Assembly: GCA_020696385.1 (NCBI GenBank)
Contig: JAEHCQ010000001.1
Coordinates: forward strand, 320,001-384,000
Length of the DNA stretch: 64,000 nucleotides
Reading direction: 5' to 3'
Origin: Methanobacteriota archaeon
GTDB lineage: Archaea; Thermoplasmatota; Thermoplasmata; SG8-5; JAGLSY01
Of the stretch, positions 1 through 64,000 are shown one piece after another. The translations under genes were made by a program, and so were the position numbers. How positions within the stretch are numbered: the stretch's first letter is position 1; each line of letters opens with the position of its first letter. A model generated the notes under the pieces. That model did no database searches, was not told where the DNA came from, and was given only the letters and a program-made list of their open reading frames with translations.

Positions 1-2283
1 GACTTCCATTTCCCTTTCCAATATCTTAAGGTCCTGTGGGTCAAGTGTGCCAGGTGTCACAGACATCAGGAATATGGAATCACTTTCTGAAACATCATCT
101 ATCAATCTTCTAAGGAATCTAAGGACAGCATCAAAACTGCTATTGCTTATGAGATATTCCAGGCCATCTATCAAAAGTATGCCTTTCTTGCCAGTATTCA
201 GAATATCCTCGATCTTGTAAATGATCCTCTCAAGTGCTGGCTGTATCGTGTCCTCCGTGCTTTCCCTGTCAGTCAACCATAATAATTCCGCTTCGCCAAA
301 ATCATAATCTCCCTTGAGGCGTCGGGGATTGGTCCTGCTTATACACATACCACCATATCCAAGGTCAAGTGTTTCGACAAATATCTCGAAACATTTTTCG
401 GGACGATCCTCCTCCACCAAATAGCTTCTGGATATCTTCAAACTCTCTGATTTGGCTGTATTATCAAAGATCTCCGCCTCCTTTTCTTTGGGCTCTTCTT
501 TGACAGGTTCTATATCTTCATCCTTCAGAACAGATTCCGCAAGGGATACGGTCGGGTTTGTGTTCATCAATTCACAATATGCTATGACCTTGTTCAGGGC
601 TCCTTCGAGGAGTCTCACATTGCTGGTGTATATCTTGGCGATGAATTTCAATACATCATCCCCGATAACAAAACCAGCAACCTCTGACTTTTGCCTCAAT
701 ATACTAACCCTGGTTTCAAGATCCGGAGCCTGCATATCAGTCACCAGGCCAGATTCAAAACGCGATACAAGTCTATCCTTTAGACCAGATATTTCTTTCA
801 ATGGGCAGTCACTGGTCATGACTATCTGCTTATCCTCCTTGTGAAGGGCATTGAAGGTATGGAACAGCTCGTCCTGAACGGCTTCCTGATCTGCAATGAA
901 TTGTATATCGTCTATCAAAAGAATGTCGAGCTTTCGATATCTGCTTCTGAAGGCCTTCATCTTATTGGATTTGGTAGCCTCGATGAATTCCTGCATGAAC
1001 TTCTCAGTGGTTATATAAAGGACCTTTCTGTCCTCATTATTACTGGCCACGTAATTCCCTATGGCATTGATCATGTGGGTCTTACCCAGGCCAACTCCAC
1101 TGCATATCAATAATGGATTGTAAACTGAAGAATCTGCTTTGGCAACAGCCAGTGAAGCTGCTTGTGAGAATCTGCTATTATCCCCGACAACGAAATTCTC
1201 AAAAGTGAATGTGGATATGAGCCCAGTATCCTTTGTCTTGAGGATATCGTCGAGCTTTCCCTTGTCTGTTTTCGCATTCTTGACAGCTCCGCATATTGGA
1301 CATTCATCAAGGCCACCCATTTCTCCACCACAGATACTGCATATATCCTCAGGTTCTCCGGCAGATGTTCTCTTCTTATTCATGACAATGGGGTCTGGCT
1401 CAGGGGTGGATTTGAATACTGGTTCTATGCTGGGAGCAGGTTTCTCAATTACTGGTTTGTCAGCAACCACAGGTTCTGCTTCCATAACCTGTTCTTTCTC
1501 TGGTTCTATGATCTCAGGTTCCACTGGATCATCCAATAGGTGTATCTTATCACTGAGATCCTCCATAGCGGCCTCTATGGCGGTTATCTTCATTGGATTC
1601 ATGAAAAGAGCCTGGAGCTTTTTCACCTCGGTCCCATGACCGATGGTGTCCATACTTTCCAGATCCCCCTTGAAAAATTCTATCTTCTTTATGTTCTCGG
1701 TGAATTCATCAAATATATGTTTCGCATCTACCATCGAGCCTTCAAGAGCATCCTGAAGGTTGTTCACGATATAACCTTCAGATTTCCATCCCTCCATTCT
1801 ATTTTGAAGGGCTTTCAATTCCTTGCTCGAACCTGTTTTCTTTGGTTCTTCATTATTGGTATCTCCCCACGAGATCCCCACTTTAGCTCGTGGTTTTTTC
1901 TTTGCAGATGGTTTCAGAACAGTGATGGAAGATTCTGGATGGGTAGAGATAAACTCATCCACCTCCAATCTACCTCTAACCTCTATCTCGCATTTATCAT
2001 CATAAGAATCCACCCAGGAAAGCTTGAGGGCCTTCTCGCCCTGCTTTGTTATTTGCAGGTCGGATCCGTCTCTTCTACCATAAACTGCTGCTGCTGGCAC
2101 TCCATTCTTGATTATCAGATATCCCTCAGATATCTGCCCATCTCTCTTCAGCATGCTCTTGACATAGCCCGTGAACTCATATTTCTTGAGCTTGATGAGA
2201 CTTTTCTTTAGAGTATCCTCTCCGCCATGGATGGTTCGGATCAACTTGCCCTCGGGCAGGAAATCATTAGACGTTAACAGCAC
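1..2283 (-). CDS. Multidomain protein: DUF2226-like + Zn ribbon + DnaA-type AAA+ ATPase (no domain IV) + DUF835; runs off the left edge
   Basis: Not in the ORF track; manually translated, open from 2292 to base 1. Motifs: FTFENFVVGDNSRF, YNPLLICSGVGLGKTH (Walker A), LLIDDIQF (Walker B), QDELFHTFNAL, RLVSRFESGL, PDLETRVSIL, SNVRLLEGAL; CSIC-x9-CPIC; C-terminal CISRTNP/LLWLT/ILLIDGLEYLI/KILEREME typical of DUF835. Start uncertain (TTG 2292, GTG 2283, ACG 2274). Confidence 0.9.
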   Translation of the reverse strand, partial: MLLTSNDFLPEGKLIRTIHGGEDTLKKSLIKLKKYEFTGYVKSMLKRDGQISEGYLIIKNGVPAAAVYGRRDGSDLQITKQGEKALKLSWVDSYDDKCEIEVRGRLEVDEFISTHPESSITVLKPSAKKKPRAKVGISWGDTNNEEPKKTGSSKELKALQNRMEGWKSEGYIVNNLQDALEGSMVDAKHIFDEFTENIKKIEFFKGDLESMDTIGHGTEVKKLQALFMNPMKITAIEAAMEDLSDKIHLLDDPVEPEIIEPEKEQVMEAEPVVADKPVIEKPAPSIEPVFKSTPEPDPIVMNKKRTSAGEPEDICSICGGEMGGLDECPICGAVKNAKTDKGKLDDILKTKDTGLISTFTFENFVVGDNSRFSQAASLAVAKADSSVYNPLLICSGVGLGKTHMINAIGNYVASNNEDRKVLYITTEKFMQEFIEATKSNKMKAFRSRYRKLDILLIDDIQFIADQEAVQDELFHTFNALHKEDKQIVMTSDCPLKEISGLKDRLVSRFESGLVTDMQAPDLETRVSILRQKSEVAGFVIGDDVLKFIAKIYTSNVRLLEGALNKVIAYCELMNTNPTVSLAESVLKDEDIEPVKEEPKEKEAEIFDNTAKSESLKISRSYLVEEDRPEKCFEIFVETLDLGYGGMCISRTNPRRLKGDYDFGEAELLWLTDRESTEDTIQPALERIIYKIEDILNTGKKGILLIDGLEYLISNSSFDAVLRFLRRLIDDVSESDSIFLMSVTPGTLDPQDLKILEREMEV

Positions 2284-2383
2284 CTCGCTCAATGTACATC
2301 ATGCTTCTTATTTAAATAATTATAATATGGATGAGCATCCATTAGACCATAAATTACTGATATCATAGCTTATTCCATCAATA

Positions 2384-3184
2384 TCAGCCATACATATGCT
2401 GTGATACATCAGACACTGCTGGAGGTCGGGTAAGAGCTGGCTGTGCTTGCTTGACAGCCTTCTTGAGCTGACTTTCGAGAAGCTCTGCTTCATCGATAAG
2501 TGGCTGAGGATCTAGTTTGATCTTTGGCAGGAAATGGTCAAGAGACACTATCAGTCGAGCCGCAGCTCTGGCATCCGGGTAATCTGAATGAGCGTCGGCC
2601 AATAGACATATGACATCTCCACCCAGTCTTTCTGCCTCATACAGCAATACACCGGAAATACCGGTTATCACACCATTTTCAAGTGGTGTGAGACTTTTCA
2701 GGCCTTTTAATATCTCACGACTGGCATTCGAACTTGCAACACCGTAGGTATTACCATCATTATTGTCAGGGACACCATCCACCGTACTGGCCTTCGTGTT
2801 CACTATGCCTTCCACAGATATGATCTGCTTGATGCCCACTTTATCGGACCATTCGATTATATTATCAACAAGGGGCTTCATTAATTCGGTAGGGGGTGGA
2901 AATTCAGATGTCAGAACGACCACCTTGCTGCAGATATTACCATCCTCACACATAGGCTTTCCAGCATATATCCTAAGAGGAGGCATTGGAATAGAGTCTG
3001 TTACTATCGCAGTTGGATAGAAATGTCTGGATGAGACAGATCCCACATAATCAAGCTTGAGGATCTTTATCAGATAATTGGAAACAATAGTGCTGACCAT
3101 TCCAACACTCGGGAAACCTTCGATCAGTACCGCACCTTTCATATCGAATTCTTTTCTATTTATGATCTTTATATCATCTTCCAA
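2384..3184 (-). CDS. PAC2-family proteasome assembly chaperone
   Basis: EGFPSVGMVSTI, PPLRIY, GISGVLL, YPDARAAA motifs; C-terminal HbYX-type tail (MYG); TTG start at 3184 after GGTGA. Confidence 0.88.
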   Translation of the reverse strand: MEDDIKIINRKEFDMKGAVLIEGFPSVGMVSTIVSNYLIKILKLDYVGSVSSRHFYPTAIVTDSIPMPPLRIYAGKPMCEDGNICSKVVVLTSEFPPPTELMKPLVDNIIEWSDKVGIKQIISVEGIVNTKASTVDGVPDNNDGNTYGVASSNASREILKGLKSLTPLENGVITGISGVLLYEAERLGGDVICLLADAHSDYPDARAAARLIVSLDHFLPKIKLDPQPLIDEAELLESQLKKAVKQAQPALTRPPAVSDVSQHMYG

Positions 3185-3331
3185 AATATCACCACGCCAG
3201 GATATTGATTTCAGATACTTAATTCTGATGACATGAAGATTATCATCATAATATGGGTCAAGCACATGAAATTAGGGATAGAAAAGATACCAATCTTTAT
3301 CTACATGATGTCAATAAGACCATGATACAGG

Positions 3332-4222
3332 ATGGTGAGTGAATTGTCCGATGTTCAGAGCCAATTACTAAGAGGAAGTTTCAAGCTAACAAGAGTGGGC
3401 GTCACAGACGTCAAGAAACCTGTGATAATAAAGAGAGATAACAAGGAAGTGATGCTAGCCGCCAGCTTCGATATTTTTGTCGATCTCCCGGCCGAATTGA
3501 AGGGGTCTCATCTTTCCAGGAATCTAGAGGTTCTCTCCCGGGTATTGGATGAGAGCGTGAGGGATCATGCTGACAGCCTGGAAATACTGGCTGCAAAGAT
3601 ATGTTCCGAGCTTCTGGTCAGGCATGAATATGCAACCTGTTCCGAGGTGAACATCACAGCGGATTATTTCATGGAAAGAGAAGTGAATGGAGGTGCCAGT
3701 AGCCTGGAATCTTATCTTCTCAAGGCAACTGCCATAAGCTTCCGAAATGGTGAATCCAACAAATCCATAGGTGTGGAGGTCATCGGTATGACAGCCTGCC
3801 CATGTGCGATGGAAGAAGTGAGAGACAGATACCTTTCTCGCTACCCGGAGAGTGAGGAATTGCTTAGAGCAATTCCAATCATCACCCATAATCAGAGAAA
3901 TATCAGTAGTCTGGAGATAGATGTTCCGGTGAACTTCGATGTTGAAGCCGAGGATCTCATAAACATCCTCGAAGATTCATTAAGTAGCCCAACCAGAGAG
4001 ATATTGAAAAGAAAGCATGAGGCTGATATTGTCGAAAAATCTCATGCCAATCCAAAATTCGTGGAAGATGTCGTTAGAGACATACTCAGCGCGGTACTGG
4101 ATAAATATCAGGATATGCCAGACAATGTGAAGATAATGGCAAAGAGTGAAAGTCAGGAATCCATACACAAGCACAATGCATTTGCCGAAAGGGTCACAAC
4201 ATTGGGAGAGCTCAAAGCATGA
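3332..4222 (+). CDS. mptA: GTP cyclohydrolase MptA (FolE2 family)
   Basis: KGSHLSR, GMTACPCA, THNQR, NPKFVEDVVR, ESIHKHNA motifs. Confidence 0.93.
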   Translation: MVSELSDVQSQLLRGSFKLTRVGVTDVKKPVIIKRDNKEVMLAASFDIFVDLPAELKGSHLSRNLEVLSRVLDESVRDHADSLEILAAKICSELLVRHEYATCSEVNITADYFMEREVNGGASSLESYLLKATAISFRNGESNKSIGVEVIGMTACPCAMEEVRDRYLSRYPESEELLRAIPIITHNQRNISSLEIDVPVNFDVEAEDLINILEDSLSSPTREILKRKHEADIVEKSHANPKFVEDVVRDILSAVLDKYQDMPDNVKIMAKSESQESIHKHNAFAERVTTLGELKA

Positions 4223-4356
4223 AGCTCATGGGAGTATGTCATTTTTGTGGAAAGCCTGCGATGACAAGCTGTTCCTTATGCGGAAAAATATCCTGCAAGA
4301 GTTGTCTGGATTCACTCACAGGCGGATGCAGGAGTTGCACCAGCGGAAAAGAATGA
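4219..4356 (+). CDS. 45-aa zinc-finger microprotein (four CxxC pairs)
   Basis: Manual translation MKLMGVCHFCGKPAMTSCSLCGKISCKSCLDSLTGGCRSCTSGKE; ATGA overlap with the mptA stop; below the ORF-track cutoff. Confidence 0.8.
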   Translation: MKLMGVCHFCGKPAMTSCSLCGKISCKSCLDSLTGGCRSCTSGKE

Positions 4357-4398
4357 GCTGAAGCTGGTAGCTTTAAAAATGTCAGATTAATAGAATAT

Positions 4399-4893
4399 CT
4401 AATCTGAGAGAAGTTCCATTGCTTCTTTCTCATCCATGTTCAGAGCTTTTAACATGTATGTCAAAGATTTCTTCTTTATCATACGTGTCGTGGTCTCATC
4501 AAGGAACTTTTCCATGGCGATCGGAGCCCTTGTGAAATAGCCCATTGCGAACTCGGAGAAATACAGGCCAGCATTTTCCTCATCTATCTCAGTGGCCTTG
4601 TTATAATATTCCTCGGCCTCATTGAAGCGTCCCATATCATTGCAGAAAGATGCGAGAGAAGTGACATAATAAACCTCTTCAGGGTCCAGCTCAGCAGCTT
4701 TCAGGTAGAGTTCCTGTATCTCCTCGGGCTTCACCTTGTGTACTCCCAGAGAAGCTTCAGCCTTACCGAAGTAAGCCCTTGCATTCTTCGGATCTTTTTT
4801 AATGATGTCATTGAACTTCTTTCTGGCTTTTTCATGTTCAAATTCCGCTAGTAGTATGTCCGCTTTGACCAGTTCGTCTTCAATGGTTGCCAT
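4399..4893 (-). CDS. Tetratricopeptide repeat protein
   Basis: TPR-like helices (ARAYFGKAEA, GRFNEAEEYYNKATEID); GGAG SD. Confidence 0.85.
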   Translation of the reverse strand: MATIEDELVKADILLAEFEHEKARKKFNDIIKKDPKNARAYFGKAEASLGVHKVKPEEIQELYLKAAELDPEEVYYVTSLASFCNDMGRFNEAEEYYNKATEIDEENAGLYFSEFAMGYFTRAPIAMEKFLDETTTRMIKKKSLTYMLKALNMDEKEAMELLSD

Positions 4894-5129
4894 GATATAT
4901 CTCCATTGTTATATTGACAGGGCATTTAAAAAAGATTTTGGGATAGCTTTATAATCTAATACTTTAAATTGTCATAATGAGCTTGTGTGCCCAGGTTGCG
5001 CATGACCATGTTTTTCATCAAATATTCTATCAGTATATTGTCCACTGCCAGACATCGATTGTCTCGTATGTCAATTGCCGATTTTCAATAGCAATTTGAA
5101 TTATCTCACTTAAATCCGAATTATCCGAT

Positions 5130-8100
5130 TCAATATTCGGGAGGTATGACCTCTTCAGGTGAGACCGGAGGAGCTCCCTCTGGAGACATAGGAGGTGCAT
5201 CCTCAGGTGGCATTGAAGTACCATCTGCAGGCTGAGCGACGAATGCCGGCGGTGGTGGAGGAGGTGGTTGTTGGTACTGTTGCTGTGGTGGCTGATTGTT
5301 CTTTTTCACTATTATGACGATGATCAATAAGATGACCATTGCCAGAATTATCAACAATATCCACCACCAGTTCGAAGCACCATTATCGACATCGAGTTCG
5401 ATGGGATCCAGATCATTGGTCTGGCCATCTGAGACCGTGACAGGAATGGTGGTATCGTAATCTCCCTTAGATACCAGAAGATCATGGGTACCAACAGGAA
5501 CATCTAGCAGCTCGAACTCACCATTTTCATCGGTGATCTGTGAATATGTATCGCCATCCACTACGACCTGTACTAGGGCTCCCTCGATAGGGGTGCCATC
5601 AGCATCAATGATCTGGCCTCCGATATCGCCAGTTGGTGGAATGGGTTCATCTTCGGTGGTAAAAGCCCCGATCATATCATTATCCATCTTGTTACCTATC
5701 AGATCTCTGACCGCGCCCTCGAACATCACATTGTATTCCGTACCATAGGACAGCGAGTGATCTGGTGTGAAAGCGACCCTTGAGCCATCGGCATCCCAGA
5801 TGAAGGTTCCTGTGATCGTGTCATCCTCGACAAATACTTCACCATTTTTCCTGTATATCCTCATGCCAGCTTCCACACTGTCACGATCCATTTCTTCATT
5901 GAAAGTGAATGCGATATCGGTATCGACCGAAATATCATCTCCGGATGGAGCTATGGTGACCATGGGGGACTTGGTATCCCAGATCAGAGTGAATTCATCA
6001 TAAGCACTGTTACCCGCAAGGTCAAAGACAGTTAGCCTAATGACAAAGGTACCATCTATGTCGGATCTTATCGTGGTCTTATTATCATCATTAGATCCGA
6101 AATCGATATGATTGGCAAAGCCACTTTCTGTTGTCCAGGAATAGTAATCGATCCCACTGCCATGTTCTATGACCGTACTGAATTGTGTGAACTGCTTGTT
6201 CTCGGTCCTATTGGGTCCTATGTCGATAAATGGGATAACAGTATCCCAAACAAGTATGAAGGAATCAGTGGCATTGTTCCCTTCGAAATCATAGGCCAAG
6301 AAACTTATCTCGTATGTACCATCGATATCAGCTTCCATCTGGGTATACATATTATATGGATCCCAAAAGCTGATGGAACCAGGACCAGATACCTGTGCCC
6401 ATTCATATCCATCAACACCAGATTCTGTATCAATGGCTACACCATATTGTGTAAAAGCCGAGCTCTCCCATCTGTCAGGACCAGCTTCAACATCAGGTGG
6501 TGTCGAGTCCGGGACAAAGGTTGTGAAACTCCATGTATGAGTTGGAGGTGAATTTCCATAGATATTTGTGCCCCCACTTACCCGCATGCCGATCGTCTCG
6601 GCATATGTCCAATCACTGTGGGTCCAGGTAGCAGTATCAGACACTACATTGGTGGTGGACCAGCCCGAGAATGACCAGCCACCTGGATCAGTACCTGAGG
6701 TCTGTACCAATGCAGGATTCGAACCTGTGTTCATAGTCCCATCATATACGACACTGACACTCTGGTCAATAGCAATTCCAGCGGAGCCGCTAGCTGGGGT
6801 AGTGGATATCACCTCTGGAATTGGATGTCCAACATAGACATCGTCAATATGCCAGTAATCCATACCAGCACCGCTACCACCAGTCTGTGAGAATCTGAGT
6901 TGGAAAGATGAGTGTATGGCATCAGCAGAAAGGAGATAAGTACGATCATACGTCGCCCCCTCGGATGCTCCACCGAAGAATGTCTCCAGCCATACCCATG
7001 TTCCAATATCATTCATATAATACAGTTCAAGGTCTTCGCCGCCATCGGGGTTCTCACTGAAAATACCACTGCCTTCCTGTATCCAACATTCTACTTCCAC
7101 TATTGAAAGGCCGGATGTGTCAATGAACCAGGAATCCACATTTACCAATCCACCTGACGTGTACATTGACCATGATCCAGAGTTCGAGATCTGGGTTCCA
7201 ACTCCTGAGAATGTGGGATTATCCGATGTCCAGTTCAAACCAGTGCTACCACCGAATACACCGAACTCAAAGTCATCAAGCCATGGAGCTGTGAAAAATA
7301 CGTCTGTGGTTATCTGTGCCGTATCCAATCTCATGGAATCATTCTGAGAGATAATAGTTATGAGAGAAGTGTTTGAATCACCTGGAATCGCACCCCCTGG
7401 AATAGTAACACGGACAATTACCTGGACTGATGCATTGACCGGTACCATGACATTGGATATGTCCATGGTATCTGCCGCGTTCCTGAGAGTCACTGGCCAT
7501 GTACTTCCAGATACTGAAAGATTGTATGTGTCATTTAATAATCCAGTATTTGTGATCGTTATAGTGTAATCCAATACGCCACCTGCCGAAGATGCGTCAG
7601 TTTGGTAACTGGGGGATACATCCAATCGGTATGGTGGTGTGACATTACCATTGAGAAGCCAGTATATGATATCATCCAGAAGCACAGCCCTATCACCTGT
7701 GCTATCATCAACAGCAGTCAGATCAAAGGCCGTGTATACCACCCTGTAAGTTCCTGTATCCGCCCTGGTCGCGATATTTGCAGTGGATGTGGTAGTGAAT
7801 ATTGTATGACCATCATTTATAGGATCATTATCTGTCCTGTATGCCCATATACCTGGATTGACAGTACCTTGATCCCCAAGGTATGTGTCATTATCCGTGA
7901 TGATGTCTCCTGGAACACCATTTATAGTGAAAGGGGAAGCTGTGTTTCCCTCAAAAGCAAGGTAATTCGAATGCAGATAGGTATTGTACCAGGGTGTCCA
8001 CGTAGCTCCATTAACAGAATCATAACCTGCCAGACAACTGGATAAATACAATTTACCACCAGCATCCAGATATGTTCCGATATTGGCTCTATCGGTCGGA

Positions 8101-9659
8101 CTGAAAGTTCCGTCATTTGGGGATACCGCACTATCATCATAGGAATTACCTGTTGCCCAGATAATTATCTCATAGACGAGTAAGTCAGCCGCAGATGGAA
8201 CTCCATCGACCGCGTATTCCCACACATCGTAGGAATAACCTGTCGAATCCAATGCAGCCATTATCTCGACCTCCGTATTTAGGCTAGTGATCGCACCACC
8301 ATCATCATCCACATACAGTATCATTCCAGGAACAATCGTCATGATCATTTCCATATCAGATATAGTACTGTTACCCTGAGAAGTGGCTGTTATATTGGCA
8401 TAGTCTATATCTCCTTTAGCTGCCGCGCCCGGTATGTTCACGCGAGCGATGAATTGTGAATTATTACCAGCAGATATGGAAATAGTGGTTATATTTATTG
8501 TATCGCCGGCATCGCGGAATATCACTGGCCATGAATTATTCTGCGCAGATAGATCATAGGTATCATTGCTCGACCCATTGTTCCATATTATGAATCCATA
8601 ATCTGCAGAGGCACCAGGACTTTCCCGTTGAATGGTTGATGTAACCGGAGTCATATCGAAATCATAAGGAGGCAATGCCTGTGTCTGTATCTGGACCATA
8701 TCAGAATCAGTAGTATTACCCTGTGATGTGGCTGTTATGAACGCTGCATCCACTTGCCAGGACGTAGCTCCACCTGGGATGCTCACACGGGCAATGAAGC
8801 TGCCAGTGCTTCCATTTGTTATAAAAATATTAGATATATTAGTGGTGTCGCCAATGTCCCTGAATATTACAGGCCATGCGTTTCCACCTACTGAAAGATT
8901 ATAAGTGTCATTGCTTGTGCCGATATTATCGATGCTGAGAATATGATCCACATCTGATCCTGGACCACCGGCAGCACTTTGGAGATCGGGGTATAGATCC
9001 AAGGAAAAGGCAGGAGGTGGCCCTACATATACATCGTCTATATGCCAGTAATCAAAACTTCCCCCACTTCCACCTGTTTGGTAGAATCTTATTTGGAAAT
9101 TTGAATGGCAGGCATCTAATGGCAATATATGATCCACATTATAGACAGTACCAGGAGCGTCCACATTGCCAAAGAAAGTATCCAGCAAGACCCATGAAGA
9201 TACATTGTTAAGATAATATATTTCAATATTCTCGGTAAGTGTATCTGGAGCTTCGCTTCCCCCAAAGGCCCCTCCTTTACGAATGTAGCAGCTGAATGAG
9301 ATGTTGAGATAGGCACTCGTATCTATACTGGAAGAATTCAATGTAACTGTTCCACCCTGTGTGTACATGGAGTAAATGCCTGACTGGGATGTTGATGTAT
9401 CCACACCATAAGTTCCTGTGCCAAGTACACCGGTCCAGTTGAACCCCGTACTTCCACCGAAGTTACCGGTTTCAAAATCATCCAGCCAAGGAATAGGAAA
9501 AGCCATAGGGGATCCGGCATTACCATTGTCTTGAGAAATCGTATTGCCTGAATATCCCGCCATGATAGGTCCCGCGCTCATGAGGAGCAATAACCCTACC
9601 AGTAGAACCGAAATCATTCCCCTAACTTGCCCACTTTTCATATTATCGAATGAACTCAT
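5130..9659 (-). CDS. Large membrane-anchored surface protein (two Reelin/MAM-like beta-sandwich repeats, NEW3-like Ig repeats, SbsA/Big_5-like and carboxypeptidase-regulatory-like domains)
   Basis: 1509 aa; signal peptide; duplicated PWLDDFExGxFGGSTG...DYWHIDDVYVG unit; three IxNxGxxNDTYxLS repeats; C-terminal TM then Gln/Pro-rich tail. Confidence 0.85.
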   Translation of the reverse strand: MSSFDNMKSGQVRGMISVLLVGLLLLMSAGPIMAGYSGNTISQDNGNAGSPMAFPIPWLDDFETGNFGGSTGFNWTGVLGTGTYGVDTSTSQSGIYSMYTQGGTVTLNSSSIDTSAYLNISFSCYIRKGGAFGGSEAPDTLTENIEIYYLNNVSSWVLLDTFFGNVDAPGTVYNVDHILPLDACHSNFQIRFYQTGGSGGSFDYWHIDDVYVGPPPAFSLDLYPDLQSAAGGPGSDVDHILSIDNIGTSNDTYNLSVGGNAWPVIFRDIGDTTNISNIFITNGSTGSFIARVSIPGGATSWQVDAAFITATSQGNTTDSDMVQIQTQALPPYDFDMTPVTSTIQRESPGASADYGFIIWNNGSSNDTYDLSAQNNSWPVIFRDAGDTINITTISISAGNNSQFIARVNIPGAAAKGDIDYANITATSQGNSTISDMEMIMTIVPGMILYVDDDGGAITSLNTEVEIMAALDSTGYSYDVWEYAVDGVPSAADLLVYEIIIWATGNSYDDSAVSPNDGTFSPTDRANIGTYLDAGGKLYLSSCLAGYDSVNGATWTPWYNTYLHSNYLAFEGNTASPFTINGVPGDIITDNDTYLGDQGTVNPGIWAYRTDNDPINDGHTIFTTTSTANIATRADTGTYRVVYTAFDLTAVDDSTGDRAVLLDDIIYWLLNGNVTPPYRLDVSPSYQTDASSAGGVLDYTITITNTGLLNDTYNLSVSGSTWPVTLRNAADTMDISNVMVPVNASVQVIVRVTIPGGAIPGDSNTSLITIISQNDSMRLDTAQITTDVFFTAPWLDDFEFGVFGGSTGLNWTSDNPTFSGVGTQISNSGSWSMYTSGGLVNVDSWFIDTSGLSIVEVECWIQEGSGIFSENPDGGEDLELYYMNDIGTWVWLETFFGGASEGATYDRTYLLSADAIHSSFQLRFSQTGGSGAGMDYWHIDDVYVGHPIPEVISTTPASGSAGIAIDQSVSVVYDGTMNTGSNPALVQTSGTDPGGWSFSGWSTTNVVSDTATWTHSDWTYAETIGMRVSGGTNIYGNSPPTHTWSFTTFVPDSTPPDVEAGPDRWESSAFTQYGVAIDTESGVDGYEWAQVSGPGSISFWDPYNMYTQMEADIDGTYEISFLAYDFEGNNATDSFILVWDTVIPFIDIGPNRTENKQFTQFSTVIEHGSGIDYYSWTTESGFANHIDFGSNDDNKTTIRSDIDGTFVIRLTVFDLAGNSAYDEFTLIWDTKSPMVTIAPSGDDISVDTDIAFTFNEEMDRDSVEAGMRIYRKNGEVFVEDDTITGTFIWDADGSRVAFTPDHSLSYGTEYNVMFEGAVRDLIGNKMDNDMIGAFTTEDEPIPPTGDIGGQIIDADGTPIEGALVQVVVDGDTYSQITDENGEFELLDVPVGTHDLLVSKGDYDTTIPVTVSDGQTNDLDPIELDVDNGASNWWWILLIILAMVILLIIVIIVKKNNQPPQQQYQQPPPPPPPAFVAQPADGTSMPPEDAPPMSPEGAPPVSPEEVIPPEY

Positions 9660-9740
9660 CTGTATCTCTCCATTATGGATATATCTTGATTGGTATCGTT
9701 GACTATATAATTGACTACTTATTTAAAAAATCGTACAAGA

Positions 9741-10241
9741 TCATTCCTGGTAAAAAGTAATGGTCTTCACATCACTAACTGTTTTGATCTTCTCTATGAT
9801 CTTCGCTGGGATCGGAGTATCGGTTATGATATAGAGCAAGCCAGCAGAAGTAGCAGGGCATTGTGCCTGTCTAATAGAAATACCGCCTTCGCCGATTATG
9901 CTGGTGATCTCACCCATGGTCCCTGGCTTTCCAGTATAACAGATATCCAATCCAATAACACCCCAACCCATGTTCAGAGCCATATTGGCAAGATTACATG
10001 TAGGACTCAATTTAGAATATATCTCGTACAATCGTGGATTGTCATTGATGGTCTTGACAGTGGATGTCACCACTCTCTTGTCCTTATCAAGCGCGGTGGC
10101 CAACTGAGAATGTGACATGGCGACCTTGTCGAAATATAATTTCATCTTATCGACCTTTATGCCAGTTTCCAGCATGTACTTTGCCACAATAGCCTGCGAT
10201 GGCAAGCGGGAAAATTCATCCTCTATCTTTCTCCACATCAT
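9741..10241 (-). CDS. ACT-domain regulator of amino-acid metabolism (COG2150-like)
   Basis: MWRKIEDEF...DKRVVTSTVKTI, GISIRQA, LYIITDTPIP pattern of this archaeal family. Confidence 0.8.
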   Translation of the reverse strand: MMWRKIEDEFSRLPSQAIVAKYMLETGIKVDKMKLYFDKVAMSHSQLATALDKDKRVVTSTVKTINDNPRLYEIYSKLSPTCNLANMALNMGWGVIGLDICYTGKPGTMGEITSIIGEGGISIRQAQCPATSAGLLYIITDTPIPAKIIEKIKTVSDVKTITFYQE

Positions 10242-10495
10242 ATGATGAAACAGGATGATGATATATAGGGATTTCTGTTGATCTTAAAATATGGTAACAA
10301 CTAGGCATAAATAATATACCATATCATTGAATCGAGTTGAATAAGTAATAGATAAAACATAACAAAATATTAATTCATTGTGCTAGATTATTGCAATAAA
10401 TGTTATATATATTAACTATATTAATATGTGCTAACATCTAACATTAATGTATCAAAATAGTACAATTGAAGTTAGAGACAAAGAGGAGGAATAAG

Positions 10496-13309
10496 ATGAA
10501 ATTGAAATTATTAGCAGTCACAGTGACTGCCATGTTGATAATGAGTGGGTTTGGACTATTAGCTGTTAGTGGTGACACTGGAGAATCGGTCCAACTGAAT
10601 AGTGGAGTAACTGCCAGTTATGGCCTCATTCCAGATTATGAGCCAAATGCATTCGTACCCAGGACGATCCTCATGGAGGACTTCACGAATTGGGGATGTG
10701 TTCCCTGTGCGGATTACGCCACATATTTGGACCCGGCACTGGACAATTACAATTATGAAGAGATCGCACCAATTTACTATCATTGGTACTTCCCAGATCC
10801 AGAAGATGCAGTAGACAATTACATGGAACTGGAGCAGGATCCGACAGAGGTCGAGGTCTACTATTCGAGACAGAGGAATGATAACAACTATGCGCCCAAC
10901 ACATACATTGATGGTTGGGACTATCCTGAGACCCGGGATCAAGCTGCACTCGAATCGTATTTTGACGGGCGCTTGAACCAATCAGCATACCCTGCCAATA
11001 TTACAATAACCACTTCAGGTGCTATTGACGATATTGGGCTGACTGGCTCAATTGACATCAATGTCATGATAGAAGAGCCTATTTCAAACGCTGGGGACCT
11101 GAGATTGTTCGCTCAATTATGGGAGAATAACATCACAAGGACCGTTCAGGGAGATGCACCACCATATCCAAATGGTGAAACGTGGATGAGATGGGCATGC
11201 TGGGATATGGTGCTGACCGAGGACGGATATGATATTTCAGCATTGGATACCCCTGGGGAATATATAGACCTCAATGTGCCTTTCGACATTGAAGCGGAAT
11301 GGGATCCTGACGAGATTGGAATGACGGTGTTTGTAACACATGCGACTATTGACAATTACTTGGTTGAACAGGCCAAAGTCGAGCTCTTTGACAATGCTGC
11401 TCCGGCAGTGACATTGGTGTCTCCAGCCCCCGCAGTTGCCGAGCAGATCTTGAGCGGTTCTGTGGACATTGAATGGACAGCTTCAGATCTTGAAGATGTG
11501 GATGATTCCACCCTTGATATCTCCATTGATTATAGTGCAGATGGCGGTTCATCATGGACAACCATTTATTCCGGAACTGACAACAATGTTGCTCCATACA
11601 CATACACGTGGGACACCACAACTGCAATAGAAGGTGACGGAATTGGCTACAAGATTAAAGTCATAGCTGTTGATTCAGGAGGTTTTACTGGCAATGGCGC
11701 AAGTCAGGAATTGCTTTCAATAGACAATGTCGTGGATGACACATGGTTCTTCCAGATGGATGGGCCTTTTGACCTTAATACGGCACCTGCAGAGACAAGT
11801 GCTAATATTGCAACGGTAATCGTACCTGACGGTGGAGATTATCTGGTAGGGGCCTGGGAGACCACACAGACCTTCTCAGGTAAGAGCATAAACGGCGATT
11901 GGACATTCAACGTATATGGAAAGAGCCCTGATCCTCAGTTACAAGGTTACCTGTATGCCAAGATGTTCACATCATCAAATCCTGGAACTCCATTGGATAC
12001 AACCATTCTTGACACAGAGGATGTAGGAACCTTCCAGGCAAGCAATCTTTTCACTTGGACAGATTCATTGACTGGAACAATTGGAGATGGAGACGGCGTG
12101 ATCGTAGAGATTTGGTTAAGTGCAGTAGGAGGCCCATGGCCACCATTATCACTCGAATCCGCCAATCCTGGATTTGATACTGGTACCACTTCATGGACTT
12201 ATGCCGATGTTGCAGACGGAAATGGAGATGTTACCGGGAATCATCAAACCTCCGCAGGGAATCCTGGTGGTTATGTTGATGTTTACATGACTCCCCCCAC
12301 AAGAGGTTCAGATCCAAGAGAGATAGGGTGTGGTTACTGGGAGATCCCAATAACTACAGGGTGCATACCTTCTGTAGCTACCTTGGAATTCGATTGGACT
12401 TGCTTGCAGGTGGGCAGTGATCTAGAATTCACTTATGCCTATGTCTTCCTCGACACATGGTCAGGCGGACCAGGTGGAGGAACCCCTGACCTTATTTCAG
12501 CTTCGGTTTGGAATCAAGCTGTAAGCTCAACCTCAGGCTGGGCTTCAGTTGGTCCCATTGATGTGAGTGGTATCATGAATGCTGACACCACATACTTCCT
12601 GAAGCTGGTGTGGAGAACTGCTTATCTTAGAGGTTCTGGCACTTATGAGTTAGGATTTGACAATGCCAAGGTATCCTGGGAACAACCATCACCATCGTTT
12701 GAAATGGAATACGATTATGGTACAACGCAGTCAAATGTTGAGCCAACCATCGGGACCGGAGCACCACCAGTGAACTACGATGTCGACACTAGCGCAGCAG
12801 TAGCTGGAGATTGGGTCTTTGTATCATTCCCAATAACTGCATCCGGAGATGTGTTAACAGTTCTCGATGATGCGAACTGGGGTAATGGCGACACCACATG
12901 GGAGACCATCTGCTGGTACGATCCAACTGAGGTCGATCATTGGAAGACCTATGACAAGGCACAATTCGCTGCTGGTATCGCACAGGACATGCCAAACGTG
13001 AACAATGCTATGGGCATGTGGGTGAAACTCACAACAGCAGGAGCACTCCTGACTGTTGGCCAGGGACAAGAACCAACAAGCACAGGTATCAGTCTGGATG
13101 CTGGTTGGAACCTAGTTGGTTATCCCGCACAGGATGATTCAACCTACGATGTTCTGGACCTGAAAACAGCGACAGGCGCATCCATGGTTGAAGGCTACGG
13201 TGCTGGACCATACGGAATCGTCACACTCGCAGACAACTATGTCTTGCAGCGTGGTGAGGCGTACTGGGTCTATGTCGGAGTCGGCGGAACCTGGACAGTC
13301 AACTGGTAA
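10496..13309 (+). CDS. Secreted protein with an Omp28/thioredoxin-like CxxC domain and Ig-like domains
   Basis: Signal peptide; LMEDFTNWGCVPC and YYHW; C-terminal GWNLVGYP/GEAYWVYV module; ATG 10496 after GAGGAGG. Confidence 0.8.
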   Translation: MKLKLLAVTVTAMLIMSGFGLLAVSGDTGESVQLNSGVTASYGLIPDYEPNAFVPRTILMEDFTNWGCVPCADYATYLDPALDNYNYEEIAPIYYHWYFPDPEDAVDNYMELEQDPTEVEVYYSRQRNDNNYAPNTYIDGWDYPETRDQAALESYFDGRLNQSAYPANITITTSGAIDDIGLTGSIDINVMIEEPISNAGDLRLFAQLWENNITRTVQGDAPPYPNGETWMRWACWDMVLTEDGYDISALDTPGEYIDLNVPFDIEAEWDPDEIGMTVFVTHATIDNYLVEQAKVELFDNAAPAVTLVSPAPAVAEQILSGSVDIEWTASDLEDVDDSTLDISIDYSADGGSSWTTIYSGTDNNVAPYTYTWDTTTAIEGDGIGYKIKVIAVDSGGFTGNGASQELLSIDNVVDDTWFFQMDGPFDLNTAPAETSANIATVIVPDGGDYLVGAWETTQTFSGKSINGDWTFNVYGKSPDPQLQGYLYAKMFTSSNPGTPLDTTILDTEDVGTFQASNLFTWTDSLTGTIGDGDGVIVEIWLSAVGGPWPPLSLESANPGFDTGTTSWTYADVADGNGDVTGNHQTSAGNPGGYVDVYMTPPTRGSDPREIGCGYWEIPITTGCIPSVATLEFDWTCLQVGSDLEFTYAYVFLDTWSGGPGGGTPDLISASVWNQAVSSTSGWASVGPIDVSGIMNADTTYFLKLVWRTAYLRGSGTYELGFDNAKVSWEQPSPSFEMEYDYGTTQSNVEPTIGTGAPPVNYDVDTSAAVAGDWVFVSFPITASGDVLTVLDDANWGNGDTTWETICWYDPTEVDHWKTYDKAQFAAGIAQDMPNVNNAMGMWVKLTTAGALLTVGQGQEPTSTGISLDAGWNLVGYPAQDDSTYDVLDLKTATGASMVEGYGAGPYGIVTLADNYVLQRGEAYWVYVGVGGTWTVNW

Positions 13310-13328
13310 GCAGGAGAAAGAAAGAAAT

Positions 13329-13365
13329 GAGAGAGCCCTATGGGCTCTCTCCCATTTAATTTTTT
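13329..13365 (+). terminator. Stem-loop plus T-tract terminator
   Basis: GAGAGAGCCC-TAT-GGGCTCTCTC (10 bp) followed by a T-rich run, 20 nt after the stop codon. Confidence 0.7.
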
Positions 13366-13444
13366 AATAAAATCACCATCATAATCAAATATGAAAACAT
13401 ATTCACAGTTACATATCATTCAATAATTAACAGAGGAAGATAAA

Positions 13445-16123
13445 ATGAAGAAAACACAGCTCAGCATGATAATAGTAGGAATATTGACATTGGCCCTAAT
13501 GATGCCAATCTTTACTAGCTTAGTAGAGAGTAGACCTGCAGAGGAAAGCACACCGGCTTCTGTACCCATGCATCCCGACGATTTCGTTGTGGACTGGTGG
13601 ACCTCCCCAGAATACCCATTGGGAGCAAATTGGACAACAGGGCTCGGTGGGGATATCATAACTGTATATATCCAGTTCAACAGCAGCTATATCGATTATG
13701 CTGAATTGCAAAATGCAAAATGCACCACGATTTGTACTGTGAATCCTACTTGGGAAGTCATGACCTACACGGGCGCGGACAATATCTGGTCCTGCAACCT
13801 CCCCGGCGACTGGGACGTGGGATGGGACGTATACCAATATTCCACAAACTCAGGTGAATACACTGCTTTCCAAATATATGTCGAGAACTCAACATCTTGG
13901 GATTATGGAGTTTACCCTGATGAAGATGGTGATGGCAATTACCAAGCATACGACACGTGGCCACACATATATCCAGCAATCCCACCGACCCAGATCAATG
14001 CCACCACTCAAGTCTCCAAGGCGGTTCTGTACCCTGGAGAGACATTCGATGTTTTTGGAAGCGCGCATTACTGGCCAAGCACTTCATACCCTGGCAATTA
14101 TTCTAGGCTTATTCCTGTTACAGAGACCAATGTGTCTATAACTCTCAATCCGACCTACGATGGAAAGACCGATGCCAATGGTGATTATTCCTTCACTATC
14201 CAGGCCCCTACAACACCAGGATTCTACAATATCAGTACAGACATGACAAATGATACCAAGAACTGGGCTGGCAATGAATCAAGGAATGTGCCATGTGTGT
14301 CTGGTGATGTGATGATCCAGGTTCTGGATATCGATATCGATGTAAATGCAGTTCCCAATGCCACCTACCCGGACAAGAATATTTCTGTCAATGGAGATGC
14401 ATTATGGGAAGATGCCAGCGCAGTGGCGACCTCTCCGGTTAACATCACGATAGTGGAGACTGGCGACTATTGGAATACAAACACAGATGCTGCTGGACTC
14501 TATGATCAGATCATAACTGTTCCAAGCACTCCCAACACTTACACTGTGAATGTGGAAGTCGAGGATGCGGCTACTGGCCATATCAAGACTGGACAGACCA
14601 CGATAGAGGTCCAGACACCGACAATGAACCTGACAGCCGAGTCCAGTGCCAGCACAGCACTCCCGGATCAGACCCTGACCATAACTGGACATGCGGAGTA
14701 TGGGAACGGAGACAATGCGACAAATGCCGAGGTCAATATCACATTGAACGGTGTCGCTGATGTGTACTGGAACAGTACGACAGATGCCAATGGGGATTAT
14801 TCCATTGATATCACCACACCTTTGACCCCGGATACCTACACTATCAATATCACAGCAGAGAGCCCATTGTACACGGGCTTGATGGCCTACAATGAGACCG
14901 ACATTTTGGTAACGGCGGTTCCAGTGCCAGATCTTGTATTGGCAAACACGGACATAATCATAACAGCCGCAGATGGTCTATTCGATGGCGAGGACATTGA
15001 CATAACCGTTAAAATTAAAAACACAGGCATAGCCAATGCGACTGGCGTGTTGGTCACCTTTGATATTAATGACATCGAGATAGATAACAAGACCATTGAC
15101 GTATCACAGGGTGGAAGCACCAATATCACCATCACCTGGGAAGCTGTACAGGGCAATAACACACTCAATATCTCTGTGGATCCTCTGAATGCGATCGAGG
15201 AATCATTCGAGAACAATAACAATGCCTCAAAGATTCTGATCATAGACATCGACACAGATGGGGATGGAATAGGAGATTCATCAGATATCGACATTGATGG
15301 GGATGGATACAACAATACGGATGATGAATTCCCACTGGACGATGATGAATGGCTGGATACGGATGGGGACAGCGAGGGCGACAATGAGGACACCGATGAT
15401 GATAATGACGGTGTGCTGGATGTCGATGACGCATTCCCATTAGATGATACAGAGGACACGGATACCGATGGCGATGGTGTCGGAGATAATGCAGATACCG
15501 ACGATGATGATGACGGTGTGCTGGATGTTAACGACTCATTCCCATTGGACGATACCGAGACAGAGGACTATGATGGTGACGGTATTGGAGACAATGCAGA
15601 CACCGATGATGATGAAGATGGCTATCTGGATGCGACAGAGGATCCCGAACTGCATGACACGGACAATGATGGATTGACCAATGATATCGACAATGACGAT
15701 GATAATGATGGAAAGGTCGATACAGCAGACACCATGCCTTATGACACGGACAATGATGGATTGACCAATGCCGAAGACACCGATGATGATGGTGACGGAG
15801 TATTGGACAAGGACGAGGATCTGAACTGGAACGGAATAGTGGACGATGATGAGACCGACTGGACCAACTCCGACACAGATGGAGATGGGGTGAATGACAA
15901 GGATGACTATGCTCCACTTGATCCAGAGGTCATGTTCAGCACGGATGTTGAGGATGATAGCGGAAGCATAATGCCATTTGCCATTCTTGGAATAGTATTG
16001 ATAGTCGTGGCTGTCGTAGCTATAATGATGATGGGAAAAGGCAAGGGACCGAATAAAACAGGAGAAGAAGCACCTTCAGAGACCGAGCCAGAAGCTCAGA
16101 AAGAGGAAATACCAGAACAGTGA
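13445..16123 (+). CDS. Membrane-anchored surface protein with a CARDB domain and thrombospondin type-3-like Ca-binding repeats
   Basis: Signal peptide; PDLV...VDPLNAIEESFENNN (CARDB); many DTDGDGxGD/DAFPLD repeats; C-terminal TM. Confidence 0.88.
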   Translation: MKKTQLSMIIVGILTLALMMPIFTSLVESRPAEESTPASVPMHPDDFVVDWWTSPEYPLGANWTTGLGGDIITVYIQFNSSYIDYAELQNAKCTTICTVNPTWEVMTYTGADNIWSCNLPGDWDVGWDVYQYSTNSGEYTAFQIYVENSTSWDYGVYPDEDGDGNYQAYDTWPHIYPAIPPTQINATTQVSKAVLYPGETFDVFGSAHYWPSTSYPGNYSRLIPVTETNVSITLNPTYDGKTDANGDYSFTIQAPTTPGFYNISTDMTNDTKNWAGNESRNVPCVSGDVMIQVLDIDIDVNAVPNATYPDKNISVNGDALWEDASAVATSPVNITIVETGDYWNTNTDAAGLYDQIITVPSTPNTYTVNVEVEDAATGHIKTGQTTIEVQTPTMNLTAESSASTALPDQTLTITGHAEYGNGDNATNAEVNITLNGVADVYWNSTTDANGDYSIDITTPLTPDTYTINITAESPLYTGLMAYNETDILVTAVPVPDLVLANTDIIITAADGLFDGEDIDITVKIKNTGIANATGVLVTFDINDIEIDNKTIDVSQGGSTNITITWEAVQGNNTLNISVDPLNAIEESFENNNNASKILIIDIDTDGDGIGDSSDIDIDGDGYNNTDDEFPLDDDEWLDTDGDSEGDNEDTDDDNDGVLDVDDAFPLDDTEDTDTDGDGVGDNADTDDDDDGVLDVNDSFPLDDTETEDYDGDGIGDNADTDDDEDGYLDATEDPELHDTDNDGLTNDIDNDDDNDGKVDTADTMPYDTDNDGLTNAEDTDDDGDGVLDKDEDLNWNGIVDDDETDWTNSDTDGDGVNDKDDYAPLDPEVMFSTDVEDDSGSIMPFAILGIVLIVVAVVAIMMMGKGKGPNKTGEEAPSETEPEAQKEEIPEQ

Positions 16124-16151
16124 GGTAAGCAAAGCGGAATAGGTAATACAC

Positions 16152-19100
16152 ATGCAGCTCAGCACTTACAGAAGGACATCGCAGATAGCATTCCTGATCA
16201 TCACACTGTCAGGAATACTCTTTGGGCTGAGCACGACTGGAATTATCTATCCTTATTTCTTCTGTTATTCATGTCCATGGGATGTGGGAGCTTGCCCTAT
16301 CGGAATACTGGAACATTCGGTCATTGATATTCAGATCGAAGGATTGTTCTGGACTGGTATGGCCATGCTTGGTTTCCTCATCGGATTCCTGGTCCTGATG
16401 GGAATGATGTTCGGAAGAGGATTCTGCGGCTGGGGATGCCCAATTGGCGCACTTCAGGATGTCACCAATAAAACTGGTATTGGCAAATACTTGAACAAAA
16501 AGATAGGTGGAGAGATCGATCACCGTGTCAAGTACATCAAATATCTCATATTGATAGCAATACCCTTCCTATCTTACTATTACATGGACCTGTTCTATAC
16601 CACGTTCTGTCCGGTAGGTGGCATTACTGGAACCGTACCGACACTGATCTTCTATGCCTCGGACTGGACCCTGGGAACCACCTTCCCGATAAAGATCACT
16701 TCCATCGTGCTTTTCGTTATACTGATACTATTGGTCGTTAGAGGATGGTGCAAGTACCTGTGTCCAGTGGGCGCATTCTTGGCTCCACTGAATTACAAAT
16801 CCGCTATTAACCTATCAAGGAATGAGGGATCATGTACCAACTGCAATCTCTGTGAAAGAGCATGCCCTATGGATGTAAAGGGCATGGGGAGACATGAGGA
16901 TGCGGAGTGCATCCTATGTGGCCGATGCGTAGACAATTGCAGGCATGGATCTCTGAAGCTGGGTTCCAGATTCGCAAAAGGAAAGATGGCTGGTTTCCTG
17001 CCATGGATCATCGTCGTATTGCTTGCATCATCACTCATGGTCGCCGGAGCCTACAATGCAGGCTATGAACGTGTGGATGCTATCAATGCCATACCTTGCT
17101 TGGGATGCCTGGCTCTTGATCCTGTGAGCCCGGATGAATGGTTCTTCAGTGATTCGGACACGATCAATGAGGATGGTACTGGAAATCATCAAGACTTTGT
17201 TATGGAGGATCTTGGCAATAGCCCCGTGTTCCTTCATTATCGAACCATAGTATGTGCGGCATGCGATGAGATGGAGCCGCATATAGAGGAATTGGAAGAT
17301 GAGTATGGGGAACAGATCAAGTTCATACACATCAATCTCGATCTCGCACCTGAGGATGAGGTGGACAGTTACTATGATTACGATGTACTGGGTGAGGTGG
17401 ATGACACTTCAGGAGTTCCACTTTTTGCCATAGTCACCCTCAATGAGACCGCGGACGGAGTTGTACCGGTATTCAAATCAGTATATGGTTCATCCAGTGA
17501 TGCTGGTGCTTCCAAGAAAGATGATCTGAAGATCGTCATAGAAGAAGCTATTGCAAGATACCAGGAAGCAGCTGGACCGATCTCTGTTGTAGATACAGGC
17601 AAGATGCCTTTTGTCGAGCTTTTCGTTGATGAGGCATGTGTCAATTGCCCGGTCACAGAAGAGGTCCTAATGGAATTCGAACATGATGGCATCTCCAACT
17701 ATGTGGCATACAATACGAATTCCCCGACCACATCAGGCAATTATTCCAGCTATATGGAAAGCTTTTATCAATTGGATATAAATGATAATCCAAATGGCAG
17801 TCTGGGTCACCCATGGGCCATCTTCAATGGAGGTCCGGTCAATAAACTTGGCGGGGGATCAATGGCAAACTTGGATGATGTCGCAGACCTGTATATGACG
17901 TTGATATCCAGCTCGGACATGGCAGATACAAATATCTCCATCGAAGGGGAATTGAGCGAGTCATCTGGAGCCTTAGAAACAAGCATGTCGATCCTCAATA
18001 TAGAAAACTCCACCCATTCGGTTCTTGTCAAGGCCATGCTTGTGGAGAAAGTATCCAGATTCCCAAATATCCATGGAGATCCAATACCAAATGCCTTCAT
18101 AGATCTCATAGTGAATCAGACCTATGATCTGGTAGGAAATGAGATAGAGTTCGTCAATATCACATGGGATGGAACTGATGCACTGGCTTATTCGGATTTC
18201 AGACTAAGCAATCTTGGTGTGGTCATAACCATCTGGCAGGATGGAGTGCTTGTGAACTCGAAGATGATAGATGCTGGCCTGGAGGAAGTACTTCTCTGGG
18301 AAGTTGATAAGGATGTCAAGGCCATAGAGACCAACAGTTCCGCAACATTCGACCTGACACTATGGAACTATCAGGATACTGCAATTCCAGTTAACCTTTC
18401 CAGCATACAGTTAACCTCCCTAAACCAATGGACCGTGGATCTATCTGATAATGATCTCACTATCCCGGCCATGGGATCTCAGATCTTGACAGTGGAAGTC
18501 GGCAATGTCGCCAGTTCTATTGGCGACATTGCCGAGTTCAACATCAGGGCTAGAGGGGTCTATGACAGCACCATTGACATTAGTCAAAAGCTCACACTTC
18601 TGGTAAAGGATGACATAATTCCTCCAATAATAGCCAGTACCGGACACACACCGGTGGATGCGAAATCCACCGACCTCATTGAAATGTCTGCAGTGGTCGG
18701 GGATCTATCACCTGTCGAAGTGAAGGTGCTTTATTACTCCTGCACTGACGAGGTATGCTCCGCCACCTTCGAGATCAATATGACAACGACTGACGGTAAT
18801 ACCTACACCGCCAGTGCTTATGCGATAGAAGATATACATAATATATTCCATTACAAGATAATCGCAGAGGATGAGGCAGGAAATATCCAGGAAAGTGAAT
18901 GGCTGGATGCACATCTCATACCTGTGGAAGAGGGACATCATGGAGAAGAAACCTCAGACCCAGAAGCCTTCAATACCATGGGCATCGCGGTATTGATATT
19001 GTTCGCAATGGTCGCTATTGGATTGAATATTGCAAGGATAGTTCGGAAACCGAAGAAGTCTGGCAAGACTGTTGAGAAGACAGATGATATCGAAGAGGAT

Positions 19101-19157
19101 GAAGAAGCGGATGAACAGGATATCGTGGAAGAAGATACATCAGATCAGGATGAGTAA
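16152..19157 (+). CDS. NapH/YccM-like membrane 4Fe-4S protein fused to extracellular thioredoxin-like and Ig-like domains
   Basis: GRGFCGWGCPIG, WCKYLCPVG, CTNCNLCERACP, CILCGRCVDNC; then TM, CLGC, CAAC..MEP (thioredoxin), VELFVDEACVNCP; C-terminal TM and acidic tail. Confidence 0.85.
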   Translation: MQLSTYRRTSQIAFLIITLSGILFGLSTTGIIYPYFFCYSCPWDVGACPIGILEHSVIDIQIEGLFWTGMAMLGFLIGFLVLMGMMFGRGFCGWGCPIGALQDVTNKTGIGKYLNKKIGGEIDHRVKYIKYLILIAIPFLSYYYMDLFYTTFCPVGGITGTVPTLIFYASDWTLGTTFPIKITSIVLFVILILLVVRGWCKYLCPVGAFLAPLNYKSAINLSRNEGSCTNCNLCERACPMDVKGMGRHEDAECILCGRCVDNCRHGSLKLGSRFAKGKMAGFLPWIIVVLLASSLMVAGAYNAGYERVDAINAIPCLGCLALDPVSPDEWFFSDSDTINEDGTGNHQDFVMEDLGNSPVFLHYRTIVCAACDEMEPHIEELEDEYGEQIKFIHINLDLAPEDEVDSYYDYDVLGEVDDTSGVPLFAIVTLNETADGVVPVFKSVYGSSSDAGASKKDDLKIVIEEAIARYQEAAGPISVVDTGKMPFVELFVDEACVNCPVTEEVLMEFEHDGISNYVAYNTNSPTTSGNYSSYMESFYQLDINDNPNGSLGHPWAIFNGGPVNKLGGGSMANLDDVADLYMTLISSSDMADTNISIEGELSESSGALETSMSILNIENSTHSVLVKAMLVEKVSRFPNIHGDPIPNAFIDLIVNQTYDLVGNEIEFVNITWDGTDALAYSDFRLSNLGVVITIWQDGVLVNSKMIDAGLEEVLLWEVDKDVKAIETNSSATFDLTLWNYQDTAIPVNLSSIQLTSLNQWTVDLSDNDLTIPAMGSQILTVEVGNVASSIGDIAEFNIRARGVYDSTIDISQKLTLLVKDDIIPPIIASTGHTPVDAKSTDLIEMSAVVGDLSPVEVKVLYYSCTDEVCSATFEINMTTTDGNTYTASAYAIEDIHNIFHYKIIAEDEAGNIQESEWLDAHLIPVEEGHHGEETSDPEAFNTMGIAVLILFAMVAIGLNIARIVRKPKKSGKTVEKTDDIEEDEEADEQDIVEEDTSDQDE

Positions 19158-19177
19158 GAATTAGACTGAAAACATCC

Positions 19178-19858
19178 TTATGATCCGGGCTTCCATTGCG
19201 CCTTGATCTTCTTGTATTCTTTCTGTGTCTTGATCATCCACTTGATCTTGTTCCTTTTGCCTTTATGATTACGCACAGAGGTTATGACCATGATGTCTGG
19301 ACATTGGACTGCTTTTGCTCCATGTACATCTCGCACCCTCACACTTAACTCGATATCCTCCAAGTAAGAGTCCTCACTGAATCCTCCAGTTTTCAAAAAG
19401 AAATCCCTGCGGTATGATGAGTTTCCCCCGAATAACATAGTGTACCGGGATTGCCGTGTTCGCCAGTTGAATATCCTAAATGAAAGCCTATTTCTGAAGC
19501 CATCCTCCATGGGCCACAGAAGCCCGCCAGCAGCCATGACAACAGGATCCTTGCGATACACTTCCATGTACTTCCTGATCCAATCCCCAGGTGCGGTGGT
19601 GTCAGCATCGATAAAAAGGATGACTTCGCCTTTGGCCTCCTTTACACCCACGTTCCTGGCATTCCAAACACCGCCCTTATCCAGATCCAGTACACGGTCG
19701 GCTAACTTACCAGCCACCTCGACCGTATTATCCGTGGTATTATTGACGACCACGATTATCTCATAATTCCCATCATAATCCTGATCCTTCAGAGCCTGGA
19801 GGGTCTTGGTTATACGACTGGCCTCGTTCATGGCCGGAATTACCACACTGCAATCCAT
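19178..19858 (-). CDS. Glycosyltransferase family 2
   Basis: SVVIPAMNE, ARNVG, FIDADT, GGF..YLEDIEL. Confidence 0.92.
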   Translation of the reverse strand: MDCSVVIPAMNEASRITKTLQALKDQDYDGNYEIIVVVNNTTDNTVEVAGKLADRVLDLDKGGVWNARNVGVKEAKGEVILFIDADTTAPGDWIRKYMEVYRKDPVVMAAGGLLWPMEDGFRNRLSFRIFNWRTRQSRYTMLFGGNSSYRRDFFLKTGGFSEDSYLEDIELSVRVRDVHGAKAVQCPDIMVITSVRNHKGKRNKIKWMIKTQKEYKKIKAQWKPGS

Positions 19859-19899
19859 GCCATTGGTTAAGTCATGGGATTATTAAAAATGAGAATATG

Positions 19900-19944
19900 A
19901 AAATAAGAAAAAATATGAAAGGCGGGAAGAATATCGCCTTTCAT
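19900..19944 (-). terminator. Stem-loop plus T-tract terminator
   Basis: ATGAAAGGCG (19915-24)/CGCCTTTCAT (19935-44) inverted repeat, followed on the minus strand by a T-rich run. Confidence 0.6.
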
Positions 19945-19976
19945 TTGTTGGGCTTTATCTTAATGTGTGGCCAAGT

Positions 19977-21434
19977 CTATGGCAATGTCCTGACCCGCTT
20001 GATGCCACGGTATGCGATAGCTCCAACTGCCACACCTGCTGTCGCTATCAGAGCAAGCTCGGCAATCGCATAAACAGGGTTGACAAAACCAATGCCGATA
20101 TCTAGGAACAGGGCATTTGCCACATAGCTGGGGTCATGGAAAATATCATGCCCCATCGGGTAGATATATCCGCCAAGGAATATGATGCCATTGACATATC
20201 CATCATCATTGTCCGATGGCCATTCTATATTCTCACCCGCATGGATCTGGAATGTCATGTTCTTCTCCTCCTTGTCCACTGTGACATTGCTCACCCAGCT
20301 CATGACACCTACTTTCTGCCAGTTATCCTTGAAGATCACCTCGTCCTTGGTCAATTGCTGTGCACCATCCGGAATGCCGTCCGTGGACATGATATCAGCA
20401 TGTCCACCTGTGAAGGTCTCGATCTCGGCTATCCCAGATGCGTTTTTTGTTGTAGCATTAAGGAATGCCACATCCAACCAGTCCTGAACAAAGGTGGGTA
20501 TGAAAGTTCCAAAGGCTGTGGCTGTCTCCAGCATCAGATAATTATCCTTGCTCTGATAATCCCAGTCCTTTATCCAATGGTCGAACTTGAATTCAGTTGT
20601 CAATGATTTACCAGCAAACTCTTTGGTCCCTGTCTCTTCAGAATTTATGACCTTGCTGCCATCATGCGTCACCCTGTACCACGGTATGCTGGCATTGAAA
20701 TCATCCACTCTGGTTCCCATGTGGAAAGTGAAGGCTACATCATGCGCTTTCCCATCTCTTTCCTCACCAGGCCTGGAGCCATCATCATTCACACCTGGCT
20801 CATTATCCCAGATCTTGGAGTAGAGCAAGTTCTTATTGCTCAGGGTGAATGTCCATTCCTTCTCTGTTGTTCCCACTGTGGATACTTCAGTTATTTCGGA
20901 TACATCCCAGCTCCTGTTAAGATCCAGGATCTTGTGTACTGGCTCGACAGATCCAATACTGAAATTAGAAAGACCACAGCCTGCATTGTCAAAGTCAAAA
21001 AGACCATTGTCAGCCCCGATCATCTCATTGTTCCAGGGATCGAGATATCCATCATCAGTGAACTCAATAAGAGCTGCCAATTTCTGAACATACACCGTCA
21101 GAACTGGAATACCTGTTTCTGGCATCATCATGCCACCACTCTCAGATCTTACTTCCGCTCCTCCCAGGAATCTTAGATGTGCTGATACTATGGTTATTGA
21201 ATTATTATGTGTCTCATTACCATACACGACACCGAACCATGCGAAAGCATTGCCCTTGGTCATATTGATCGCCACATAGTCTCCACCATCCCATTCCGTG
21301 GTTGTTCCAGTCTCTATCTCTATCATATCTTCAAGCTCTAGTGTCTCGGCCCTTGCCATCCCCGGAGCCAGAGCCCCAAAGCATAGAAGGAGGGAAAGGG
21401 ACATCACCGTAATTTTTGTCAACATCATTCTCAT
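19977..21434 (-). CDS. Hypothetical secreted, C-terminally anchored protein
   Basis: 485 aa; signal peptide; KFDHWIKDW and IFHDP motifs; C-terminal TM followed by basic residues. Confidence 0.75.
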   Translation of the reverse strand: MRMMLTKITVMSLSLLLCFGALAPGMARAETLELEDMIEIETGTTTEWDGGDYVAINMTKGNAFAWFGVVYGNETHNNSITIVSAHLRFLGGAEVRSESGGMMMPETGIPVLTVYVQKLAALIEFTDDGYLDPWNNEMIGADNGLFDFDNAGCGLSNFSIGSVEPVHKILDLNRSWDVSEITEVSTVGTTEKEWTFTLSNKNLLYSKIWDNEPGVNDDGSRPGEERDGKAHDVAFTFHMGTRVDDFNASIPWYRVTHDGSKVINSEETGTKEFAGKSLTTEFKFDHWIKDWDYQSKDNYLMLETATAFGTFIPTFVQDWLDVAFLNATTKNASGIAEIETFTGGHADIMSTDGIPDGAQQLTKDEVIFKDNWQKVGVMSWVSNVTVDKEEKNMTFQIHAGENIEWPSDNDDGYVNGIIFLGGYIYPMGHDIFHDPSYVANALFLDIGIGFVNPVYAIAELALIATAGVAVGAIAYRGIKRVRTLP

Positions 21435-21541
21435 ACCTCTGATAAGGACATTGCCGATCAGGGGGTATATAAGGCCATGAAGCAGTTTTCCTGCCCATTG
21501 TTTCCTATGTTTTTAAATAGGATGTTTACAAATGAAATAGC

Positions 21542-22387
21542 ATGAAAAAGGATGTTGAAAATGCTATGGGCGATAATATGGAAAAAGATTCTAGGGCTGT
21601 GGAAAATCCCATATCTTCTATCTTCGATCTATCCGAAGATGTGGCAAAGCAGGCTCCTGTGATCAAGAGCATGGTGAAATACGCATCTGCTTTCATCTTC
21701 ATATGGCTATTTGTTAATTTCATCCTGATGCTGGTCTTTCTGGGTTCTAATTTTCTCTTATTCCTGATAATGGTAGGGGTTTTCATAACTGGTATCATGG
21801 CCATCATACTCCTTCGAAGGATGAGCCGCTTCTTCAAGTATTATGTTGCCAGGCACAGGTCCATAACTGCTGTGAGGGAGATGGATCCAATGGTGTATGC
21901 ACCCAAGGGAAACAATGCTATTGAGAGGTTCATGACATTCCTCAGAGGACATAATAAGGATCTCTATGGCACGAATGTCGAGGTCGCGATGCCCGGGATT
22001 GTACAAGGCCAACTGGGGAAAAGCTACAGCTTTGACACTTATATCAAGGAATCTCCTGGAACCCTATGGAATATCTTCGGTCTGGGAAAACACGGCTTCT
22101 CCATCTATGTGAAATATTTCGATCATTCACCCACTATCAATGAGATCAAGGCTTTCAAGGACGCGGTCGAGGATGTGACTGCCAGGACCAGGGTGCCACC
22201 ATCAAGGGTCGTCGCTCTCTGGGAGAGGAAAGAGGATGAGATCCTGAGTGACGATACTTACAAATTCGTTATGGAAAATATGGTCAAGGGAAAGCATAGG
22301 GTGAGGACATTCGCTTGCTCAATGGAGATCGTTTCCGAGACCGATGGCACTTATGATTTTATTCCATATATGCCGTACTCTGCCTGA
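21542..22387 (+). CDS. Hypothetical 2-TM membrane protein with a soluble C-terminal domain (possible restriction-endonuclease-like fold)
   Basis: Two hydrophobic helices; VQGQLGKSYSFDTY...IYVK resembles a degenerate PD-(D/E)xK core. Confidence 0.65.
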   Translation: MKKDVENAMGDNMEKDSRAVENPISSIFDLSEDVAKQAPVIKSMVKYASAFIFIWLFVNFILMLVFLGSNFLLFLIMVGVFITGIMAIILLRRMSRFFKYYVARHRSITAVREMDPMVYAPKGNNAIERFMTFLRGHNKDLYGTNVEVAMPGIVQGQLGKSYSFDTYIKESPGTLWNIFGLGKHGFSIYVKYFDHSPTINEIKAFKDAVEDVTARTRVPPSRVVALWERKEDEILSDDTYKFVMENMVKGKHRVRTFACSMEIVSETDGTYDFIPYMPYSA

Positions 22388-22429
22388 TGTATTATCAAAT
22401 GCCTCTTGGTTTTTGACATTTCAGTAGCT

Positions 22430-22825
22430 TCATTTTGAAAAATCGAACCAATAAGGCATTTTACGAAACCTATAATGATCCTTTATCTGCTCTCTGTAAA
22501 GCTCCTTGTAAAACTCATTGAACTTCCTGGCATGAAGCACACCTTCCCTGGTTATGAAGATCTTGTACCTGCCATCCACCTTCTCCATCTTGATAAAACC
22601 ATCTTCCAGAAGTGCCTGGATGACCTTTTCCGTCATGTAATGATTGGAGCGAATTTCATGCTTGATATCTTCCTTGGACAGGGGGTGTGTGAACTCCTCA
22701 AGAAGCATGTCCAATTTTTCTTCCAATCCTGTCTGATAAAGGTCTATGCCCAGCTCGGATACCAGGCGATTGAGAACAAAACAAGAATATATCTTTGAAT
22801 CCTTGTATCTTCTCTCTTCGGGCAT
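22430..22825 (-). CDS. Winged-helix domain protein
   Basis: KVIQALLEDGFIKMEKVDGRYKIFITREG wHTH pattern. Confidence 0.65.
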   Translation of the reverse strand: MPEERRYKDSKIYSCFVLNRLVSELGIDLYQTGLEEKLDMLLEEFTHPLSKEDIKHEIRSNHYMTEKVIQALLEDGFIKMEKVDGRYKIFITREGVLHARKFNEFYKELYREQIKDHYRFRKMPYWFDFSK

Positions 22826-22905
22826 AACCCTTCAATGACATGCTTCGATAAAAGGATTATGGAATCATTTATTGAATATCTCCAAGCTTTATCATTTGGA
22901 AGACC

Positions 22906-23691
22906 TCATTTCAATTTCTTGACCCTTTTGCCTATCATCTTTTTGATATCTTCATAGGATGGGGGTGGCCCCTTTTGAGCGACCTTACCATCAATATACA
23001 CGGCATCCAGTATTCCCCATTCATGGAAGGTCGCCATATTGAAAGTATCGATTTCCTGAAAATCCACTTTATCACCGAATTCAACCGCCGCCCGCTTAGC
23101 TCTTTCAAAAACGATATTACTGGCTGGACACCATCCATTCTTGAATGCCATCACCGTGACCTTTCCTGGATCGGTCCGTGGCTTTTTCACCTGCTTGACC
23201 CATTTTGGAGGTTTCGCATCATCCGTGAAAGGCTTCCACAAGAGCACCGCCATGCCATCCTTGTCAACCGCCTTGTATCCCTGCTTCTTGAACCAACTGG
23301 CCTTCATCCAGAAAGGCATTGACACACCCCAGGCCGCAATACCCTTTGCGCCCTTCTGCATAGCATCTTCCTCGGCAGCTTTCAAAAGAGCCTTTCCCAT
23401 GCCCTTCTTCTGAAAATTTCCACGTCCTTCTTTGTAGCCATGGACCCAGACACACAAGATGAAGTAAAGATCATTGCCTTCGACATGAGATCTCTCGATC
23501 GGTAGATACTGGATCATTCCACCAATATTCTCCTCATCATCGGTGGCAAGCTTTGCCATGAAACCGGAATCCCTCATATTATTCAACCATTTTTCTTTGT
23601 GATTCCCAGATTCTTTCATCTCCTCGCTCCAGTCTTCAAGGCAGTTGCAGAACAGTTCTTCATGCTCAGATGATAGGTCAATGATCTTCAT
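22906..23691 (-). CDS. GNAT acetyltransferase with YoaP/thioredoxin-like C-terminus
   Basis: GMIQYLP, ILCVWV, QKKGMGKALL (acetyl-CoA motif), GWCP. Confidence 0.82.
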   Translation of the reverse strand: MKIIDLSSEHEELFCNCLEDWSEEMKESGNHKEKWLNNMRDSGFMAKLATDDEENIGGMIQYLPIERSHVEGNDLYFILCVWVHGYKEGRGNFQKKGMGKALLKAAEEDAMQKGAKGIAAWGVSMPFWMKASWFKKQGYKAVDKDGMAVLLWKPFTDDAKPPKWVKQVKKPRTDPGKVTVMAFKNGWCPASNIVFERAKRAAVEFGDKVDFQEIDTFNMATFHEWGILDAVYIDGKVAQKGPPPSYEDIKKMIGKRVKKLK

Positions 23692-23786
23692 TGGATGATG
23701 ATGTGTTTCCGGACTTAATAGTCTTTTGAATGGGGAAAGATATTAGAAAGTGGAGGCAATCTATGACCTATATTGGAGTTGAAATA

Positions 23787-24014
23787 ATGGAAATACATGA
23801 CAGAGTTGAAGCAGCCCTGGAAAAGGTAAGACCCGGATTGATGATGGATGGCGGAAATGTCGAGCTTGTCGAGGTAACTGACGATAATATCGTCAAAGTG
23901 AAACTTGTCGGAGCTTGCGGTGGCTGTCCAATGAGCCAGATGACCCTGAAAATGTTCATCGAAAAGGTTGTCAAGGAAAATGTTCCAGAGATCAAATCAG
24001 TAGAGAATATATAG
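23787..24014 (+). CDS. NifU/Nfu-type Fe-S carrier
   Basis: VRPGLMMDGGNVELV, LVGACGGCPMSQMTLK; start moved to ATG 23787 after GGAG. Confidence 0.92.
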   Translation: MEIHDRVEAALEKVRPGLMMDGGNVELVEVTDDNIVKVKLVGACGGCPMSQMTLKMFIEKVVKENVPEIKSVENI

Positions 24015-24099
24015 GATTAATTTTCCATTTATTCAATTGGAGCATAAGCTAATATCGATAGATATGTACATTTATCATTATCATTTCTCATAATTGACA

Positions 24100-24462
24100 T
24101 TATACATCATTCATCAATTTCTTCAGCTTCCTGTAGAATTCTTCCTCATCTATTCGGCCTTCTGAATAATATCTGTAAAGTTCCTTTGTGGCCTGCTGTC
24201 TCAGATGGATCGCTCCAACAAAGACCACGATAGCCATTATTCCAAAGGATAATAGGGATATGATCCCCCCTATCCTTCCAGGGGTCAATTCCCATGATGG
24301 CTCACTGGTCTCTTCAATAGGTGTTCTCATAAAAAACCCCTCCTCTTCTACATTCTCCTGCGGCATTGGCATCATCAGATACATGCCAAGCAGGAATATC
24401 ACTGTACATCCGATCGCTGCTAAAGCGAATAGTATAGATCCTTTCTTCATCTCTATCACCAT
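24100..24462 (-). CDS. Small 2-TM membrane protein with a SHOCT-like C-terminus
   Basis: Two TM helices; LYRYYSEGRIDEEEFYRKLKKL. Confidence 0.7.
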   Translation of the reverse strand: MVIEMKKGSILFALAAIGCTVIFLLGMYLMMPMPQENVEEEGFFMRTPIEETSEPSWELTPGRIGGIISLLSFGIMAIVVFVGAIHLRQQATKELYRYYSEGRIDEEEFYRKLKKLMNDV

Positions 24463-24472
24463 AACCTACTAT

Positions 24473-24527
24473 AGTGGTCAAAGTTCATAACCAAAATGAG
24501 GAAAAATGACCACTTACTGGTCACTTT
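24473..24527 (-). promoter_or_regulatory. 55-bp promoter/operator element, copy 1 (contains TGACCA-N5-TGGTCA)
   Basis: Reverse complement matches 30316-30370 at 48/55 positions, ungapped; TTATGAAC begins 28 nt before the ATG at 24462. Confidence 0.75.
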
Positions 24528-24581
24528 CACCCTACTCCCCCCTGTTCTTATTCTTATACCTCGGACGACTATCTTTACATA

Positions 24582-25805
24582 ATGGTGACATTAGATAAGA
24601 TAGTCCGATTGGCAAATGAAGGCCAATTCGATTCTTCTGGCCCGAAGATCTATGACCTGAACAATATCAATATGCAGAAGGTCAAGACACTGGGTGAGGG
24701 GACGAAACATGATATCTGCGCATCCACAGCATCAAAGCGGCAGGTGGCGGATGTCTCGGGCAGAATAGGAGATGTGGTGAAAGCTGGAGTATGCCATGCT
24801 TTCACTCCTGATGGTCGTTGTGTAGGGATGTTCAAGACCCTTTTCACGAACGCGTGCCAGCATGAATGTAAATATTGTCCAAATGCCACATTGAGCCATC
24901 GCCCGAAGATCCAGAAATACACACCTGAAGAATTGGCCAAGCTCACGCTCATGCTTTATCGCGGCAATTATGTAGAGGGTCTTTTTTTGAGTTCCGGTAT
25001 TGCTGGCAATGAGGATCAGACCATGGAGGATATGATCGAATCCGTTAGACTTCTCAGAGAGAAATATAGTTTCCAGGGTTACATTCATATGAAGATCCTC
25101 CCGGGCGCGTCCTATGAGCATATCAAGCAGGCCAGTGAGCTTGTGGATCGTGTCAGCATAAATATTGAAACACCTTCGAAATCATACATGAGCGAACTCA
25201 GCTCGACCAAGGATTATGACAATGATATTCTTCAGCGTCAGAAGTACATTCGCCATAATATTGGCAAGGGTCGATTTCCCGCTGGCCAGACAACCCAATT
25301 CATCGTAGGAGCGGCACAGGAAACTGACAAAGAGATATTCAAATCCATGCTGAATGAGTATGAGGAGATGGAGGTGAAAAGATCATATTTTTCAGCATTC
25401 AATTCAGTGAAGGGGACGGAGCTGGAGAACACGCCATCACAACCCCAATGGCGTGAGAATAAACTGTATCAAGTGGATTGGCTGCACAGGATATACAAGT
25501 TCCAGAATAAGGAGATAGAGCATGCCTTTGATGAGGATGGATTCCTTTTCAATAAGGATCCGAAACTGTCCATCGCTCTCAATATCATAGACTCAGCCAT
25601 AGATCCGAACGAGGCCACCCAGGAACAGCTTTTGAGAATTCCTGGTATTGGCCCAAAGAGCGCGTATGGCATACTGAAATTACGAAAAAGAGAAAGGATA
25701 TGGAAAAATGAGCAACTGGCTCGAATCGGGGTGGTGACCAAACGAGCCAGGTACTTCTTGAAATTGAACGGGTGGGAATACTCCTCGCTGGAGGATTGGT
25801 CATGA
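24582..25805 (+). CDS. Putative DNA modification/repair radical SAM protein with HhH (TIGR03916-like)
   Basis: CHAFTPDGRC, TNACQHECKYC, YVEGLFLSSG, GYIHMKILPG, AGQTTQFIVG, LYQVDWL, LLRIPGIGPKSA. Confidence 0.92.
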   Translation: MVTLDKIVRLANEGQFDSSGPKIYDLNNINMQKVKTLGEGTKHDICASTASKRQVADVSGRIGDVVKAGVCHAFTPDGRCVGMFKTLFTNACQHECKYCPNATLSHRPKIQKYTPEELAKLTLMLYRGNYVEGLFLSSGIAGNEDQTMEDMIESVRLLREKYSFQGYIHMKILPGASYEHIKQASELVDRVSINIETPSKSYMSELSSTKDYDNDILQRQKYIRHNIGKGRFPAGQTTQFIVGAAQETDKEIFKSMLNEYEEMEVKRSYFSAFNSVKGTELENTPSQPQWRENKLYQVDWLHRIYKFQNKEIEHAFDEDGFLFNKDPKLSIALNIIDSAIDPNEATQEQLLRIPGIGPKSAYGILKLRKRERIWKNEQLARIGVVTKRARYFLKLNGWEYSSLEDWS

Positions 25806-25842
25806 AATTAATGAGTAATATGAATTTCATGGAGTTGGTAAT

Positions 25843-26436
25843 TTGATAAGCCATGTGCCAAACGAATTTCTTCAGTATCTCAAACTTCACAAGGACTGCT
25901 CCCCATCACTAATGAACAAAGCATCTGGCCTATGTTCGCAACAGCTGGATGTTTCTACAGATTTGGAGCATATCAGGATAAGGAAAATGGTGAATAGCGT
26001 ACTGACGGAGATACATCTCATGAGGGCTTTCGTGCGGCTTTCCCCCATCGGTGAGAAGGTGCTTTACGGTTATATCAAGCCCAAGCATGACATCGTTCCA
26101 AGGGTGGGATATTTTCTTTCCAGGAGATTCCCGAACACGATAATCATACTGGGAAACAATACCAGAAGCTGGATATCCATCAATAATAATGGCAAGACCA
26201 CCAGATCCAAGGGCGGTCCACTGTCCGAAACAGTGGAGCGCGTTAAGGATCAGATGGCGGATAATAAAGAGGCAGATACTGAAGACCTGTGGAAAACATA
26301 CTATTGGAGCCAGTACATCGATGATAGAAGGAATGTCAAGTATCACAAGAAGAATATGCCCAAAAAACACATGGATGCGACCGGTATCAAAGTGGCTAGA
26401 AATCAAAACAAAATAACATTGGATGATTTTGAATAG
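25843..26436 (+). CDS. DUF4130 (TIGR03915-like) partner of the radical SAM protein
   Basis: EIHLMRAFVRL, PKHDI, RRFP, LWKTYY, RRNVK...NMPKK; adjacent to the radical SAM gene. Confidence 0.85.
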   Translation: MISHVPNEFLQYLKLHKDCSPSLMNKASGLCSQQLDVSTDLEHIRIRKMVNSVLTEIHLMRAFVRLSPIGEKVLYGYIKPKHDIVPRVGYFLSRRFPNTIIILGNNTRSWISINNNGKTTRSKGGPLSETVERVKDQMADNKEADTEDLWKTYYWSQYIDDRRNVKYHKKNMPKKHMDATGIKVARNQNKITLDDFE

Positions 26437-26472
26437 GCCTAAATTCTAATACGATGCACACTTGTAGATAAT

Positions 26473-27309
26473 ATGATGAAAGGAAAGGTAGTTATCATAA
26501 CGGGAGCCACGTCCGGCATAGGAAAGGAGACCGCCCTCAGCCTGGCAGAGATGGGAGCTACCATCGTTATAGCGGCCCGGAATATCGAAGCTGGAGAGAA
26601 GGTCAAGAAGGAAATAATCCAAGCCACCAAGAACAACAATATCGATTGCTTTCAATGTGATCTGACCTCCCTGGATTCAGTAAGGGAGTTCTGCGATAGT
26701 TTCAAAGAAAAATATGAACGTCTTGACGTACTCATCAATAATGCTGGCACTTGGGATTTTGAAGGAAGAAAAGAAAGCAAAGACATGATAGAGAATATCT
26801 TTGCAGTGAACTTTGTAGCTCCTTTTCTCATGACCCATATTCTTATTGATATGCTAAAGAAAAGTGCTCCATCCAGAATTATCAGTCTTTCTTCGGGCCT
26901 TCATACGGGCACGATAAACTTTGATGATATCGAGTTCAAAGAGGACTGGTCCGGGTTCAAGGCCTACCGCCAATCTAAATTAGCGATCATCCTTTTCACA
27001 AGGAAGCTGGCCAATGATCTTAAAGATGCGAGTGTGACGGTCAATTGCATCCATCCAGGAATGGTATCGACCAAACTGGGAAGAGATGCTGGAGGGGTTT
27101 CAAAATTGTTCTTCAGGGTATTCGGCAAAAAACCCAAGGTTGGAGCAGAGACATCCATCTACCTTGCCAGTTCTCCAGATGGAGGAACGATCACTGGTGA
27201 ATATTGGTACAAATGCAAGGTGGGCAAGGCATCGGATGAATCCATGGATCTGGAGGCCGCTGAAAGATTGTGGAAGGTTGGATTGGATTATATTGGAGCT
27301 GTGAAGTAA
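26473..27309 (+). CDS. SDR oxidoreductase (retinol dehydrogenase-like)
   Basis: ITGATSGIG, LINNAG, YRQSK, HPGMV. Confidence 0.93.
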   Translation: MMKGKVVIITGATSGIGKETALSLAEMGATIVIAARNIEAGEKVKKEIIQATKNNNIDCFQCDLTSLDSVREFCDSFKEKYERLDVLINNAGTWDFEGRKESKDMIENIFAVNFVAPFLMTHILIDMLKKSAPSRIISLSSGLHTGTINFDDIEFKEDWSGFKAYRQSKLAIILFTRKLANDLKDASVTVNCIHPGMVSTKLGRDAGGVSKLFFRVFGKKPKVGAETSIYLASSPDGGTITGEYWYKCKVGKASDESMDLEAAERLWKVGLDYIGAVK

Positions 27310-27310
27310 T

Positions 27311-27898
27311 ATGGAGATAACAGAGACATTCTATGCAAAGAACCGCAAAGAATGGCGGAATTGGCTAGAGACCAATCATGATTCCAAAAAGGAGATTTGG
27401 TTGATCAGATACAAGAAGCATACTGGAAAGCCAGTGGTGAGCTATGATGATTCCGTAGAGGAAGCATTGTGCTTTGGATGGATCGACTCCACTGTCAAAA
27501 GAGTTGATGATGAATATTATGTCCAGCGTATAACTCCAAGAAGAATGAAAAGTATCTGGTCAGTCCCAAACATCAAGCGGGTGAGGAAGATGTTGGACGA
27601 AGGCTTGATGACAGAACATGGGCTGGCCAAAATACCGGATGAGGTGATGGAAGCTGCTAAGACTGGCAATGTAATATCGTCGCAGACCGTGATACCAGAT
27701 GAGATACCGATGATTCGGGAGCTTGAAGAAGCACTGGCCGATAATAAGAAGGCCAGTGATACCTGGGACTCGCTGACACCGTCCCTGAGAAAGCGATATA
27801 TATACTGGATAAATGATGCAAAGAGGGATGAGACCCGCATTCGGCGTATCGATAAGTTGGTCAAAATGCTGGAAGATGGGAAACAAGAGTTGATGTGA
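27311..27898 (+). CDS. YdeI/OmpD-associated family protein
   Basis: WRNWLETNH, EALCFGWIDS, TPRRMKSIWS, AKRDETRIRR. Confidence 0.9.
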   Translation: MEITETFYAKNRKEWRNWLETNHDSKKEIWLIRYKKHTGKPVVSYDDSVEEALCFGWIDSTVKRVDDEYYVQRITPRRMKSIWSVPNIKRVRKMLDEGLMTEHGLAKIPDEVMEAAKTGNVISSQTVIPDEIPMIRELEEALADNKKASDTWDSLTPSLRKRYIYWINDAKRDETRIRRIDKLVKMLEDGKQELM

Positions 27899-27902
27899 TA
27901 TT

Positions 27903-28460
27903 ATGACAGGCGAACCAATGATCGTGCCCGATATTCAAACAGAGAGAATGACACTTCGCCAGCTGACAGAAGATGATATGGATTTCATCTTCGACATGTT
28001 CAGCAGGCCGGAGACCAACCTGTATGTGGCGGATGATGATGTCAAGACCATGGAGGAAGCCGTGGAACTCTACGAGACCTTCATCAAACCAAAACCATAC
28101 CTTTTCAGACTGGGCATGGTGTTGAAAGAAGATGGCAATCTCATCGGAACCCTGGGCTTATATGGAATAAACATTGAAGATAGAAAGGGGAAGTTGGGAG
28201 TCGATCTCTTCAAGGAGCATTGGGGAAAAGGATTGATGAGCGAGGCCGTGCAGGCTCTGATACGATACGGGTTCGAGGAAATGAATTTGAACAGGATAGA
28301 GGCCTCGGCAGACCCGGGTAACCACAGATCTCTCAACCTCATCAAGAGAACTGGCATGGTCAAGGAAGGCGTGAAGAGGCAGGTGGATTGGTATGAGGGG
28401 AGATTCCACGATGATGTGTTATTTTCCATACTTCGAGAAGAATGGCAAGCTCGTAATTAA
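27903..28460 (+). CDS. RimJ/RimL-type GNAT acetyltransferase
   Basis: TERMTLR, HWGKGLMSEA, LNRIEA, NHRS..GMVKEG. Confidence 0.9.
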   Translation: MTGEPMIVPDIQTERMTLRQLTEDDMDFIFDMFSRPETNLYVADDDVKTMEEAVELYETFIKPKPYLFRLGMVLKEDGNLIGTLGLYGINIEDRKGKLGVDLFKEHWGKGLMSEAVQALIRYGFEEMNLNRIEASADPGNHRSLNLIKRTGMVKEGVKRQVDWYEGRFHDDVLFSILREEWQARN

Positions 28461-28463
28461 AGA

Positions 28464-29084
28464 TCAAACCTTACCCCAGATGAACTTCCTGGCTCCATCG
28501 TCTGGAACAGTGGCGATGAAGGCATATAGGTTTCTCTTTTTTAGGTCTGGTAGGTCACCGATCTCCAATATCTTCCTTACAAATTTCAGAGCCGCGTAGA
28601 ATCTTGTTGTAAGCTCTTGTTGATGGTACTCATCCGCTCTCCTCGAACTGGTGATGATCGCGGCAAATATCTTGGGAGATCTGGCACTGTTCACCATCAG
28701 GAGTTTGGTAAGGTCCTGGGCGATCAGTCTTTCATCGTACATTCTCGGACCCTTCCATTCGACAAATATCGGAACATTATCCCTTATCACGAAATCAAAA
28801 TTACCAGCCTGTCCTCTATTCAGAGCAGCTCGTTGCGTTGTCTTCGGCCTGCCCAATCCGAATTCTTTCCAGGCATACTTCACAAGGGTCGGATGATTGG
28901 GTATGAGCATGGGTCTTTTCCACACATCGACCCCTTCCATCTCATAGTGCTTTGAAACATAATGCGAGAACTGGTGATGGAAATATTCTTCATTCAGTAT
29001 CAGTCCTCTCTTTCCAGCTCTGACGGTCTCTTCAGTATTGTCCAGTATCTGGTCAAAGATGGATTGTATGTCTCTTATCCTCAT
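28464..29084 (-). CDS. Hypothetical protein, possible PD-(D/E)xK nuclease
   Basis: LNEEYFHHQF...GNFDFVI...FVEWKG...QDLTKL arrangement. Confidence 0.6.
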   Translation of the reverse strand: MRIRDIQSIFDQILDNTEETVRAGKRGLILNEEYFHHQFSHYVSKHYEMEGVDVWKRPMLIPNHPTLVKYAWKEFGLGRPKTTQRAALNRGQAGNFDFVIRDNVPIFVEWKGPRMYDERLIAQDLTKLLMVNSARSPKIFAAIITSSRRADEYHQQELTTRFYAALKFVRKILEIGDLPDLKKRNLYAFIATVPDDGARKFIWGKV

Positions 29085-29181
29085 GATATCACTGTCCCCT
29101 GTGACTATATGGCAATATTATTATTAAATCATACCGAAGCGATTCAATAAACTCTTTATCACATTACTACAATCACAACCC

Positions 29182-30231
29182 ATGGTCCAGGATTTCAAAT
29201 GCCAAAGCTGTGCCGCTCCCCTCAAATTCGATCCCAGTGAGAAAGGATTGAAGTGTGAATATTGTGGGTCCACAGAGGTCATCATGGTTGAGAGAAAGGC
29301 CATTCTGGAACATGACCTTTTTTCTGCCCCAGCCAACATTGGCTGGGGCACGAATACCAAGAGCATCACATGCGAATCCTGCGGAGCGAAGACATCGGCC
29401 GATCTGAAGATATCCGGGAATTGCGCCTTTTGTGGTTCCAATTTTGTCAAGGAATTGGAACCAGATCCAAACCTGATAAGGCCAGAGAGTTTGATACCCT
29501 TTTCAATAGAGAAGGACAATGCACTGTCTCTTTTCAAAAAATGGCTGGGTAAGGGATTTTTCCGTCCATCCAATCTAAAAAAGCTTGGTAGACTGAAGAA
29601 CATACATGGTATCTACATCCCCTTCTGGACATATGATTGTAATGCCCACTCAAATTGGACTGCCATGAGCGGTTATCATTACTACGTCACCGAGACCTAT
29701 AGGACAGATGAAGGAACAAAGACCAGACAGGTTCGAAAGACGAGATGGGTTCCATCGAATGGGAGAAGGCAGGGATTTTACAATGATGTTCTCGTGCCAG
29801 CTTCCAAAGGTCTGGATCATGATCTTGCAAGTAAGATATATCCATTCCATCTCCAACAATTGACACCGTACAAGTCTGAATTCCTCGCAGGCTGGATGGC
29901 CGAGGAATATGCAATATCATTGCCTGAAGGATGGCTGGTCGCACAGAAAAAGGTTCGAAGTTCAGAATACTCCGAATGCTCCAGAGATGTCCCAGGCGAC
30001 ACGCATACAGGGTTAAGCGTACACACGACCCTGACTGATCCAAAATACAAGCATGTTCTACTCCCTGTCTGGGTCGCCTCCTATCATTATAAGAAAAAAC
30101 TTTATCATTTTCTTGTCAATGGACAGACTGGAGAGGTACAGGGCGAGGCTCCGATATCTTGGCTCAAGGTCGCAGCTGTGATCCTTGCTGTAGCGGGTGT
30201 GGTCATGACTATCTGGCTATTATCGAATTGA
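29182..30231 (+). CDS. Zinc-ribbon membrane-anchored protein (TFIIB-type ribbons)
   Basis: CQSC, CEYC, CESC, CAFC; YIPFWTYD, LLPVW, VNGQTGEVQG; C-terminal TM. Confidence 0.85.
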   Translation: MVQDFKCQSCAAPLKFDPSEKGLKCEYCGSTEVIMVERKAILEHDLFSAPANIGWGTNTKSITCESCGAKTSADLKISGNCAFCGSNFVKELEPDPNLIRPESLIPFSIEKDNALSLFKKWLGKGFFRPSNLKKLGRLKNIHGIYIPFWTYDCNAHSNWTAMSGYHYYVTETYRTDEGTKTRQVRKTRWVPSNGRRQGFYNDVLVPASKGLDHDLASKIYPFHLQQLTPYKSEFLAGWMAEEYAISLPEGWLVAQKKVRSSEYSECSRDVPGDTHTGLSVHTTLTDPKYKHVLLPVWVASYHYKKKLYHFLVNGQTGEVQGEAPISWLKVAAVILAVAGVVMTIWLLSN

Positions 30232-30315
30232 TGCTCCTCCTTCTTTATCATATATCATAATATGATCATTGTATTATGATTCAATGATACTACTGGCATA
30301 TATTTTTGATTCTGA

Positions 30316-30370
30316 AAAGTGACCATAAAGTGGGGATTTTTGCTCAATTTAGTTATGAACTTTGACCACT
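30316..30370 (+). promoter_or_regulatory. 55-bp promoter/operator element, copy 2
   Basis: 48/55 identical to the reverse complement of 24473-24527, including the exact 19-mer GTTATGAACTTTGACCACT; lies upstream of four small ORFs. Confidence 0.75.
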
Positions 30371-30417
30371 CTATTTAGTATTAGACTTCGGGAAAAGGGG
30401 TCTAGGATGTGAAAAAA

Positions 30418-30546
30418 ATGAACTACAATAAAAAAGTCGTGCAGGCATTGAGAAAGGTTGGCCGAACGGTCAGATCAGAGCTAACAGCAGCAGAAAGAGC
30501 GAGCCCAGCTGTATTGAGACATGTGGCAGCCCACTGGGGCGGTTGA
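30418..30546 (+). CDS. Microprotein A (42 aa, basic)
   Basis: MNYNKKVVQALRKVGRTVRSELTAAERASPAVLRHVAAHWGG; GGATGTGA upstream; first of four tandem ORFs. Confidence 0.55.
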   Translation: MNYNKKVVQALRKVGRTVRSELTAAERASPAVLRHVAAHWGG

Positions 30547-30571
30547 TCAGGAAGATGATGGAGGTAAGAAC

Positions 30572-30691
30572 ATGATAAAAATATTGATAGATGCGATACA
30601 CAAATCTGTTAAGGACGATGATACAGTTGGAAAAGACAAGAAAATAAGCCCTTCGCTCAATTGCATCCCTCTTTACGATAGAGCAGTATAA
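30572..30691 (+). CDS. Microprotein B (39 aa)
   Basis: MIKILIDAIHKSVKDDDTVGKDKKISPSLNCIPLYDRAV; GGAGGT SD 6 nt before ATG. Confidence 0.65.
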   Translation: MIKILIDAIHKSVKDDDTVGKDKKISPSLNCIPLYDRAV

Positions 30692-30708
30692 AGTGGGAGA
30701 GTGCCAAG

Positions 30709-30840
30709 ATGATCGTAACAGTAAAACATGACCTTTATGCTGATCTTCAGAGGATCGAGAATAGGGGGAAAAAGAATGCAAAGAAATTTTCTATCCTCAA
30801 TATCCTGAGCAGATCTAAAAGAAGAACTGGAGGGAGATAG
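30709..30840 (+). CDS. Microprotein C (43 aa), paralogous to the N-terminus of 31759..32148
   Basis: MIVTVKHDLYADLQRIENRGKKNAKKFSILNILSRSKRRTGGR; DLYADLQRIENRGK matches DIYADLEKIEERGK; GGGAG SD. Confidence 0.75.
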   Translation: MIVTVKHDLYADLQRIENRGKKNAKKFSILNILSRSKRRTGGR

Positions 30841-30948
30841 ATGAGTGATCAGGATGAATTTACAAACACCATTAGACTCCTTCTCTTTGGAGAGGATGAT
30901 GAAGATAAAATAGCAGATATTGAGATAGCAGACCATTCGCCAATATGA
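30841..30948 (+). CDS. Microprotein D (35 aa, acidic)
   Basis: MSDQDEFTNTIRLLLFGEDDEDKIADIEIADHSPI; ATG directly after the ORF C stop; GGAGGG SD. Confidence 0.65.
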   Translation: MSDQDEFTNTIRLLLFGEDDEDKIADIEIADHSPI

Positions 30949-30975
30949 ATGGTCGACTATCTCCCCTCATTTTGA
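30922..30975 (+). terminator. Stem-loop closing the microprotein operon
   Basis: GAGATAG-CA-GACCATTC / GAATGGTC-GA-CTATCTC (7+8 bp) overlapping the ORF D stop, then a pyrimidine-rich run. Confidence 0.55.
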
Positions 30976-31032
30976 TCATTATTACATTTTATACACCATG
31001 TTTAAAATATTTTCATCCACATATCCCGGCTC

Positions 31033-31575
31033 ATGCAGGGTTTGGAGATAAAAAGAATTCCCAGAGAAGAGCTGATTGACAGGGTTACGATATTTTCCTA
31101 CGAATCAGACAGCTATTATCGTGTGACCATCAATGAAAAGAATGATGGGTGGTCGATAGATCTTAAGCGTAAGGAGTTCCCCCAGACCTTTATAAAAAAT
31201 GATTCCACAGATAAGCTAGTACATGATTTCAAGGGAGATTCAGAGATATATCTGGCATACCTTGATGGAAAGGAAGCTGGTCAGTTGCAGATCGAGTTCC
31301 AAGAATACAATAAAAGCATAAGAGTTTGGGATATAGATATCTGGCCAGGATACCGTAGAAAGGGTATCGGAAAGGCTCTTATGGACCTGTGTAAGAAGAG
31401 AGCGGTGGATATCAATGCCAGACGTATAGTTCTGGAAGTGCAATCATCGAACTCAAAGGCAATTGAATTCTACCTGGCCATGGGCTTCAAGCTCATTGGA
31501 TTGGATGGAAGCCATTATTGTAATGATGATATGGATAGAGGAGAGGTCAGATTGGAGATGGCCATACACCTTTGA
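31033..31575 (+). CDS. GNAT acetyltransferase (streptothricin acetyltransferase-like)
   Basis: YRRKGIGKALM, LEVQSSNSKAIEFY..MGFKLIGLD. Confidence 0.85.
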   Translation: MQGLEIKRIPREELIDRVTIFSYESDSYYRVTINEKNDGWSIDLKRKEFPQTFIKNDSTDKLVHDFKGDSEIYLAYLDGKEAGQLQIEFQEYNKSIRVWDIDIWPGYRRKGIGKALMDLCKKRAVDINARRIVLEVQSSNSKAIEFYLAMGFKLIGLDGSHYCNDDMDRGEVRLEMAIHL

Positions 31576-31650
31576 TCTTGATAATATATTTTACACTCGA
31601 GTAAAAGGCAAATATAAATGCCTTATTTTCTCAAGCAACAATCTATTGCT

Positions 31651-31685
31651 ATTATGTGACAATAGTGATGCATTATGTGACAATA
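31651..31685. promoter_or_regulatory. 14-bp direct repeat ATTATGTGACAATA x2 (21-bp period), putative operator
   Basis: Exact copies at 31651-31664 and 31672-31685, upstream of 31759. Confidence 0.55.
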
Positions 31686-31758
31686 TTAGATTAGGCATTA
31701 AAAACATATTTATGATAGTTCCAACAATGGGCAATATGTATTTTGATTGGGTGAAGAC

Positions 31759-32148
31759 ATGGGTCGCGACATATACGCAGATTTGGAAAAGATAGAGGAA
31801 CGCGGAAAGCGTAAGAAAAAGGGATTCCTTTCTTTCATGGGCGGAAAGGAGCCAGGGGAAGAATCGCCCCCAGTTCACACAGTTTCTGCCTTCAGTGGTA
31901 ACCCGGACCCACCGACAGCTCCAACTCCCAAGCCAAAGCCTGTGGAGCAGGAGATCATTGAGACCGAGGAATGGATACCACTCAAGGGTCGAAAATTAAA
32001 GCAAGCACAAGATCACTTACATGATTACAAAAAGGTCCTGGAAAAGAGTTATAAATCAGGCCATTACAGCAAATCCAAATGTAGAGAAAAAGTGAAGGAA
32101 AAGGAGATCGAACTCGGACTATGCTCTCCAGATGCCTATGACAATTGA
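31759..32148 (+). CDS. Hypothetical protein (DxYADL motif, amphipathic KKGFLSFM segment, Pro-rich linker, SHOCT-like C-terminus)
   Basis: ATG 31759 after GGTGA; N-terminus shared with microprotein C. Confidence 0.75.
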   Translation: MGRDIYADLEKIEERGKRKKKGFLSFMGGKEPGEESPPVHTVSAFSGNPDPPTAPTPKPKPVEQEIIETEEWIPLKGRKLKQAQDHLHDYKKVLEKSYKSGHYSKSKCREKVKEKEIELGLCSPDAYDN

Positions 32149-32195
32149 TATTTTACAAACATATTGTTAGAGACAGCTTTAGCTTTGAGGAATCC

Positions 32196-32963
32196 TCATA
32201 TGATATATCTGGCTCCGATCTCAGCCCAGGTGGCCTCACCGACCCTTTCGAATCCCACACTCTCTGCCAATGAGACACTGGCCTCATTTGATTTGAACAT
32301 GTGCGCTACAGCTTTTCCACCACGCCCATTAATTCTCTTAACCAATGCTTTCGTCGACATGGCCAGGTAGCCCTTTCTTCTGTGATCGTCAAGAGTGTGA
32401 GCGAAACCAAGCTCAGCCATGCCCTTTATCTCATAATGAAGGCCCACCCAGGAAACAAGTTCACCATCCACCCTGACACAGGCACTGTCGAATTTTCTTA
32501 TTTTTTCCTTTATAATATCCTCGGGGTCATCTATAAGGTCCCAATGTTCGGCGATCAATGCCGCATCCCCTTCTTCAAGTCCTCCCAGATCGTCCCATGG
32601 TCCATCCCCGATATCACCAGATGAGACATATTTCCAGCACGGTCCCTCATAATCTATTTTGAACTCATTTTTGAGCTGTGTCAAGGCACTTGTTGGGCAT
32701 CCGTGAGTGAAGAAGCCAGCCTGCGGCAACTTATCGAAAGGGATCGTGGTATCTGTCCAATTTCCTGAAAAAACGACAAGAGCCTCATTCAGATCTATGG
32801 CCATTGCCGCTCTTGTTTCATTATCATAATAGATATCATATTCATGACCAATTTCAAAGACCCTGAATAGGAAAATAGCGTTTTGAAAAATATCATCATT
32901 CAGAGCCAACTTCATTTTTTTAATATCTGATATTGTGGTCAACAGCCTAGCATTTTTCATCAA
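32196..32963 (-). CDS. GNAT acetyltransferase (FR47-like C-terminal domain)
   Basis: ELGFAHTLDDHRRKGY, NEASVSLAESVGF. Confidence 0.8.
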   Translation of the reverse strand: MMKNARLLTTISDIKKMKLALNDDIFQNAIFLFRVFEIGHEYDIYYDNETRAAMAIDLNEALVVFSGNWTDTTIPFDKLPQAGFFTHGCPTSALTQLKNEFKIDYEGPCWKYVSSGDIGDGPWDDLGGLEEGDAALIAEHWDLIDDPEDIIKEKIRKFDSACVRVDGELVSWVGLHYEIKGMAELGFAHTLDDHRRKGYLAMSTKALVKRINGRGGKAVAHMFKSNEASVSLAESVGFERVGEATWAEIGARYII

Positions 32964-33074
32964 CGTAGTTAATGTTCCGATGAGATATAAAGTTGCTGGC
33001 AGGCTACATTTAATGAGGCAATAACAGGCGTATAATTATTATATTAGATTAACTTAACAATAGTTAATGTTGGA

Positions 33075-34256
33075 GTGATCATGCGCTTTCGAATATTATC
33101 AAAATCTATATCCAGAAGAAGATCCAGGGTAGCAATTGCTATCATCGCAGTGATAATGGGAGCCTCCGTATTCGGTGCACTTGTCATGACTTCCATGGAG
33201 GTGCGGGATAATGTGGGTCTTGAGTTCAGGCAGTATGGTGCAAATATTTTGATGATTCCTAAGACTGATTCGATCTCTGTTTCAATTGGTGAGATAGAAT
33301 ATGGAAGCGTCACTGAACAGAGATACATTGAAGAATCAGACCTGCCAAAGATCATGGAGATATACTGGGCACCCAATATACTAGGAATAGCTCCCTATCT
33401 ATATGGAATGGCCGAAGTTGAGGATCATGCGGTCATTCTGTCTGGAGTTAACTTTTCAGCGCTTAAGATTGTAAATCCCTGGTGGAATATTGAAGGTGAC
33501 TGGGTGGATGATGATAATGATTCTCATGGTGCATTGGTAGGCATAACGGTATCTGAAGCATTGAACCTGGGCATTGGGGACAATTTCACGGCAAAATATA
33601 ATAATACTCAAAATGAAACCATCCAATCCTTTACCGTGAAGGGAATTGTTGATACTGGTGGCTCAGAGGATTATCAGATATTCACCAAATTATTAGATGC
33701 TCAATTATTATACGACAAGGAAAACAAGGTGTCGATAGTCCAAGTAAGTGCCCTATGTACTGCATGCCCAATTGATGTTATAGCGGAACAGATAGAGGAA
33801 AAGATAGTCTATGTCGAGGCAAAATCTGTAAAACAAATGGTGAATGCGGAGATGCAGATACTCGGCAAAGTTGAGAGTTTGATGTTCATAGTAACAGCCA
33901 TCGCATTACTGGCCTCCGCAATGGGGGTGATGACCACAATGACAACATCTGTCATAGAGAGGCAGAAAGAAATTGGAATTATGAAGGCCATCGGAGCAGA
34001 GAATCGAACTATAGCCAGCCTCTTTTATTCAGAGGCTGTGATCATCGGCGTCTTGGGCGGTGTGATCGGTTATTTCGTGGCGATTGTTCTGGCACAATTC
34101 ATAGGAGATAGTGTATTCAATTCACCTATTTCTCCAAACCCGGTAGTGCTCCTATATGTTCTGTGTGTATCTATCGGCGTCGCTCTTCTGGCAAGTGTAT
34201 ACCCTGTCAGAAGGGCAATCTTTATTGAACCAGCCAAAGTTTTGAGGGGGGATTGA
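33075..34256 (+). CDS. ABC transporter permease (MacB/FtsX family)
   Basis: FRQYGANI, ERQKEIGIMKAIGA, 4 TM, PAKVLRG. Confidence 0.9.
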   Translation: MIMRFRILSKSISRRRSRVAIAIIAVIMGASVFGALVMTSMEVRDNVGLEFRQYGANILMIPKTDSISVSIGEIEYGSVTEQRYIEESDLPKIMEIYWAPNILGIAPYLYGMAEVEDHAVILSGVNFSALKIVNPWWNIEGDWVDDDNDSHGALVGITVSEALNLGIGDNFTAKYNNTQNETIQSFTVKGIVDTGGSEDYQIFTKLLDAQLLYDKENKVSIVQVSALCTACPIDVIAEQIEEKIVYVEAKSVKQMVNAEMQILGKVESLMFIVTAIALLASAMGVMTTMTTSVIERQKEIGIMKAIGAENRTIASLFYSEAVIIGVLGGVIGYFVAIVLAQFIGDSVFNSPISPNPVVLLYVLCVSIGVALLASVYPVRRAIFIEPAKVLRGD

Positions 34257-34977
34257 AATCTCGAGATCAATACTAAAAACACATGAATTGACCATGGATT
34301 ATAATGAGAATACTCGTGCTCTGGATAATGTCAATATCGAGGTCATGAAAGGGGAATGGGTCTCTATAATGGGAGCATCAGGATCTGGAAAGACCACGCT
34401 TCTCAATATAATAGGATGTCTGGACACTCCGACATCTGGTAGTGTGTTCACGAAGGGTATTAAAATCACTGACCTCGATCCCAAGGAACTGACCAGATTC
34501 AGGCGGGAAAATATGGGGTTCATTTTCCAACAATTTCATCTTGTACCCTATCTGACAGCCCTGGAAAATGTGATGCTGGCTAAATATTTTCTACATGGCA
34601 AGGGGGATCATGAAGAAGATGCTAGACTTGCATTGGAGCGGGTCGACATGGGACATCGCCTGGAACATATTCCTGCCCACCTTTCTGGTGGTGAACAGCA
34701 GAGAGTGGCCGTGGCCAGAGCTCTGGCAAATGAGCCTGAGATAATACTGGCAGACGAACCAACTGGAAATCTAGATCAGAAAAATAGTTGGAAGATCCTA
34801 GAACTGCTGAAGAGCCTGCATGATGAGGGGCACACAATTCTATTGATCACCCATGAACCAGATATTGGCAAGATGGGCAATAGAACTATAAGGCTGGTGG
34901 ATGGACAGGTTTCATCACCTGAGCCATTGTCATCAAGTATTATTAATGAAAATAGAGGAGAAAGTAATTATGAATAA
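34252..34977 (+). CDS. ABC transporter ATP-binding protein (LolD/MacB type); start uncertain
   Basis: [28 protein letters not shown]; conserved first strand ILKTHELT lies upstream of the first canonical start (34288). Confidence 0.9.
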
Positions 34978-35509
34978 TAACAAGAAAAAAGAGGGCGGGA
35001 AGAAAGCTGATATCAGAAGAATGGAGGAAGCTAGGAAAAAAAAGATGATGATAGGCATGAGCGTTTTAGCCGTAGCTATAATCTGCTTAGGGATGATTTT
35101 TTCCATCATGGATTTTTCTGATAGACAGTCTGCATATAGTGATCCTTCACAGACAACCGAAAATGAGATCATTATTCCGGTATCGGAGATAACCACATCG
35201 GCCAAATATTACAAGAATACAATAGATGGTGTTACGGTCAAGTACTTCGTGATTGAGGGAAGTGATGGTCAAATCCACACGGCCTTCGATGCCTGTGATG
35301 TGTGCTACCATGAGAAAAGAGGATATTCTCAGGATGAGCTAAATATGGTGTGCAACAATTGTGGGAATCAATATCCGACCAATGGCATAGGATCTGAGAA
35401 TAGTGCAGGTGGAGCGTGTTGGCCAGGATATCTCAGGACCTCGATAGAGGATGGTAACTTGATTATTGAAAGATCGGAATTGGTAAATGGTAAATATTAT
35501 TTCGAATGA
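34970..35509 (+). CDS. DUF2318 membrane Fe-S-containing protein (iron-uptake-associated)
   Basis: AFDACDVC, GYSQ, VCNNCG, GACWP; one TM; ATG 34970 after GAGGAG. Confidence 0.85.
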   Translation: MNNNKKKEGGKKADIRRMEEARKKKMMIGMSVLAVAIICLGMIFSIMDFSDRQSAYSDPSQTTENEIIIPVSEITTSAKYYKNTIDGVTVKYFVIEGSDGQIHTAFDACDVCYHEKRGYSQDELNMVCNNCGNQYPTNGIGSENSAGGACWPGYLRTSIEDGNLIIERSELVNGKYYFE

Positions 35510-35575
35510 TCTGCCATAATTGAGTAGTCTAACTAAGTGAAAAATTACAAATATGCCTATTCGATATGATCACCA

Positions 35576-36133
35576 ATGGACAATCTATCAATAATGCTGA
35601 TCTCCATAGGACTGGCAATGGACTGCCTGGCGGTGTCCATATCTAGTGCTGTGACCATCAAGGAAGTTAAATTATCTGATGGTCTAAGAGTGGGATTGTT
35701 CTTCGGCGGTTTCCAGGGAGGGTTGGCACTGCTTGGTTGGCTGGGGGCAAGCAGTTTTGCCACCCTTGTTGAAAGTGTGGATCACTGGATAGCCTTCATA
35801 CTTCTGGCAATAATAGGTATCAAGATGATCAAGGAAGGAATGGAAGAAGAGGAATCCTCGGGTATGAACCACAGGAACCTGAGAGTGCTCTTGATATTGT
35901 CGATCGCTACAAGTATTGATTCTCTGGCAATAGGGATCTCATTCTCCTTCCTGGGTATCTCGATAATACTGCCAGTGATAATGATCGCAATAGTGTCATT
36001 CATATTCGCCTTCGCAGGAACTTTCATCGGCCAGAAAGCTGGTGAGAAATTGGAGGGCAAGATGGAGATCATCGGTGGCCTAATTCTGATAGGGCTGGGA
36101 TTGAAGATACTGCTGGAGCATACTGTTTTGTAA
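35576..36133 (+). CDS. mntP: Manganese efflux pump MntP family
   Basis: GLAMDCLAVS, FFGGFQ, DHWIAFILL, ATSIDSLAIG, GGLILIGLG. Confidence 0.9.
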   Translation: MDNLSIMLISIGLAMDCLAVSISSAVTIKEVKLSDGLRVGLFFGGFQGGLALLGWLGASSFATLVESVDHWIAFILLAIIGIKMIKEGMEEEESSGMNHRNLRVLLILSIATSIDSLAIGISFSFLGISIILPVIMIAIVSFIFAFAGTFIGQKAGEKLEGKMEIIGGLILIGLGLKILLEHTVL

Positions 36134-36182
36134 CTAGTGAATGAATTTCATATCATTGAATTCAATGAGAGCTCTCTATTCA

Positions 36183-36230
36183 AGAAAAAATGAAGAAAAA
36201 GGAAAGGGTGGGAGAGCGTGTCTCCCATTC
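36183..36230 (-). terminator. Stem-loop plus T-tract terminator
   Basis: TGGGAGA/TCTCCCA stem (36209-36227) followed on the minus strand by long T-rich runs. Confidence 0.6.
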
Positions 36231-36259
36231 TCCGTAGTTGAACTATTGGATTATTAGGT

Positions 36260-38446
36260 CTAATAATAACCAATAGTTACCGTGATTATGGCCTCATACA
36301 GACCTTCTTGCGTACCAGCGGGCACATCGATGAACCAGGCTACCTGGGTCGCCTGAAGTAGACCGCTTCCATACATATTGAAGTCAGATCCCATTGGTCC
36401 ATTTGCGGTAGTACCATTGCTTGGTGCAGGTAACATAGTTGTGGCAGAGTTATTACCCCATACACCGACCTCGACATCAATACCAGGTATTGCGGTTATG
36501 TTAAAGATCTCCGTATTGGTGTCATTTGCCTGGCCTGTGATGTTCACATGCTGCAAACTGACATTGGTACATGGTATGGAATTCACACCATCCGAGAGGT
36601 CTGGAATTGATATGTTGACGTAGTACGGTGTATTTGCCGAATATGTTATGTTGCTGTATGGGAACAAAGCGATACCATTGGTACCTGGTGGCGCATTTGC
36701 GCTTGGATCATCAGCCACTGTAATGTTAGTGTACATGAACACTCCGAACTCGCCGTATGTGTAGTTTGTGGCTGTTGGGAATCCGGCATCATAGACCTCT
36801 AACCTGAAGTTCCAGCTATTTGCATCATCCAACATTATGTTTGGATCATACTCATCACCAGTTACAGGTGTGTTCCATGCTCCATCTCCAGCTGCTGCCA
36901 TTGTCTGCTTGTTCATGGTCACATTCATCCAAACATAGTATTTCTCATCGGCCACAGATACATTTGACCAGAAGCTGTCCAATGTGAATTCACCGGGTCC
37001 AGCTGCAGGGTATGTCAAAGCTGCGGACTCTGGAATTCCACCACCGTCTCCTTCTTCCCACAGAGCGGTGAACATCGTTGTCCTGTTGTCAACTGTGGCT
37101 CCTCTTGGGTCATTATCGCCATCATCCAACCAGCCATTGAGTTCCACTCTCACATTGTCGATACCATCGAAGAACTGATTGTCCGTACCTATAGAGTAGT
37201 TGAACTCGCCCCTGAAGGTGTATGTCTCCTCGACATTGACCTGCTTGTCCAGTGTGCTTGTCCTTGTGACATCGGTCATATCCCACATTCCTATTGTGTA
37301 ACCATGTGGCACATCTGTATTGACCTTTATCTTCGTGTCTGAATTGGCTGCTGAAACATAAGCACCCAGACCTCCACTGACACCAGCCACAATAGCTGAG
37401 CTTGGACTGTTGTATCCCTTGACTGAAACACCATTGAATACTGGTGATGCTTCTGGAAGCTTGTAGGTCATATCCTTCAGTATTCCAGTTGTGGAGTAGT
37501 AATTGTAATAAGCACCATTGCCACTGCTGGATCCAACTGCGGCTCCCCATGTTCCATCAGGGGACCAATCGAAGTCCAGTATATTGTATCCTGTGTGGTT
37601 ATCCAACATATCTGGTATACCACCATCGAACATGAAGAGGTTACCATTTGCATTGTACATTCCACCTATCATTGCGAAAGTACCGGATGGTTGCCAGTCG
37701 ATGGTTTTCAATGCGCCAGTTGCAGGCCATGCAAGGGGAGTCTCGAATTGATCTCCAGAAATTGACCAGCTGTAACTAATACTATTACCAGCATTTTCAC
37801 CAACTGCATAGTATGTGGCTCCAGGTGTTACTTGATCCCATGTAGCATCATAGAGTATGTCACCAGCTAAAAATGCATTAAGGTCTGCAAATTCCCACCA
37901 ACCGCCGATATTATACCAGGCTGCTAGTCCTTTTGCAACTCCTGTTGTATTAACTCCCACGGCGAAGAATTTGTACTGTGAGTTACCCCATTCATGAGCA
38001 ACGCATGCACCATTGAAAGTTCCCATAACGGAACCATCTGGGGCACCTAATGGGCTCAGTCCACCAAAATAGTCATATTCGTATGCTATTGGTTGTCCAC
38101 CAGCATCATTTCCTACAATGTAGAATACATCCGAATAATTGTCGTAGATGACATCATTCAGAATATCTCCTGCTACAGATGAGAAGAAATTTGGGGTCCA
38201 TTCCATTGAATTTGCATCATACAGATGAACGTTTTCTGATGCACCATCAACAGCCAATGCAAAAGCACCACTTGTCGTGTTCCATGCAATCTTTGTCAGG
38301 CCACCACCTGGGTAGTTGGTGTTTCGCTCCTCAAACAACCTTGCGGAGTCCTCAGCAACGGCATTTAGCCCTAAGATCGAAAATCCTGCTCCTATCATCG
38401 CGAATGTTATTGCGAATGCTATAATTTTTTTACTAATCATATTCAT
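36260..38446 (-). CDS. Secreted protein with a beta-propeller-like N-terminal half (cell-surface/S-layer-like)
   Basis: Signal peptide; repeated L.D..W.P.G..A..VG units; many N-x-S/T sequons. Confidence 0.75.
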   Translation of the reverse strand: MNMISKKIIAFAITFAMIGAGFSILGLNAVAEDSARLFEERNTNYPGGGLTKIAWNTTSGAFALAVDGASENVHLYDANSMEWTPNFFSSVAGDILNDVIYDNYSDVFYIVGNDAGGQPIAYEYDYFGGLSPLGAPDGSVMGTFNGACVAHEWGNSQYKFFAVGVNTTGVAKGLAAWYNIGGWWEFADLNAFLAGDILYDATWDQVTPGATYYAVGENAGNSISYSWSISGDQFETPLAWPATGALKTIDWQPSGTFAMIGGMYNANGNLFMFDGGIPDMLDNHTGYNILDFDWSPDGTWGAAVGSSSGNGAYYNYYSTTGILKDMTYKLPEASPVFNGVSVKGYNSPSSAIVAGVSGGLGAYVSAANSDTKIKVNTDVPHGYTIGMWDMTDVTRTSTLDKQVNVEETYTFRGEFNYSIGTDNQFFDGIDNVRVELNGWLDDGDNDPRGATVDNRTTMFTALWEEGDGGGIPESAALTYPAAGPGEFTLDSFWSNVSVADEKYYVWMNVTMNKQTMAAAGDGAWNTPVTGDEYDPNIMLDDANSWNFRLEVYDAGFPTATNYTYGEFGVFMYTNITVADDPSANAPPGTNGIALFPYSNITYSANTPYYVNISIPDLSDGVNSIPCTNVSLQHVNITGQANDTNTEIFNITAIPGIDVEVGVWGNNSATTMLPAPSNGTTANGPMGSDFNMYGSGLLQATQVAWFIDVPAGTQEGLYEAIITVTIGYY

Positions 38447-38626
38447 GTCTCCCTCACAGATTTATTTGTGTCTGATTTTTCACAATTATGAAAGCTATGT
38501 ATTAATTAATATTAATAACTTTGCTGTATGATAGTTTATAATACCATGTGTATGCGACATGAATGTATGACGAATTCATGTTAATTTAACATTCGACCAT
38601 TTCATTATCCGAGTCGTTCGGGGAGA

Positions 38627-39280
38627 TCACTTTTTTGCCTTCGGTACTTTCTCCCAATCCGCCAGAAACTTCTCGATCCCATTATCGGTGAGGGGGTGGC
38701 TGGCCATTAGTTTCAATACCTTCAATGGCAAAGTGACAATATGTGCACCGGCCTTTGCGGAGTCTATGACGTGGATCGGATGTCTAACACTGGCAACTAT
38801 GACCTCCGTGTCAAAACCATAGTTCATGAATATCTGAACTATGTCACGTATGATCTGCATACCTTCCTGGCCATTATCATCCAGCCTGCCCACAAAAGGG
38901 CTGACGAAGGTGGCACCGGCCTTTGCAGCTAGCAAGGCCTGATTGGCAGAGAATATGAGAGTGACATTTGTTTTGATACCTCTTAGAGAGAGTTCTTTTG
39001 TTGCTTTGAGCCCTTCAGCACACATTGGAATTTTAATTGTTATATTGTCATGGATCTTGACCAGTTCCCTGGCTTCCTTCACCATGCCTTTTGCATCCAT
39101 GCTGACGACCTCGGCACTTATTGGCCCATCGACGATGGAACATATCTCTTTAACGACCTCTTTGAAATCCTTCCCTTCTCTTGCTATCAGGGATGGGTTT
39201 GTCGTAACTCCATCGATTATGCCCCAGCTATTCGCCTCTTTGATCTCGTCAATGTTCGCCGTGTCCAGAAATATTTTCAT
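38627..39280 (-). CDS. tal: Transaldolase (TalC/FSA family)
   Basis: [42 protein letters not shown]. Confidence 0.93.
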
Positions 39281-39281
39281 G

Positions 39282-40238
39282 TCATCTACCTCTTCTCTTC
39301 ATTACATCATGAGCCGCGTCCACTATATGATCGACCGTCAATCCGTATTTCTCCATGAGCTCATCAGATGTACCGGATTCTCCGAATGAGTCGCGGATAC
39401 CAACCCTCTTCATTGGTACATGGAAGTTCTCTACCAGTGTCATGGCAACTGCTGAACCCATACCGACCATCACATTGTGCTCCTCGGCCGTGACCATTCC
39501 ACCAGTTTCTCTCGCGGCCTTGATCAAGGTCTTCTCATCCATTGGCTTGATGGTGGACATGTTTATCACCTTGGCATCGATCTTATGCTTCTTCAGATCT
39601 TCCGCGGCCTCAAGACACTTGGCAACCATAATTCCAGTGCCGACAAGTGTGATATCTGCCCCTTCTCGCATGATGCTGGCCTTTCCTATCTCGAAGTCCT
39701 GACATTCAGGAATATCTGTACATACGGGGATATTTGCTCTTCCCAATCGGATATAGACTGGCCCCTTGAACTCAGCAGCGGCCATCACCGCTCTCTTGGT
39801 CTCGGGAGCATCTGCTGGAACTATGACTGTCATATTCGGTAGAACTCTCATGAGAGCCAGGTCTTCGATCATCTGATGTGTTGCTCCATCTCCTCCCACG
39901 GTTATACCTGCGTGGGTGGCGACTATCTTCACATCCAGTTTGGGATAGGCCACACTCTGTCTTATCTGATCGTATACACGTCCTGTAACGAATATCGCGA
40001 AGGTACTGGCGAAAGCGGTCTTGCCTGCTGCGGCAAAGCCCGCACATGCGCTGATCATATTCTGTTCAGCGATACCGAAGTTGAAATGTCTCTCTGGAAA
40101 ATGCTCGGCGAAAACACCGGTCTTGACAGAGCATGAAAGGTCCGCACTGGCAACAACGATATCACTTCTCTGTTCTCCAAGCTCGACCAGAGCCTCTCCG
40201 AATGCATCTCTCTGATTCTTCAATTCCCATTTTTTCAT
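39282..40238 (-). CDS. Transketolase C-terminal subunit
   Basis: [35 protein letters not shown]; ATG 40238 after GGAGGG. Confidence 0.93.
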
Positions 40239-40265
40239 GCTGAATCCCTCCATTTCATTTCGGGC

Positions 40266-40348
40266 TTTTGAATGCGCGAATTCATTCGTGCATTCAAAAC
40301 TTCGAACTCTTTGAAGTTCTGAATGCAATCACTTTGCTCTCGCATTCA
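40266..40348. repeat. Three tandem inverted repeats in the transketolase intergenic spacer
   Basis: TTTTGAATGCGCGAAT-TC-ATTCGTGCATTCAAAA; AACTTCGAA-CTC-TTTGAAGTT; TGAATGC...GCATTCA. Confidence 0.7.
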
Positions 40349-41182
40349 ATCCCCTCCCAGTTCTTTCATGGCCTTCTCATACTCGTCCTTGCTGGGTGAT
40401 TTACCATGGAAGCCAACTGCTCCTTCCATGAAACTGACTCCCTTGCCTTTGATGGTATTGGCTATTATCACACTCGGATGGCCCTTTGTTTCCTTGGCCT
40501 TCTTGAAAGCAGCCAATATCTCTCTGAAATTATGACCTTCTATCTCGATGACATTCCATCCAAAGGCTTTCCATTTATCGCCCAGTGGTTCAAGGGACAT
40601 GATCTTCTCAGTGGGGCCATCCAACTGGAGTTTGTTCCTGTCAATTATGGCTACCAGATTATCGATCTTGAACTGGGATGCGGACATTGCGGCTTCCCAT
40701 ATCTGGCCACAATTGTTCTCCCCATCCCCCAGCATGACATAGGTCCTGTACTTCTTCCTGTCCAGCTTGGCTGCCAATGCCATACCGATACCCATGCTCA
40801 GACCCTGACCTTCACTACCTGTAGAAGCTTCCACACCAGGTGTCTTCCTCATATCAGGGTGCCCCTGGAGCCTGGAACCGATCTTCCGGATGGTCTTCAG
40901 CTCATCTACCGGGAAATACCCAGATTCTGCAAGACAGGCGTACAGCGTGGGAGCCGCATGTCCCTTACTGAGAACGAATCTGTCTCTATCTTCCCATTTT
41001 GGATCATCTGCCTTATGGTTCATTTCCATGAAATAAAGCGCGACCAGCACATCTGTCGCGGATAATGATCCGCCTGGATGTCCCGAACCTGCTCCGTAGA
41101 TCATTTCAATTATATGGCGTCTGACCTTGCCGGCCATCTCTTCAAGCATTTTGATGTCTTCATCTGGATAACTGTTTACCAC
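40346..41182 (-). CDS. Transketolase N-terminal subunit
   Basis: SGHPGGSLS, RDRFVLSKGH, LQGHP, GDGE..GQIWEA (TPP motif), TIKGKG; probable GTG start 41182. Confidence 0.93.
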   Translation of the reverse strand: MVNSYPDEDIKMLEEMAGKVRRHIIEMIYGAGSGHPGGSLSATDVLVALYFMEMNHKADDPKWEDRDRFVLSKGHAAPTLYACLAESGYFPVDELKTIRKIGSRLQGHPDMRKTPGVEASTGSEGQGLSMGIGMALAAKLDRKKYRTYVMLGDGENNCGQIWEAAMSASQFKIDNLVAIIDRNKLQLDGPTEKIMSLEPLGDKWKAFGWNVIEIEGHNFREILAAFKKAKETKGHPSVIIANTIKGKGVSFMEGAVGFHGKSPSKDEYEKAMKELGGD

Positions 41183-41300
41183 GATACCTGCCCCTATATG
41201 GAGAGGGGAATACACTCGCACTTCATATTCTTTACTAATTAAAGAAGGGAAAATTTTCATAGATTATATTATACATCATGCTTATGAGGGATACGATAAA

Positions 41301-41825
41301 ATGACTAAAGAAAAGATAGAAGACAATAGACTGGGAATAAGGAACATGCCCGCCTTTCCAGTTGGCCTCATCACCGTTGGGAAGGGAAAAGAAGCGAATA
41401 TCATAACAGCGGCTCTCATACATGTTTTTTCCTTTGATCCGCCACTCATCGGCATTGGCATATCACCCAAAAGGCACTCGCACGGCCTTTTGACAAAGGA
41501 AGATGAGTTCGTTGTCAACATACCTGGCAAGGATATTTTGAAGGAAACTCTGGGGTGTGGTACAGTATCTGGCTCGAAGGTTGACAAATTCGAGCTTCAT
41601 GAACTGAAAAAGCTAGATTCCCGGGTTGTCGAGACCCCATCGATCGAACAGTGCAAGGTCAGCCTCGAATGTAAAAAAACAGATATGTTCACTACTGGCG
41701 ATCATGATTGGTTCATTGGCGAGGTCGTTATGACCGTGGCCGACAAGGGCTATAAAAGAGGAGATGGATTACTTTATTGGGGCGGTGATTTCAGACTGCC
41801 TGGCAAGGTCATAAAGGAAAGATAG
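41301..41825 (+). CDS. Flavin reductase family protein (DIM6/NTAB)
   Basis: PPLIGI, EFVVNIP, CGTVSGSKVDKF, GDHDWFIGEV. Confidence 0.9.
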   Translation: MTKEKIEDNRLGIRNMPAFPVGLITVGKGKEANIITAALIHVFSFDPPLIGIGISPKRHSHGLLTKEDEFVVNIPGKDILKETLGCGTVSGSKVDKFELHELKKLDSRVVETPSIEQCKVSLECKKTDMFTTGDHDWFIGEVVMTVADKGYKRGDGLLYWGGDFRLPGKVIKER

Positions 41826-41899
41826 TCCAACAAAGACCTCGCACATCATGTATGATACAAAATATTTTATCATCAATCAGCTATCCCAATCACGATAAT

Positions 41900-42070
41900 A
41901 TGAAACATGACATGATGGAAATCCTATGCTGCCCTGTATGCAAATCCGATCTCGAGCTCAAGGCCATGAAAGAGCAGGACGGCGATGTGATCGAAGGAAT
42001 ACTAGCATGCAAGAAATGCTCTCACGATTATAAGATAGAGAATTCCATTCCGAATCTTTTGCCTCCATGA
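41900..42070 (+). CDS. Trm112-like methyltransferase activator
   Basis: MEILCCPVCKSDL...LACKKC...YKIENSIPNLLPP. Confidence 0.88.
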   Translation: MKHDMMEILCCPVCKSDLELKAMKEQDGDVIEGILACKKCSHDYKIENSIPNLLPP

Positions 42071-42087
42071 AACAGTAACAAATCATT

Positions 42088-42633
42088 TTAGATAAACAGT
42101 GCCTGGGCTTCAATAATTTCTTTCGAATTATTTGCTTTCTCATACTCTTCCAGTGGCTCTCGATTCAGAGCCAGAAAAGTATCGCCAAATCTGAACTTGG
42201 CCAGTATCCTCTCTCCCTGTTCCCTGTGACCGAGTATTATGAGCGAAGCGGCAAAAGCCTCCACACTGGAAAGCATGAAAGGCTTTCCATAATTGACAGG
42301 ATTGGCGGCCAGCATATATGGAAGTGATCTTCCCTTGCTTTTTCTGCCCACCCTTGGAAAATCTTCTCCCGTGGCCTTCCAGGAAAGATCCAATACAGCT
42401 AACCCTGATCTTTCAGCCACTTCATGATCCTCTCTGGACAAGACCTTTTCAGCCGTGGGAACCAGGACAAGAGCAGACGATGGTACTTGAGATAATTTCT
42501 TAATATCAATGGCTAGATCAAACTTAGCCAGCTTCCTCCCAGTACATTTCTTTGGATCGCACTGCTTCCCATCGTAGAAAAATAATTTAACTTCATTAGC
42601 TGACGTGGTATCACTTCTTCCCAGGAGACTCAT
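42088..42633 (-). CDS. tsr3: 16S rRNA aminocarboxypropyltransferase Tsr3 (DUF367); start uncertain
   Basis: QCDPKKCTGRKL, LDLSW, RSLPYMLAANPVNYGKP, LSSVEA, FLALN. Confidence 0.9.
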   Translation of the reverse strand: MSLLGRSDTTSANEVKLFFYDGKQCDPKKCTGRKLAKFDLAIDIKKLSQVPSSALVLVPTAEKVLSREDHEVAERSGLAVLDLSWKATGEDFPRVGRKSKGRSLPYMLAANPVNYGKPFMLSSVEAFAASLIILGHREQGERILAKFRFGDTFLALNREPLEEYEKANNSKEIIEAQALFI

Positions 42634-42916
42634 TCTCCTTGAAGTTAGGGTGGAACATTTCAGTCTCGACATAGGTGTTCTGACTCTTGACCCTTGTAAG
42701 GATGGACAGTACATGGCCAGTGAGATTGATAGTACCGATAACCAACAAATACAGGCCGATCACCAGCTTCAACTGTTCCCATTCAATAGGATAAGAAATG
42801 ATAAAAATACCGAAGGCCAGTGTCATGATGGATGATGCTACACCTGTAATCCCTATCTTTTTGAAAACTTTGCTGAATGGTTCTTCGACGATCTTATCTT
42901 CTTTCACATTATCCAT
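42611..42916 (-). CDS. Small 2-TM membrane protein (DUF3096-like)
   Basis: LAFGIFIISYP...LVIGLYLLVIG; ATG after GGTGA. Confidence 0.65.
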   Translation of the reverse strand: MDNVKEDKIVEEPFSKVFKKIGITGVASSIMTLAFGIFIISYPIEWEQLKLVIGLYLLVIGTINLTGHVLSILTRVKSQNTYVETEMFHPNFKENESPGKK

Positions 42917-43203
42917 GTCTTTCACCAAACACCACAATAAAAATCAACCATAAAAACCCTTTTGTGCTGGTATCATTATGGGCACCTGCCTCGATGATGA
43001 TAAAAAACCATTCTGATATGTGATGAATGATGGGCGAACTGAGCGGCAATCAACTAATATCTCCATTAAGATTTATCCGAGATAGAAGTTGATTATCAAG
43101 GCCATATGCACAAATGCTCGAAACCCAGTACAGTGGTTTCGAGACTCTAAAATGAGAGAATAATGTGCATACGGCAGCCGACTATCAATTAAATGGTGAA
43201 AAT

Positions 43204-43992
43204 ATGAAAATGGTATCTTGGAATGTGAATGGGATCCGAGCAGTTTCCAAAAAAGAGATATTTGGCAGCACGGGGTTCAAGGACTGGCTGACCAATGATG
43301 GCCCAGATGTACTTTGCTTGCAGGAAACAAAGGCCTGGCCTGAGCAATTGAAAGATGATTTGTTGGAACCTACAGGTTATACATCTTACTGGAATCAGGC
43401 CGAGAAGAAAGGATACAGCGGCACGGTCATTTACACAAAAAAGAAACCTATTAACCACTATACTGGCATGTTCTCAGAGGACTATGATAAAGAAGGTCGA
43501 ATAGTAGCAACAGAATTCGATAATATCATATTGCTGAACATCTACTTTCCCAATGGCATGCAGAGCCCCGAGCGCCTGAAGTACAAGCTGGAATTCTATG
43601 ACACTTTCCTCGAGCACATAGATAATATCCGAAAAAAAGGGAAGAGCGTGATCTTCTGCGGAGACCTGAACACCGCCCACAATCCAATAGATCTGGCTCG
43701 CCCCAAGGAGAATGTGAATAATTCTGGTTTTCTACCCATCGAAAGAGAATGGATGGACAAGGTGGTGGAGCATGGTTACACGGATACATTCAGGCATCTT
43801 AGCGATGAGCCAGACATGTACTCATGGTGGGATTATAAGACCAGAGCAAGAGAGCGAAATGTGGGCTGGAGACTGGATTATTTCTGGGTATCCAATGACC
43901 TGTTACCCTTCCTGAAGAATGCTTTCATAATGACCGAGATAGTGGGAAGCGACCACTGTCCAGTGGGTATTGATATCGATATCGAACTCTGA
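43204..43992 (+). CDS. xth: Exodeoxyribonuclease III / AP endonuclease
   Basis: SWNVNGIRA, CLQETK, GYSG, YFPNG, GDLNTAH, GWRLDYF, GSDHCP. Confidence 0.95.
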   Translation: MKMVSWNVNGIRAVSKKEIFGSTGFKDWLTNDGPDVLCLQETKAWPEQLKDDLLEPTGYTSYWNQAEKKGYSGTVIYTKKKPINHYTGMFSEDYDKEGRIVATEFDNIILLNIYFPNGMQSPERLKYKLEFYDTFLEHIDNIRKKGKSVIFCGDLNTAHNPIDLARPKENVNNSGFLPIEREWMDKVVEHGYTDTFRHLSDEPDMYSWWDYKTRARERNVGWRLDYFWVSNDLLPFLKNAFIMTEIVGSDHCPVGIDIDIEL

Positions 43993-44023
43993 TAGTATCT
44001 CTATTTAATAAAGATAGAAAATG

Positions 44024-44227
44024 CTATTCATTCGGCCAGTCAACAATTCGACTCCTGCATCTGTGACAAAGAGCCTGCTCCGCGTCATCTGTTTTGGGAT
44101 TCATTCTGCCACCGCATTTCGAGCACCATTCCTTCTCATCCCGCATTATGGCCACCTGATCACAAGCGTGCTCGAATTCCTGCATCTGCATGAATCGTCC
44201 GCAAAAGGGGCAGTAATTGTTCACCAT
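44024..44227 (-). CDS. Small zinc-ribbon protein
   Basis: CPFC, HAC, CSKC, CHRC in 67 aa; GAGG SD. Confidence 0.7.
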   Translation of the reverse strand: MVNNYCPFCGRFMQMQEFEHACDQVAIMRDEKEWCSKCGGRMNPKTDDAEQALCHRCRSRIVDWPNE

Positions 44228-44244
44228 TGGATCGTCCTCGAGCT

Positions 44245-45147
44245 TTAATCTCCCACTCTAAGAATGAATTTCTCAACATGATGGTCTGGCTCGTACCTGT
44301 TCATGGCCCTACGAAGGCCAGTATCGCCAAGGTCCTGCTCCATATTGATCCATTCCACCTCGTCAGGTAATCTGGATATGAACTCCATATTCAGATACTG
44401 GTGCAATCCCGGGTATTTGTGATTGGCCTTTTCAGAGTGAACGACCGCCATATTGTCGCTCATTCTTTCGCCTATGGTGAATCCAGCCAGCTCATCGTCC
44501 ATATATACAACCCCGCCCATAAGTCCAAGATCTGAGAAATATTTCAAGGATTCCACAATAGCATAGGGTTCTTCAAGTAACTTTAGTTTGCCCAGGCACC
44601 ATCCTGGCTCACGCCAGTCTCTCAGACCAAGACAAGTATTAGCCAGATCCTTGTCCATATCAACGTATCTGCACCTTCCCTCGAATTTTTCCATGAATTT
44701 TCTGATGAGAAGGTTCCTGCTCTCATGCTTGGAGCTATTGGGATCTCCCAGGTTCGATGCTTTGTAAACATAGTCCCAATTCTTTCTATCTGGCTCGACA
44801 TTGTAACCTTCTTCCCTTAGTTGGCCAGCAAGAGGTTCGGTTATGGAATCTATCGCGAATTTTTCATTATTGTTCTCTGCTTTTTCTATCAGAGAAATGG
44901 TACTGGCCAGTACGTCCTTATGAGTGACGGGGGGATAATAGCTCAATTCACCCAATGGGCTCATTTCACTTATGACCAATGCGCCTTCCAGGTCGGAAAG
45001 TCCAAGGGCTCTGGTTCTCCTCCAGATGAACATATTGGCAAATGTGAGCTCTGATGCATGTGGCTGAGCATCTTTGAGGTATTCATTGACCATTTCCTTA
45101 TGATGCATACGCAGATATGTGAATTCAGGGAACTTCTTTATAGGCAT
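44245..45147 (-). CDS. DUF2156-family protein (aminoacyl-transferase/GNAT-like)
   Basis: SELTFANMFIW, NWDYVY, HSEKA, WINMEQDLG..GLRRA. Confidence 0.85.
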   Translation of the reverse strand: MPIKKFPEFTYLRMHHKEMVNEYLKDAQPHASELTFANMFIWRRTRALGLSDLEGALVISEMSPLGELSYYPPVTHKDVLASTISLIEKAENNNEKFAIDSITEPLAGQLREEGYNVEPDRKNWDYVYKASNLGDPNSSKHESRNLLIRKFMEKFEGRCRYVDMDKDLANTCLGLRDWREPGWCLGKLKLLEEPYAIVESLKYFSDLGLMGGVVYMDDELAGFTIGERMSDNMAVVHSEKANHKYPGLHQYLNMEFISRLPDEVEWINMEQDLGDTGLRRAMNRYEPDHHVEKFILRVGD

Positions 45148-45286
45148 ATTGATTCTTAATACAATTTTGTTATAAAAATGTGTCTTTTTATCAATTTTAA
45201 AAACAAAAGAAGCAATACCATTTTATCCACCATGTACATTGCCGATAGACTCGATATTTGAAGGTATATCGAAGGAGGAAATATGT

Positions 45287-46486
45287 ATGGTATCATCTGA
45301 AGAATGCATGAAAATGGAATCGACCTATGGAGCGCACAATTATCACCCTATCCCAGTGGTTATCTCAAGGGCCGAAGGCCTGTATGTTTGGGATCCAGAG
45401 GGAAAAAGGTACATGGACATGCTATCCTGCTATTCCGCACTCAATCAAGGCCACCGCAACCCGAAGATAATCAAGGCCGCCATCGACCAGATGGAAAAGT
45501 TAACATTAACAAGCCGAGCATTCTACAATGACCAGCTCGGACCATTCCTCAAGAAGATTACCGAAATATCCGACATGGAGATGGCTCTCCCCATGAACAC
45601 CGGGGCAGAGGCTGTTGAAACTGGCATAAAACTCGCCCGCAGATGGGCATACAGGAAGAAAGGTGTGCCAGCGGATAAGGCAGAGATAATCGTCTGCGAG
45701 GATAATTTCCATGGAAGGACAACCACGATAGCTGGCTTCTCTTCAGATCCAGATACATATGATGATTTCGGACCATTCACACCGGGCTTCAAGGCAGTGC
45801 CTTACGGTGACGCTGAGGCACTGGAGGCCGCCATCACGCCAAACACAGCCGCCTTCATTGTGGAGCCGATCCAGGGCGAAGCTGGTGTGGTCGTACCACC
45901 AGCTGGCTATCTGAAAGAGGTCAGGGAAATATGCACACGCCACAATGTCCTCATGATAGCTGATGAGATCCAGACTGGACTATGCAGAACTGGGAAAATG
46001 TTCTGCTTCCAGCACGATGATATCAAGCCAGATGTCGTATTCCTGGCAAAAGCACTGGGTGGGGGCATAATGCCAATATCCGTTGTTCTAAGTTCGAAAG
46101 AAATTATGTCGGTCTTCACACCCGGAAGCCATGGTTCCACCTTTGGCGGAAACCCACTGGCATGCGCGGTCGCAATGGCTTCTCTGGATGTTCTTATCGA
46201 TGAAAAACTGGATGTCCGAGCGCAGGAAATGGGCGGCTACTTCATGCAGGAGCTGGAGAACCTTAACAGCCCGTTGATAAAACTGGTAAGGGGAAAGGGC
46301 CTGCTCATCGCCATCGAGCTAACACCAGAAGCTGGACCAGCAAGGAAATACACAGAAGGCTTGATGAAGAACGGCCTGCTGGCCAAGGAAACACATTCAA
46401 CGATAATCAGGTTCGCGCCAAGTCTGCTCATAACCAAAGAGCAGGTGGATGATGCTATTGTGATAATCAAGGGTGTTTTTGTTTAG
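45287..46486 (+). CDS. rocD: Ornithine--oxo-acid aminotransferase
   Basis: GAHNYHPIP, YSALNQGH, LTLTSRAF, PMNTGAEAVE, DEIQTGL, PGSHGSTFGGNP; ATG 45287 after GGAGG. Confidence 0.95.
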   Translation: MVSSEECMKMESTYGAHNYHPIPVVISRAEGLYVWDPEGKRYMDMLSCYSALNQGHRNPKIIKAAIDQMEKLTLTSRAFYNDQLGPFLKKITEISDMEMALPMNTGAEAVETGIKLARRWAYRKKGVPADKAEIIVCEDNFHGRTTTIAGFSSDPDTYDDFGPFTPGFKAVPYGDAEALEAAITPNTAAFIVEPIQGEAGVVVPPAGYLKEVREICTRHNVLMIADEIQTGLCRTGKMFCFQHDDIKPDVVFLAKALGGGIMPISVVLSSKEIMSVFTPGSHGSTFGGNPLACAVAMASLDVLIDEKLDVRAQEMGGYFMQELENLNSPLIKLVRGKGLLIAIELTPEAGPARKYTEGLMKNGLLAKETHSTIIRFAPSLLITKEQVDDAIVIIKGVFV

Positions 46487-46525
46487 TGATATATGATCAT
46501 TTAAACAAAAGTAAAGCGAGCCAGA

Positions 46526-49093
46526 TCACTCTTCATCATCTGGCTCTATCTCTTCTTCCAGCCCGCTGAGTTCCGCATCACTTATCACGTGCTGCGGTTT
46601 CTTCTCCGCGTGCTCGGCCTCTTCAATGGCTTCTTCCACTTCTTCAGGAGCCACAAGCCTCGTCACACTGCATACTTTATCATCTTTCTTCTTCAGGCGC
46701 ATGATCTTCACTCCCTGGGTCGCCCTGCTGATGATCCTAATATCTTTAACTGGTGTGCGTATGACCATGCCGCTTTCTGAAGTTACGATAAGCTCGTGCT
46801 CATCCGTAACTTCCCTGACGGTGACAACCTCTCCGTTCCTTTCGGAAGTTCGGATGTTTATCACACCTTTGGCACCGCGCTTGGTCTTCCTGTAATCCGA
46901 GACATTGGATCGCTTTCCGTATCCGTTCTCCGTAACTGTCAAGAGAACGCTCTCTTCATCCACGACGGCCATTGAAACGACCTCGTCGTCGCCCACCAGC
47001 GTCATTCCCTTTACACCGATGGAATGCCTGGATACTGTTCTGACGAGAGATTCTTCAAACCTCACAGCCTGGCCTTTTCTGGAGGCCAGGATAATTTCTT
47101 TGGAACCATCGGTCATAGCCACTCGAACCAACTCATCATCCTCTCTTAGCTTGACAGCCCAGATACCAGTTACTCTAGGTCTCTTGTAAGCTGAAAGCTT
47201 CGTCTTCTTGATGATACCTTTCTTGGTGGAGAATATCAGGAAATGATCCTCATCGAAATCCTTGACCGGGATGGCTGTCTGGACATACTCATCGTCTTCC
47301 AACCGTGGAAGAATATTGACTATGGCCTTGCCCTTCGCATGACGACCTCCTATCGGTATTCTATAACCCTTGAGCCAGTGCACTCTTCCTTTATTTGTGA
47401 AGAAGAGCATGAAATTGTGAGTTGTCGTGACATACATATCTGTTATGATGTCCTCTTCCTTGGTCTCCATACCTATGAGGCCGACACCTCCACGGCGCTG
47501 TTGCTTGTATGTGTCTAATGTAAGTCTCTTAATATAACCGGTCTGGGTCATGGAGATGACGATATCCTCTTCTGGGATCAGATCCTCAATATCCATGTCA
47601 TCCGCATGCACGATAATATCTGTCTTACGCTCATCACCGTATCTTTCTTTTAACTCGGCCAGCTCTTCCTTGATGATCCTCATGACGCGCTCTGGTGTCT
47701 CAAGGATATTTGTAAGGTCGGCAATGACATTCAACAGAGCGGAGTATTCGTCCTTCACGCCTTGTCTCTCCATGTTGGTAAGTTTCTGAAGCCTCATGTC
47801 AAGGATGGCTTTCACTTGTTCAAGTGAAAGCATGAAATTGCCCATGAGCCCTTCTCTGGCTTCTTCCGCGGTCTTGGATTTTCTGATAATACTGATGACA
47901 GCATCGATATTATCAAGAGCGACTATCAGTCCCTCAAGTATGTGAGCTCTGGCCTTTGCCTTGCTCAGGTCATATTCGGTCCTGCGAACTACAATTATTT
48001 TTCTGTGATTCACCCAGTGTTCCAGCATGACCTTGAGGTTCATGACCTTTGGCTCATTGTCCACAAGAGCCAAGTTGATGATACCGAAGGTCGTCTGCAT
48101 CTGCGTGTGCTTGTAAAGGATATTGAGAACAACTTCCTCCATCGTGCCTCTCTTGAGCTCGATGACGATCCTCATTCCCTTCCTGTCACTCTCATCCCTG
48201 AGGTCGACGATTCCCTCGACCTTCTTGTTCTTCACAAGATCCGCGATATTCTCGATGAGCCTGGATTTATTAACTTGATATGGAATTTCTGTGACGATGA
48301 TCCGGCTCTTGCCATTGTCCATTTCCTCAATGTGACTTTTAGCCCTTATCCTTACACGCCCTCGGCCAGTGTTGTAAGCTTCGATTATGCCCATCATCCC
48401 GTATATGGTCCCGCCAGTTGGGAAATCCGGGGCCTGGATGAATTCCATCAGATCCGCAATTTCGGCATCTGGATTGTCTATAAGGAAAATAAGGCCATCC
48501 ACCACTTCTGATAGATTATGTGGTGGGATATTGGTCGCCATTCCGACCGCTATTCCTGATGATCCATTGATTATGAGATTTGGAAGTCTGGAAGGCAAAA
48601 CTGTTGGTTCCTGAAGACTGCCGTCGAAATTGTCCACGAATTCCACGGTTTCTTTATCAATATCGGCCAGCATTTCCTCCGCTGTCCGTCTCATACGACA
48701 TTCTGTATAACGCATGGCCGCCGCGCTGTCGCCGTCCACGCTACCGAAATTACCCTGGCCATCTACCAGCATGTACCTTAGTGAAAAGGGCTGGGCCATT
48801 CTGACCAATGTGCCGTAAAGTGCCTGGTCACCATGAGGATGATACTTACCAAGAACGTCACCGACAACACGGACAGACTTCTTGAAGGGGCGGTTATGTC
48901 CGAGTCCAAGTTCATTCATACCGTGCAGTAATCTACGGTGTGCTGGCTTCAATCCATCCCTAACATCCGGAAGAGCTCGTCCGACTATGACACTCATCGC
49001 ATAGTCGATATAACATTTCTTCATCTCGTCCTCTATGGGCTTCGGGATCTCACGCCTTCCCAGGGTTTCCTCATTTATTTCCATATCTACCAT
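46526..49093 (-). CDS. gyrA: DNA gyrase subunit A
   Basis: [33 protein letters not shown], GyrA-box QRRGGVG. Confidence 0.98.
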
Positions 49094-49111
49094 CTACAAT
49101 CACCCCTTGAT

Positions 49112-51211
<2,100 letters not shown>

Positions 51212-51337
51212 TTATTACACCATCTAGAATTCTAACATTATCCTAACTTACGCTGCCTATTCTGTCAAAACCTTTATGAAGGATATTACCTTTTACCACT
51301 ATGGATTAAATCAAATTGGGATCGGCGAGGATTGATA

Positions 51338-51697
51338 ATGGCAAATATTTCACAGATAGAAGATGCACTTCATTCGATAAAGAAAAGTGAAGGAGTTATG
51401 GATGCTGTAATGGTATCCCGTAGTGGTATGCATATTGCAGGTGATGTTCCATCTGGAGTACACACAGAAACATTCGTCGCCATGTCTGCTATTTTACTAG
51501 GAGCGGCTGAAACCTCGACTTCCGAGCTCAGAGATAAACTGAAGCTGGTGACCATAAATCTTGAACATTCTACAATATTCATCAATACCATCAGCAACAG
51601 GGGGATATTGGTTCTGAGATCCAAAACAGAAGTTACCAGAGATCAGATCGTGGATATAATCAATACCCATGCCAGTAAGATCGAATCAAATCTTTGA
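51338..51697 (+). CDS. Roadblock/LC7 domain protein
   Basis: GVMDAVMVSRSGMHIA, TFVAMSAILLGAAE. Confidence 0.88.
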   Translation: MANISQIEDALHSIKKSEGVMDAVMVSRSGMHIAGDVPSGVHTETFVAMSAILLGAAETSTSELRDKLKLVTINLEHSTIFINTISNRGILVLRSKTEVTRDQIVDIINTHASKIESNL

Positions 51698-51776
51698 TCT
51701 TTCTTTCATGCTCTTTATAGGTATTCTACCTTATTAGTGATAATGCACAGGAAATGAATGAATATAGATCAAATAT

Positions 51777-53960
51777 TCACTTTACCTTCGAGCCTGGTTC
51801 CATATCCTTATCTGGAACTATGCCAGAGGTTTCTGTTCTCAGGAGAAGCTCGGAGCCATCACTGATTATGACTGCTTTATTATCCTCTCCTATTCTAAGG
51901 ATGAACTTCTGAAACTCTGGGAAGCTTATCATCTTCTCGCCATTGGCTCCCAATATCCTGTCACCAGGTTTTGCATCACCATCCGGCATCAATATGGATA
52001 CCTTTTCCTCATCACTTGCGGCCAGGAGCATGCACTGTGATTCAATTCCTCTCAGCTTTGCTGGCTTCAGATTACAGACAACCGTGATGACCTTCCCCTC
52101 CAGCTCTTCCTTGGAGTAGTGTTCTTTGAGGCCAGCCACCAATTGTCTTTCTTCATCTCCAAGGTCGATTATCATGACAATGAGCTTGTCCGCATCCGGG
52201 TGGTCATGGACCTCGGCGATCCTTCCAATTCTCAGATCCAGCTTCTTCAATTCATCTGCTGGATTCACGGTCTCTGGTTCTGGCTCTGCCGGTGTCTCAA
52301 TATCATTGGTCATATCAATTTCCTCCAGTTTTTTGAACAGTGGCTCTGGCTTTTCAAGCTCCACTCCCGATATCGGGGGCTCCATGGTCTGTTCCCACTT
52401 TGCCTCAAGGACCTCTCCTTCCTCACCAAGGGATTCCCACAGTCTCTGGGATGAGAAGGGCATGAAGGGTGCCATGATGACAGCCAGTGCTTTTGATATT
52501 CTTAGTGAAGTGTGAAGTGTTATGGCACATTTGTCCCTATCCTGTTTCAACTCCGCCCATGGTGCTTTCGTGTCAATGTACTGGTTGCCATAACGTGCCA
52601 GTTCCATCGCTCGCTTGATAGCTCTCTTGAACTCGCATTTGTCCAGGTGCTCGGCAACATCATGGGCCACTTTTTTGATCTCCTCGATCGCTTCATTGTC
52701 AGGGATACCCAATAAACCAGGCCTTTCAGGTATTTGGCCAAAGTTCTTCTGCGTGAAGCTCAGGGTCCTGTGAACGAAGTTCCCATAGGTCGCCACAAGT
52801 TCGTTATTGTTCCTCGTCCTGAAATCATCCCATGTGAAATCAGTGTCTCGGTTCTCAGGCATGATGGAGGTCATGTAATACCTCATGGCATCCGGGTCAT
52901 ATTGATCCAAGATGTCCTTTATCGAGAATGACACCCCGCGGGATTTGGAGAATTGCTGGCCCTCGAACCTCAAGAGAGCATTGCCTGGAACATCATAGGG
53001 TAGATTGAGCTCTCGATCAAAGGAGCGGAGAACTGCTGGCCAAAATATTGTGTGAAATGGGATATTGTCCTTTCCGAGGAAGTAATAATGACGGCATTCC
53101 GGGTTCTTCCAGAAGCTGTCAAGCTTTTGTTGATCGACCTGGCCATTCTCATCCATCGCCCATTTGACAGCCATCGTGTAATAGCCCATAAAAGCCTCAA
53201 ACCAGACATAGATGCGCTTATCATCGTGCCCGTCAAAAGGAATTTTGATACCATAGGTGGTGTCGCGGGTGACTGGCCTGTCTTTTAATCCGCCTTCTAT
53301 GAACATTCTGGAGAAATTGAGAACATGAGGTCGCCAGTAGTCCTTATCTGACATCCATTCCTTCAGTTCTTGCTCAAGGGCACTCAGCTTGAAGAAGAAA
53401 TGACTGCGTGTCACGAACTTCGGCTCCGAGCCACAGGTCGTGCATCTGAGAGATATCAGCATATCAGGATCCATCAGCTTTCCGCATTCCTCGCACTGAT
53501 CTCCCCTAGCATTCTCAAAATGGCAAAAGGGGCATTCGCCCTCCACATATCTATCTGGCAGGGTCCGGTCGCATTCGCCGCAATAGGGAAGTTCCATCTC
53601 TTTCTCATATAGATAGCCATTCTCGTGAATGGTCTTGAACAAATGGCTGACAGTTTCAATATGAACTGGATCCTCGGTACTGTGGAATTCGTCGAACTCT
53701 ATCCCGAAGTCCTTGAGAGCCTTGTCATTCATGGTGTGGTATTTCTGGGCTAGTTCCTCTGGCTTGATGCCCTCCTTCTCGGCTCCGACCGTGACTGGGG
53801 TACCGTGCATGTCCGAGCCAGACACCATCAGGACCTCATTACCTCTCATGATGTGGAACTTGCGGAATATGTCTGGGGGAAGATTGCATCCTGCCATGTG
53901 GCCAACATGAATAGGCCCATTTGCATAGGGCCAGGCCACTCCAATGAATATCTTGTCCAT
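51777..53960 (-). CDS. metG: Methionine--tRNA ligase with C-terminal tRNA-binding domain
   Basis: AWPYANGPIHVGH, two Zn knuckles, YVWFEA, GKDNIPFH, FSKS, HPDADKL; ATG 53960 after GAGGTG. Confidence 0.97.
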   Translation of the reverse strand: MDKIFIGVAWPYANGPIHVGHMAGCNLPPDIFRKFHIMRGNEVLMVSGSDMHGTPVTVGAEKEGIKPEELAQKYHTMNDKALKDFGIEFDEFHSTEDPVHIETVSHLFKTIHENGYLYEKEMELPYCGECDRTLPDRYVEGECPFCHFENARGDQCEECGKLMDPDMLISLRCTTCGSEPKFVTRSHFFFKLSALEQELKEWMSDKDYWRPHVLNFSRMFIEGGLKDRPVTRDTTYGIKIPFDGHDDKRIYVWFEAFMGYYTMAVKWAMDENGQVDQQKLDSFWKNPECRHYYFLGKDNIPFHTIFWPAVLRSFDRELNLPYDVPGNALLRFEGQQFSKSRGVSFSIKDILDQYDPDAMRYYMTSIMPENRDTDFTWDDFRTRNNNELVATYGNFVHRTLSFTQKNFGQIPERPGLLGIPDNEAIEEIKKVAHDVAEHLDKCEFKRAIKRAMELARYGNQYIDTKAPWAELKQDRDKCAITLHTSLRISKALAVIMAPFMPFSSQRLWESLGEEGEVLEAKWEQTMEPPISGVELEKPEPLFKKLEEIDMTNDIETPAEPEPETVNPADELKKLDLRIGRIAEVHDHPDADKLIVMIIDLGDEERQLVAGLKEHYSKEELEGKVITVVCNLKPAKLRGIESQCMLLAASDEEKVSILMPDGDAKPGDRILGANGEKMISFPEFQKFILRIGEDNKAVIISDGSELLLRTETSGIVPDKDMEPGSKVK

Positions 53961-54052
53961 TCTAAGCACCTCTGATTATACAGGCTGATACAGATATAGG
54001 ATTTATAATTTTATGAGTATAGAAAGTCTTTGATTTGAATAAAATAGTATGA

Positions 54053-54112
54053 GGGCCGGGATGGGAAAAATGAGGTCTATTCGACGTATATTCTCATTTT
54101 TCACGCCAGCCC
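54053..54112 (-). ncRNA. Candidate hairpin RNA ending in a copy of the tRNA-His 3' end and trailer
   Basis: GGGCUGG/CCGGCCC outer stem, 10-bp inner stem GAAAAAUGAG/CUCAUUUUUC; 3' end UCCCGGCCCUCAUAC identical to tRNA-His. Confidence 0.4.
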
Positions 54113-54219
54113 AATTCTGAATTAATTAAAGTACTGGCTAAGAATTGGGCGTATATATTCGATGTCTCATATTGTTTTATGAGTATGATAACTAATTGAC
54201 GAAAATAAAATGGTATGAG

Positions 54220-54292
54220 GGCCGGGACCGAGAATTGAACCCGGGACGGGGGCTCCACAGGCCCCTAGGATAACCACTACCCCACCCCGGCC
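54220..54292 (-). tRNA. tRNA-His (GUG), encoded G-1, no CCA
   Basis: Acceptor GCCGGGG/UCCCGGC, D-arm, anticodon arm GGGGC-CUGUGGA-GCCCC, T-loop GGUUCAAUUC. Confidence 0.95.
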
Positions 54293-54452
54293 ATACTGTG
54301 CGATTGATTACTTATTGTGGGAACGTGGAAGACCTACAAACATGACATTATATAAAAATTTAGCAGGATACATATCCAAAATGAGTATTTATTGGATTCA
54401 ATTTAATATTAGGGAGCTATCATTTATATCGGTAAAGTGCATTTCCTCCAGT

Positions 54453-55478
54453 ATGGTAGAAGGGGAAGGGCCAATTCCCATAATATCAGCCAGTGATCTG
54501 GAAAAATATGGATACTGTCCATTGAGCTGGTGGTTGAGCATTGGCCTGTCGAATGATAACGAGGAAGATAAAAAAAGAGTTCTGGCAACAGGCACAGAGA
54601 AGCACAAGAGCCTGAGCAAGGACCTCAATAGTATCCTGGAGGGCGAGAGCATGGCGAAGGAATCCGAGACAACGGTCCTATGGTTCGCCATAGCGGCCAC
54701 TCTGATATGCCTGGTGGGACTTTCTCTGGTATTCAAGGCAGACCTTAATATTGGACTTATAATGGGCGTGATCGCCCTTATATGGATCCTGGCGGCATGC
54801 TATTTCCTTTATCTCGCAGAGACCATATCACAGAAAAAGACCAAGATGATCTATCAGAGGATCATTCTCATCTTCGCCATTGTGGGGGCCATAATAGGCG
54901 TGAATTCCCTCACAGTTCTGGAGCGATATTTCAGCCCGGAAGGAGCTGAGATCTTACTTGCACTTTCTCTTGTCTGGCTAATTGCCGCTTCTTATTTCCT
55001 GTACAGATCGCTAAAACATGTGCACGGAGCCATGAAAAAGAGACATCTGAGGAAGGTGAAGGAACAGATAGCGTATGTGGATACTGATGATAAAAAACCG
55101 AAATTATTCATATCCAAGAAACTTGGGTTGAGTGGCAGGCCAGACTATGTACTTCTGATCGATGATGGGCATATACCTGTCGAGGTCAAGACCGGTCGCA
55201 CACCACGCGGTCCGCTTTTCTCCCACATAATGCAAACAGCGGCCTACTGTATCCTGATAGATGAGGAATATGGCGAGGCTCCTCCTTATGGTATCCTGAG
55301 ATATGAAACAGCCGAGCACGAGATAGAGTATGATGATTCTCTCAAGGATCTGGTCATAACAAAACTTGAAGAGATGAGGAATATATTTATATCAAAGGAA
55401 GTGCACAGGAATCACAATAAGCCAGGCAAATGCAGGAATTGTTCAAGAAGAGCAATATGCCAGGAAAGGTTGGATTAG
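54453..55478 (+). CDS. Solo Cas4-like PD-(D/E)xK nuclease with four TM helices inserted
   Basis: ISASDLEKYGYCP...4 TM...LSGRPDY, PVEVKTG, QTAAY, KCRNCSRRAIC; ATG 54453 about 25 nt after a TTTATATC TATA box. Confidence 0.85.
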   Translation: MVEGEGPIPIISASDLEKYGYCPLSWWLSIGLSNDNEEDKKRVLATGTEKHKSLSKDLNSILEGESMAKESETTVLWFAIAATLICLVGLSLVFKADLNIGLIMGVIALIWILAACYFLYLAETISQKKTKMIYQRIILIFAIVGAIIGVNSLTVLERYFSPEGAEILLALSLVWLIAASYFLYRSLKHVHGAMKKRHLRKVKEQIAYVDTDDKKPKLFISKKLGLSGRPDYVLLIDDGHIPVEVKTGRTPRGPLFSHIMQTAAYCILIDEEYGEAPPYGILRYETAEHEIEYDDSLKDLVITKLEEMRNIFISKEVHRNHNKPGKCRNCSRRAICQERLD

Positions 55479-55583
55479 TCTAATTGTGACTAATCCAATA
55501 GAAATACACATTGTTTTAAACGTCAAGGATCACAATAGACCCTTGGCCCTTGCTCTTGTATATAATCCAGGAGGGTTTGATAT

Positions 55584-55925
55584 CTATTTGATGTCCTGTT
55601 CATAATTGAGACCGCTGAGAAGAGCGATTTCCGCCTTTTGGATCTCCCTTCCAAGGTAGGCCGCATGCTCCATTCTTGAGACCAGATTCTCTCTGACTAT
55701 GGTATGACAAAGAGCTTCAGCATTCCTTCCACATACCGTGGCCATGAGCTTTCCAGTATCGGTCTTCTTGGAATCCTTACCCTTGGAGACATTCTCATAG
55801 AACTCGACAACTATCTCCTTTCTTGATTTATCTATGAATATTACAAAGAATCCTTTTGGATCCAGTGTCAGGCGCACATCCTTCTCTGCTTCTATTGGCT
55901 CTATGTCCATATTGAGGTCCTCCAT
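55584..55925 (-). CDS. DUF4346 domain protein
   Basis: LDPKGFFVI, VSRMEHAAYLGREIQKAEIAL..YEQD; TAATG overlap with the upstream gene. Confidence 0.88.
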   Translation of the reverse strand: MEDLNMDIEPIEAEKDVRLTLDPKGFFVIFIDKSRKEIVVEFYENVSKGKDSKKTDTGKLMATVCGRNAEALCHTIVRENLVSRMEHAAYLGREIQKAEIALLSGLNYEQDIK

Positions 55926-56896
55926 TATTCCAGCTCCTTTTCCACTTGATCTCTGGCCTCGACCATGTTTTTCAGTTTCTGGCAGGCGACCTTTTGATCA
56001 AGGTTCCTCAATCCGCAATCAGGATCGAGTAAGAGCTTGTCCTCACTAAATAGGTCGAGCCCCTTTAAAATCCTTTCTTTGATTTTATTGACAGGCTCTG
56101 CTTCGTTCACATCGGATCGAACACATCCAAATCCCAGCTTCTGAGGGAAATCAAATCCAGCCACAAAATTATCCAATCCAGTATGCGCCGCGAACTCATG
56201 ATCAAGAATATCAACCTTGATCTCAATGAGGTCTTCGAACAGGGGCTGGATGTCACCACATACATGAAGGGCTTTGTACACATTCGTGTTCTTCAGAATT
56301 ATCTCGACCAGGTCCTTGCCGTATTCAGGCCGATCTATCGAGAAGAAGGGCTCGTCCACCTGTATGACATCGACGATGTCCGAGATGGCTTCCACTTCTT
56401 TTGAAAAAGCCTCCGCGATATCAAAGGCCAGGTTTTCCACATTCCCATAATGCTCATCCACGCAGGAGCGTGCCATCGTATACGCTCCAGTTATGATGCC
56501 CTTGATCTTCACATTGTCTCCAATAAGACCTCTCGCATACAGGAGATCGTCTTTGGTTATCGGGGAATTGAATGATATATCGCCAATGACCACTGGCCGA
56601 GTCTTCATCCTTATTCCATTCAGCTTCGAGGCGAAGAGAGTGACCATGTCATTCCGGGTCTGTCCATCCGATATGATGTCTATGCCAGCATCCAGCTGGG
56701 CCTGTACAGATCGTTCTAAACTTATTTTGAATGGATCTGGATCAATAGATGTATCCAGATCATTGGGTGATCCTTTCATAGATGTGATACGCCCCACATC
56801 AATGTTGTATGACCTTTCGAAATCCCGACCCAGAGGTCTGGCCGGGAAGCTTCCGACGACCGTGGTCGTCAATCTACGTCCGCTCACTTCACTCAC
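55925..56896 (-). CDS. Core (single-barrel, methylcorrinoid-dependent) methionine synthase, MesA-like
   Basis: TTVVGSFP, QLDAGIDIISDGQTR, QVDEP, Zn ligands HVC...E...PDCGL; GTG start 56896 overlapping the mtrH stop (GTGA). Confidence 0.88.
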   Translation of the reverse strand: MSEVSGRRLTTTVVGSFPARPLGRDFERSYNIDVGRITSMKGSPNDLDTSIDPDPFKISLERSVQAQLDAGIDIISDGQTRNDMVTLFASKLNGIRMKTRPVVIGDISFNSPITKDDLLYARGLIGDNVKIKGIITGAYTMARSCVDEHYGNVENLAFDIAEAFSKEVEAISDIVDVIQVDEPFFSIDRPEYGKDLVEIILKNTNVYKALHVCGDIQPLFEDLIEIKVDILDHEFAAHTGLDNFVAGFDFPQKLGFGCVRSDVNEAEPVNKIKERILKGLDLFSEDKLLLDPDCGLRNLDQKVACQKLKNMVEARDQVEKELE

Positions 56897-57822
56897 TTCA
56901 ATCTCCTCTTTGGATGGTTCTCGGGGATCTCGATGCCGAAATAATCCTCTCCGCCTTCCGCGATGAACTTGTCCACCATAGCGATGAAGGGGAATATCTG
57001 GCCAGCATTCCTCATCGGGCCATATACACAATAGTCAGCCCCCATCATAACGGGGAGAGCATTCGCTCCGACATCGCAAGTCAAGTATGCCTCGCGATGT
57101 GTCTTTCTGTAATCTTTCATCCAGAGCCATGATTCCACGGTGTTATGGATCGCGCATCCTGCTGGCAATCCCCACTTGTTCTTCATCACGGGGATCGACC
57201 TGATGGTCTCCGCAGTATTATGGTCAAAAGGAGTTGCTCCAGTATCGATTATCATGTTTGGGATATTGGCTTCCTTCGCAATATCCAGAAGGCCTTGATC
57301 CAAAAGGCCAGCACCATTTTCCAGTATCTCCATCCTGCCATCGGTGCTCATGTTCTTCGGATTGTAGCCCAGCACGATGGCACAACCTGGTGGGTTCGCT
57401 GCCAGTGCTTCTTTCTCCATCTCTTCCAATCCCAGATTCAGTGAATTGTAGATAAGCCTCTTTGAGACTCCGATCTCTCCAGCATGGTCCAGTACCTTCG
57501 CCCGTAGTTCGCTTTCAGGAACATCCACGCATATCGGTCTGTTCTCCGGAACCCGGTCAAGAACAAAGCTCAATCGGGTCTCTATCTGCTCCTCCGACCC
57601 GATGAATATATCGCATATTCCTGGATTGCCAGTCATTTGACTTAGCTCTTCCTGGGTGGCGATAAAGCCATCTATTTCCTCCATGGCTTCCGGTGAATGA
57701 TCTATGTATTTCTTTCCGTAAAATACGGTCCCGAACAGTACGGTGGGCGATTCCCCAGGTTGTCCGCCCATGCTCATATCGCCTATTTTTATCTTAATTT
57801 GCTCTTTTGAAAAGTTCAACAT
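56893..57822 (-). CDS. mtrH: Methyl-tetrahydropterin:corrinoid methyltransferase MtrH/MtxH
   Basis: GGQPGESPTVLFGTVFY, IYNSLN, KWGLPAGCAIHN, GADYCVYGP; ATG 57822 after GGAGGAG. Confidence 0.9.
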   Translation of the reverse strand: MLNFSKEQIKIKIGDMSMGGQPGESPTVLFGTVFYGKKYIDHSPEAMEEIDGFIATQEELSQMTGNPGICDIFIGSEEQIETRLSFVLDRVPENRPICVDVPESELRAKVLDHAGEIGVSKRLIYNSLNLGLEEMEKEALAANPPGCAIVLGYNPKNMSTDGRMEILENGAGLLDQGLLDIAKEANIPNMIIDTGATPFDHNTAETIRSIPVMKNKWGLPAGCAIHNTVESWLWMKDYRKTHREAYLTCDVGANALPVMMGADYCVYGPMRNAGQIFPFIAMVDKFIAEGGEDYFGIEIPENHPKRRLK

Positions 57823-57823
57823 A

Positions 57824-58411
57824 TTAACTCTCCTCCACAGGCATTTGCTCAAGCTCGAGGAAGGGATCCAGTATCAGGTCCTTGTGGAATCCTATCTTGC
57901 CAGTTAATCGCTTTACAGACGGTCTGTCGCCATTCTTATTGTCCACAAGCTCCACGATATAAGGCTCACCAAATGGCTCATGATCGATCGCCAGTTGTTC
58001 CTCCACGACCTTCATGATCTCGACCTTATCGGTTATGTCGATCATATTGACGATCTCTATCTGCTGGCGAAAGCGTTCGATCGCCTCTTCATCAATGTTC
58101 TCGATGAAGGGAACCGCGCCCTTCGCGCCAGATATCCTTCCATTGTCATCAATACCCTTGCTGTGAAGTGATAGAAGGCTGTGGCCAGACCTATGGCCGC
58201 GTACTTCTTCACCACAGAGTATTAGAATTCGAATATTCGGATTGGAGATGACATTCGCCACAACCTTCTCAATACCCAGGTTCTCGGTCTTCATGTGACC
58301 CCATATCGCGACTTTCTCTTCGGGAAAGTCAATGATACTGGCCAGTGTGACTATCGAAACTGAACTATTGGGATTTCCAATTGTGTATTCTCCTCTCCAT
58401 GGGTACATCAT
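57824..58411 (-). CDS. mtrA: Soluble MtrA/MtxA-like corrinoid protein
   Basis: GEYTIGNPNSSV, KTENLGIEKVVANVISNPNIR, CGEEVRGHRSG (Co-ligand His), GAVPFIEN; no C-terminal TM anchor. Confidence 0.9.
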   Translation of the reverse strand: MMYPWRGEYTIGNPNSSVSIVTLASIIDFPEEKVAIWGHMKTENLGIEKVVANVISNPNIRILILCGEEVRGHRSGHSLLSLHSKGIDDNGRISGAKGAVPFIENIDEEAIERFRQQIEIVNMIDITDKVEIMKVVEEQLAIDHEPFGEPYIVELVDNKNGDRPSVKRLTGKIGFHKDLILDPFLELEQMPVEES

Positions 58412-58594
58412 GTTCTCACCGATCGATGATCGTACGGATCATCCCGGGATTATGAGTTTCTACACTTAAAGATATTTGCTGAGATTTAATCAGATCATGG
58501 TAAGGATGACTCGGTAATTATCAGCAGGAATTTAGTAAATATCAAAGGAGAATTTAAGGAAAATTATTTATTCAATAATAGATTGACCAGGCCT

Positions 58595-58662
58595 GTGTGA
58601 AGGGGCAAAATTATACCCTTCGGGGTACTATTTTAACTCTTCTTCCCACACCCCCTTCACAC
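58595..58662 (+). ncRNA. Candidate structured small RNA with a C(UUCG)G tetraloop
   Basis: GTGTGAAGGGG/CCCCTTCACAC 11-bp stem enclosing AAAAT-TA-TACCC-TTCG-GGGTA-CT-ATTTT; T-run at 58680-58685. Confidence 0.4.
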
Positions 58663-58789
58663 TCCTTAATATGAGTTAGTTTTTTACATTGTAAAAATAT
58701 ATTACTAAAAAGTAGGTTAATTTGATTAAATTCCTTCAAAATTGAACGTTCAAGGCGAAACACTTAAGCCTTGAATGAATAATATAATT

Positions 58790-58863
58790 GTTGGCAAGAC
58801 TGGAAGAAAGTGTTATTATCCTTCCACTTCTCTCGACTCTTTCTCCATTCTAGTCTTGCCAAC
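58790..58863. repeat. Long inverted repeat (terminator or sRNA)
   Basis: GTTGGCAAGACT (58790-58801)/AGTCTTGCCAAC (58852-58863), extendable by GGAA/TTCT and GAAAG/CTTTC; 30 nt past the TPR gene stop. Confidence 0.6.
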
Positions 58864-58893
58864 CCATTTCTCAAAATTGGTAATCCATGATAG

Positions 58894-61800
58894 TTAGCTT
58901 TGTTTATAAACTTTTTTAATGTTCTTGGCCAGTCTTTCACTGATGCCCTTGACCTCGAGCAATTCAGCTTCAGATGCCTTTTCCAGATCCTTGAAAGATG
59001 TGAATCCAGCATCGTATATGGCCTCTGATTTGGAGAAGCCAACACCGGGTACGCCAACCAGAGCGTTGATGATCTCCTTCTTCTTTTCCTCCGGAGTCTT
59101 GGCCTTTGGCTTTCCTTTCTTATCGTGCTTGATGTCCGTGATGTCCTTGACATCCGTGGTGTCCTTGACATCCAGTATGTCTTCCAATTCCTCTATCACG
59201 GCATCTTCCTTCTCTTCTTCGGTGAACTTGGTTCCGCATTTGTCACAGAACTTGTCATCGATATTACCGATAGCGTCGCACGATGGACATCGGAATTGCT
59301 CACCGGCTATCATATCATCTTCGATATCCTCCGCAAGCTCAATTTCTGTTCTGTCCATCTCTGGCTCGTGAGTTTTTGCTTCCTCTTCCTTCTCACCCTG
59401 TGCTCCAAGTTTTCTTACAGCGGCATCCCGATTCTTGATCGCATCTCTGAAGCCAGGTTCTATTCCAAGTGCCCTTTCGAAGCATTCCAGAGCGAAGGAA
59501 TGCTCCTCCATCCTTGATAGTGCTATTCCTTTATTGTTCCAAGCTTCCGGATGTTCCGGATCGAGCTTAATAGCCTTATCCAGAACTTTTATCGCCTTGT
59601 CCAGCCTATCATCACTTATCAGAACGAAGCCTTTATTGGACAATAACAATGCAGTTTCATTTATGTTCAATGCCATGTCAAGGCATGATACGGATTCCCT
59701 GAACCTGTCCATCTCGTACAGAGCGGCGGCCTTATTGGCCCACGCATCACCATTGGCCTGATCTATGTCAATGGCCCTATCAAAATATTTTATGGAATCT
59801 TCTGGCTTGCCAGAGGCCAGAATGGCATTACCCTTATTGCACCAGGCTTCTGAGAAATCCGGGTCGATCTGTATAGCGCGGTCGAAGCAGAGGATGGAGT
59901 CGTCATGCTTTCCGATACTGAGTAAAGCAGCACCTTCCGCATTCCATACCTCGGATGCTCCGGGCTCAAGCTCGATAGCCCTATCAAAGCTCTCGATAGC
60001 CCCCTGGGTGTCTCCAAGGTTCATGTAGATATTTCCCCTTTCTATCCAAAGTACTGGCTCTTCTTCCTCCAGCCCTATGAGCACATCATTGGCCTTCAGG
60101 GCATCTTCGAATTCCCCGATCTCGATCAATGATGTTGATCGATTCATGAGGGCGGAAATATTATCGGGCTCCTTCTTGAGGACCAGGTCGAAATATTCAA
60201 TGGCATCATCAAATCTTCCCATCAAGTACAGTAAATTGGCTTTTTCCAGGTATGTGGATGAGCGTTCTTCCAATTCGATGGATTGATTCAGACAATCCAG
60301 TGCTTCATCATACTTCATCAGTCTTATGAGCATTTTAGACTTCTCAAAGAGAACAGCCTCTTCTCTCATCTCGTCTTCCAGAGCCAGTTTTTCCTCCACC
60401 TGTTCAAGTTCAGGTGGATCACCTACTGGCAATTCGGATTCAGGTAATGGAACCTTATCCTCCACTCCCAAACCACATTTGGAGCAGAAGGCTGCTTCTG
60501 CCGCAAGAGGTTCGGCACAGGCGGAACAAGCGGAGCCTGTTCCGACACCCATAAGATCGGCGAAGTCATCGGTAAGTGATGCCTCGCTGACAGTTGGCTT
60601 CTTACTTTCAATAGCAGCAAGCCTGGCCTTTTCCTCTTCTTTTTCCCGGGAATCCTTTTCCTCATCCGCGAGCCTCTTTTCTTCTTCTTCCAGCTTCAGT
60701 TCTTCTTCGGCCTTTTGTTTCTCTGCTTCTTCCCTCGCCCTTTTTTCTTCCTCTTCTATCAGGCGTAATCTCTCTTCTTCAGCCTCTCTTTCCCTTCTCT
60801 CTTCTTCTTCAATGAGACGGGTCTCATCGATTTCCTTCAGGGCTTCTTCAGCCTTTTTCTTTTCCTCAATGGCCAGGTCCCAATAGGGCTTTAGAAGTAG
60901 GGAATTATCAAAGGCATCGATGGCCCTTCTTGGGTCGCCATTTGCCATCTGTGCAATTCCCTTTTGATAGTAAACCTCGGGGCTTTTCTCAATGCCCAGT
61001 ACTTTGTCATAAGATATGATGCTCTGCTCATACTGCTCCATATCATGCAGTAATAGTCCTCGATTCAGCCAGGCTTCCTTGTAATCTGCCTTTTTGGCTA
61101 TGGCTCTATCGAAGGAATCCAGGGCATTACCATGATCCTTCATATATTTGAGTGCCACACCCTTATTGTTGAGAACATTGATATTGTCTGGCTCAAGGTA
61201 CAATACCTTATTGTAACATAGCACGGCTTCCTCATGTTTTCCCTGCTCGTGCAATGTCGCACCTTTATTATTCCAGGCCTTGGTGAAGTTCTTGTTTATC
61301 TTCAATGCCTGGTCATAGCACTGGATCTCATCATCATACCTTTGAAGATCGTAATAAATCGCTCCAAGATTATACCATGATTCCTCACTATCTGGATTCA
61401 CTTCCAGAGCTTTTTTGAAGCATTCGGCAGCTTCATCCAGTCGCTTCATGGCCTTCAGAACATTGCCTTTCATTATCCAGGCAAGGTCGTAGTTCGGCTT
61501 CATCTTCAAAGCATTATCATAATATTCGATGGCTTTCTTGAAATTACCCGAATTGAAGAAATCATTACCCCAGCCCATTTGGTTCTCCAGTTCGTCAATA
61601 CTTGGAAGGAATCTTTCTCCATCCAGCTCAAGTACCTTTTTCGAGTCCTGTTTCTTGAGGTCATCATCAAGTTCCAGTTCCTTGATAAGTAGCCCGAACT
61701 TGTCACCATCTGCAATGTTAACTCCAAGCAGATCGGCATACTTCCTCGCGTCCTTGGAGAGCTTGGTCGTGGATATGAAGATGGCCTTTACATCCATGCC

Positions 61801-62055
61801 ATCTCTCTTTCGCCCGACCAGTTTCTGAATATCCTCCGGGCCAGCATCTGAATGGCCACGCTTTAATTTTATCACGAAGGGCTCGGAATTACCTTCCACC
61901 TCCCTTAGTGCTTCTATCTCCACATCATCAGCCCGCATGCGGGAGCTGGTTACCTTGAAATCCATCTTCTCCAGCAATCTATTGGATAGTATGCGGAACT
62001 CCTCAGGATCAAGGTCATTCACTATGTTCATGAGATATTCCTGGCTCATACTCAT
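58894..62055 (-). CDS. Mrr-like endonuclease-fold + TPR arrays + Zn ribbons + helix-hairpin-helix protein
   Basis: LDPEEF...IKLKR...AIFISTTKLSKDARKYA...IADGDKF (Mrr-like); many AWxNKG TPRs; CSAC/CSKC, CPSC/CDKC; VPGVGFSKS and VKGISERLA (HhH). Confidence 0.85.
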   Translation of the reverse strand: MSMSQEYLMNIVNDLDPEEFRILSNRLLEKMDFKVTSSRMRADDVEIEALREVEGNSEPFVIKLKRGHSDAGPEDIQKLVGRKRDGMDVKAIFISTTKLSKDARKYADLLGVNIADGDKFGLLIKELELDDDLKKQDSKKVLELDGERFLPSIDELENQMGWGNDFFNSGNFKKAIEYYDNALKMKPNYDLAWIMKGNVLKAMKRLDEAAECFKKALEVNPDSEESWYNLGAIYYDLQRYDDEIQCYDQALKINKNFTKAWNNKGATLHEQGKHEEAVLCYNKVLYLEPDNINVLNNKGVALKYMKDHGNALDSFDRAIAKKADYKEAWLNRGLLLHDMEQYEQSIISYDKVLGIEKSPEVYYQKGIAQMANGDPRRAIDAFDNSLLLKPYWDLAIEEKKKAEEALKEIDETRLIEEEERREREAEEERLRLIEEEEKRAREEAEKQKAEEELKLEEEEKRLADEEKDSREKEEEKARLAAIESKKPTVSEASLTDDFADLMGVGTGSACSACAEPLAAEAAFCSKCGLGVEDKVPLPESELPVGDPPELEQVEEKLALEDEMREEAVLFEKSKMLIRLMKYDEALDCLNQSIELEERSSTYLEKANLLYLMGRFDDAIEYFDLVLKKEPDNISALMNRSTSLIEIGEFEDALKANDVLIGLEEEEPVLWIERGNIYMNLGDTQGAIESFDRAIELEPGASEVWNAEGAALLSIGKHDDSILCFDRAIQIDPDFSEAWCNKGNAILASGKPEDSIKYFDRAIDIDQANGDAWANKAAALYEMDRFRESVSCLDMALNINETALLLSNKGFVLISDDRLDKAIKVLDKAIKLDPEHPEAWNNKGIALSRMEEHSFALECFERALGIEPGFRDAIKNRDAAVRKLGAQGEKEEEAKTHEPEMDRTEIELAEDIEDDMIAGEQFRCPSCDAIGNIDDKFCDKCGTKFTEEEKEDAVIEELEDILDVKDTTDVKDITDIKHDKKGKPKAKTPEEKKKEIINALVGVPGVGFSKSEAIYDAGFTSFKDLEKASEAELLEVKGISERLAKNIKKVYKQS

Positions 62056-64000
62056 CTTCCCCCCTGCATTCTTTTTGTGCTCCTGCTCTTCCAGGAACGT
62101 GCCTCTTCGAAATCAGGATCCAATTCCAGAACCTTATCAAAGCTCTTGATGGCCTCTTTATATTTCTCGGCCTCATGCTGAGTTATTCCCCGGGCCAGCC
62201 AATTTTTAGGATTCTCAGCGCCCATCTTAACAGAATAATCCATGGACCTCATGGCATCGTCATATTTTCCGATGTCCTTCTGGGCAACACCCAACAATCT
62301 CCATACATAATCATTTTCGGGGTCCAGCTTCAAAGCTTCCCTGTAAAGTTTAATGGCCTCATTGTACCCGCCATTCTTGTACATCAAACGTCCTTTTCCT
62401 ATCAAGGCATCGACATTCTCCTCATCCAGCTCCAGTGCGTGGTCATACGCTTCCCTGGATTCCTCTATCTTCCCCTGGCTTCGATGAACATCTCCCTTCA
62501 AAGTGAGAGCCCGGACATCATCTGGATATATCCGCAATGCGCTTTCCAGTGCCTGGATCGCGCCACCCCACTTCCCTTTCTTGAGCATGATATCCGCCTT
62601 GCCGATCAATGCATCCGCATTTGTTGGGGCGAATTCAAGCAATCCTCTGTATATCTTTTCAGCGTCATCATCCTTGCCCTTCTCCATCAACATGTCCGCC
62701 TTCTTTATCCAGGCATATTCATATTCATCATCCAGGCTTATTGCTCGATCATAGAATTGTAAGGCCCCACCCCATCTTCCTTTCTGATGGAGTACATCTG
62801 CCTTTTTGGCCCAAGCTTCTGGCTCATCTGGGTCGATATCAGATGCTTTCTCATAGCATTTGTAGGCCTCGTCATATCTCTCAAGTCCTGCAAAGCCATC
62901 CCCGATACCCAGCCATGCATCTTTATTGTCCACATCTGCCTCGATAACACCATTGAAGCACACGATGGCATCCTCATACAATTCGGCCTCGAGATCCATG
63001 GATCCAAGTAAAAGCCGGGCTTCGACGTGTTCCTTGTCCAGCTCCGTGGCCATCTTCAATGCGATAGAAGCATCATCATATTCTTCAATATCATAATGCC
63101 CTCTTCCTTTCATATAATAGGCCTCGGCATTGTTCTCATCAGATTCAAGGACCCTGTTCAGCATCTTGATCCCTTGTTTCTCCCGGCCCATCTCGATCAA
63201 TAATCCAGCCTTGTTTACCTGGAATTGATAATTATCCGGGTTCATATTGATGCCTGTGTCATAGCATAACAAGGCTCCCTCTTCATCGCCTTCTTCTACG
63301 AGCTCCTCCGCCCTTTCAAGAAGTGCGATCTCGTCATTGGACATCTCTGTATCATCGGAGATGTCTTCATCTTCTTCATCATCTTCATCTTCGATCTCAG
63401 CATCTGCTGGCTCGATTATTTCTGGCTCATCAAGTACGAGCATTTCGTCGATATCGGCCTCTGCCTGCAATTCATCGACATCTATCCCCTCTTCGATGTC
63501 GAGGTTATCCTCGATATCCATTTCTTCTTCAATATCGGGAATATCGGCTATTTCCTTGCTCGGAGCCTCGGCATCGGGCTTCCCACTGCCCATTTTGCCG
63601 AAGATATCATCCACATCCTGGAACTCAGCTTCGACATCGATGGTTCCTAACTCAGCCTCGACATCGTCTTCATCTTCTGTATCAAATGCATCTGTGAGAT
63701 CGGCGATATCTGGCTTTTCTATCTCATCCACGGTATCTTCAATTTCATCTTCCTCATCATCTTCCTCATCATCTTCCTCATCATCTTCCTCATCATCTTC
63801 AACATCATCTTCAACAGTGTCTTCCTCAAAGGCCTCTTCGATATCGGAGAGTATATCTTCTTCAGGTGAAGTATCAACTGGCTCATCAATATCTGCAATA
63901 TCTGCCAGTTCATCCACTTCTTCCTCAATAGTGGATGTTGGCTCGATGGCTTCATCAATACCCGCCATTAGCTCGTCCTCCAGAGAAAGTGGCGCATCAT
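62052..64000 (-). CDS. Highly acidic TPR protein, 5'-truncated by the window edge
   Basis: Frame stays open to base 64000 (DAPLSLEDEL before the Met at 63968); about 12 TPRs; ATGA overlap with the next gene. Confidence 0.85.
   Translation of the reverse strand, partial: DAPLSLEDELMAGIDEAIEPTSTIEEEVDELADIADIDEPVDTSPEEDILSDIEEAFEEDTVEDDVEDDEEDDEEDDEEDDEEDEIEDTVDEIEKPDIADLTDAFDTEDEDDVEAELGTIDVEAEFQDVDDIFGKMGSGKPDAEAPSKEIADIPDIEEEMDIEDNLDIEEGIDVDELQAEADIDEMLVLDEPEIIEPADAEIEDEDDEEDEDISDDTEMSNDEIALLERAEELVEEGDEEGALLCYDTGINMNPDNYQFQVNKAGLLIEMGREKQGIKMLNRVLESDENNAEAYYMKGRGHYDIEEYDDASIALKMATELDKEHVEARLLLGSMDLEAELYEDAIVCFNGVIEADVDNKDAWLGIGDGFAGLERYDEAYKCYEKASDIDPDEPEAWAKKADVLHQKGRWGGALQFYDRAISLDDEYEYAWIKKADMLMEKGKDDDAEKIYRGLLEFAPTNADALIGKADIMLKKGKWGGAIQALESALRIYPDDVRALTLKGDVHRSQGKIEESREAYDHALELDEENVDALIGKGRLMYKNGGYNEAIKLYREALKLDPENDYVWRLLGVAQKDIGKYDDAMRSMDYSVKMGAENPKNWLARGITQHEAEKYKEAIKSFDKVLELDPDFEEARSWKSRSTKRMQGGR
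63745..63816. repeat. 12-bp coding minisatellite (4x TCATCTTCCTCA + 2x TCATCTTCAACA) encoding EDDE/EDDV repeats
   Basis: Read directly; in frame within the acidic TPR gene. Confidence 0.85.

Follow-up and report, generated by a model that had tools for sequence, protein, structure and literature searches.

The window, the whole 64 000-nucleotide stretch analysed here (C11:320001–384000), begins with a minus-strand gene at positions 1–2292 that encodes a 768-residue protein of an uncultured Thermoplasmata archaeon, 764 residues of it inside the window. Translation starts at a TTG codon (2292–2290), and the resulting N-terminus, MSEV..., agrees with the gene starts of the homologues P0004 and P0005. 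At its 3' end the window leaves the frame open; the contig adds four residues (ISFM) and then the stop codon, just left of position 1. The minus-strand frame that the first-pass annotation had picked out is real and reads through on the organism's own contig, and no domain IV is hidden past the window edge, as the frame closes four residues beyond it. A chimeric assembly can be excluded because the same architecture recurs in many sources: 70 of the first 72 database matches listed have it, as do nine separate genomes.

Pfam, NCBIfam and the translation support the domain order that had been proposed from the letters of the DNA, and every motif quoted with it is present. An N-terminal domain, hereafter the N-domain (residues ~10–125; 1918–2265), is delimited by alignment, an AF2 model and profile search, and is followed by a basic linker predicted to be disordered (residues 126–152; 1837–1917; model pLDDT <50). 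Next come a helical bundle (residues 156–254; 1531–1827; AF2 helices at pLDDT ~92) that carries the motif WKSEGY (W169–Y174), and an acidic, proline-rich, low-complexity linker (residues 255–315; 1348–1530), apparent from its sequence, which aligns poorly and varies in length in the family. A C4 zinc ribbon recognised in the sequence (residues 316–336; 1285–1347; C318, C321, C331 and C334) leads into a bacterial-type DnaA domain III comprising AAA+ core, initiator-specific helices and lid (residues 348–590; 523–1251; PF00308, TIGR00362). Where domain IV follows in DnaA, there is a charged Lys/Glu-rich linker (residues 591–622; 427–522), and the protein ends in a DUF835 domain (PF05763; residues 623–764 at 1–426, continuing to 768 beyond the window). 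A Pfam scan of the 768 residues revealed neither a nuclease nor a protease nor any other kind of effector domain.

DnaA is the textbook initiator of bacterial replication and, to our knowledge, archaea are normally taken to lack it. The module in the window protein nevertheless matches Bac_DnaA (PF00308) with an E-value of 2.8e-61 and 206.8 bits over residues 360–519 (736–1215), which bears out the first-pass assignment. The NCBIfam DnaA model TIGR00362 aligns to residues 348–630 with 331.7 bits, 12 bits short of its curated equivalog cut-off of 343.9; the alignment covers profile positions 94–371 of 437 and therefore ends with the lid of domain III. Solved DnaA chains (8bv3_A and 8btg_A) are matched at 267 bits, ungapped over query residues 16–247, and bacterial DnaAs among the database matches are 50–57% identical over the AAA+ module. 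The initiator-specific helical insert between Walker A and Walker B is present and aligns without gaps to 8btg_A and to bacterial DnaAs. A weaker match to the helicase-loader family IstB/DnaC (PF01695, 37.4 bits) is a secondary overlap beneath Bac_DnaA, and NF038214 reaches 53.8 bits against a cut-off of 200, so we rejected a loader assignment.

Residues were mapped against E. coli DnaA and their conservation counted over 39 family members, with the roles of the ATPase and inter-protomer residues taken from the part of PMC5742627 that describes them. Walker A lies at G399–H406 (GVGLGKTH), Walker B at L458–F465 (LLIDDIQF), sensor I at T493–D495 (D495), box VII with the arginine finger at R507–F512 (RLVSRF; box VII R507, finger R511) and sensor II at N558–G564 (NVRLLEG; R560). 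All 39 members keep the Walker A Lys/Thr, the Walker B Asp pair, the sensor I Asp, the box VII Arg, the arginine finger and the AID-2 Leu, while the sensor II Arg is kept in 38 and the AID-1 Arg in 36. The earlier suggestion that the oligomerisation residues are retained therefore holds across the family, and the window protein has a domain III of DnaA type that preserves every residue for ATP binding, ATP hydrolysis and contact between protomers.

Unlike bacterial DnaA, the protein lacks domains I and IV, and adds the N-domain, helical bundle, zinc ribbon and DUF835 domain. In DnaA, domain I serves for docking of the helicase and of regulators, and domain IV is the helix-turn-helix that reads DnaA boxes. 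Domain I (DnaA_N, PF11638) gave no match at E ≤ 1 in the protein, nor at E ≤ 10 in a search with the N-terminal 355 residues. Domain IV (Bac_DnaA_C, PF08299) was matched in the protein by neither Pfam nor NCBIfam, and PF08299 had no match at E ≤ 0.01 in the whole genome, which is 94.5% complete, while 10 of 10 bacterial controls did; with the frame end, these searches confirm that domain IV is missing. As anticipated for an archaeon, the host encodes two Orc1/Cdc6 proteins above the curated cut-off (423.8 and 256.6 bits), both on another contig. DnaA and Orc1/Cdc6 are established members of one AAA+ initiator clade (see the AAA+ account in PMC5742627). The window protein shares that membership, but it has no winged-helix Cdc6_C and is not among the 13 matches to TIGR02928 found in the genome at E ≤ 1e-3.

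The N-domain is a conserved alpha/beta domain without a Pfam family, with a predicted order b-a-b-b-b-b-a-b-a, invariant residues G42, Y43, G57 and G64 in the family alignment, and a pLDDT of ~88–90 in the AF2 model of residues 1–262. It had been called DUF2226-like, a label that HMM searches do not support: PF09987 has no match at E ≤ 10 in the N-terminal 355 residues, none anywhere in the genome, and none at 1e-5 in 301 genomes of the phylum, while the control in M. jannaschii matches. Language-model scores do relate the N-domain to two clusters (0.87–0.88) in which 61–68% of members carry PF09987, and to another (0.83–0.84) in which 12% carry PatA_N. These are leads only; as the HMMs give no match, we did not adopt a DUF2226 or PATAN membership. 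Foldseek found nothing in the PDB at E ≤ 1e-3 for the model of residues 1–262. A wide VIA-align search peaked at Z 6.6 with generic helical bundles, which correspond to the helical segment, and for the N-domain returned acetolactate decarboxylase (4bt2_A, Z 6.0) and NucS (2vld_B, Z 5.2), matches too weak for naming a fold. Among shorter proteins, the only stand-alone relative of residues 1–262 was one 102-residue fragment. Within the helical bundle, W169 and G173 of WKSEGY are at least 90% conserved across the family alignment. The C4 ribbon is less constant, its first Cys pair being present in only 17 of 39 members and the internal ribbon missing in 22; HMM matches to it are weak and rubredoxin-like only (E 0.39–0.97).

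At the other end of the protein, PF05763 matches residues 629–762 over nearly its full length (profile 3–136 of 136) with an E-value of 2.4e-26 and 92.5 bits against a gathering threshold of 33.1. No GK[ST] occurs within residues 623–768; GGMCISRTNP occupies the P-loop position, and a Walker-B-like ILLIDG is kept. The sole KaiC-like link in sequence is weak (FlaH NF004723, E 7e-4), and the best match among sequences of solved structures has an E-value of 0.27. KaiC-like ATPases are said to be signalling hubs (a 2017 mBio paper), and the genome holds 27 KaiC-family matches together with five DUF835 proteins with varied partner domains. A table in PMC5847659 lists DUF835 among signalling outputs, as an inactivated KaiC (iKaiC), in agreement with the first-pass view of this domain as an inactivated KaiC/RecA-like signalling module. 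The same paper records DUF835 as an output of archaeal response regulators (REC-DUF835) in Methanomicrobia and Thermoplasmata. As in these regulators, DUF835 appears here as a terminal module alongside varied sensor or adaptor domains, although the window protein has no REC domain and pairs DUF835 with a DnaA AAA+ ATPase, a combination that the DUF835 passage of PMC5847659 does not include.

On sequence grounds the window protein belongs to a Thermoplasmatota family. At a strict threshold at least 45 of the 401 phylum genomes sampled contain the DnaA module, and 104 of the 401 give N-domain profile matches. The module is found with DUF835, with double zinc ribbons, with a type II/IV secretion ATPase, in tandem, on its own, and split off into a neighbouring gene; in four of four loci a DnaA-like gene directly follows a gene for an N-domain-DUF835 protein. 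Fusion of DnaA to DZR was seen in 6 of 26 ORFs, and one protein of 1423 residues (L087) runs from the N-domain through DnaA to zinc ribbons. Paralogues with shuffled domains accumulate in some genomes, with eight DnaA-module matches in G162 and six in G089; the window gene is single-copy in its own genome. In other lineages the module is degenerate, the arginine finger being lost in four of four cases. We also built AAA+ trees with FastTree (200 rows) and with IQ-TREE in a quick and a careful run (75 rows each), in which the backbone was unresolved and the Hda outgroup sat on a branch of ~10 changes per site. Forcing 26 domain-IV-bearing DnaAs into one clade, a group chosen after the tree had been viewed, worsened the likelihood by 48 lnL (p-AU 0.024). 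We draw no conclusion on donor or root, because that clade was named post hoc and the remaining sequences include unlabelled, possibly bacterial ones.

The N-domain and DUF835 also occur together in proteins of 335–356 residues without the DnaA module, encoded in the same syntenic slot. In a sister Thermoplasmata family, three of three loci (G305, G121 and G184) have this short form in the arrangement gyrA-gyrB / ThiC / X / Zn-ribbon protein / AP_endonuc_2, where four other genomes have a DnaA-bearing form of 660–743 residues. Alignment of long and short forms leaves residues ~130–590 (helical bundle, linker, zinc ribbon and DnaA module) as the sole extra; the DnaA module therefore represents an insert, or a loss, of roughly 460 residues, and the two forms, which share N-domain, DUF835, slot and a convergent zinc-ribbon neighbour, are positional orthologues. 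Eight of 12 further N-domain proteins examined likewise have the N-domain fused straight to DUF835 with no DnaA module.

Nine neighbourhoods of the long form were fetched, and the window gene lies within conserved housekeeping synteny. A convergently transcribed gene for a double-zinc-ribbon protein adjoins seven of these nine loci and all three short-form loci, 10 of 12 altogether. In seven genomes gyrB-gyrA lies 1–2 kb away, with repair-type genes in the vicinity; OGG_N, AP_endonuc_2-type and AlkZ-like genes lie close by in several, and in G003 the gene is flanked by PriL, Hjc and a Rad51-like gene. An adjacent Rad51/KaiC-like gene is found at one of the nine loci, and a Cdc6 gene at none of them. 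A model of the zinc-ribbon neighbour matched nothing in the PDB at E ≤ 1e-3, and complex prediction for the G305 short form with this neighbour scored 0.00 in two runs without controls, which speaks neither for nor against binding. Some N-domain-DUF835-X proteins of ~650–760 residues have a C-terminal extension whose kinship with the neighbour's helical domain we considered and rejected (hhalign probabilities of 1.5% and 0.6%).

An altered contact with single-stranded DNA had also been proposed, and here the picture is mixed. At the seven ssDNA and base-capture positions of DnaA taken from the BUS-complex paper (PMC10721633), the window protein does carry Gln for Lys222, an essential phosphate contact, Thr for Ile193 and Gln for Asn187, but it retains the equivalents of Ile190, Arg202, Glu223 and Glu228. 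Among the 39 members, the Lys222 position is Lys or Arg in 14, the Ile193 position is Ile, Leu or Met in five and Thr, Arg or Lys in 31, and the Ile190 position is Ile in 16, with a polar or charged residue in many members. Conservation is strong at the positions of Arg202 (36 members) and Glu228 (37 members). Given this retention, together with Ile190 in the window protein, the protein may still bind nucleic acid.

We favour the view that the protein is an ATP-gated, self-oligomerising signalling scaffold and not a replication initiator, and put the chances of this being right at about even. An ATP-switched polymer or scaffold, as first suggested, is consistent with all the findings, and the existence of positional orthologues without the DnaA module strengthens the case for a scaffold over an initiator; that the protein oligomerises, which partners it has and that it signals are what we infer. 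The family core would be the N-terminal alpha/beta domain plus the C-terminal inactivated KaiC-like DUF835, working with the neighbouring double-zinc-ribbon/helical-repeat protein, and in the window lineage a cassette of ~460 residues (helical bundle, linker, zinc ribbon and DnaA domain III) lies between the core domains. The DnaA module would bind and hydrolyse ATP, and the ATP state could, by analogy with DnaA, build an open helical oligomer head to tail by way of the arginine finger. Clustered in this manner, the N-domains and DUF835 domains would form a multivalent platform able to engage the zinc-ribbon protein and perhaps a number of the KaiC-like ATPases in which the genome is rich, until ATP hydrolysis resets it. 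The putative KaiC connection draws on the iKaiC annotation of DUF835 and on the single locus with an adjacent Rad51/KaiC-like gene. The zinc ribbons of the protein and its partner could equally bind DNA or RNA, and the gyrB-gyrA and repair-type neighbours would fit a DNA-related role.

Under a different and less likely reading, the DnaA module would still polymerise on ssDNA or RNA, with one or more zinc ribbons, of the protein and of its partner, replacing domain IV as the anchor. Such a filament could help to maintain or repair the chromosome or to regulate replication or transcription, and DUF835 and the N-domain would feed in regulatory signals. The four retained contact positions, above all Arg202 and Glu228, point this way, as do the recurrence of zinc ribbons with DnaA, by fusion (the DZR ORFs and L087) and by neighbourhood (the 10 loci), and the company of gyrase, repair and, in G003, primase and recombination genes. 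Set against it are the loss of Lys222 here and in most members, the drift at Ile193 and Ile190, and the absence of the internal ribbon from more than half of the family. The nearby genes form a conserved block common to related genomes and may reflect mere synteny, and the role of the zinc-ribbon partner needs no DnaA filament, because the short orthologues keep that partner without the DnaA module. It is hardly credible, by contrast, that the protein is a true alternative initiator of bacterial type at work in an archaeon. Homologues bear the name DnaA, the module is half or more identical to bacterial ones and it falls just under the TIGR00362 cut-off; yet there are no domains I and IV, two Orc1/Cdc6 genes are at hand, the sister family's orthologues do without the module, and elsewhere it decays to the point of losing the arginine finger.

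The protein shares with Hda a DnaA-related AAA+ module and the lack of domain IV, which makes it conceivable that it regulates rather than initiates. We nonetheless regard as improbable an Hda-like trans-regulator whose arginine finger docks on Orc1/Cdc6, stimulates or blocks its ATP hydrolysis and so couples replication licensing to signals from the N-domain and DUF835. The invariant arginine finger and box VII, the missing DNA-box reader and the two Orc1/Cdc6 genes would suit it. However, Hda models score far below those of DnaA (TIGR03420 82.3 bits, cut-off 194.8; solved Hda 5x06_E 35.6 bits), Hda is a single-domain protein of ~230 residues and not a multi-domain one of 768, the orc1/cdc6 genes of the genome lie on a different contig, and none of the nine neighbourhoods contains a Cdc6 gene. 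Defence systems typically hold multi-domain NTPases with variable terminal domains, and a STAND- or AAA-type anti-virus sensor-switch, with DUF835 and the zinc-ribbon protein as effector or adaptor, might account for the many shuffled paralogues in several genomes and for weak PADLOC matches to mad8 (9.2e-5, 20.1 bits) and DrmD (1.6e-3). We consider such a defence or stress NTPase highly improbable: the PADLOC-DB 2.0 matches, of ~14–20 bits, are confined to the generic P-loop region, with none in the zinc-ribbon partner; the genome has one copy of the gene, whose place in a housekeeping neighbourhood is shared by several families, unlike mobile defence islands; and Pfam finds no effector domain in the protein.

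The observations place the ATPase and oligomerisation core of DnaA, without its origin-reading and helicase-docking domains, widely in one archaeal phylum. The clearest example is the window protein, which has a fully intact DnaA module inside a conserved archaeal N-domain/iKaiC protein that also has orthologues without it. The pair with and without the module offers a natural comparison for roles of initiator-type AAA+ filaments outside replication, as well as a way of approaching what DUF835 and the new N-domain do. A bolder and doubtful extension is that in Thermoplasmatota, possibly including abundant marine lineages, the ATP-dependent DnaA filament has become a general signalling polymer. 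In the family of the window protein it would still touch single-stranded nucleic acid through the conserved Arg202/Glu228-type pocket, with DUF835 linking it to the network of KaiC-like ATPases. If true, an archaeal network of KaiC type, for signalling or timing, would be tied directly and under ATP control to the chromosome, be it to replication, to repair or to the control of supercoiling near gyrase, and the tie would consist of a bacterial initiator part inside a cell that initiates with Orc1/Cdc6. Literature searches on DUF835 with DnaA, archaeal or Thermoplasmatota DnaA, horizontal transfer and PF00308, covering in part titles and the opening lines of abstracts, brought up nothing relevant, and we found no published description of this DnaA-in-signalling-protein architecture. 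Database names call for caution in annotation, as pipelines label such genes in archaeal MAGs as replication initiators: relatives had rightly been expected to carry DnaA/Hda-family names, and several homologues are entered as 'chromosomal replication initiator protein DnaA'.

The minus-strand frame at window positions 1–2292 begins with TTG and is still open at its 3′ end in the ORF listing of the window (764 aa). The first-pass annotation had read it as a bacterial-type DnaA AAA+ module inside an archaeal signalling-type protein, provided that no DnaA-box-reading domain IV lay just beyond the window edge; none is hidden there, since on the contig, where the window spans G000:C11:320001–384000, just four further residues (ISFM) precede the stop codon and complete a protein of 768 aa. 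The motifs quoted in that annotation were all found in the translation, at the positions it gave. A Pfam scan of the protein returned Bac_DnaA (PF00308; E = 2.8e-61, residues 360–519) and DUF835 (PF05763; E = 2.4e-26, residues 629–762), the remaining matches being generic AAA overlaps only. With NCBIfam, the DnaA model TIGR00362 scored 331.7 bits against a cut-off of 343.9 (residues 348–630), the alignment covering profile positions 94–371 of 437, which correspond to domain III (the AAA+ part) and its lid, with nothing of the helicase-docking domain I or of domain IV; the Hda and IstB models reached 82.3 and 53.8 bits, respectively. Among solved structures, the module aligned without gaps to DnaA chains 8bv3_A and 8btg_A (267 bits), followed by 2z4r (218 bits) and 1l8q/3r8f/2hcb (139 bits), and by Hda 5x06_E at just 35.6 bits. 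We rate the window protein as a repurposed AAA+ module of the DnaA family that lacks domains I and IV. No other gene of the genome (G000; 2.28 Mb, 94.5% complete) matches Bac_DnaA strongly. Bac_DnaA_C has no match anywhere in it (10 of 10 bacterial controls were positive), and two Orc1/Cdc6 genes, both on a contig other than that of the window, exceed the curated cut-off.

The boundaries of the parts were drawn from a 39-member family alignment and an AlphaFold2 model of residues 1–262 (mean pLDDT 80). An N-domain (residues ~10–125, order b-a-b-b-b-b-a-b-a, pLDDT ~88–90) is followed by a basic linker predicted to be disordered (126–152), a helical bundle (156–254, pLDDT ~92) with a conserved W169..G173, an acidic, Pro-rich linker, and a C4 ribbon (C318, C321, C331 and C334) whose first Cys pair occurs in only 17 of the 39 family members. 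DnaA domain III, a Lys/Glu linker and DUF835 complete the protein. The N-terminus had been called DUF2226-like, a label that HMM searches do not support: the Pfam DUF2226 model fails to match it at E up to 10, finds nothing in G000 and is absent from all 301 phylum genomes searched at 1e-5, with the M. jannaschii control positive. A profile search for PF14332 found none in the G000 genome. A protein-language-model search placed the N-domain near DUF2226-bearing clusters (0.87–0.88) and a PatA_N-bearing cluster (0.83–0.84), a likeness that by the tool's own calibration is a lead only, and fold searches with the model of residues 1–262 returned nothing informative. Our own N-domain profile is present in 104 of 401 phylum genomes, including at the N-termini of long DnaA/Zn-ribbon proteins. 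A second N-domain protein in G000 (C49:6076–8520; locus L086:1076–3520, minus strand; 815 aa, profile E = 1.9e-15) has no Pfam match at E up to 1e-3.

Residues were mapped through the E. coli dnaA gene and ungapped alignment to PDB DnaA chains, of which that in the BUS complex 8BTG is presumably B. subtilis DnaA. Roles assigned in E. coli, among those set out in PMC5742627, include Arg285 as finger, Arg281 in box VII, Arg334 as sensor 2, Arg227 and Leu290 as AID motifs and Val211/Arg245 as H/B motifs; contacts in 8BTG, among those described in PMC10721633, are Asn187, Ile190, Ile193, Arg202, the essential Lys222, Glu223 and Glu228. The Walker A Lys and Thr, the Walker B Asp pair, the sensor I Asp, the box VII Arg, the arginine finger and the AID-2 Leu are each kept in 39 of 39 family members, the sensor II Arg in 38 and the AID-1 Arg in 36, so the oligomerisation arginines are retained as the first-pass annotation had proposed. 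The machinery for head-to-tail, ATP-dependent assembly is therefore strictly constrained. The companion claim, that the ssDNA-contact positions are changed, stands in part. It holds at Asn187 (Q434 in the window protein; N in 14/39 members), Ile193 (T440; I, L or M in 5/39) and Lys222 (Q469; K or R in 14/39), and fails at Ile190 (I437; I in 16/39), Arg202 (R449; R in 36/39), Glu223 (E470; E in 20/39) and Glu228 (E475; E in 37/39), where the window protein keeps the residue; the change from GKEQTQ to DQEAVQ is correct as a description in alignments to DnaA. Across the family, no such strict constraint applies to the lysine that contacts phosphate or to the hydrophobic residues of the wedge, and two base-pocket residues are kept. 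The position of E. coli Arg245 is already Q or G in genuine Bacillota DnaAs in our alignment.

PF00308 and PF05763 occur together in 70 of the first 72 database matches (P0002–P0073, precomputed domain column), the two exceptions being partial sequences of 568 and 627 aa. The architecture is therefore a family and not the accident of a chimeric assembly, a doubt that the first-pass annotation had left standing. Full-length relatives lie on a 956-kb Methanobacteriota archaeon MAG contig (85% identical) and on a Thermoplasmata archaeon MAG contig (67%). In the database search, bacterial DnaAs rank after the family members, at 50–57% identity over ~30% of the query. As had been anticipated, a few homologues, all from Thermoplasmata archaeon MAGs, carry source names such as 'DnaA/Hda family protein', 'DUF835 domain-containing protein' or 'chromosomal replication initiator protein DnaA'; databases thus already label these genes, some wrongly as initiators. 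In our literature searches, with supplements and a 2017 KaiC-like-hub paper outside their scope, no paper turned up that describes the N-domain or the architecture, the relationship of cassette and core set out below, or the spread through the phylum.

At E up to 1e-20, a survey of Thermoplasmatota found PF00308 in 45 of 401 sampled genomes and in 18 of the 262 of high quality, with all 10 bacterial controls positive and none of four archaeal ones. Seven positive genomes, G000 included, belong to the window's own class, and one family is positive in 23 of 24 genomes. A single genome holds up to eight matches. Of 26 ORFs or ORF pieces around these matches, scanned at E up to 1e-4, none showed domain I or domain IV; four have DUF835 at the end, six have double Zn ribbons after the module, in one the module precedes a type II/IV secretion ATPase domain, and seven are forms of ~390–490 aa without recognised flanks. 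The secretion ATPase fusion (locus L020, G021:C1, 821-aa frame) joins DnaA domain III (7e-70) to T2SSE (7.8e-35), two oligomeric ATPases in one protein. Several proteins of 1200–1500 aa (L014, L016, L017, L021, L022, L025 and L087) combine the N-domain, ~800 aa of unassigned sequence, an intact DnaA domain III and C-terminal double Zn ribbons; the one confirmed in full is L087 (G150:C1:3382024–3386292), a complete ORF of 1423 aa that opens with the N-domain and has its DnaA module at 952–1113 and Zn ribbons at 1324–1375. An exhaustive search of representatives added many tandem two-module proteins without taxon labels, in which phmmer detected no domain IV (P0123–P0137, P0139, P0148, P0195 and P0255; mostly 570–700 aa, two of ~1900 aa). 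Among 150 representatives, 77 have domain IV, 16 have DUF835 and 52 have neither.

In a tree of the AAA+ modules with DnaA and Hda, as the first-pass annotation had advised, the main DUF835-fused group (13 sequences and the window protein) forms one clade with moderate support (91/90 in the careful tree), while a second DUF835 pair is placed elsewhere and Zn-ribbon-fused modules occupy several deep branches. None of the trees nests the archaeal modules inside a particular bacterial subgroup. Neither the root (on an Hda branch of ~10) nor the backbone among the bacteria is reliable, and the AU test suffers from a grouping chosen after the fact; our conclusion goes no further than that the archaeal modules are old and diverse. 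Recent transfer, for instance from Bacillota, was rejected on this ground despite the high identity.

Among 12 more N-domain proteins that were scanned, eight pass straight from the N-domain into DUF835 and lack a DnaA module. The N-domain is found in all six sampled genomes of one sister family of the same class, and the three examined for gene order share gyrA-gyrB, ThiC, a short N-domain-DUF835 gene (335–356 aa), a convergent Zn-ribbon protein and an AP_endonuc_2-type TIM barrel; in G230, G314, G389 and G383 the same block has a DnaA-bearing form of 660–743 aa in the slot. When short and long forms are aligned, the N-domain and DUF835 match, and window-protein residues ~130–590 (helical bundle, linker, Zn ribbon and DnaA module) make up one block found in the long form only. 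The two forms are positional orthologues, one insertion or deletion apart; their shared core is the N-domain with DUF835, to which the DnaA module stands as a cassette. A split form also exists: at four of four loci examined in two other families, N-domain-DUF835-X is followed by a gene for a protein of 677–838 aa whose DnaA-type module is divergent (E of 2.9e-16 to 3.2e-6 with PF00308), and in three of the four a CxxCxxCC protein comes next. These modules are degenerate, having lost the arginine finger and the sensor I Asp in 4/4 and the Walker A Lys (to Arg) in 2/4, with the ISM shortened. That the N-domain/DUF835 pair and a DnaA-like ATPase are linked by fusion, by adjacency and by Zn-ribbon fusion is the strongest argument for their working together. 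The two families with the split-form string are numerous in the phylum sample, and citrate synthase ends the conserved string (L096–L099 with L088–L091; G267, G017, G037 and G225).

A convergent Zn-ribbon neighbour adjoins the gene at seven of nine long-form and three of three short-form loci, tail to tail with a coding-frame gap of ~0 to 75 bp; in G000 it is encoded immediately outside the left edge of the window (L001:18–1418, plus strand). Its N-terminus is a double Zn ribbon, joined by a disordered linker to a helical-repeat domain of ~260 aa that is modelled with confidence (pLDDT >90 over residues 203–461). The exceptions are G003, with an overlapping Rad51/KaiC-like gene downstream, and G096, with two Ras/Roc-type GTPase genes instead (413 and 284 aa, 3′ of a 611-aa form at L050, G096:C19, together with an ORF of 148 aa that matches a Zn ribbon weakly). 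In partners of the window's subclade a short 'KELSFAERMKAMKEG' motif occurs twice in the linker and is missing from more distant partners; predicted as short helices, the two copies may be a docking peptide. In seven genomes (L047, L048, L049, L051, L093, L094 and L095) only ThiC separates gyrB-gyrA from the N-domain/DUF835 gene, whether or not that gene includes the DnaA module. DnaA beside gyrase recalls the bacterial dnaA-dnaN-recF-gyrB region, by analogy with which co-transfer is a possibility. Inteins occur in gyrA and/or gyrB at three of these loci (L048 in G314, L051 in G383 and L095 in G184; Intein_splicing, LAGLIDADG_3 and Hint_2 matches).

The best-supported reading, to which we would give an even chance, is that the protein acts as an oligomerising switch, gated by ATP, within an archaeal scaffold of the signalling type. 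Its main rival, a nucleic-acid-bound filament anchored by Zn ribbons, seems to us rather improbable; it stays alive because the Arg202 and Glu228 positions are conserved, Zn ribbons recur and gyrase and repair genes lie nearby, and against it stand the variable phosphate-contact lysine and wedge residues. An Hda-like action on Orc1/Cdc6, of which G000 has two genes, is less likely, as are a role in defence and that of a true initiator, for which the window protein has neither domain I nor domain IV.

DUF835 occurs in five G000 proteins with differing partner domains, which include, as read from the sequences, an N-terminal region of ~190 aa and TPR repeats, the latter with or without a Zn ribbon; KaiC-family matches (PF06745) number 27 in this 2.28-Mb genome, a large expansion. 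Ordinary neighbours lie beside the gene: a PAC2-family protein (window 2384–3265, minus strand) and GCHY-1, a folE2-type GTP cyclohydrolase (3332–4222, plus strand), both in the same place at L043 and L044, followed by a small TPR protein (4399–4893, minus strand). Beyond it, 5130–9659 (minus strand) encodes a predicted surface protein of 1509 aa with Reelin-subrepeat-B-like, PKD-like, Big_5 and CarboxypepD_reg domains, whose sequence, as we read it, also has a C-terminal hydrophobic stretch and a tail rich in Pro and Gln.

Follow-up and report, generated by a model that had tools for sequence, protein, structure and literature searches.

A probable, separately regulated small-protein unit upstream of a GNAT acetyltransferase gene in an archaeal genome, proposed as a local version of an ancestral cassette

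Whether an apparently empty space between two larger genes of an archaeal genome holds functional small-protein genes, the decaying remnants of such genes or incidental reading frames is the question raised by the locus described here. Small proteins constitute the least annotated part of archaeal genomes, with almost nothing known beyond two model species, and in the present case the question can be addressed through a shared operator, a gene order conserved in two families and a member that copies the motif of larger proteins. The source assembly comprises 2.28 Mb in 50 contigs with 45% G+C and is 94% complete; the window, that is, the whole stretch of 64,000 nucleotides that was analysed, corresponds to G000:C11:320001-384000, with G000 designating the genome under study. 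In the window, an array of short open reading frames (ORFs) fills the space between the gene of a zinc-ribbon/TM protein (29182-30231, 349 aa) and a GNAT acetyltransferase gene (31033-31575). A separately regulated small-protein unit that represents the local version of an ancestral cassette is the likely answer, and the evidence for it, together with the readings that compete with it, is laid out in the following.

Layout and expression signals of the array

The features of the array and of its downstream neighbourhood are, in coordinates of the window:

30319-30369, + strand: putative promoter/operator element (nhmmer match C11:350319-350369, E 5.1e-13)
30405-30412, + strand: Shine-Dalgarno (SD)-like motif of ORF A, GGATGTGA, with an A-rich spacer before the ATG
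30418-30546, + strand: ORF A, 42 aa, with an alternative GTG start at 30409
30560-30565, + strand: SD-like motif of ORF B, GGAGGT
30572-30691, + strand: ORF B, 39 aa
30695-30699, + strand: SD-like motif of ORF C, GGGAG
30709-30840, + strand: ORF C, 43 aa, stop codon TAG, net charge +9
30829-30833, + strand: SD-like motif of ORF D, GGAGG
30841-30948, + strand: ORF D, 35 aa, net charge -9
30922-30963, + strand: closing hairpin, 16 bp with a 2x2 internal loop, -23.1 kcal/mol, z -5.5
31001-31009, + strand: TATA-like box TTTAAAATA, 24 nt ahead of the GNAT start
31033-31575, + strand: GNAT acetyltransferase gene (Pfam Acetyltransf_1, 8.8e-16), the conserved neighbour downstream of the cassette
31759-32148, + strand: gene of a 129-aa protein with the ORF C motif at its N-terminus and a conserved C-terminal module

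Four ATG-initiated ORFs on the + strand tile positions 30418-30948 with gaps of 25, 17 and 0 nt, ORFs C and D sharing one reading frame with a single TAG between them, and the + strand is purine-rich across 30400-30800, like nearby + strand genes. The distance from SD-like motif to ATG amounts to 5-9 nt at all four ORFs. The organism uses SD sites, as is evident from the enrichment of a 4-mer SD core upstream of long ORFs (42% of 1253, versus 15.5% of 5000 random positions) and supported by the 3' end of its 16S rRNA, which reads GGATCACCTCCT. Overlapping the final codons of ORF D, the hairpin has a U4 run behind it (30970-30973); none of 200 shuffles folds equally well, and it probably ends the transcript. 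A preliminary description of this DNA, which proposed a hidden operon of four microproteins, thereby proved accurate in its outline, as reading of the sequence recovers the four ATG ORFs with the lengths and gaps given there, an SD-like motif at every start, a basic ORF C abutting an acidic ORF D and a stable hairpin at the end of the array.

The tiling of ORFs is in itself only mildly unusual. The observed same-strand ORF coverage is matched or exceeded by 1.1% of 1000 mononucleotide shuffles and attained by 7.2% of sequences under a weaker shuffle in which exchanges are confined to bases whose neighbours are identical, so that the case for genes rests on conservation and not on the presence of ORFs. 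For the GNAT gene, which has orthologues in 13 of the order's 22 genomes, a promoter of its own is probable, as the region from 30995 that includes the TATA-like box, to which a promoter role is ascribed by its sequence, is retained in the congener G002, which does not possess the cassette.

Upstream of the array, the preliminary description had pointed to a conserved 55-bp element. The element is real: the 58 nt at 30316-30373 are an inverted copy of 24470-24527 with 86% identity, and 15 copies of the operator with fixed geometry were profiled in 11 genomes of two families. Its parts and its second copy within the window are:

30319-30325, + strand: degenerate arm of the operator
30331-30337, + strand: weakened TGGTCA-type half-site
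30338-30346, + strand: conserved TTTTGCTCA
about 30347-30357, + strand: TATA-like box of the operator
30363-30369, + strand: TGACCAC half-site
24470-24527, - strand: second operator copy, upstream of the gene of a 120-aa membrane protein (24462..24100, - strand)

The common geometry consists of a variable arm, five nucleotides, TGGTCA, 25 nt that include TTTTGCTCA and the TATA-like box, and TGACC. All copies examined precede a gene start in the same orientation, each of these starts having an SD motif of the GGTGAT or GGATGTGA type with an A-rich spacer; the GGATGTGA and spacer of ORF A are the positional counterpart of the GGTGAT, A-run and ATG in the sister-family cassettes and in a gene designated S. 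Since changes in the first arm occur without compensation in the second arm and two copies form a direct instead of an inverted repeat, the arms fit protein-binding DNA half-sites and not an RNA hairpin. Running the profile of the 15 copies on this genome with nhmmer identified four copies at E <= 5.6e-6, the genes behind which are the cassette, gene S (a signal-anchor protein of ~105 aa on contig C33), the 120-aa membrane protein with a weak DUF1707 SHOCT-like match (E 4.8e-4, 20.5 bits versus a Pfam cut-off of 27.6) and an MFS transporter of 478 aa (MFS_1, 2.9e-35). Judged by these sequence features, the element is a promoter/operator conserved throughout the order.

Families and coding signals of the four reading frames

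ORF C is the reading frame with the widest relationships. It is a stand-alone member of an unnamed family characterised by the motif DLYxDLxxIExRGK: its residues 8-21 display the pattern [RK]D[IL]Yx[DE]LxxIExRGK with a basic run, all 11 invariant motif columns of the family alignment A9 are retained, and with 43 aa it has the stand-alone form of ~40-90 aa. A search of 1.84 billion representative proteins with a hidden Markov model (HMM) retrieved 62 representatives or clusters of the motif family at E <= 1e-3, of which 39 have at most 90 aa, 26 at most 60 aa and 9 at least 300 aa. ORF C is 60% identical to P0053 (over the first 40 residues of the latter) and 45-55% identical to four other proteins of 43-48 aa, and P0063 (43 aa, 48% identity) ends at the same alignment position. 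With respect to distribution, the motif was detected in 14 of the 121 genomes of the class that were searched with a profile; it is present in all four families of the order (2/2, 7/7, 2/2 and 1/2 genomes) and in one of nine genomes of one other family.

Relatives of ORF C are also found within the genome itself. Its residues 8-27 match the start of the 129-aa protein encoded at 31759-32148 (tblastn, E 8.5e-4), where the N-terminal DIYADLxKIEERGKR, the basic run and a short hydrophobic patch align as they do in relatives of 300-413 aa, whereas ORF C has neither the long linker nor the conserved C-terminal module of these larger proteins. In the relatives of 300-413 aa, the motif occurs two or three times, with long acidic or proline-rich linkers in between and the conserved module at the end. 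Furthermore, ORF C matches a 57-aa ORF on contig C48 (tblastn), and the nucleotide identity of 54% in this comparison indicates an old paralogue and not a recent fragment. In the three congeners G001-G003, no C-type gene was found besides the orthologue of the 129-aa gene. That ORF C is a complete member of a genuine, as yet unnamed family of small proteins and not a fragment of its neighbour is well supported by sequence comparison, namely by the profile match, the homologues of 43-48 aa and a frame-specific ratio of nonsynonymous to synonymous differences (pN/pS). The preliminary statement that the array matches no family was consequently wrong for ORF C, given its family and its paralogy to the N-terminus of 31759-32148.

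The C-terminal module of the 129-aa protein resembles SHOCT by eye only and is undetected by Pfam; no SHOCT or DUF1707 match above the Pfam cut-off was obtained for ORFs A-D, for 31759-32148 or for 13 longer members of the motif family. SHOCT-like modules are predicted to anchor proteins at the inner face of the membrane (PMC11237479).

ORF B probably belongs to a second family, termed X, together with one protein each of G001 and G003 and with P0004. Outside ORF B, members have 44-47 aa and share a helix at the N-terminus and a stretch at the C-terminus (IS-S-R..LALYD..IKS.IR), both conserved; a low-confidence AF2 model of the family displays a helix (2-16), a basic linker and a second helix (30-43), with pLDDT 65 and pTM 0.24. 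In G001 and G003, the X gene is situated directly behind the same operator element. The family forms four clusters in a collection of 5.8 billion proteins, including one further 44-aa relative, and among the 22 genomes of the order it is confined to this genus, occurring in three of its four species. ORF B matches the X profile with E 1.3e-22, the profile including ORF B itself, and has 41% pairwise identity to the G003 protein. Its stop codon lies five codons before the usual stop of the family, several conserved C-terminal positions are altered and it is the most diverged of the five X members (41% identity to the reference, versus 73% for another member).

ORF A resembles the same family over part of its length: residues 1-21 are 43% identical to the G001 X protein, and beyond residue 21 no significant similarity to X was found in any frame. 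A reading of ORF A as a frameshifted X gene was rejected, the other frames giving faint and non-significant traces. A degenerate tandem copy of B is probably what ORF A represents, this being the likeliest reading of its partial similarity. The only relative of ORF D is a 41-aa ORF of G001 (L002:1753-1878) that starts 10 nt after X; two weak D-like matches in G001 turned out to be a repeated hairpin and not genes. For an origin of the G001 D as a fusion of the start of C with D via a deletion, the DNA alignment is ambiguous. Equally, translation of C, TAG and D as one read-through gene was considered and rejected, as the best PylS_Cterm match reaches 38.6 bits against a cut-off of 178 and ARAGORN finds no CUA tRNA in this 94% complete genome; read-through is also opposed by the SD motif and ATG that ORF D possesses itself and by the C homologues of 43-48 aa, which end like ORF C.

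Frame-specific pN/pS ratios, computed for X and D on frame-agnostic DNA alignments and to be read as tests on 30-45 codons with saturated synonymous sites and nominal p-values, are in frame 0 0.52 for ORF C against its C48 paralogue (p 0.0012; other frames 1.25 and 1.14), 0.57 for ORF B against G003 (p 0.037; 0.87 and 1.05), 0.38 for X between G001 and G003 (p 4e-6; other X frames up to 1.5) and 0.52 for ORF D between G000 and G001 (p 0.009; 0.95 and 2.16), and since the ratio integrates over both lineages, it cannot show that the copy of this genome is still functional. ORF A gives 0.86, 0.77 and 0.86 in the three frames, with no frame distinct. That ORFs B and D are genuine protein genes is moderately supported by these comparisons. 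Of the four microproteins initially proposed, B, C and D look like genuine protein genes; A does not, its X-like part ending at residue 21 and a coding signal being absent. Conservation of the frames in close relatives, set beforehand as a check, gave a corresponding outcome, with the frames of B and D conserved, that of A not, and C having homologues elsewhere with no orthologue in a congener.

Searches of general resources added little to these relationships. Pfam, NCBIfam and PHROGs produced no match at or above the family cut-off for ORFs A-D, with Mor for ORF A (E 0.056) as the sole match at E <= 0.1, and Pfam produced none for the ORFs of the sister family and of C48. The ESM Atlas held no usable match for the 129-aa protein or ORF C, the best PDB sequence match of the C-family profile had E 0.41, and Rfam returned nothing at E <= 0.1, its best matches (E 0.2 and 0.49) being far below the gathering scores. 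No relatives were retrieved in scans of JGI metagenomes with the X and C profiles or of viral contigs with the C profile, and a word-based protein search with ORF C alone gave no candidate.

An ancestral layout and its state in this genus

A sister family within the order has a comparable arrangement, apparently neither annotated nor named so far; the loci L070-L074 and L078 (genus g5) were compared. The GNAT gene was found in six of the eight g5 genomes searched, and all six have the operator and three small ORFs within ~550 nt upstream of it:

sister-family ORF1: 42-46 aa, first after the operator
sister-family ORF2: 56-65 aa, carrying DLYxEL
sister-family ORF3: 49-50 aa, with the GNAT gene about 45 nt later

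The gaps between these ORFs range from -13 to 34 nt, and the pN/pS of ORF1 is lowest in frame 0 in five of five pairs. The middle gene is homologous to ORF C, as an hhalign comparison of A9 with A12, the profile of sister-family ORF2 that shares no sequences with A9, gives 96.1% with E 3.3e-9 over 21 columns. ORF1 and ORF3, on the other hand, have no detectable similarity to X or D (hhalign 1.4% for X versus ORF1 and 0.1% for D versus ORF3; empirical p 0.11-1.0 with decoy-calibrated HMMs), and ORF1 is not duplicated. Homology of these two pairs had been expected from their position and a shared L[YF]xxA[IL] stretch. The cassettes of the two families are, by all sequence comparisons, tied by position, operator geometry, SD and start context, gene order with the GNAT gene and the middle gene, the latter being the only tie by ORF sequence. 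Since the same operator followed by a small ORF, a DLYx(D/E)L ORF, a small ORF and the GNAT gene recurs in the sister family, the layout can be considered ancestral to the order.

The context of C-type genes is not universal. Operator, second small ORF and downstream GNAT gene accompany the C-type gene in the window and in the six sister-family genomes; no small-ORF trio was found upstream of the GNAT gene in G004, G005, G006, G008 and G002. A second small-ORF trio of this genome, at G000:C48, is closer to the sister-family proteins and has neither operator nor GNAT gene, and the f2/f3 copies precede a zinc-ribbon protein.

Within the genus, the locus differs from species to species. G002, the closest relative (93% complete; flanking protein 89% identical), has 41 nt at the syntenic site versus 763 nt (30232-30994) here, the segment missing from it ending at 30994, past the hairpin, and no X, D or C-type genes were found elsewhere in its genome. 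The order in G001 is element, X, D, a flavodoxin gene on the minus strand, GNAT gene and 129-aa gene, without C. In G003, element, X, flavodoxin gene and 129-aa gene follow each other, X being the only cassette gene kept, and a GNAT gene was not found at a completeness of 74%. ORF D is present in neither G002 nor G003, and conservation at the DNA level among the congeners is limited to the element plus ~55 nt at the start of ORF A. The four congeners thus present four states: one is duplicated and one of its copies has degenerated, two are reduced, and in the last the whole unit is deleted. Absence from the closest relative means that the cassette is dispensable, and, with its partial presence in the two other congeners, that it is accessory and in flux; the unit may be decaying. 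The regulated polycistronic micropeptide system of the preliminary description holds with respect to the operator, the SD motifs, the hairpin and the recurrence in six genomes, and has to be amended with respect to ORF A, the truncated ORF B and the accessory nature of the unit.

The main competitor of a functional unit is a relic in decay, according to which the cassette was functional in an ancestor and persists here as pseudogene remnants on the way to a deletion as in G002, the ORFs being open merely because they are short. The degenerate ORF A fits such a scenario, as do the truncation and divergence of ORF B, the loss of the whole cassette in G002, of C in G001-G003 and of D in G002 and G003, and the fact that 1-7% of shuffles attain the ORF tiling. 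However, ORF C is full-length in comparison with its homologues of 43-48 aa and has kept every invariant residue, the conserved core of ORF D is kept with differences that are mostly synonymous, and the expression signals, namely four SD motifs, operator and terminator hairpin, are intact throughout, which makes the relic rather unlikely. Should it nevertheless apply, the locus would be a caution that tiled short ORFs with good SD motifs can outlast their function.

Two further explanations deserve far less credence. Were the small ORFs antitoxin-like or regulatory subunits of the acetyltransferase, their position upstream of the same ~180-aa GNAT here, in G001 and in six sister-family genomes would be accounted for; against such a partnership, neither here nor in the sister family is there a ribbon-helix-helix (RHH) or DUF1778 domain or any Pfam match above cut-off, ORF D is separated from the GNAT gene by a strong hairpin and a distinct TATA-like box, G002 has the GNAT gene without the cassette, G003 has X with no GNAT gene detected in its incomplete assembly, and the C48 trio is not followed by a GNAT gene, so that we regard this explanation as very improbable. 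We give least weight of all to a non-coding locus, in which the promoter would drive a leader or small RNA and the ORFs would be incidental: restriction of DNA conservation among congeners to the element and the start of A and the very fast evolution of the flanking ORFs are compatible with it, yet X, D and C display a frame-specific synonymous excess, SD motifs precede four starts, Rfam contributes no match at the threshold applied, and X and D relatives are called as proteins by the gene callers of other assemblies.

A proposed role and its relation to known systems

For the favoured reading, a separately regulated small-protein unit, a mechanism can be proposed. The segment 30232-30994 would be one small transcription unit, transcribed from the operator/promoter at 30319-30369 into a short polycistronic mRNA with its end at the hairpin. 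Its products would be small, charged, non-membrane proteins with ORF C as the conserved core; ORFs B and D would be fast-evolving small proteins restricted to the genus, and A most likely a decayed tandem duplicate of B. A transcription factor is envisaged to bind the TGGTCA and TGACC half-sites that flank the TATA-like box, and the same factor would co-regulate the cassette, the MFS transporter and the two small membrane or secreted proteins. As the co-regulated genes code for membrane or secreted proteins and an exporter, there is a hint of a membrane-related response.

With respect to ORF C, the motif reads as a short amphipathic helix with hydrophobic residues at i, i+4 and i+7, after which come a glycine, a run of basic residues and a small patch of hydrophobic ones, and its repetition in apparently disordered proteins is as would be expected of a short linear interaction motif. 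Since ORF C consists of the motif only, competition with its larger relatives offers the simplest model: ORF C might act as a single-motif mimic that competes with multi-motif proteins for the partner or surface bound by helix and basic patch, and a motif-mimic modulator is our best guess for its role. Extended to its full scope, the model would describe an order-wide, operator-controlled 'microprotein cassette' whose core of 43-65 aa serves as a dominant-negative mimic of disordered multi-motif scaffolds and is induced within a membrane or stress regulon that also includes an MFS exporter and small proteins of the membrane or of secreted type, while the flanking microproteins have been replaced or become unrecognisable between families through fast turnover; in this comprehensive form the model is speculative and we consider it improbable.

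Among known systems, pairs of an RHH antitoxin and a GNAT toxin, which are type II toxin-antitoxin systems, are similar in that small genes are located directly upstream of a ~180-aa GNAT. The cassette differs in having no RHH or DUF1778 domain (by Pfam, NCBIfam and PHROGs for A-D and by Pfam for the sister-family ORFs), and the co-transcription and co-inheritance of such pairs are not observed, as a hairpin and a TATA-like box intervene and the GNAT gene stands alone in G002. Closer in concept are microProteins, which in the plant and animal literature are paralogues of small size that carry a single motif and titrate partners of larger proteins, and of which we know of no archaeal example. 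Of the larger protein whose gene lies ~900 nt downstream, ORF C likewise has just the interaction-type motif. If the mimic reading is true, the locus would exemplify regulation by a motif-only paralogue in an archaeon.

General literature searches retrieved no paper on such a cassette and were too unspecific to establish its absence from the literature. Finally, the small proteomes of Haloferax volcanii (PMC10117724) and Methanosarcina mazei (PMC11456600) have been assessed by Ribo-seq and peptidomics, and they resemble the present case in comprising unannotated ORFs of <= 70 aa, many of them lineage-specific. No sequence relation links them to the proteins described here, and the present locus differs from these proteomes in that several such genes are united in one operator-controlled cassette conserved across two families.

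Operator copies in divergent intergenic regions

The fourth copy of the operator, the promoter element composed of TGGTCA, a TATA-like box and TGACC, lies upstream of the MFS transporter gene of G000, the genome that holds the window, at G000:C11:2876-2924 (locus L079). This copy and that at window 24470-24527 are both situated in divergent intergenic regions. The gene facing the latter copy from the other side encodes a radical-SAM protein (window 24582-25805, assigned by Pfam). The gene opposite the MFS-side operator, C11:1796-2881 (-), has a CxxxCxxC motif recognized by eye. The true start of the gene for the 120-aa membrane protein, window 24100-24462 (-), is probably an internal ATG, its fifth codon; GGTGAT is found 4 nt 5' of this ATG and the TGACC site of the operator ends approximately 22 nt 5' of it.

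Gene S leader and neighbourhood of the small ORFs in congeners

In two of the four congeneric species, the 5' leader of gene S, which encodes a signal-anchor protein of approximately 105 aa, carries an insert of approximately 110 nt that separates the SD from the shared promoter, with a predicted fold in which a closing stem encloses two hairpins (-47.9 kcal/mol, z -5.3). The insert has no match in Rfam and is absent from the gene S leader of G003 and from the loci of the X family (ORF B and its relatives). In the congeners G001 and G003 a flavodoxin-family gene follows directly after the small ORFs on the opposite strand, and no such gene is present at the corresponding site in G000.

L004:1545-1675 (G002) and G000:C33:44440-44555, gene S leader insert
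L002:1904-2368 (-), flavodoxin-family gene (Flavodoxin_5, 2.6e-12); counterpart stretch in L008

Other repeats in the window

Coding-type repeats occur at window 15244-15889, with a 105-nt unit present three times besides 25-nt units rich in GAT/GAC/GGN codons, and at 63363-63835, with long GAA/GAT-complement (acidic) repeats. A 58-nt direct repeat in A+T-rich sequence (54004-54061 and 54170-54227; 78% identity, 166 nt apart) has both copies ending in an identical G+C-rich 9-mer.

Related small ORFs in other contexts

G000 harbours another small-ORF trio at C48:109255-109793 (L056:1267-1805), which encodes, in this order, a 54-aa protein with an internal 12-aa tandem repeat, a 57-aa protein with a DIYAEL motif and a 57-aa homologue of ORF3 of the sister family. 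The operator is missing from this trio, and the next ORF after it, of 132 aa, takes the place of the GNAT acetyltransferase gene; none of the congeners G001, G002 and G003 was found to have the trio. Small DLYGDL-motif ORFs with an acidic tail are also seen in two other families, f2 and f3 (L045, L046 and L053), where the subsequent gene is, instead of an ORF of approximately 50 aa and GNAT, an ORF of 135-157 aa that opens with a zinc-ribbon-like CxxC...CxxC motif.

Follow-up and report, generated by a model that had tools for sequence, protein, structure and literature searches.

A conserved four-gene operon of Thermoplasmata probably encodes a soluble, corrinoid-dependent methionine synthase that includes MtrA-like and MtrH proteins

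Background

Do mtrA and mtrH homologues in an archaeon point to methane production, or may they belong to another pathway? For Methanomassiliicoccales-related and other Thermoplasmata, the sources that discuss these genes describe them variously as being of unknown function, as taking part in methyl-CoM formation or as a hint of H2/CO2 methanogenesis (Zinke et al. preprint; PMC10804542). The same question is raised by a locus in a stretch of 64,000 nucleotides (contig JAEHCQ010000001.1; hereafter, the window) from a Thermoplasmata metagenome-assembled genome (MAG) that is 94.5% complete. A sequence-only reading of the window had proposed that methyl-pterin, MtrH, a soluble MtrA and homocysteine form one methyl transfer route, i.e., a MetH equivalent built from non-MetH parts, and that mtrA and mtrH would not indicate methanogenesis here. 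We evaluated this proposal at the level of the individual proteins, the host genome, related loci and a sample of genomes of the class. As the host genome is a MAG, absences reported below mean that a gene was not found in the 94.5%-complete assembly.

Operon structure and conservation

The four genes are located at positions 55584-58411 of the window, all on the minus strand. The mtrA-like gene (57824-58411 including the stop; coding 57827-58411, stop 57824-57826; 195 aa; PF04208) is followed by mtrH (56893-57822 including the stop; coding 56896-57822; ATG start, 309 aa; PF02007 and TIGR01114), a mesA-like gene (55925-56896 including the stop; coding 55928-56896; GTG start, 323 aa; PF01717 and NF002119) and a DUF4346 gene (55584-55925 including the stop; coding 55587-55925; ATG start, 113 aa; PF14251). 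When the sequence was read directly, the mtrA/mtrH junction was found to be TAA-t-ATG with a 1-nt gap, the mtrH/mesA-like junction to be a GTGA overlap with the GTG start over the mtrH stop, and the mesA-like/DUF4346 junction to be a TAATG overlap with the ATG over the mesA stop. The tight coupling described by the sequence-only reading was therefore confirmed at all three junctions, as were the family matches of the four genes and its statement that no mtrBCDEFG genes lie nearby, since the other Mtr families were absent among the window ORFs scanned. An A+T-rich gap of 482 bp (58412-58893; no strand assigned) between the upstream gene for a TPR protein and mtrA presumably represents the promoter region of the operon; no riboswitch or other Rfam family was found in this leader at gathering score, and a tRNA (54220-54291) represents the sole Rfam match in the whole window at this score.

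This arrangement is far beyond chance, as it recurs in related loci down to approx. 35% identity: all four genes occur together in 17 of 25 related loci and, in a larger set, in 54 of 80. The six methanogen MesA loci among these 80 showed no MtrA, MtrH or DUF4346 nearby. Moreover, in a sample of 151 genomes of the class, 35 carried an MtrA with a high score (at least 159 bits), and a MesA-like gene was present in every one of them (at least 227 bits in 34 genomes, cut by a contig end in one). The MtrA and MesA-like genes share a contig in 33 of these 35, within approx. 3.3 kb of each other, and two sampled genomes (G015 and G093) have the cluster split over two contigs. In 14 of the 35, the gene directly preceding mtrA on its upstream side is a divergent MTHFR. 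Counting matches anywhere in the genome, 30 of the 35 have MTHFR, and three of the five genomes with no such match are <80% complete. Conservation of the linkage, which bears directly on the earlier proposal, was thus borne out in both the loci and the class sample.

The MtrA-like and MesA-like proteins

The MtrA-like protein matches PF04208 (1.4e-54; profile positions 12-171 of 173) and the solved MtrA chain 5laa in the PDB (1.4e-45), and it scores 183 with TIGR01111, the equivalog model for full-length MtrA, as compared to a cut-off of 249.15. His73 is found within a GH motif, and the solved MtrA chains 5laa and 8q3v have their GH motif at the aligned position. We take the histidine of this motif in MtrA to be the cobalt-ligand residue His84. 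Across 23 homologues, G72, H73 and P150 do not vary, and H176, around which a conserved tail motif is found, is nearly invariant. Full-length MtrA chains in the PDB have 238-240 aa, as compared to 195 aa for this protein, and the membrane anchor is therefore missing; the Kyte-Doolittle mean in 19-residue windows reached a maximum of 1.18 across all four operon proteins. The sequence-only reading, which had described an MtrA with its cobalt-ligand histidine and without a membrane anchor, agrees with the motif alignment, hydropathy and length.

The gene that follows mtrA was also identified correctly as mtrH, with a match to PF02007 at 1.4e-77 and a score over the TIGR01114 cut-off. The third protein, predicted earlier to be a single-barrel Zn methionine synthase, matches PF01717 (Meth_synt_2; 5.3e-41) as its only barrel, and a domain scan found it to lack Meth_synt_1, the N-terminal folate-binding half of MetE. 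Across 20 homologues, no variation was seen in the Zn/homocysteine motifs known from MetE (H211-x-C213, E234 and C294), consistent with this prediction.

The best NCBIfam model for the MesA-like protein is NF002119 (PRK00957), the methanogen MesA model, with a score of 273.9 that is marginally over the cut-off of 258; with the same model, Methanocaldococcus, Methanobacterium and Methanomicrobiales proteins score 472, 395 and 337 bits, respectively, and several operon-type relatives 254-258. In a quick LG+G4 tree search, the references for which were methanogen MesA without named MesB or MesC sequences, core synthases split from the C-terminal halves of MetE (SH-aLRT 100), and the operon-type synthases formed a clade of 74 rows (SH-aLRT 94). 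The neighbouring group of 11 rows (SH-aLRT 98) contains methanogen MesA, Nitrospinota and two other core synthases. As to the phylogeny among MesA, MesB and MesC, the protein groups with core synthases beside methanogen MesA, a placement made against MesA and NCBIfam models only. Because the operon-type synthases form their own clade apart from the characterised methanogen MesA and the score is barely over the cut-off, the thiol substrate could differ.

The DUF4346 protein

The fourth gene, identified from the outset as DUF4346, matches PF14251 (PterinBD-DUF4346) at 3e-27, with 95.7 bits as compared to a gathering score of 29.6 (profile positions 1-86 of 86), and its product also matches the C-terminal part of NF002128, a 390-aa MtrA-fusion model. 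Among the best longer homologues listed, DUF4346 was fused to MtrA in 120 of 120. The fused MtrA and DUF4346 pair occurs in >1,700 proteins, many from aerobic bacteria, in which the genes adjoin ArsR regulators and metal-transport genes. An unrooted tree of the MtrA domain from a quick search (142 rows, 157 columns) placed operon, methanogen and fusion sequences in largely separate groups. The proposal that DUF4346 is an accessory subunit gains support from the gene fusions seen in these best 120 longer homologues, and the domain appears, judging from its sequence associations, to be a conserved accessory of the soluble, MtrA-type corrinoid domain. Its residues D22, E41, Y43, H87, E94 and E99 are invariant.

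The AF2 model of DUF4346 (pLDDT 85) has three strands and two helices. Foldseek returned no PDB match for this model at E <= 0.001, and the best Z from VIA-align wide was 6.3, which is within the stated background of 7-8. A PDB sequence search gave nothing at E <= 1, and the best score in an Atlas features search was 0.77, under the lead threshold; a literature search on DUF4346 or PterinBD terms found no paper. Complex predictions for MtrA and the MesA-like protein with the DUF4346 partner scored 0.40-0.43, as compared to 0.28 for the control in which MesA was replaced and 0.00-0.01 when the partner was replaced, and the predictor returned no call, so that these scores count neither for nor against an interaction; physical contacts among these proteins are presumed here. 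DUF4346 is possibly a cap, a docking module or a pterin-binding module.

Methionine synthesis genes in the host genome

The host genome has single matches to MtrA, MtrH, PF01717 and PF14251, all within the operon. Genome searches for PF02574 (the MetH/BHMT-type homocysteine domain) found no match, and no second MetE-family gene was found, so that the operon's single-barrel synthase represents the only PF01717 gene; with respect to metH and metE, these results are in line with a MetH equivalent. Three B12-binding matches were found in the genome, two in ORFs of 143 and 581 aa and one in a protein of 214 aa, and MetH architecture was seen in none of them. Two other candidate methyl donors were considered and rejected, i.e., the 214-aa B12-binding protein, which is unlinked (contig C22) and adjoins an ABC transporter, and CoFeSP, as genome searches did not find CdhD/CoFeSP. 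Counting against the proposed synthase, the reductive activator RACo was not found in the genome, and the MetH activation domain is absent from the operon. FolD and SAH hydrolase are present, and MetF is located directly upstream of the archaeal SAM synthetase; the host therefore has a methyl cycle that needs a methionine synthase.

Proposed methyl transfer and alternative explanations

Overall, these data suggest that the four genes probably encode a soluble multi-subunit corrinoid-dependent methionine synthase, in which the methyl group of methyl-THF would pass through MtrH and the MtrA corrinoid to the MesA-like enzyme and appear in methionine. MetF would supply 5-methyl-tetrahydrofolate, the most likely methyl-pterin, from which MtrH would transfer the methyl group to the Co(I) corrinoid on MtrA, which has no membrane anchor here. 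From methyl-Co(III)-MtrA, the MesA-like Zn enzyme with its single barrel would then transfer it to homocysteine, yielding methionine, and DUF4346 would represent the fourth conserved subunit of the synthase. The net result would be a MetH-like reaction cycle carried out by parts that are non-homologous to the MetH domains. All genomic checks run favor this route as the sequence-only reading had outlined it, with the pterin refined to likely THF.

The direction of transfer is not readable from sequence, and we infer it from genomic context. As no candidate for a methionine synthase other than the operon was found in a genome with SAM synthetase and SAH hydrolase, and as the pairing of the host's MetF with SAM synthetase represents an anabolic context, we consider it improbable that the pathway operates catabolically, i.e., that the MesA-like protein takes a methyl group from a methylthiol, a sulfonium or methionine and passes it to MtrA, from which MtrH would move it to tetrahydrofolate for oxidation by MTHFR and FolD, in a demethylation like that of MtgB/MtgC/MtgA. 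Energetics also count against such reverse operation, as it is unfavourable for Co(I) to take the methyl group of a simple thioether. MesA, the nearest characterised relative, is reported to methylate homocysteine (PMC7857596). On the other hand, the MtrH family includes MtgA, which is reported to work in the corrinoid-to-THF direction (PMC12478193), and the operon's MtrH matches the MtgA model at 1.5e-42. Linkage to MTHFR is compatible with either direction. Relatives are labelled Proteinoplasmatales, a name that we assume hints at a protein-degrading lifestyle.

With regard to the donor of the proposed synthase, tetrahydrofolate is more likely than H4MPT: the genome has MetF and FolD, searches for Mer and Mch gave no match, and the operon includes MTHFR in 14 of the 35 sampled genomes. 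It is quite doubtful that the same methionine synthase mechanism draws on methyl-tetrahydromethanopterin or another archaeal pterin, as methanogen Mtr does. MtrH by sequence alone looks more like the H4MPT enzyme, which counts against THF as the donor: it scores 279.5 bits with TIGR01114, the methanogen H4MPT-type equivalog (cut-off 271.4; profile positions 1-313 of 314), and 146 with the THF-type MtgA model, far below the cut-off of 550. An H4MPT-type donor would also be consistent with the FolE2/MptA-type GTP cyclohydrolase encoded in the window at 3332-4222. Conversely, Mer was not found in the host genome, Mch was found neither in the host nor in any of the 151 class genomes, and the genome has no second PF14251 match of the kind found at the C-terminus of the DHPS-like model TIGR00284.

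It is highly improbable that this operon encodes a methyltransferase tied to methane or alkane metabolism that would move the methyl group from methyl-pterin to coenzyme M or another cofactor thiol. Such a reading has been published for mtrAH of Methanomassiliicoccales-related genomes (Zinke et al. preprint, with reference to Speth and Orphan 2018), and it is matched by speculation on H2/CO2 methanogenesis (PMC10804542) and by the occurrence of MtrAH with MtaA-like genes in the McrA-positive genome G103. However, no McrA match came from the 35 operon genomes and no MtrE match from the 151 class genomes, and the partner is a MetE-family enzyme with homocysteine/Zn motifs and not a URO-D/MtaA protein. 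In G103, MtrA-MtrH adjoin RACo, CobW and two URO-D (MtaA-like) genes and not MesA, a contrast that fits a swap of the thiol-methylating module. In the host itself, genome searches found neither McrA nor MtrE; the latter was the only Mtr membrane subunit searched genome-wide, so that the expectation for mtrB-G as a whole was upheld for MtrE. Since mtrA and mtrH most likely act with the small synthase and DUF4346, they are not to be read here as signs of methane production, a point on which the sequence-only reading is supported by the McrA results in both the host and the operon genomes.

Comparison with known systems

The proposed synthase is most readily compared with methanogen MesA, likewise a single-barrel MetE-family Zn enzyme. 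MesA is reported to use methylcobalamin in vitro (PMC7857596, PMC11378808), the MtrA corrinoid is already predicted to be its methyl donor (Price et al. 2021, PMC7857596), some MesA-MtrA adjacency is noted (Price and Arkin 2024, PMC11378808), and MesA was described in 2021 as methanogen-only (PMC7857596). The operon differs in that its host has no Mcr or MtrE in the assembly and its MtrA is soluble, in that MtrH and DUF4346 (and MTHFR in relatives) share the operon with a synthase from a separate clade, and in that it is not methanogen-restricted, with McrA absent in the host and in 35 of 35 operon genomes. As in the methanogen methyl-H4MPT:CoM methyltransferase MtrA-H, MtrH would load the MtrA corrinoid from a methyl-pterin, and the GH motif aligns; however, the operon system is without MtrE or a membrane anchor, its predicted acceptor enzyme is a homocysteine methylase, and sodium pumping is not expected.

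The split MetH of Phaeobacter and Ruegeria (MtgCDE-type) is reported to be also a B12-dependent multi-subunit methionine synthase with separate pterin-, corrinoid- and homocysteine-binding proteins, but its parts belong to PF00809, PF02310 and PF02574 (PMC12478193), whereas those of the operon belong to PF02007 (MtrH), PF04208 (MtrA) and PF01717 (barrel). A domain scan found PF02310, PF00809 and PF02574 to be absent from the operon proteins. Core-MetE/MesB with the Wood-Ljungdahl CoFeSP resembles the operon in that a core MetE is reported to obtain its methyl group from a corrinoid protein and not from folate (PMC7005905, PMC7857596), but in the operon it is MtrA that is linked to the synthase, and CdhD/CoFeSP was not found in the host. 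An isolated MtrH and corrinoid protein (CoP) beside a metE homologue are reported for Ca. Methanomethylicus, with an anabolic role raised as a possibility; linkage to DUF4346 and MTHFR is not described there (Loh et al. 2021, PMC7886697). Neither the operon, nor its spread in non-methanogens, nor its MTHFR and DUF4346 members were found in the literature searched, although supplements (Price 2021 Table S1, Zinke MtrH tree, Loh Fig. S4) may show the neighbourhood. We take the CoP of Ca. Methanomethylicus to be of the PF02310 type and not MtrA.

Conclusions

One tentative and rather unlikely extension is that DUF4346 serves as a dedicated partner of soluble MtrA-type corrinoid proteins, i.e., that it takes the place of the membrane complex as a cap, an escort or a module for reactivation, and that the fused pair represents a widespread unrecognised class of corrinoid methyl carriers. 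If this were true, the Thermoplasmata operon would be the first context to give the MtrA and DUF4346 pair a defined job; a bolder corollary would be that a soluble anabolic MtrAH-MesA system is older than the sodium-pump Mtr. DUF4346 gains a first functional handle. Use of MtrA as the methyl donor of MesA is so far a prediction, and the operon, with four proteins that are all soluble and no membrane complex, is a compact system for testing it. The MtrAH loader is paired with a MetE-type barrel in this operon and with MtaA-like enzymes in a methanogen, a pattern that suggests module swapping. Annotation of these genes would also be corrected, as mtrA and mtrH accompany methionine synthesis genes in the 35 sampled operon genomes and occur with Mcr in none of them.

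Organization of the operon and its protein products

The operon, in which the methyl group of methyl-THF would pass through MtrH and the MtrA corrinoid to a MesA-like enzyme forming methionine, comprises four ORFs on the minus strand (55584-58411 of the window), with starts chosen to match homologues: an mtrA-like gene (57827-58411, 195 aa; Pfam/NCBIfam MtrA, 1.4e-54), mtrH (56896-57822, 309 aa; MtrH, 1.4e-77; TIGR01114, 279.5 bits against a cut-off of 271.4), a mesA-like gene with a GTG start (55928-56896, 323 aa; Meth_synt_2 alone, 5.3e-41; NF002119, the model of methanogen MesA, 273.9 against a cut-off of 258) and a DUF4346 gene (55587-55925, 113 aa; PterinBD-DUF4346, 3e-27). Direct reading of the sequence reproduced exactly the tight coupling described in the sequence-only reading at all three junctions (TAA-t-ATG for mtrA/mtrH, GTGA for mtrH/mesA and TAATG for mesA/DUF4346). 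The upstream boundary is a gap of 482 bp, in which no Rfam family was matched, and the downstream boundary is a convergent gene for a Cas4-like PD-(D/E)XK nuclease with a long, hydrophobic N-terminal half (54315-55478, plus strand; TIGR00372, 1.6e-23), just upstream of which lies a tRNA gene (54220-54291, minus strand).

The mtrA-like protein aligned with the solved cytoplasmic MtrA domains 5laa, 5l8x and 8q3v at 1e-40 to 1e-45. As first read, it keeps the Co-ligand His (H73 of a GH motif, invariant across 23 homologues) and has no membrane anchor; since the protein ends at residue 195 and its mean hydropathy over 19-residue windows never rises above 1.18, it lacks the helix that anchors canonical MtrA in the membrane. 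At the site of canonical MtrA's linker and membrane helix, soluble MtrA homologues instead carry a conserved tail at the C-terminus (consensus LHKDLxVDPY; H176 is nearly invariant), which takes the anchor's place and may be a docking peptide. Variants of the tail follow L-H-K/S-D/S-L-x-V-D/T-P-Y/W; positions 57827-57961 encode the C-terminal 45 residues of the window's protein. The MetE-type Zn/homocysteine residues of the mesA-like protein (H211, C213, E234 and C294) were invariant in 20 homologues.

Conservation and co-occurrence of the genes

Linkage of the four genes proved to be conserved. Among 25 loci found via the MesA-like protein, 17 had all four in the same order, three were truncated by contig ends in a manner consistent with that order, and five were without MtrAH (three from Nitrospinota, one from Haladaptatiplasma and one with MesA and DUF4346 only). 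The best 80 of 528 relatives from a profile search were kept for locus comparison; the full set occurred at 54 of these best 80 loci (14 of them also with an MTHFR gene), and the others had MtrH, MesA and DUF4346 (n = 8), MtrA, MtrH and MesA (n = 7), MesA and DUF4346 (n = 2) or MesA alone (n = 9). Six of the nine MesA-alone loci were from methanogens (Methanocaldococcus, Methanobacterium, Methanomicrobiales and a MAG labelled only Methanobacteriota), and none of these six had MtrA, MtrH or DUF4346 within 4 kb of MesA. By MAG label, operon-bearing contigs also came from Altiarchaeota, Undinarchaeota, Aenigmatarchaeota and 'Nanoarchaeota'.

Two further loci differed in structure. The MesA-like gene of a related MAG was matched in two overlapping frames (L024:5013-5492 and 5353-5904), a pattern that may stem from a frameshift or a pseudogene, or from an error in assembly. 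A Nitrospinota MAG carries a stand-alone Pterin_bind gene (PF00809, 301 bits) 7 nt upstream of a MesA-like core synthase gene (L027:1678-2565 and 2572-3531), with no corrinoid protein seen in the locus; the pair may represent another, bacterial, modular methyl-pterin-dependent core methionine synthase.

In a class sample of 151 genomes, including one that is flagged unpublished and is not an operon genome (G098), MtrA was matched in 38, at 159 bits or more in 35 (the operon genomes) and as longer fusion-type ORFs in the other three. All 35 operon genomes had a MesA-like gene (scoring at least 227 bits in 34 and truncated by a contig end in the other), which lay on one contig with MtrA, within ~3.3 kb, in 33 of them; G015 and G093 had MTHFR-MtrA-MtrH on one contig and MesA-DUF4346 on another. 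McrA was found in 17 of the 151 genomes, all of them outside the operon set, and MtrE in none of the 151, which agrees with the claim that mtrAH here is no sign of methanogenesis. PF02574 was found in one class genome, and in no operon genome. The sole sampled member of the window genome's family without MtrA (G097) had only a 41-aa MesA-like fragment (C43:8740-8859), which may reflect either gene loss or an assembly gap, as this genome is 83% complete.

Placement of the synthase

NF002119 scored 472 bits for Methanocaldococcus, 395 for Methanobacterium and 337 for a Methanomicrobiales MAG, and 254-296, i.e., around its cut-off, for the window protein and operon-type relatives. A maximum-likelihood tree of 90 sequences, built by a quick search, split single-barrel synthases from MetE C-terminal halves (SH-aLRT 100), and operon-linked synthases formed a 74-row clade (94) beside an 11-row group (98) holding methanogen MesA, proteins from Nitrospinota and two further core synthases from Thermoplasmata. 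Judged by this tree, in which methanogen MesA was the named reference, the operon synthase would be a MesA-like sister subfamily rather than a nested member.

Candidate genes for methionine synthesis in the host genome

The closest public contigs belong to Thermoplasmata MAGs related to methanogenic Methanomassiliicoccales but outside them, with labels including SG8-5 Proteinoplasmatales, UBA147 and UBA280. In the window's genome (2.28 Mb, 50 contigs, 94.5% complete), MtrA, MtrH, PF01717 and PF14251 had exactly one match each, all within the operon, and McrA, MtrE, CdhD/CoFeSP, RACo and the MetH/BHMT homocysteine domain PF02574 were not found; this assembly therefore showed no mcr, metH or second metE and, of mtrB-G, no mtrE. 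Of the three B12-binding matches in the genome, none showed MetH architecture: one is an ORF of 143 aa, whose size points to a probable mutase small subunit, another a 214-aa protein encoded next to an ABC transporter, and the third an ORF of 581 aa that may be a radical-SAM protein with a B12-binding domain. For methionine synthase, this genome has no candidate other than the operon's mesA-like gene. FolD and SAH hydrolase are both encoded, and a MetF/MTHFR gene (L129:5914-6828, minus strand; contig C44) immediately precedes the gene for archaeal SAM synthetase (4566-5873, same strand); with these four enzymes, a methyl cycle yielding homocysteine and a methyl-THF route exist. At its start, the window holds a 764-aa ORF running off the edge (1-2292, minus strand), with DUF835 at the C-terminus and, unusually for an archaeon, a DnaA ATPase domain of bacterial type (PF00308, 2.8e-61).

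Pfam analysis of fetched loci found, for 14 of the 35 operon genomes, a divergent MTHFR-family gene immediately preceding mtrA (L040:4190-5146, L041:4014-4943 and L037:5305-6258, all minus strand, L038:755-1711, L044:922-1893 and others; PF02219, 98-119 bits), giving the extended order MTHFR-mtrA-mtrH-mesA-DUF4346, and an MTHFR match somewhere in the genome in 30 of 35. A methyl-pterin maker is thereby placed in the same predicted transcription unit as its proposed consumers. Locus L038 also has an ACT-domain ORF between mesA and DUF4346 and, on the opposite strand between mtrH and mesA, a response regulator and a HATPase fragment.

The same synthase mechanism could use methyl-H4MPT instead, as family models place MtrH closer to the methanogen enzyme than to THF-dependent MtgA. 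However, neither Mer nor Mch was found in the window's genome, Mch is absent from all 151 class genomes, and no second PF14251 match exists, so that the genome is without the C-terminal domain carried by the DHPS-like model TIGR00284; together with the presence of MetF and FolD and the operon-linked MTHFR of relatives, this leads us to favour methyl-THF strongly within the main hypothesis. The window also encodes the enzyme that opens pterin synthesis, a type IB GTP cyclohydrolase (3332-4222, plus strand; FolE2/MptA family, PF02649, 6.5e-69).

A contrasting MtrA-MtrH cluster

One McrA-positive class genome (G103) has an MtrA-MtrH pair without MesA, its MtrA being 264 aa long (locus L036, C2:75500-87000; ORFs 2043-2837, 2839-3723, 4566-6215 on the minus strand, 6108-7043, 7547-8599 and 8681-9802). 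The neighbours are CobW, two URO-D/MtaA-like genes and RACo, the corrinoid reductive activase. Judged by gene content, this cluster looks like a soluble methyl-pterin:CoM methyltransferase, a counterpart of the MesA operon, and its arrangement is that expected of the methyl-pterin:CoM system proposed by Speth and Orphan, as cited by Zinke et al. The same MtrAH loader is paired with two different thiol-methylating modules, which argues for the MesA-like enzyme as the acceptor-side partner in the operon and is our strongest comparative argument.

DUF4346

A confident AF2 model of the DUF4346 protein (pLDDT 85) has three strands followed by two helices; sequence and structure searches yielded no convincing solved relative. 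Its invariant polar residues (D22, E41, Y43, T75, H87, E94, E99 and Q110) suggest that it has a binding site and is not simply a spacer. Among longer proteins, a profile search gave 1,734 DUF4346 matches, and PF14251 occurred together with PF04208 in 120 of 120 among the matches listed, i.e., as MtrA-DUF4346 fusions; one such fusion is present in class genome G130. These fusions indicate that DUF4346 belongs with an MtrA-type domain. In split operons (L043, L066 and L093) it remains beside MesA, and methanogen MesA is without it. DUF4346 might bridge or cap the MtrA-MesA hand-over, a role that would fit both MtrA fusion and MesA adjacency.

Five bacterial fusions (L161:4623-5807, L179:4704-5846, L145:5016-5813, L155:4422-5825 and L190:5028-5804), hosted by Chryseobacterium, Dechloromonas, Dethiobacter, Paenibacillus and Sedimentibacter, lay close to neither MtrH nor MesA; adjacent genes encode ArsR-family regulators, heavy-metal P-type ATPases, MerT/HMA, thioredoxin or a MEDS histidine kinase. 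A MAG labelled Aenigmatarchaeota (L133:4914-5768 and 6037-6888) has a weak thymidylate-synthase-like gene after the fusion gene, as does an 'uncultured archaeon' MAG (L135:4956-6020, 6100-6951 and 7419-7985), where a dCTP deaminase gene follows as well.

Discussion

Price et al. 2021 (PMC7857596) defined MesA, described it as exclusive to methanogens and predicted that its donor is MtrA, Price and Arkin 2024 (PMC11378808) showed co-occurrence, with the genes adjacent in a few genomes, Loh et al. 2021 (PMC7886697) described a CoP-MtrH pair adjoining a metE homologue in Ca. Methanomethylicus, and Zinke et al. assigned mtrAH in SG8-5 an 'unknown function'. Adam et al. 2022 regarded what MtrAH does outside methanogens as unclear, and a 2024 Methanomassiliicoccales survey (PMC10804542) assigned mtrA and mtrH to methyl-CoM formation. 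Unlike MesA as described in 2021, the operon's MesA-like genes occur in 35 genomes, none with McrA. Split MetH systems, known from experiment (PMC12478193), are likewise modular, but PF02574 was not found in the genome here. A search of full-text literature, with supplements and most subscription journals outside its scope, returned no description of the mtrA-mtrH-mesA-DUF4346 operon, its MTHFR-extended form or DUF4346.

The route from methyl-pterin through MtrH and soluble MtrA to homocysteine is thus well supported at the genomic level, and the operon probably encodes a corrinoid-dependent methionine synthase of modular build, which earlier predictions had partly foreshadowed. The finding has practical value for annotation, and the operon offers a clean experimental system.
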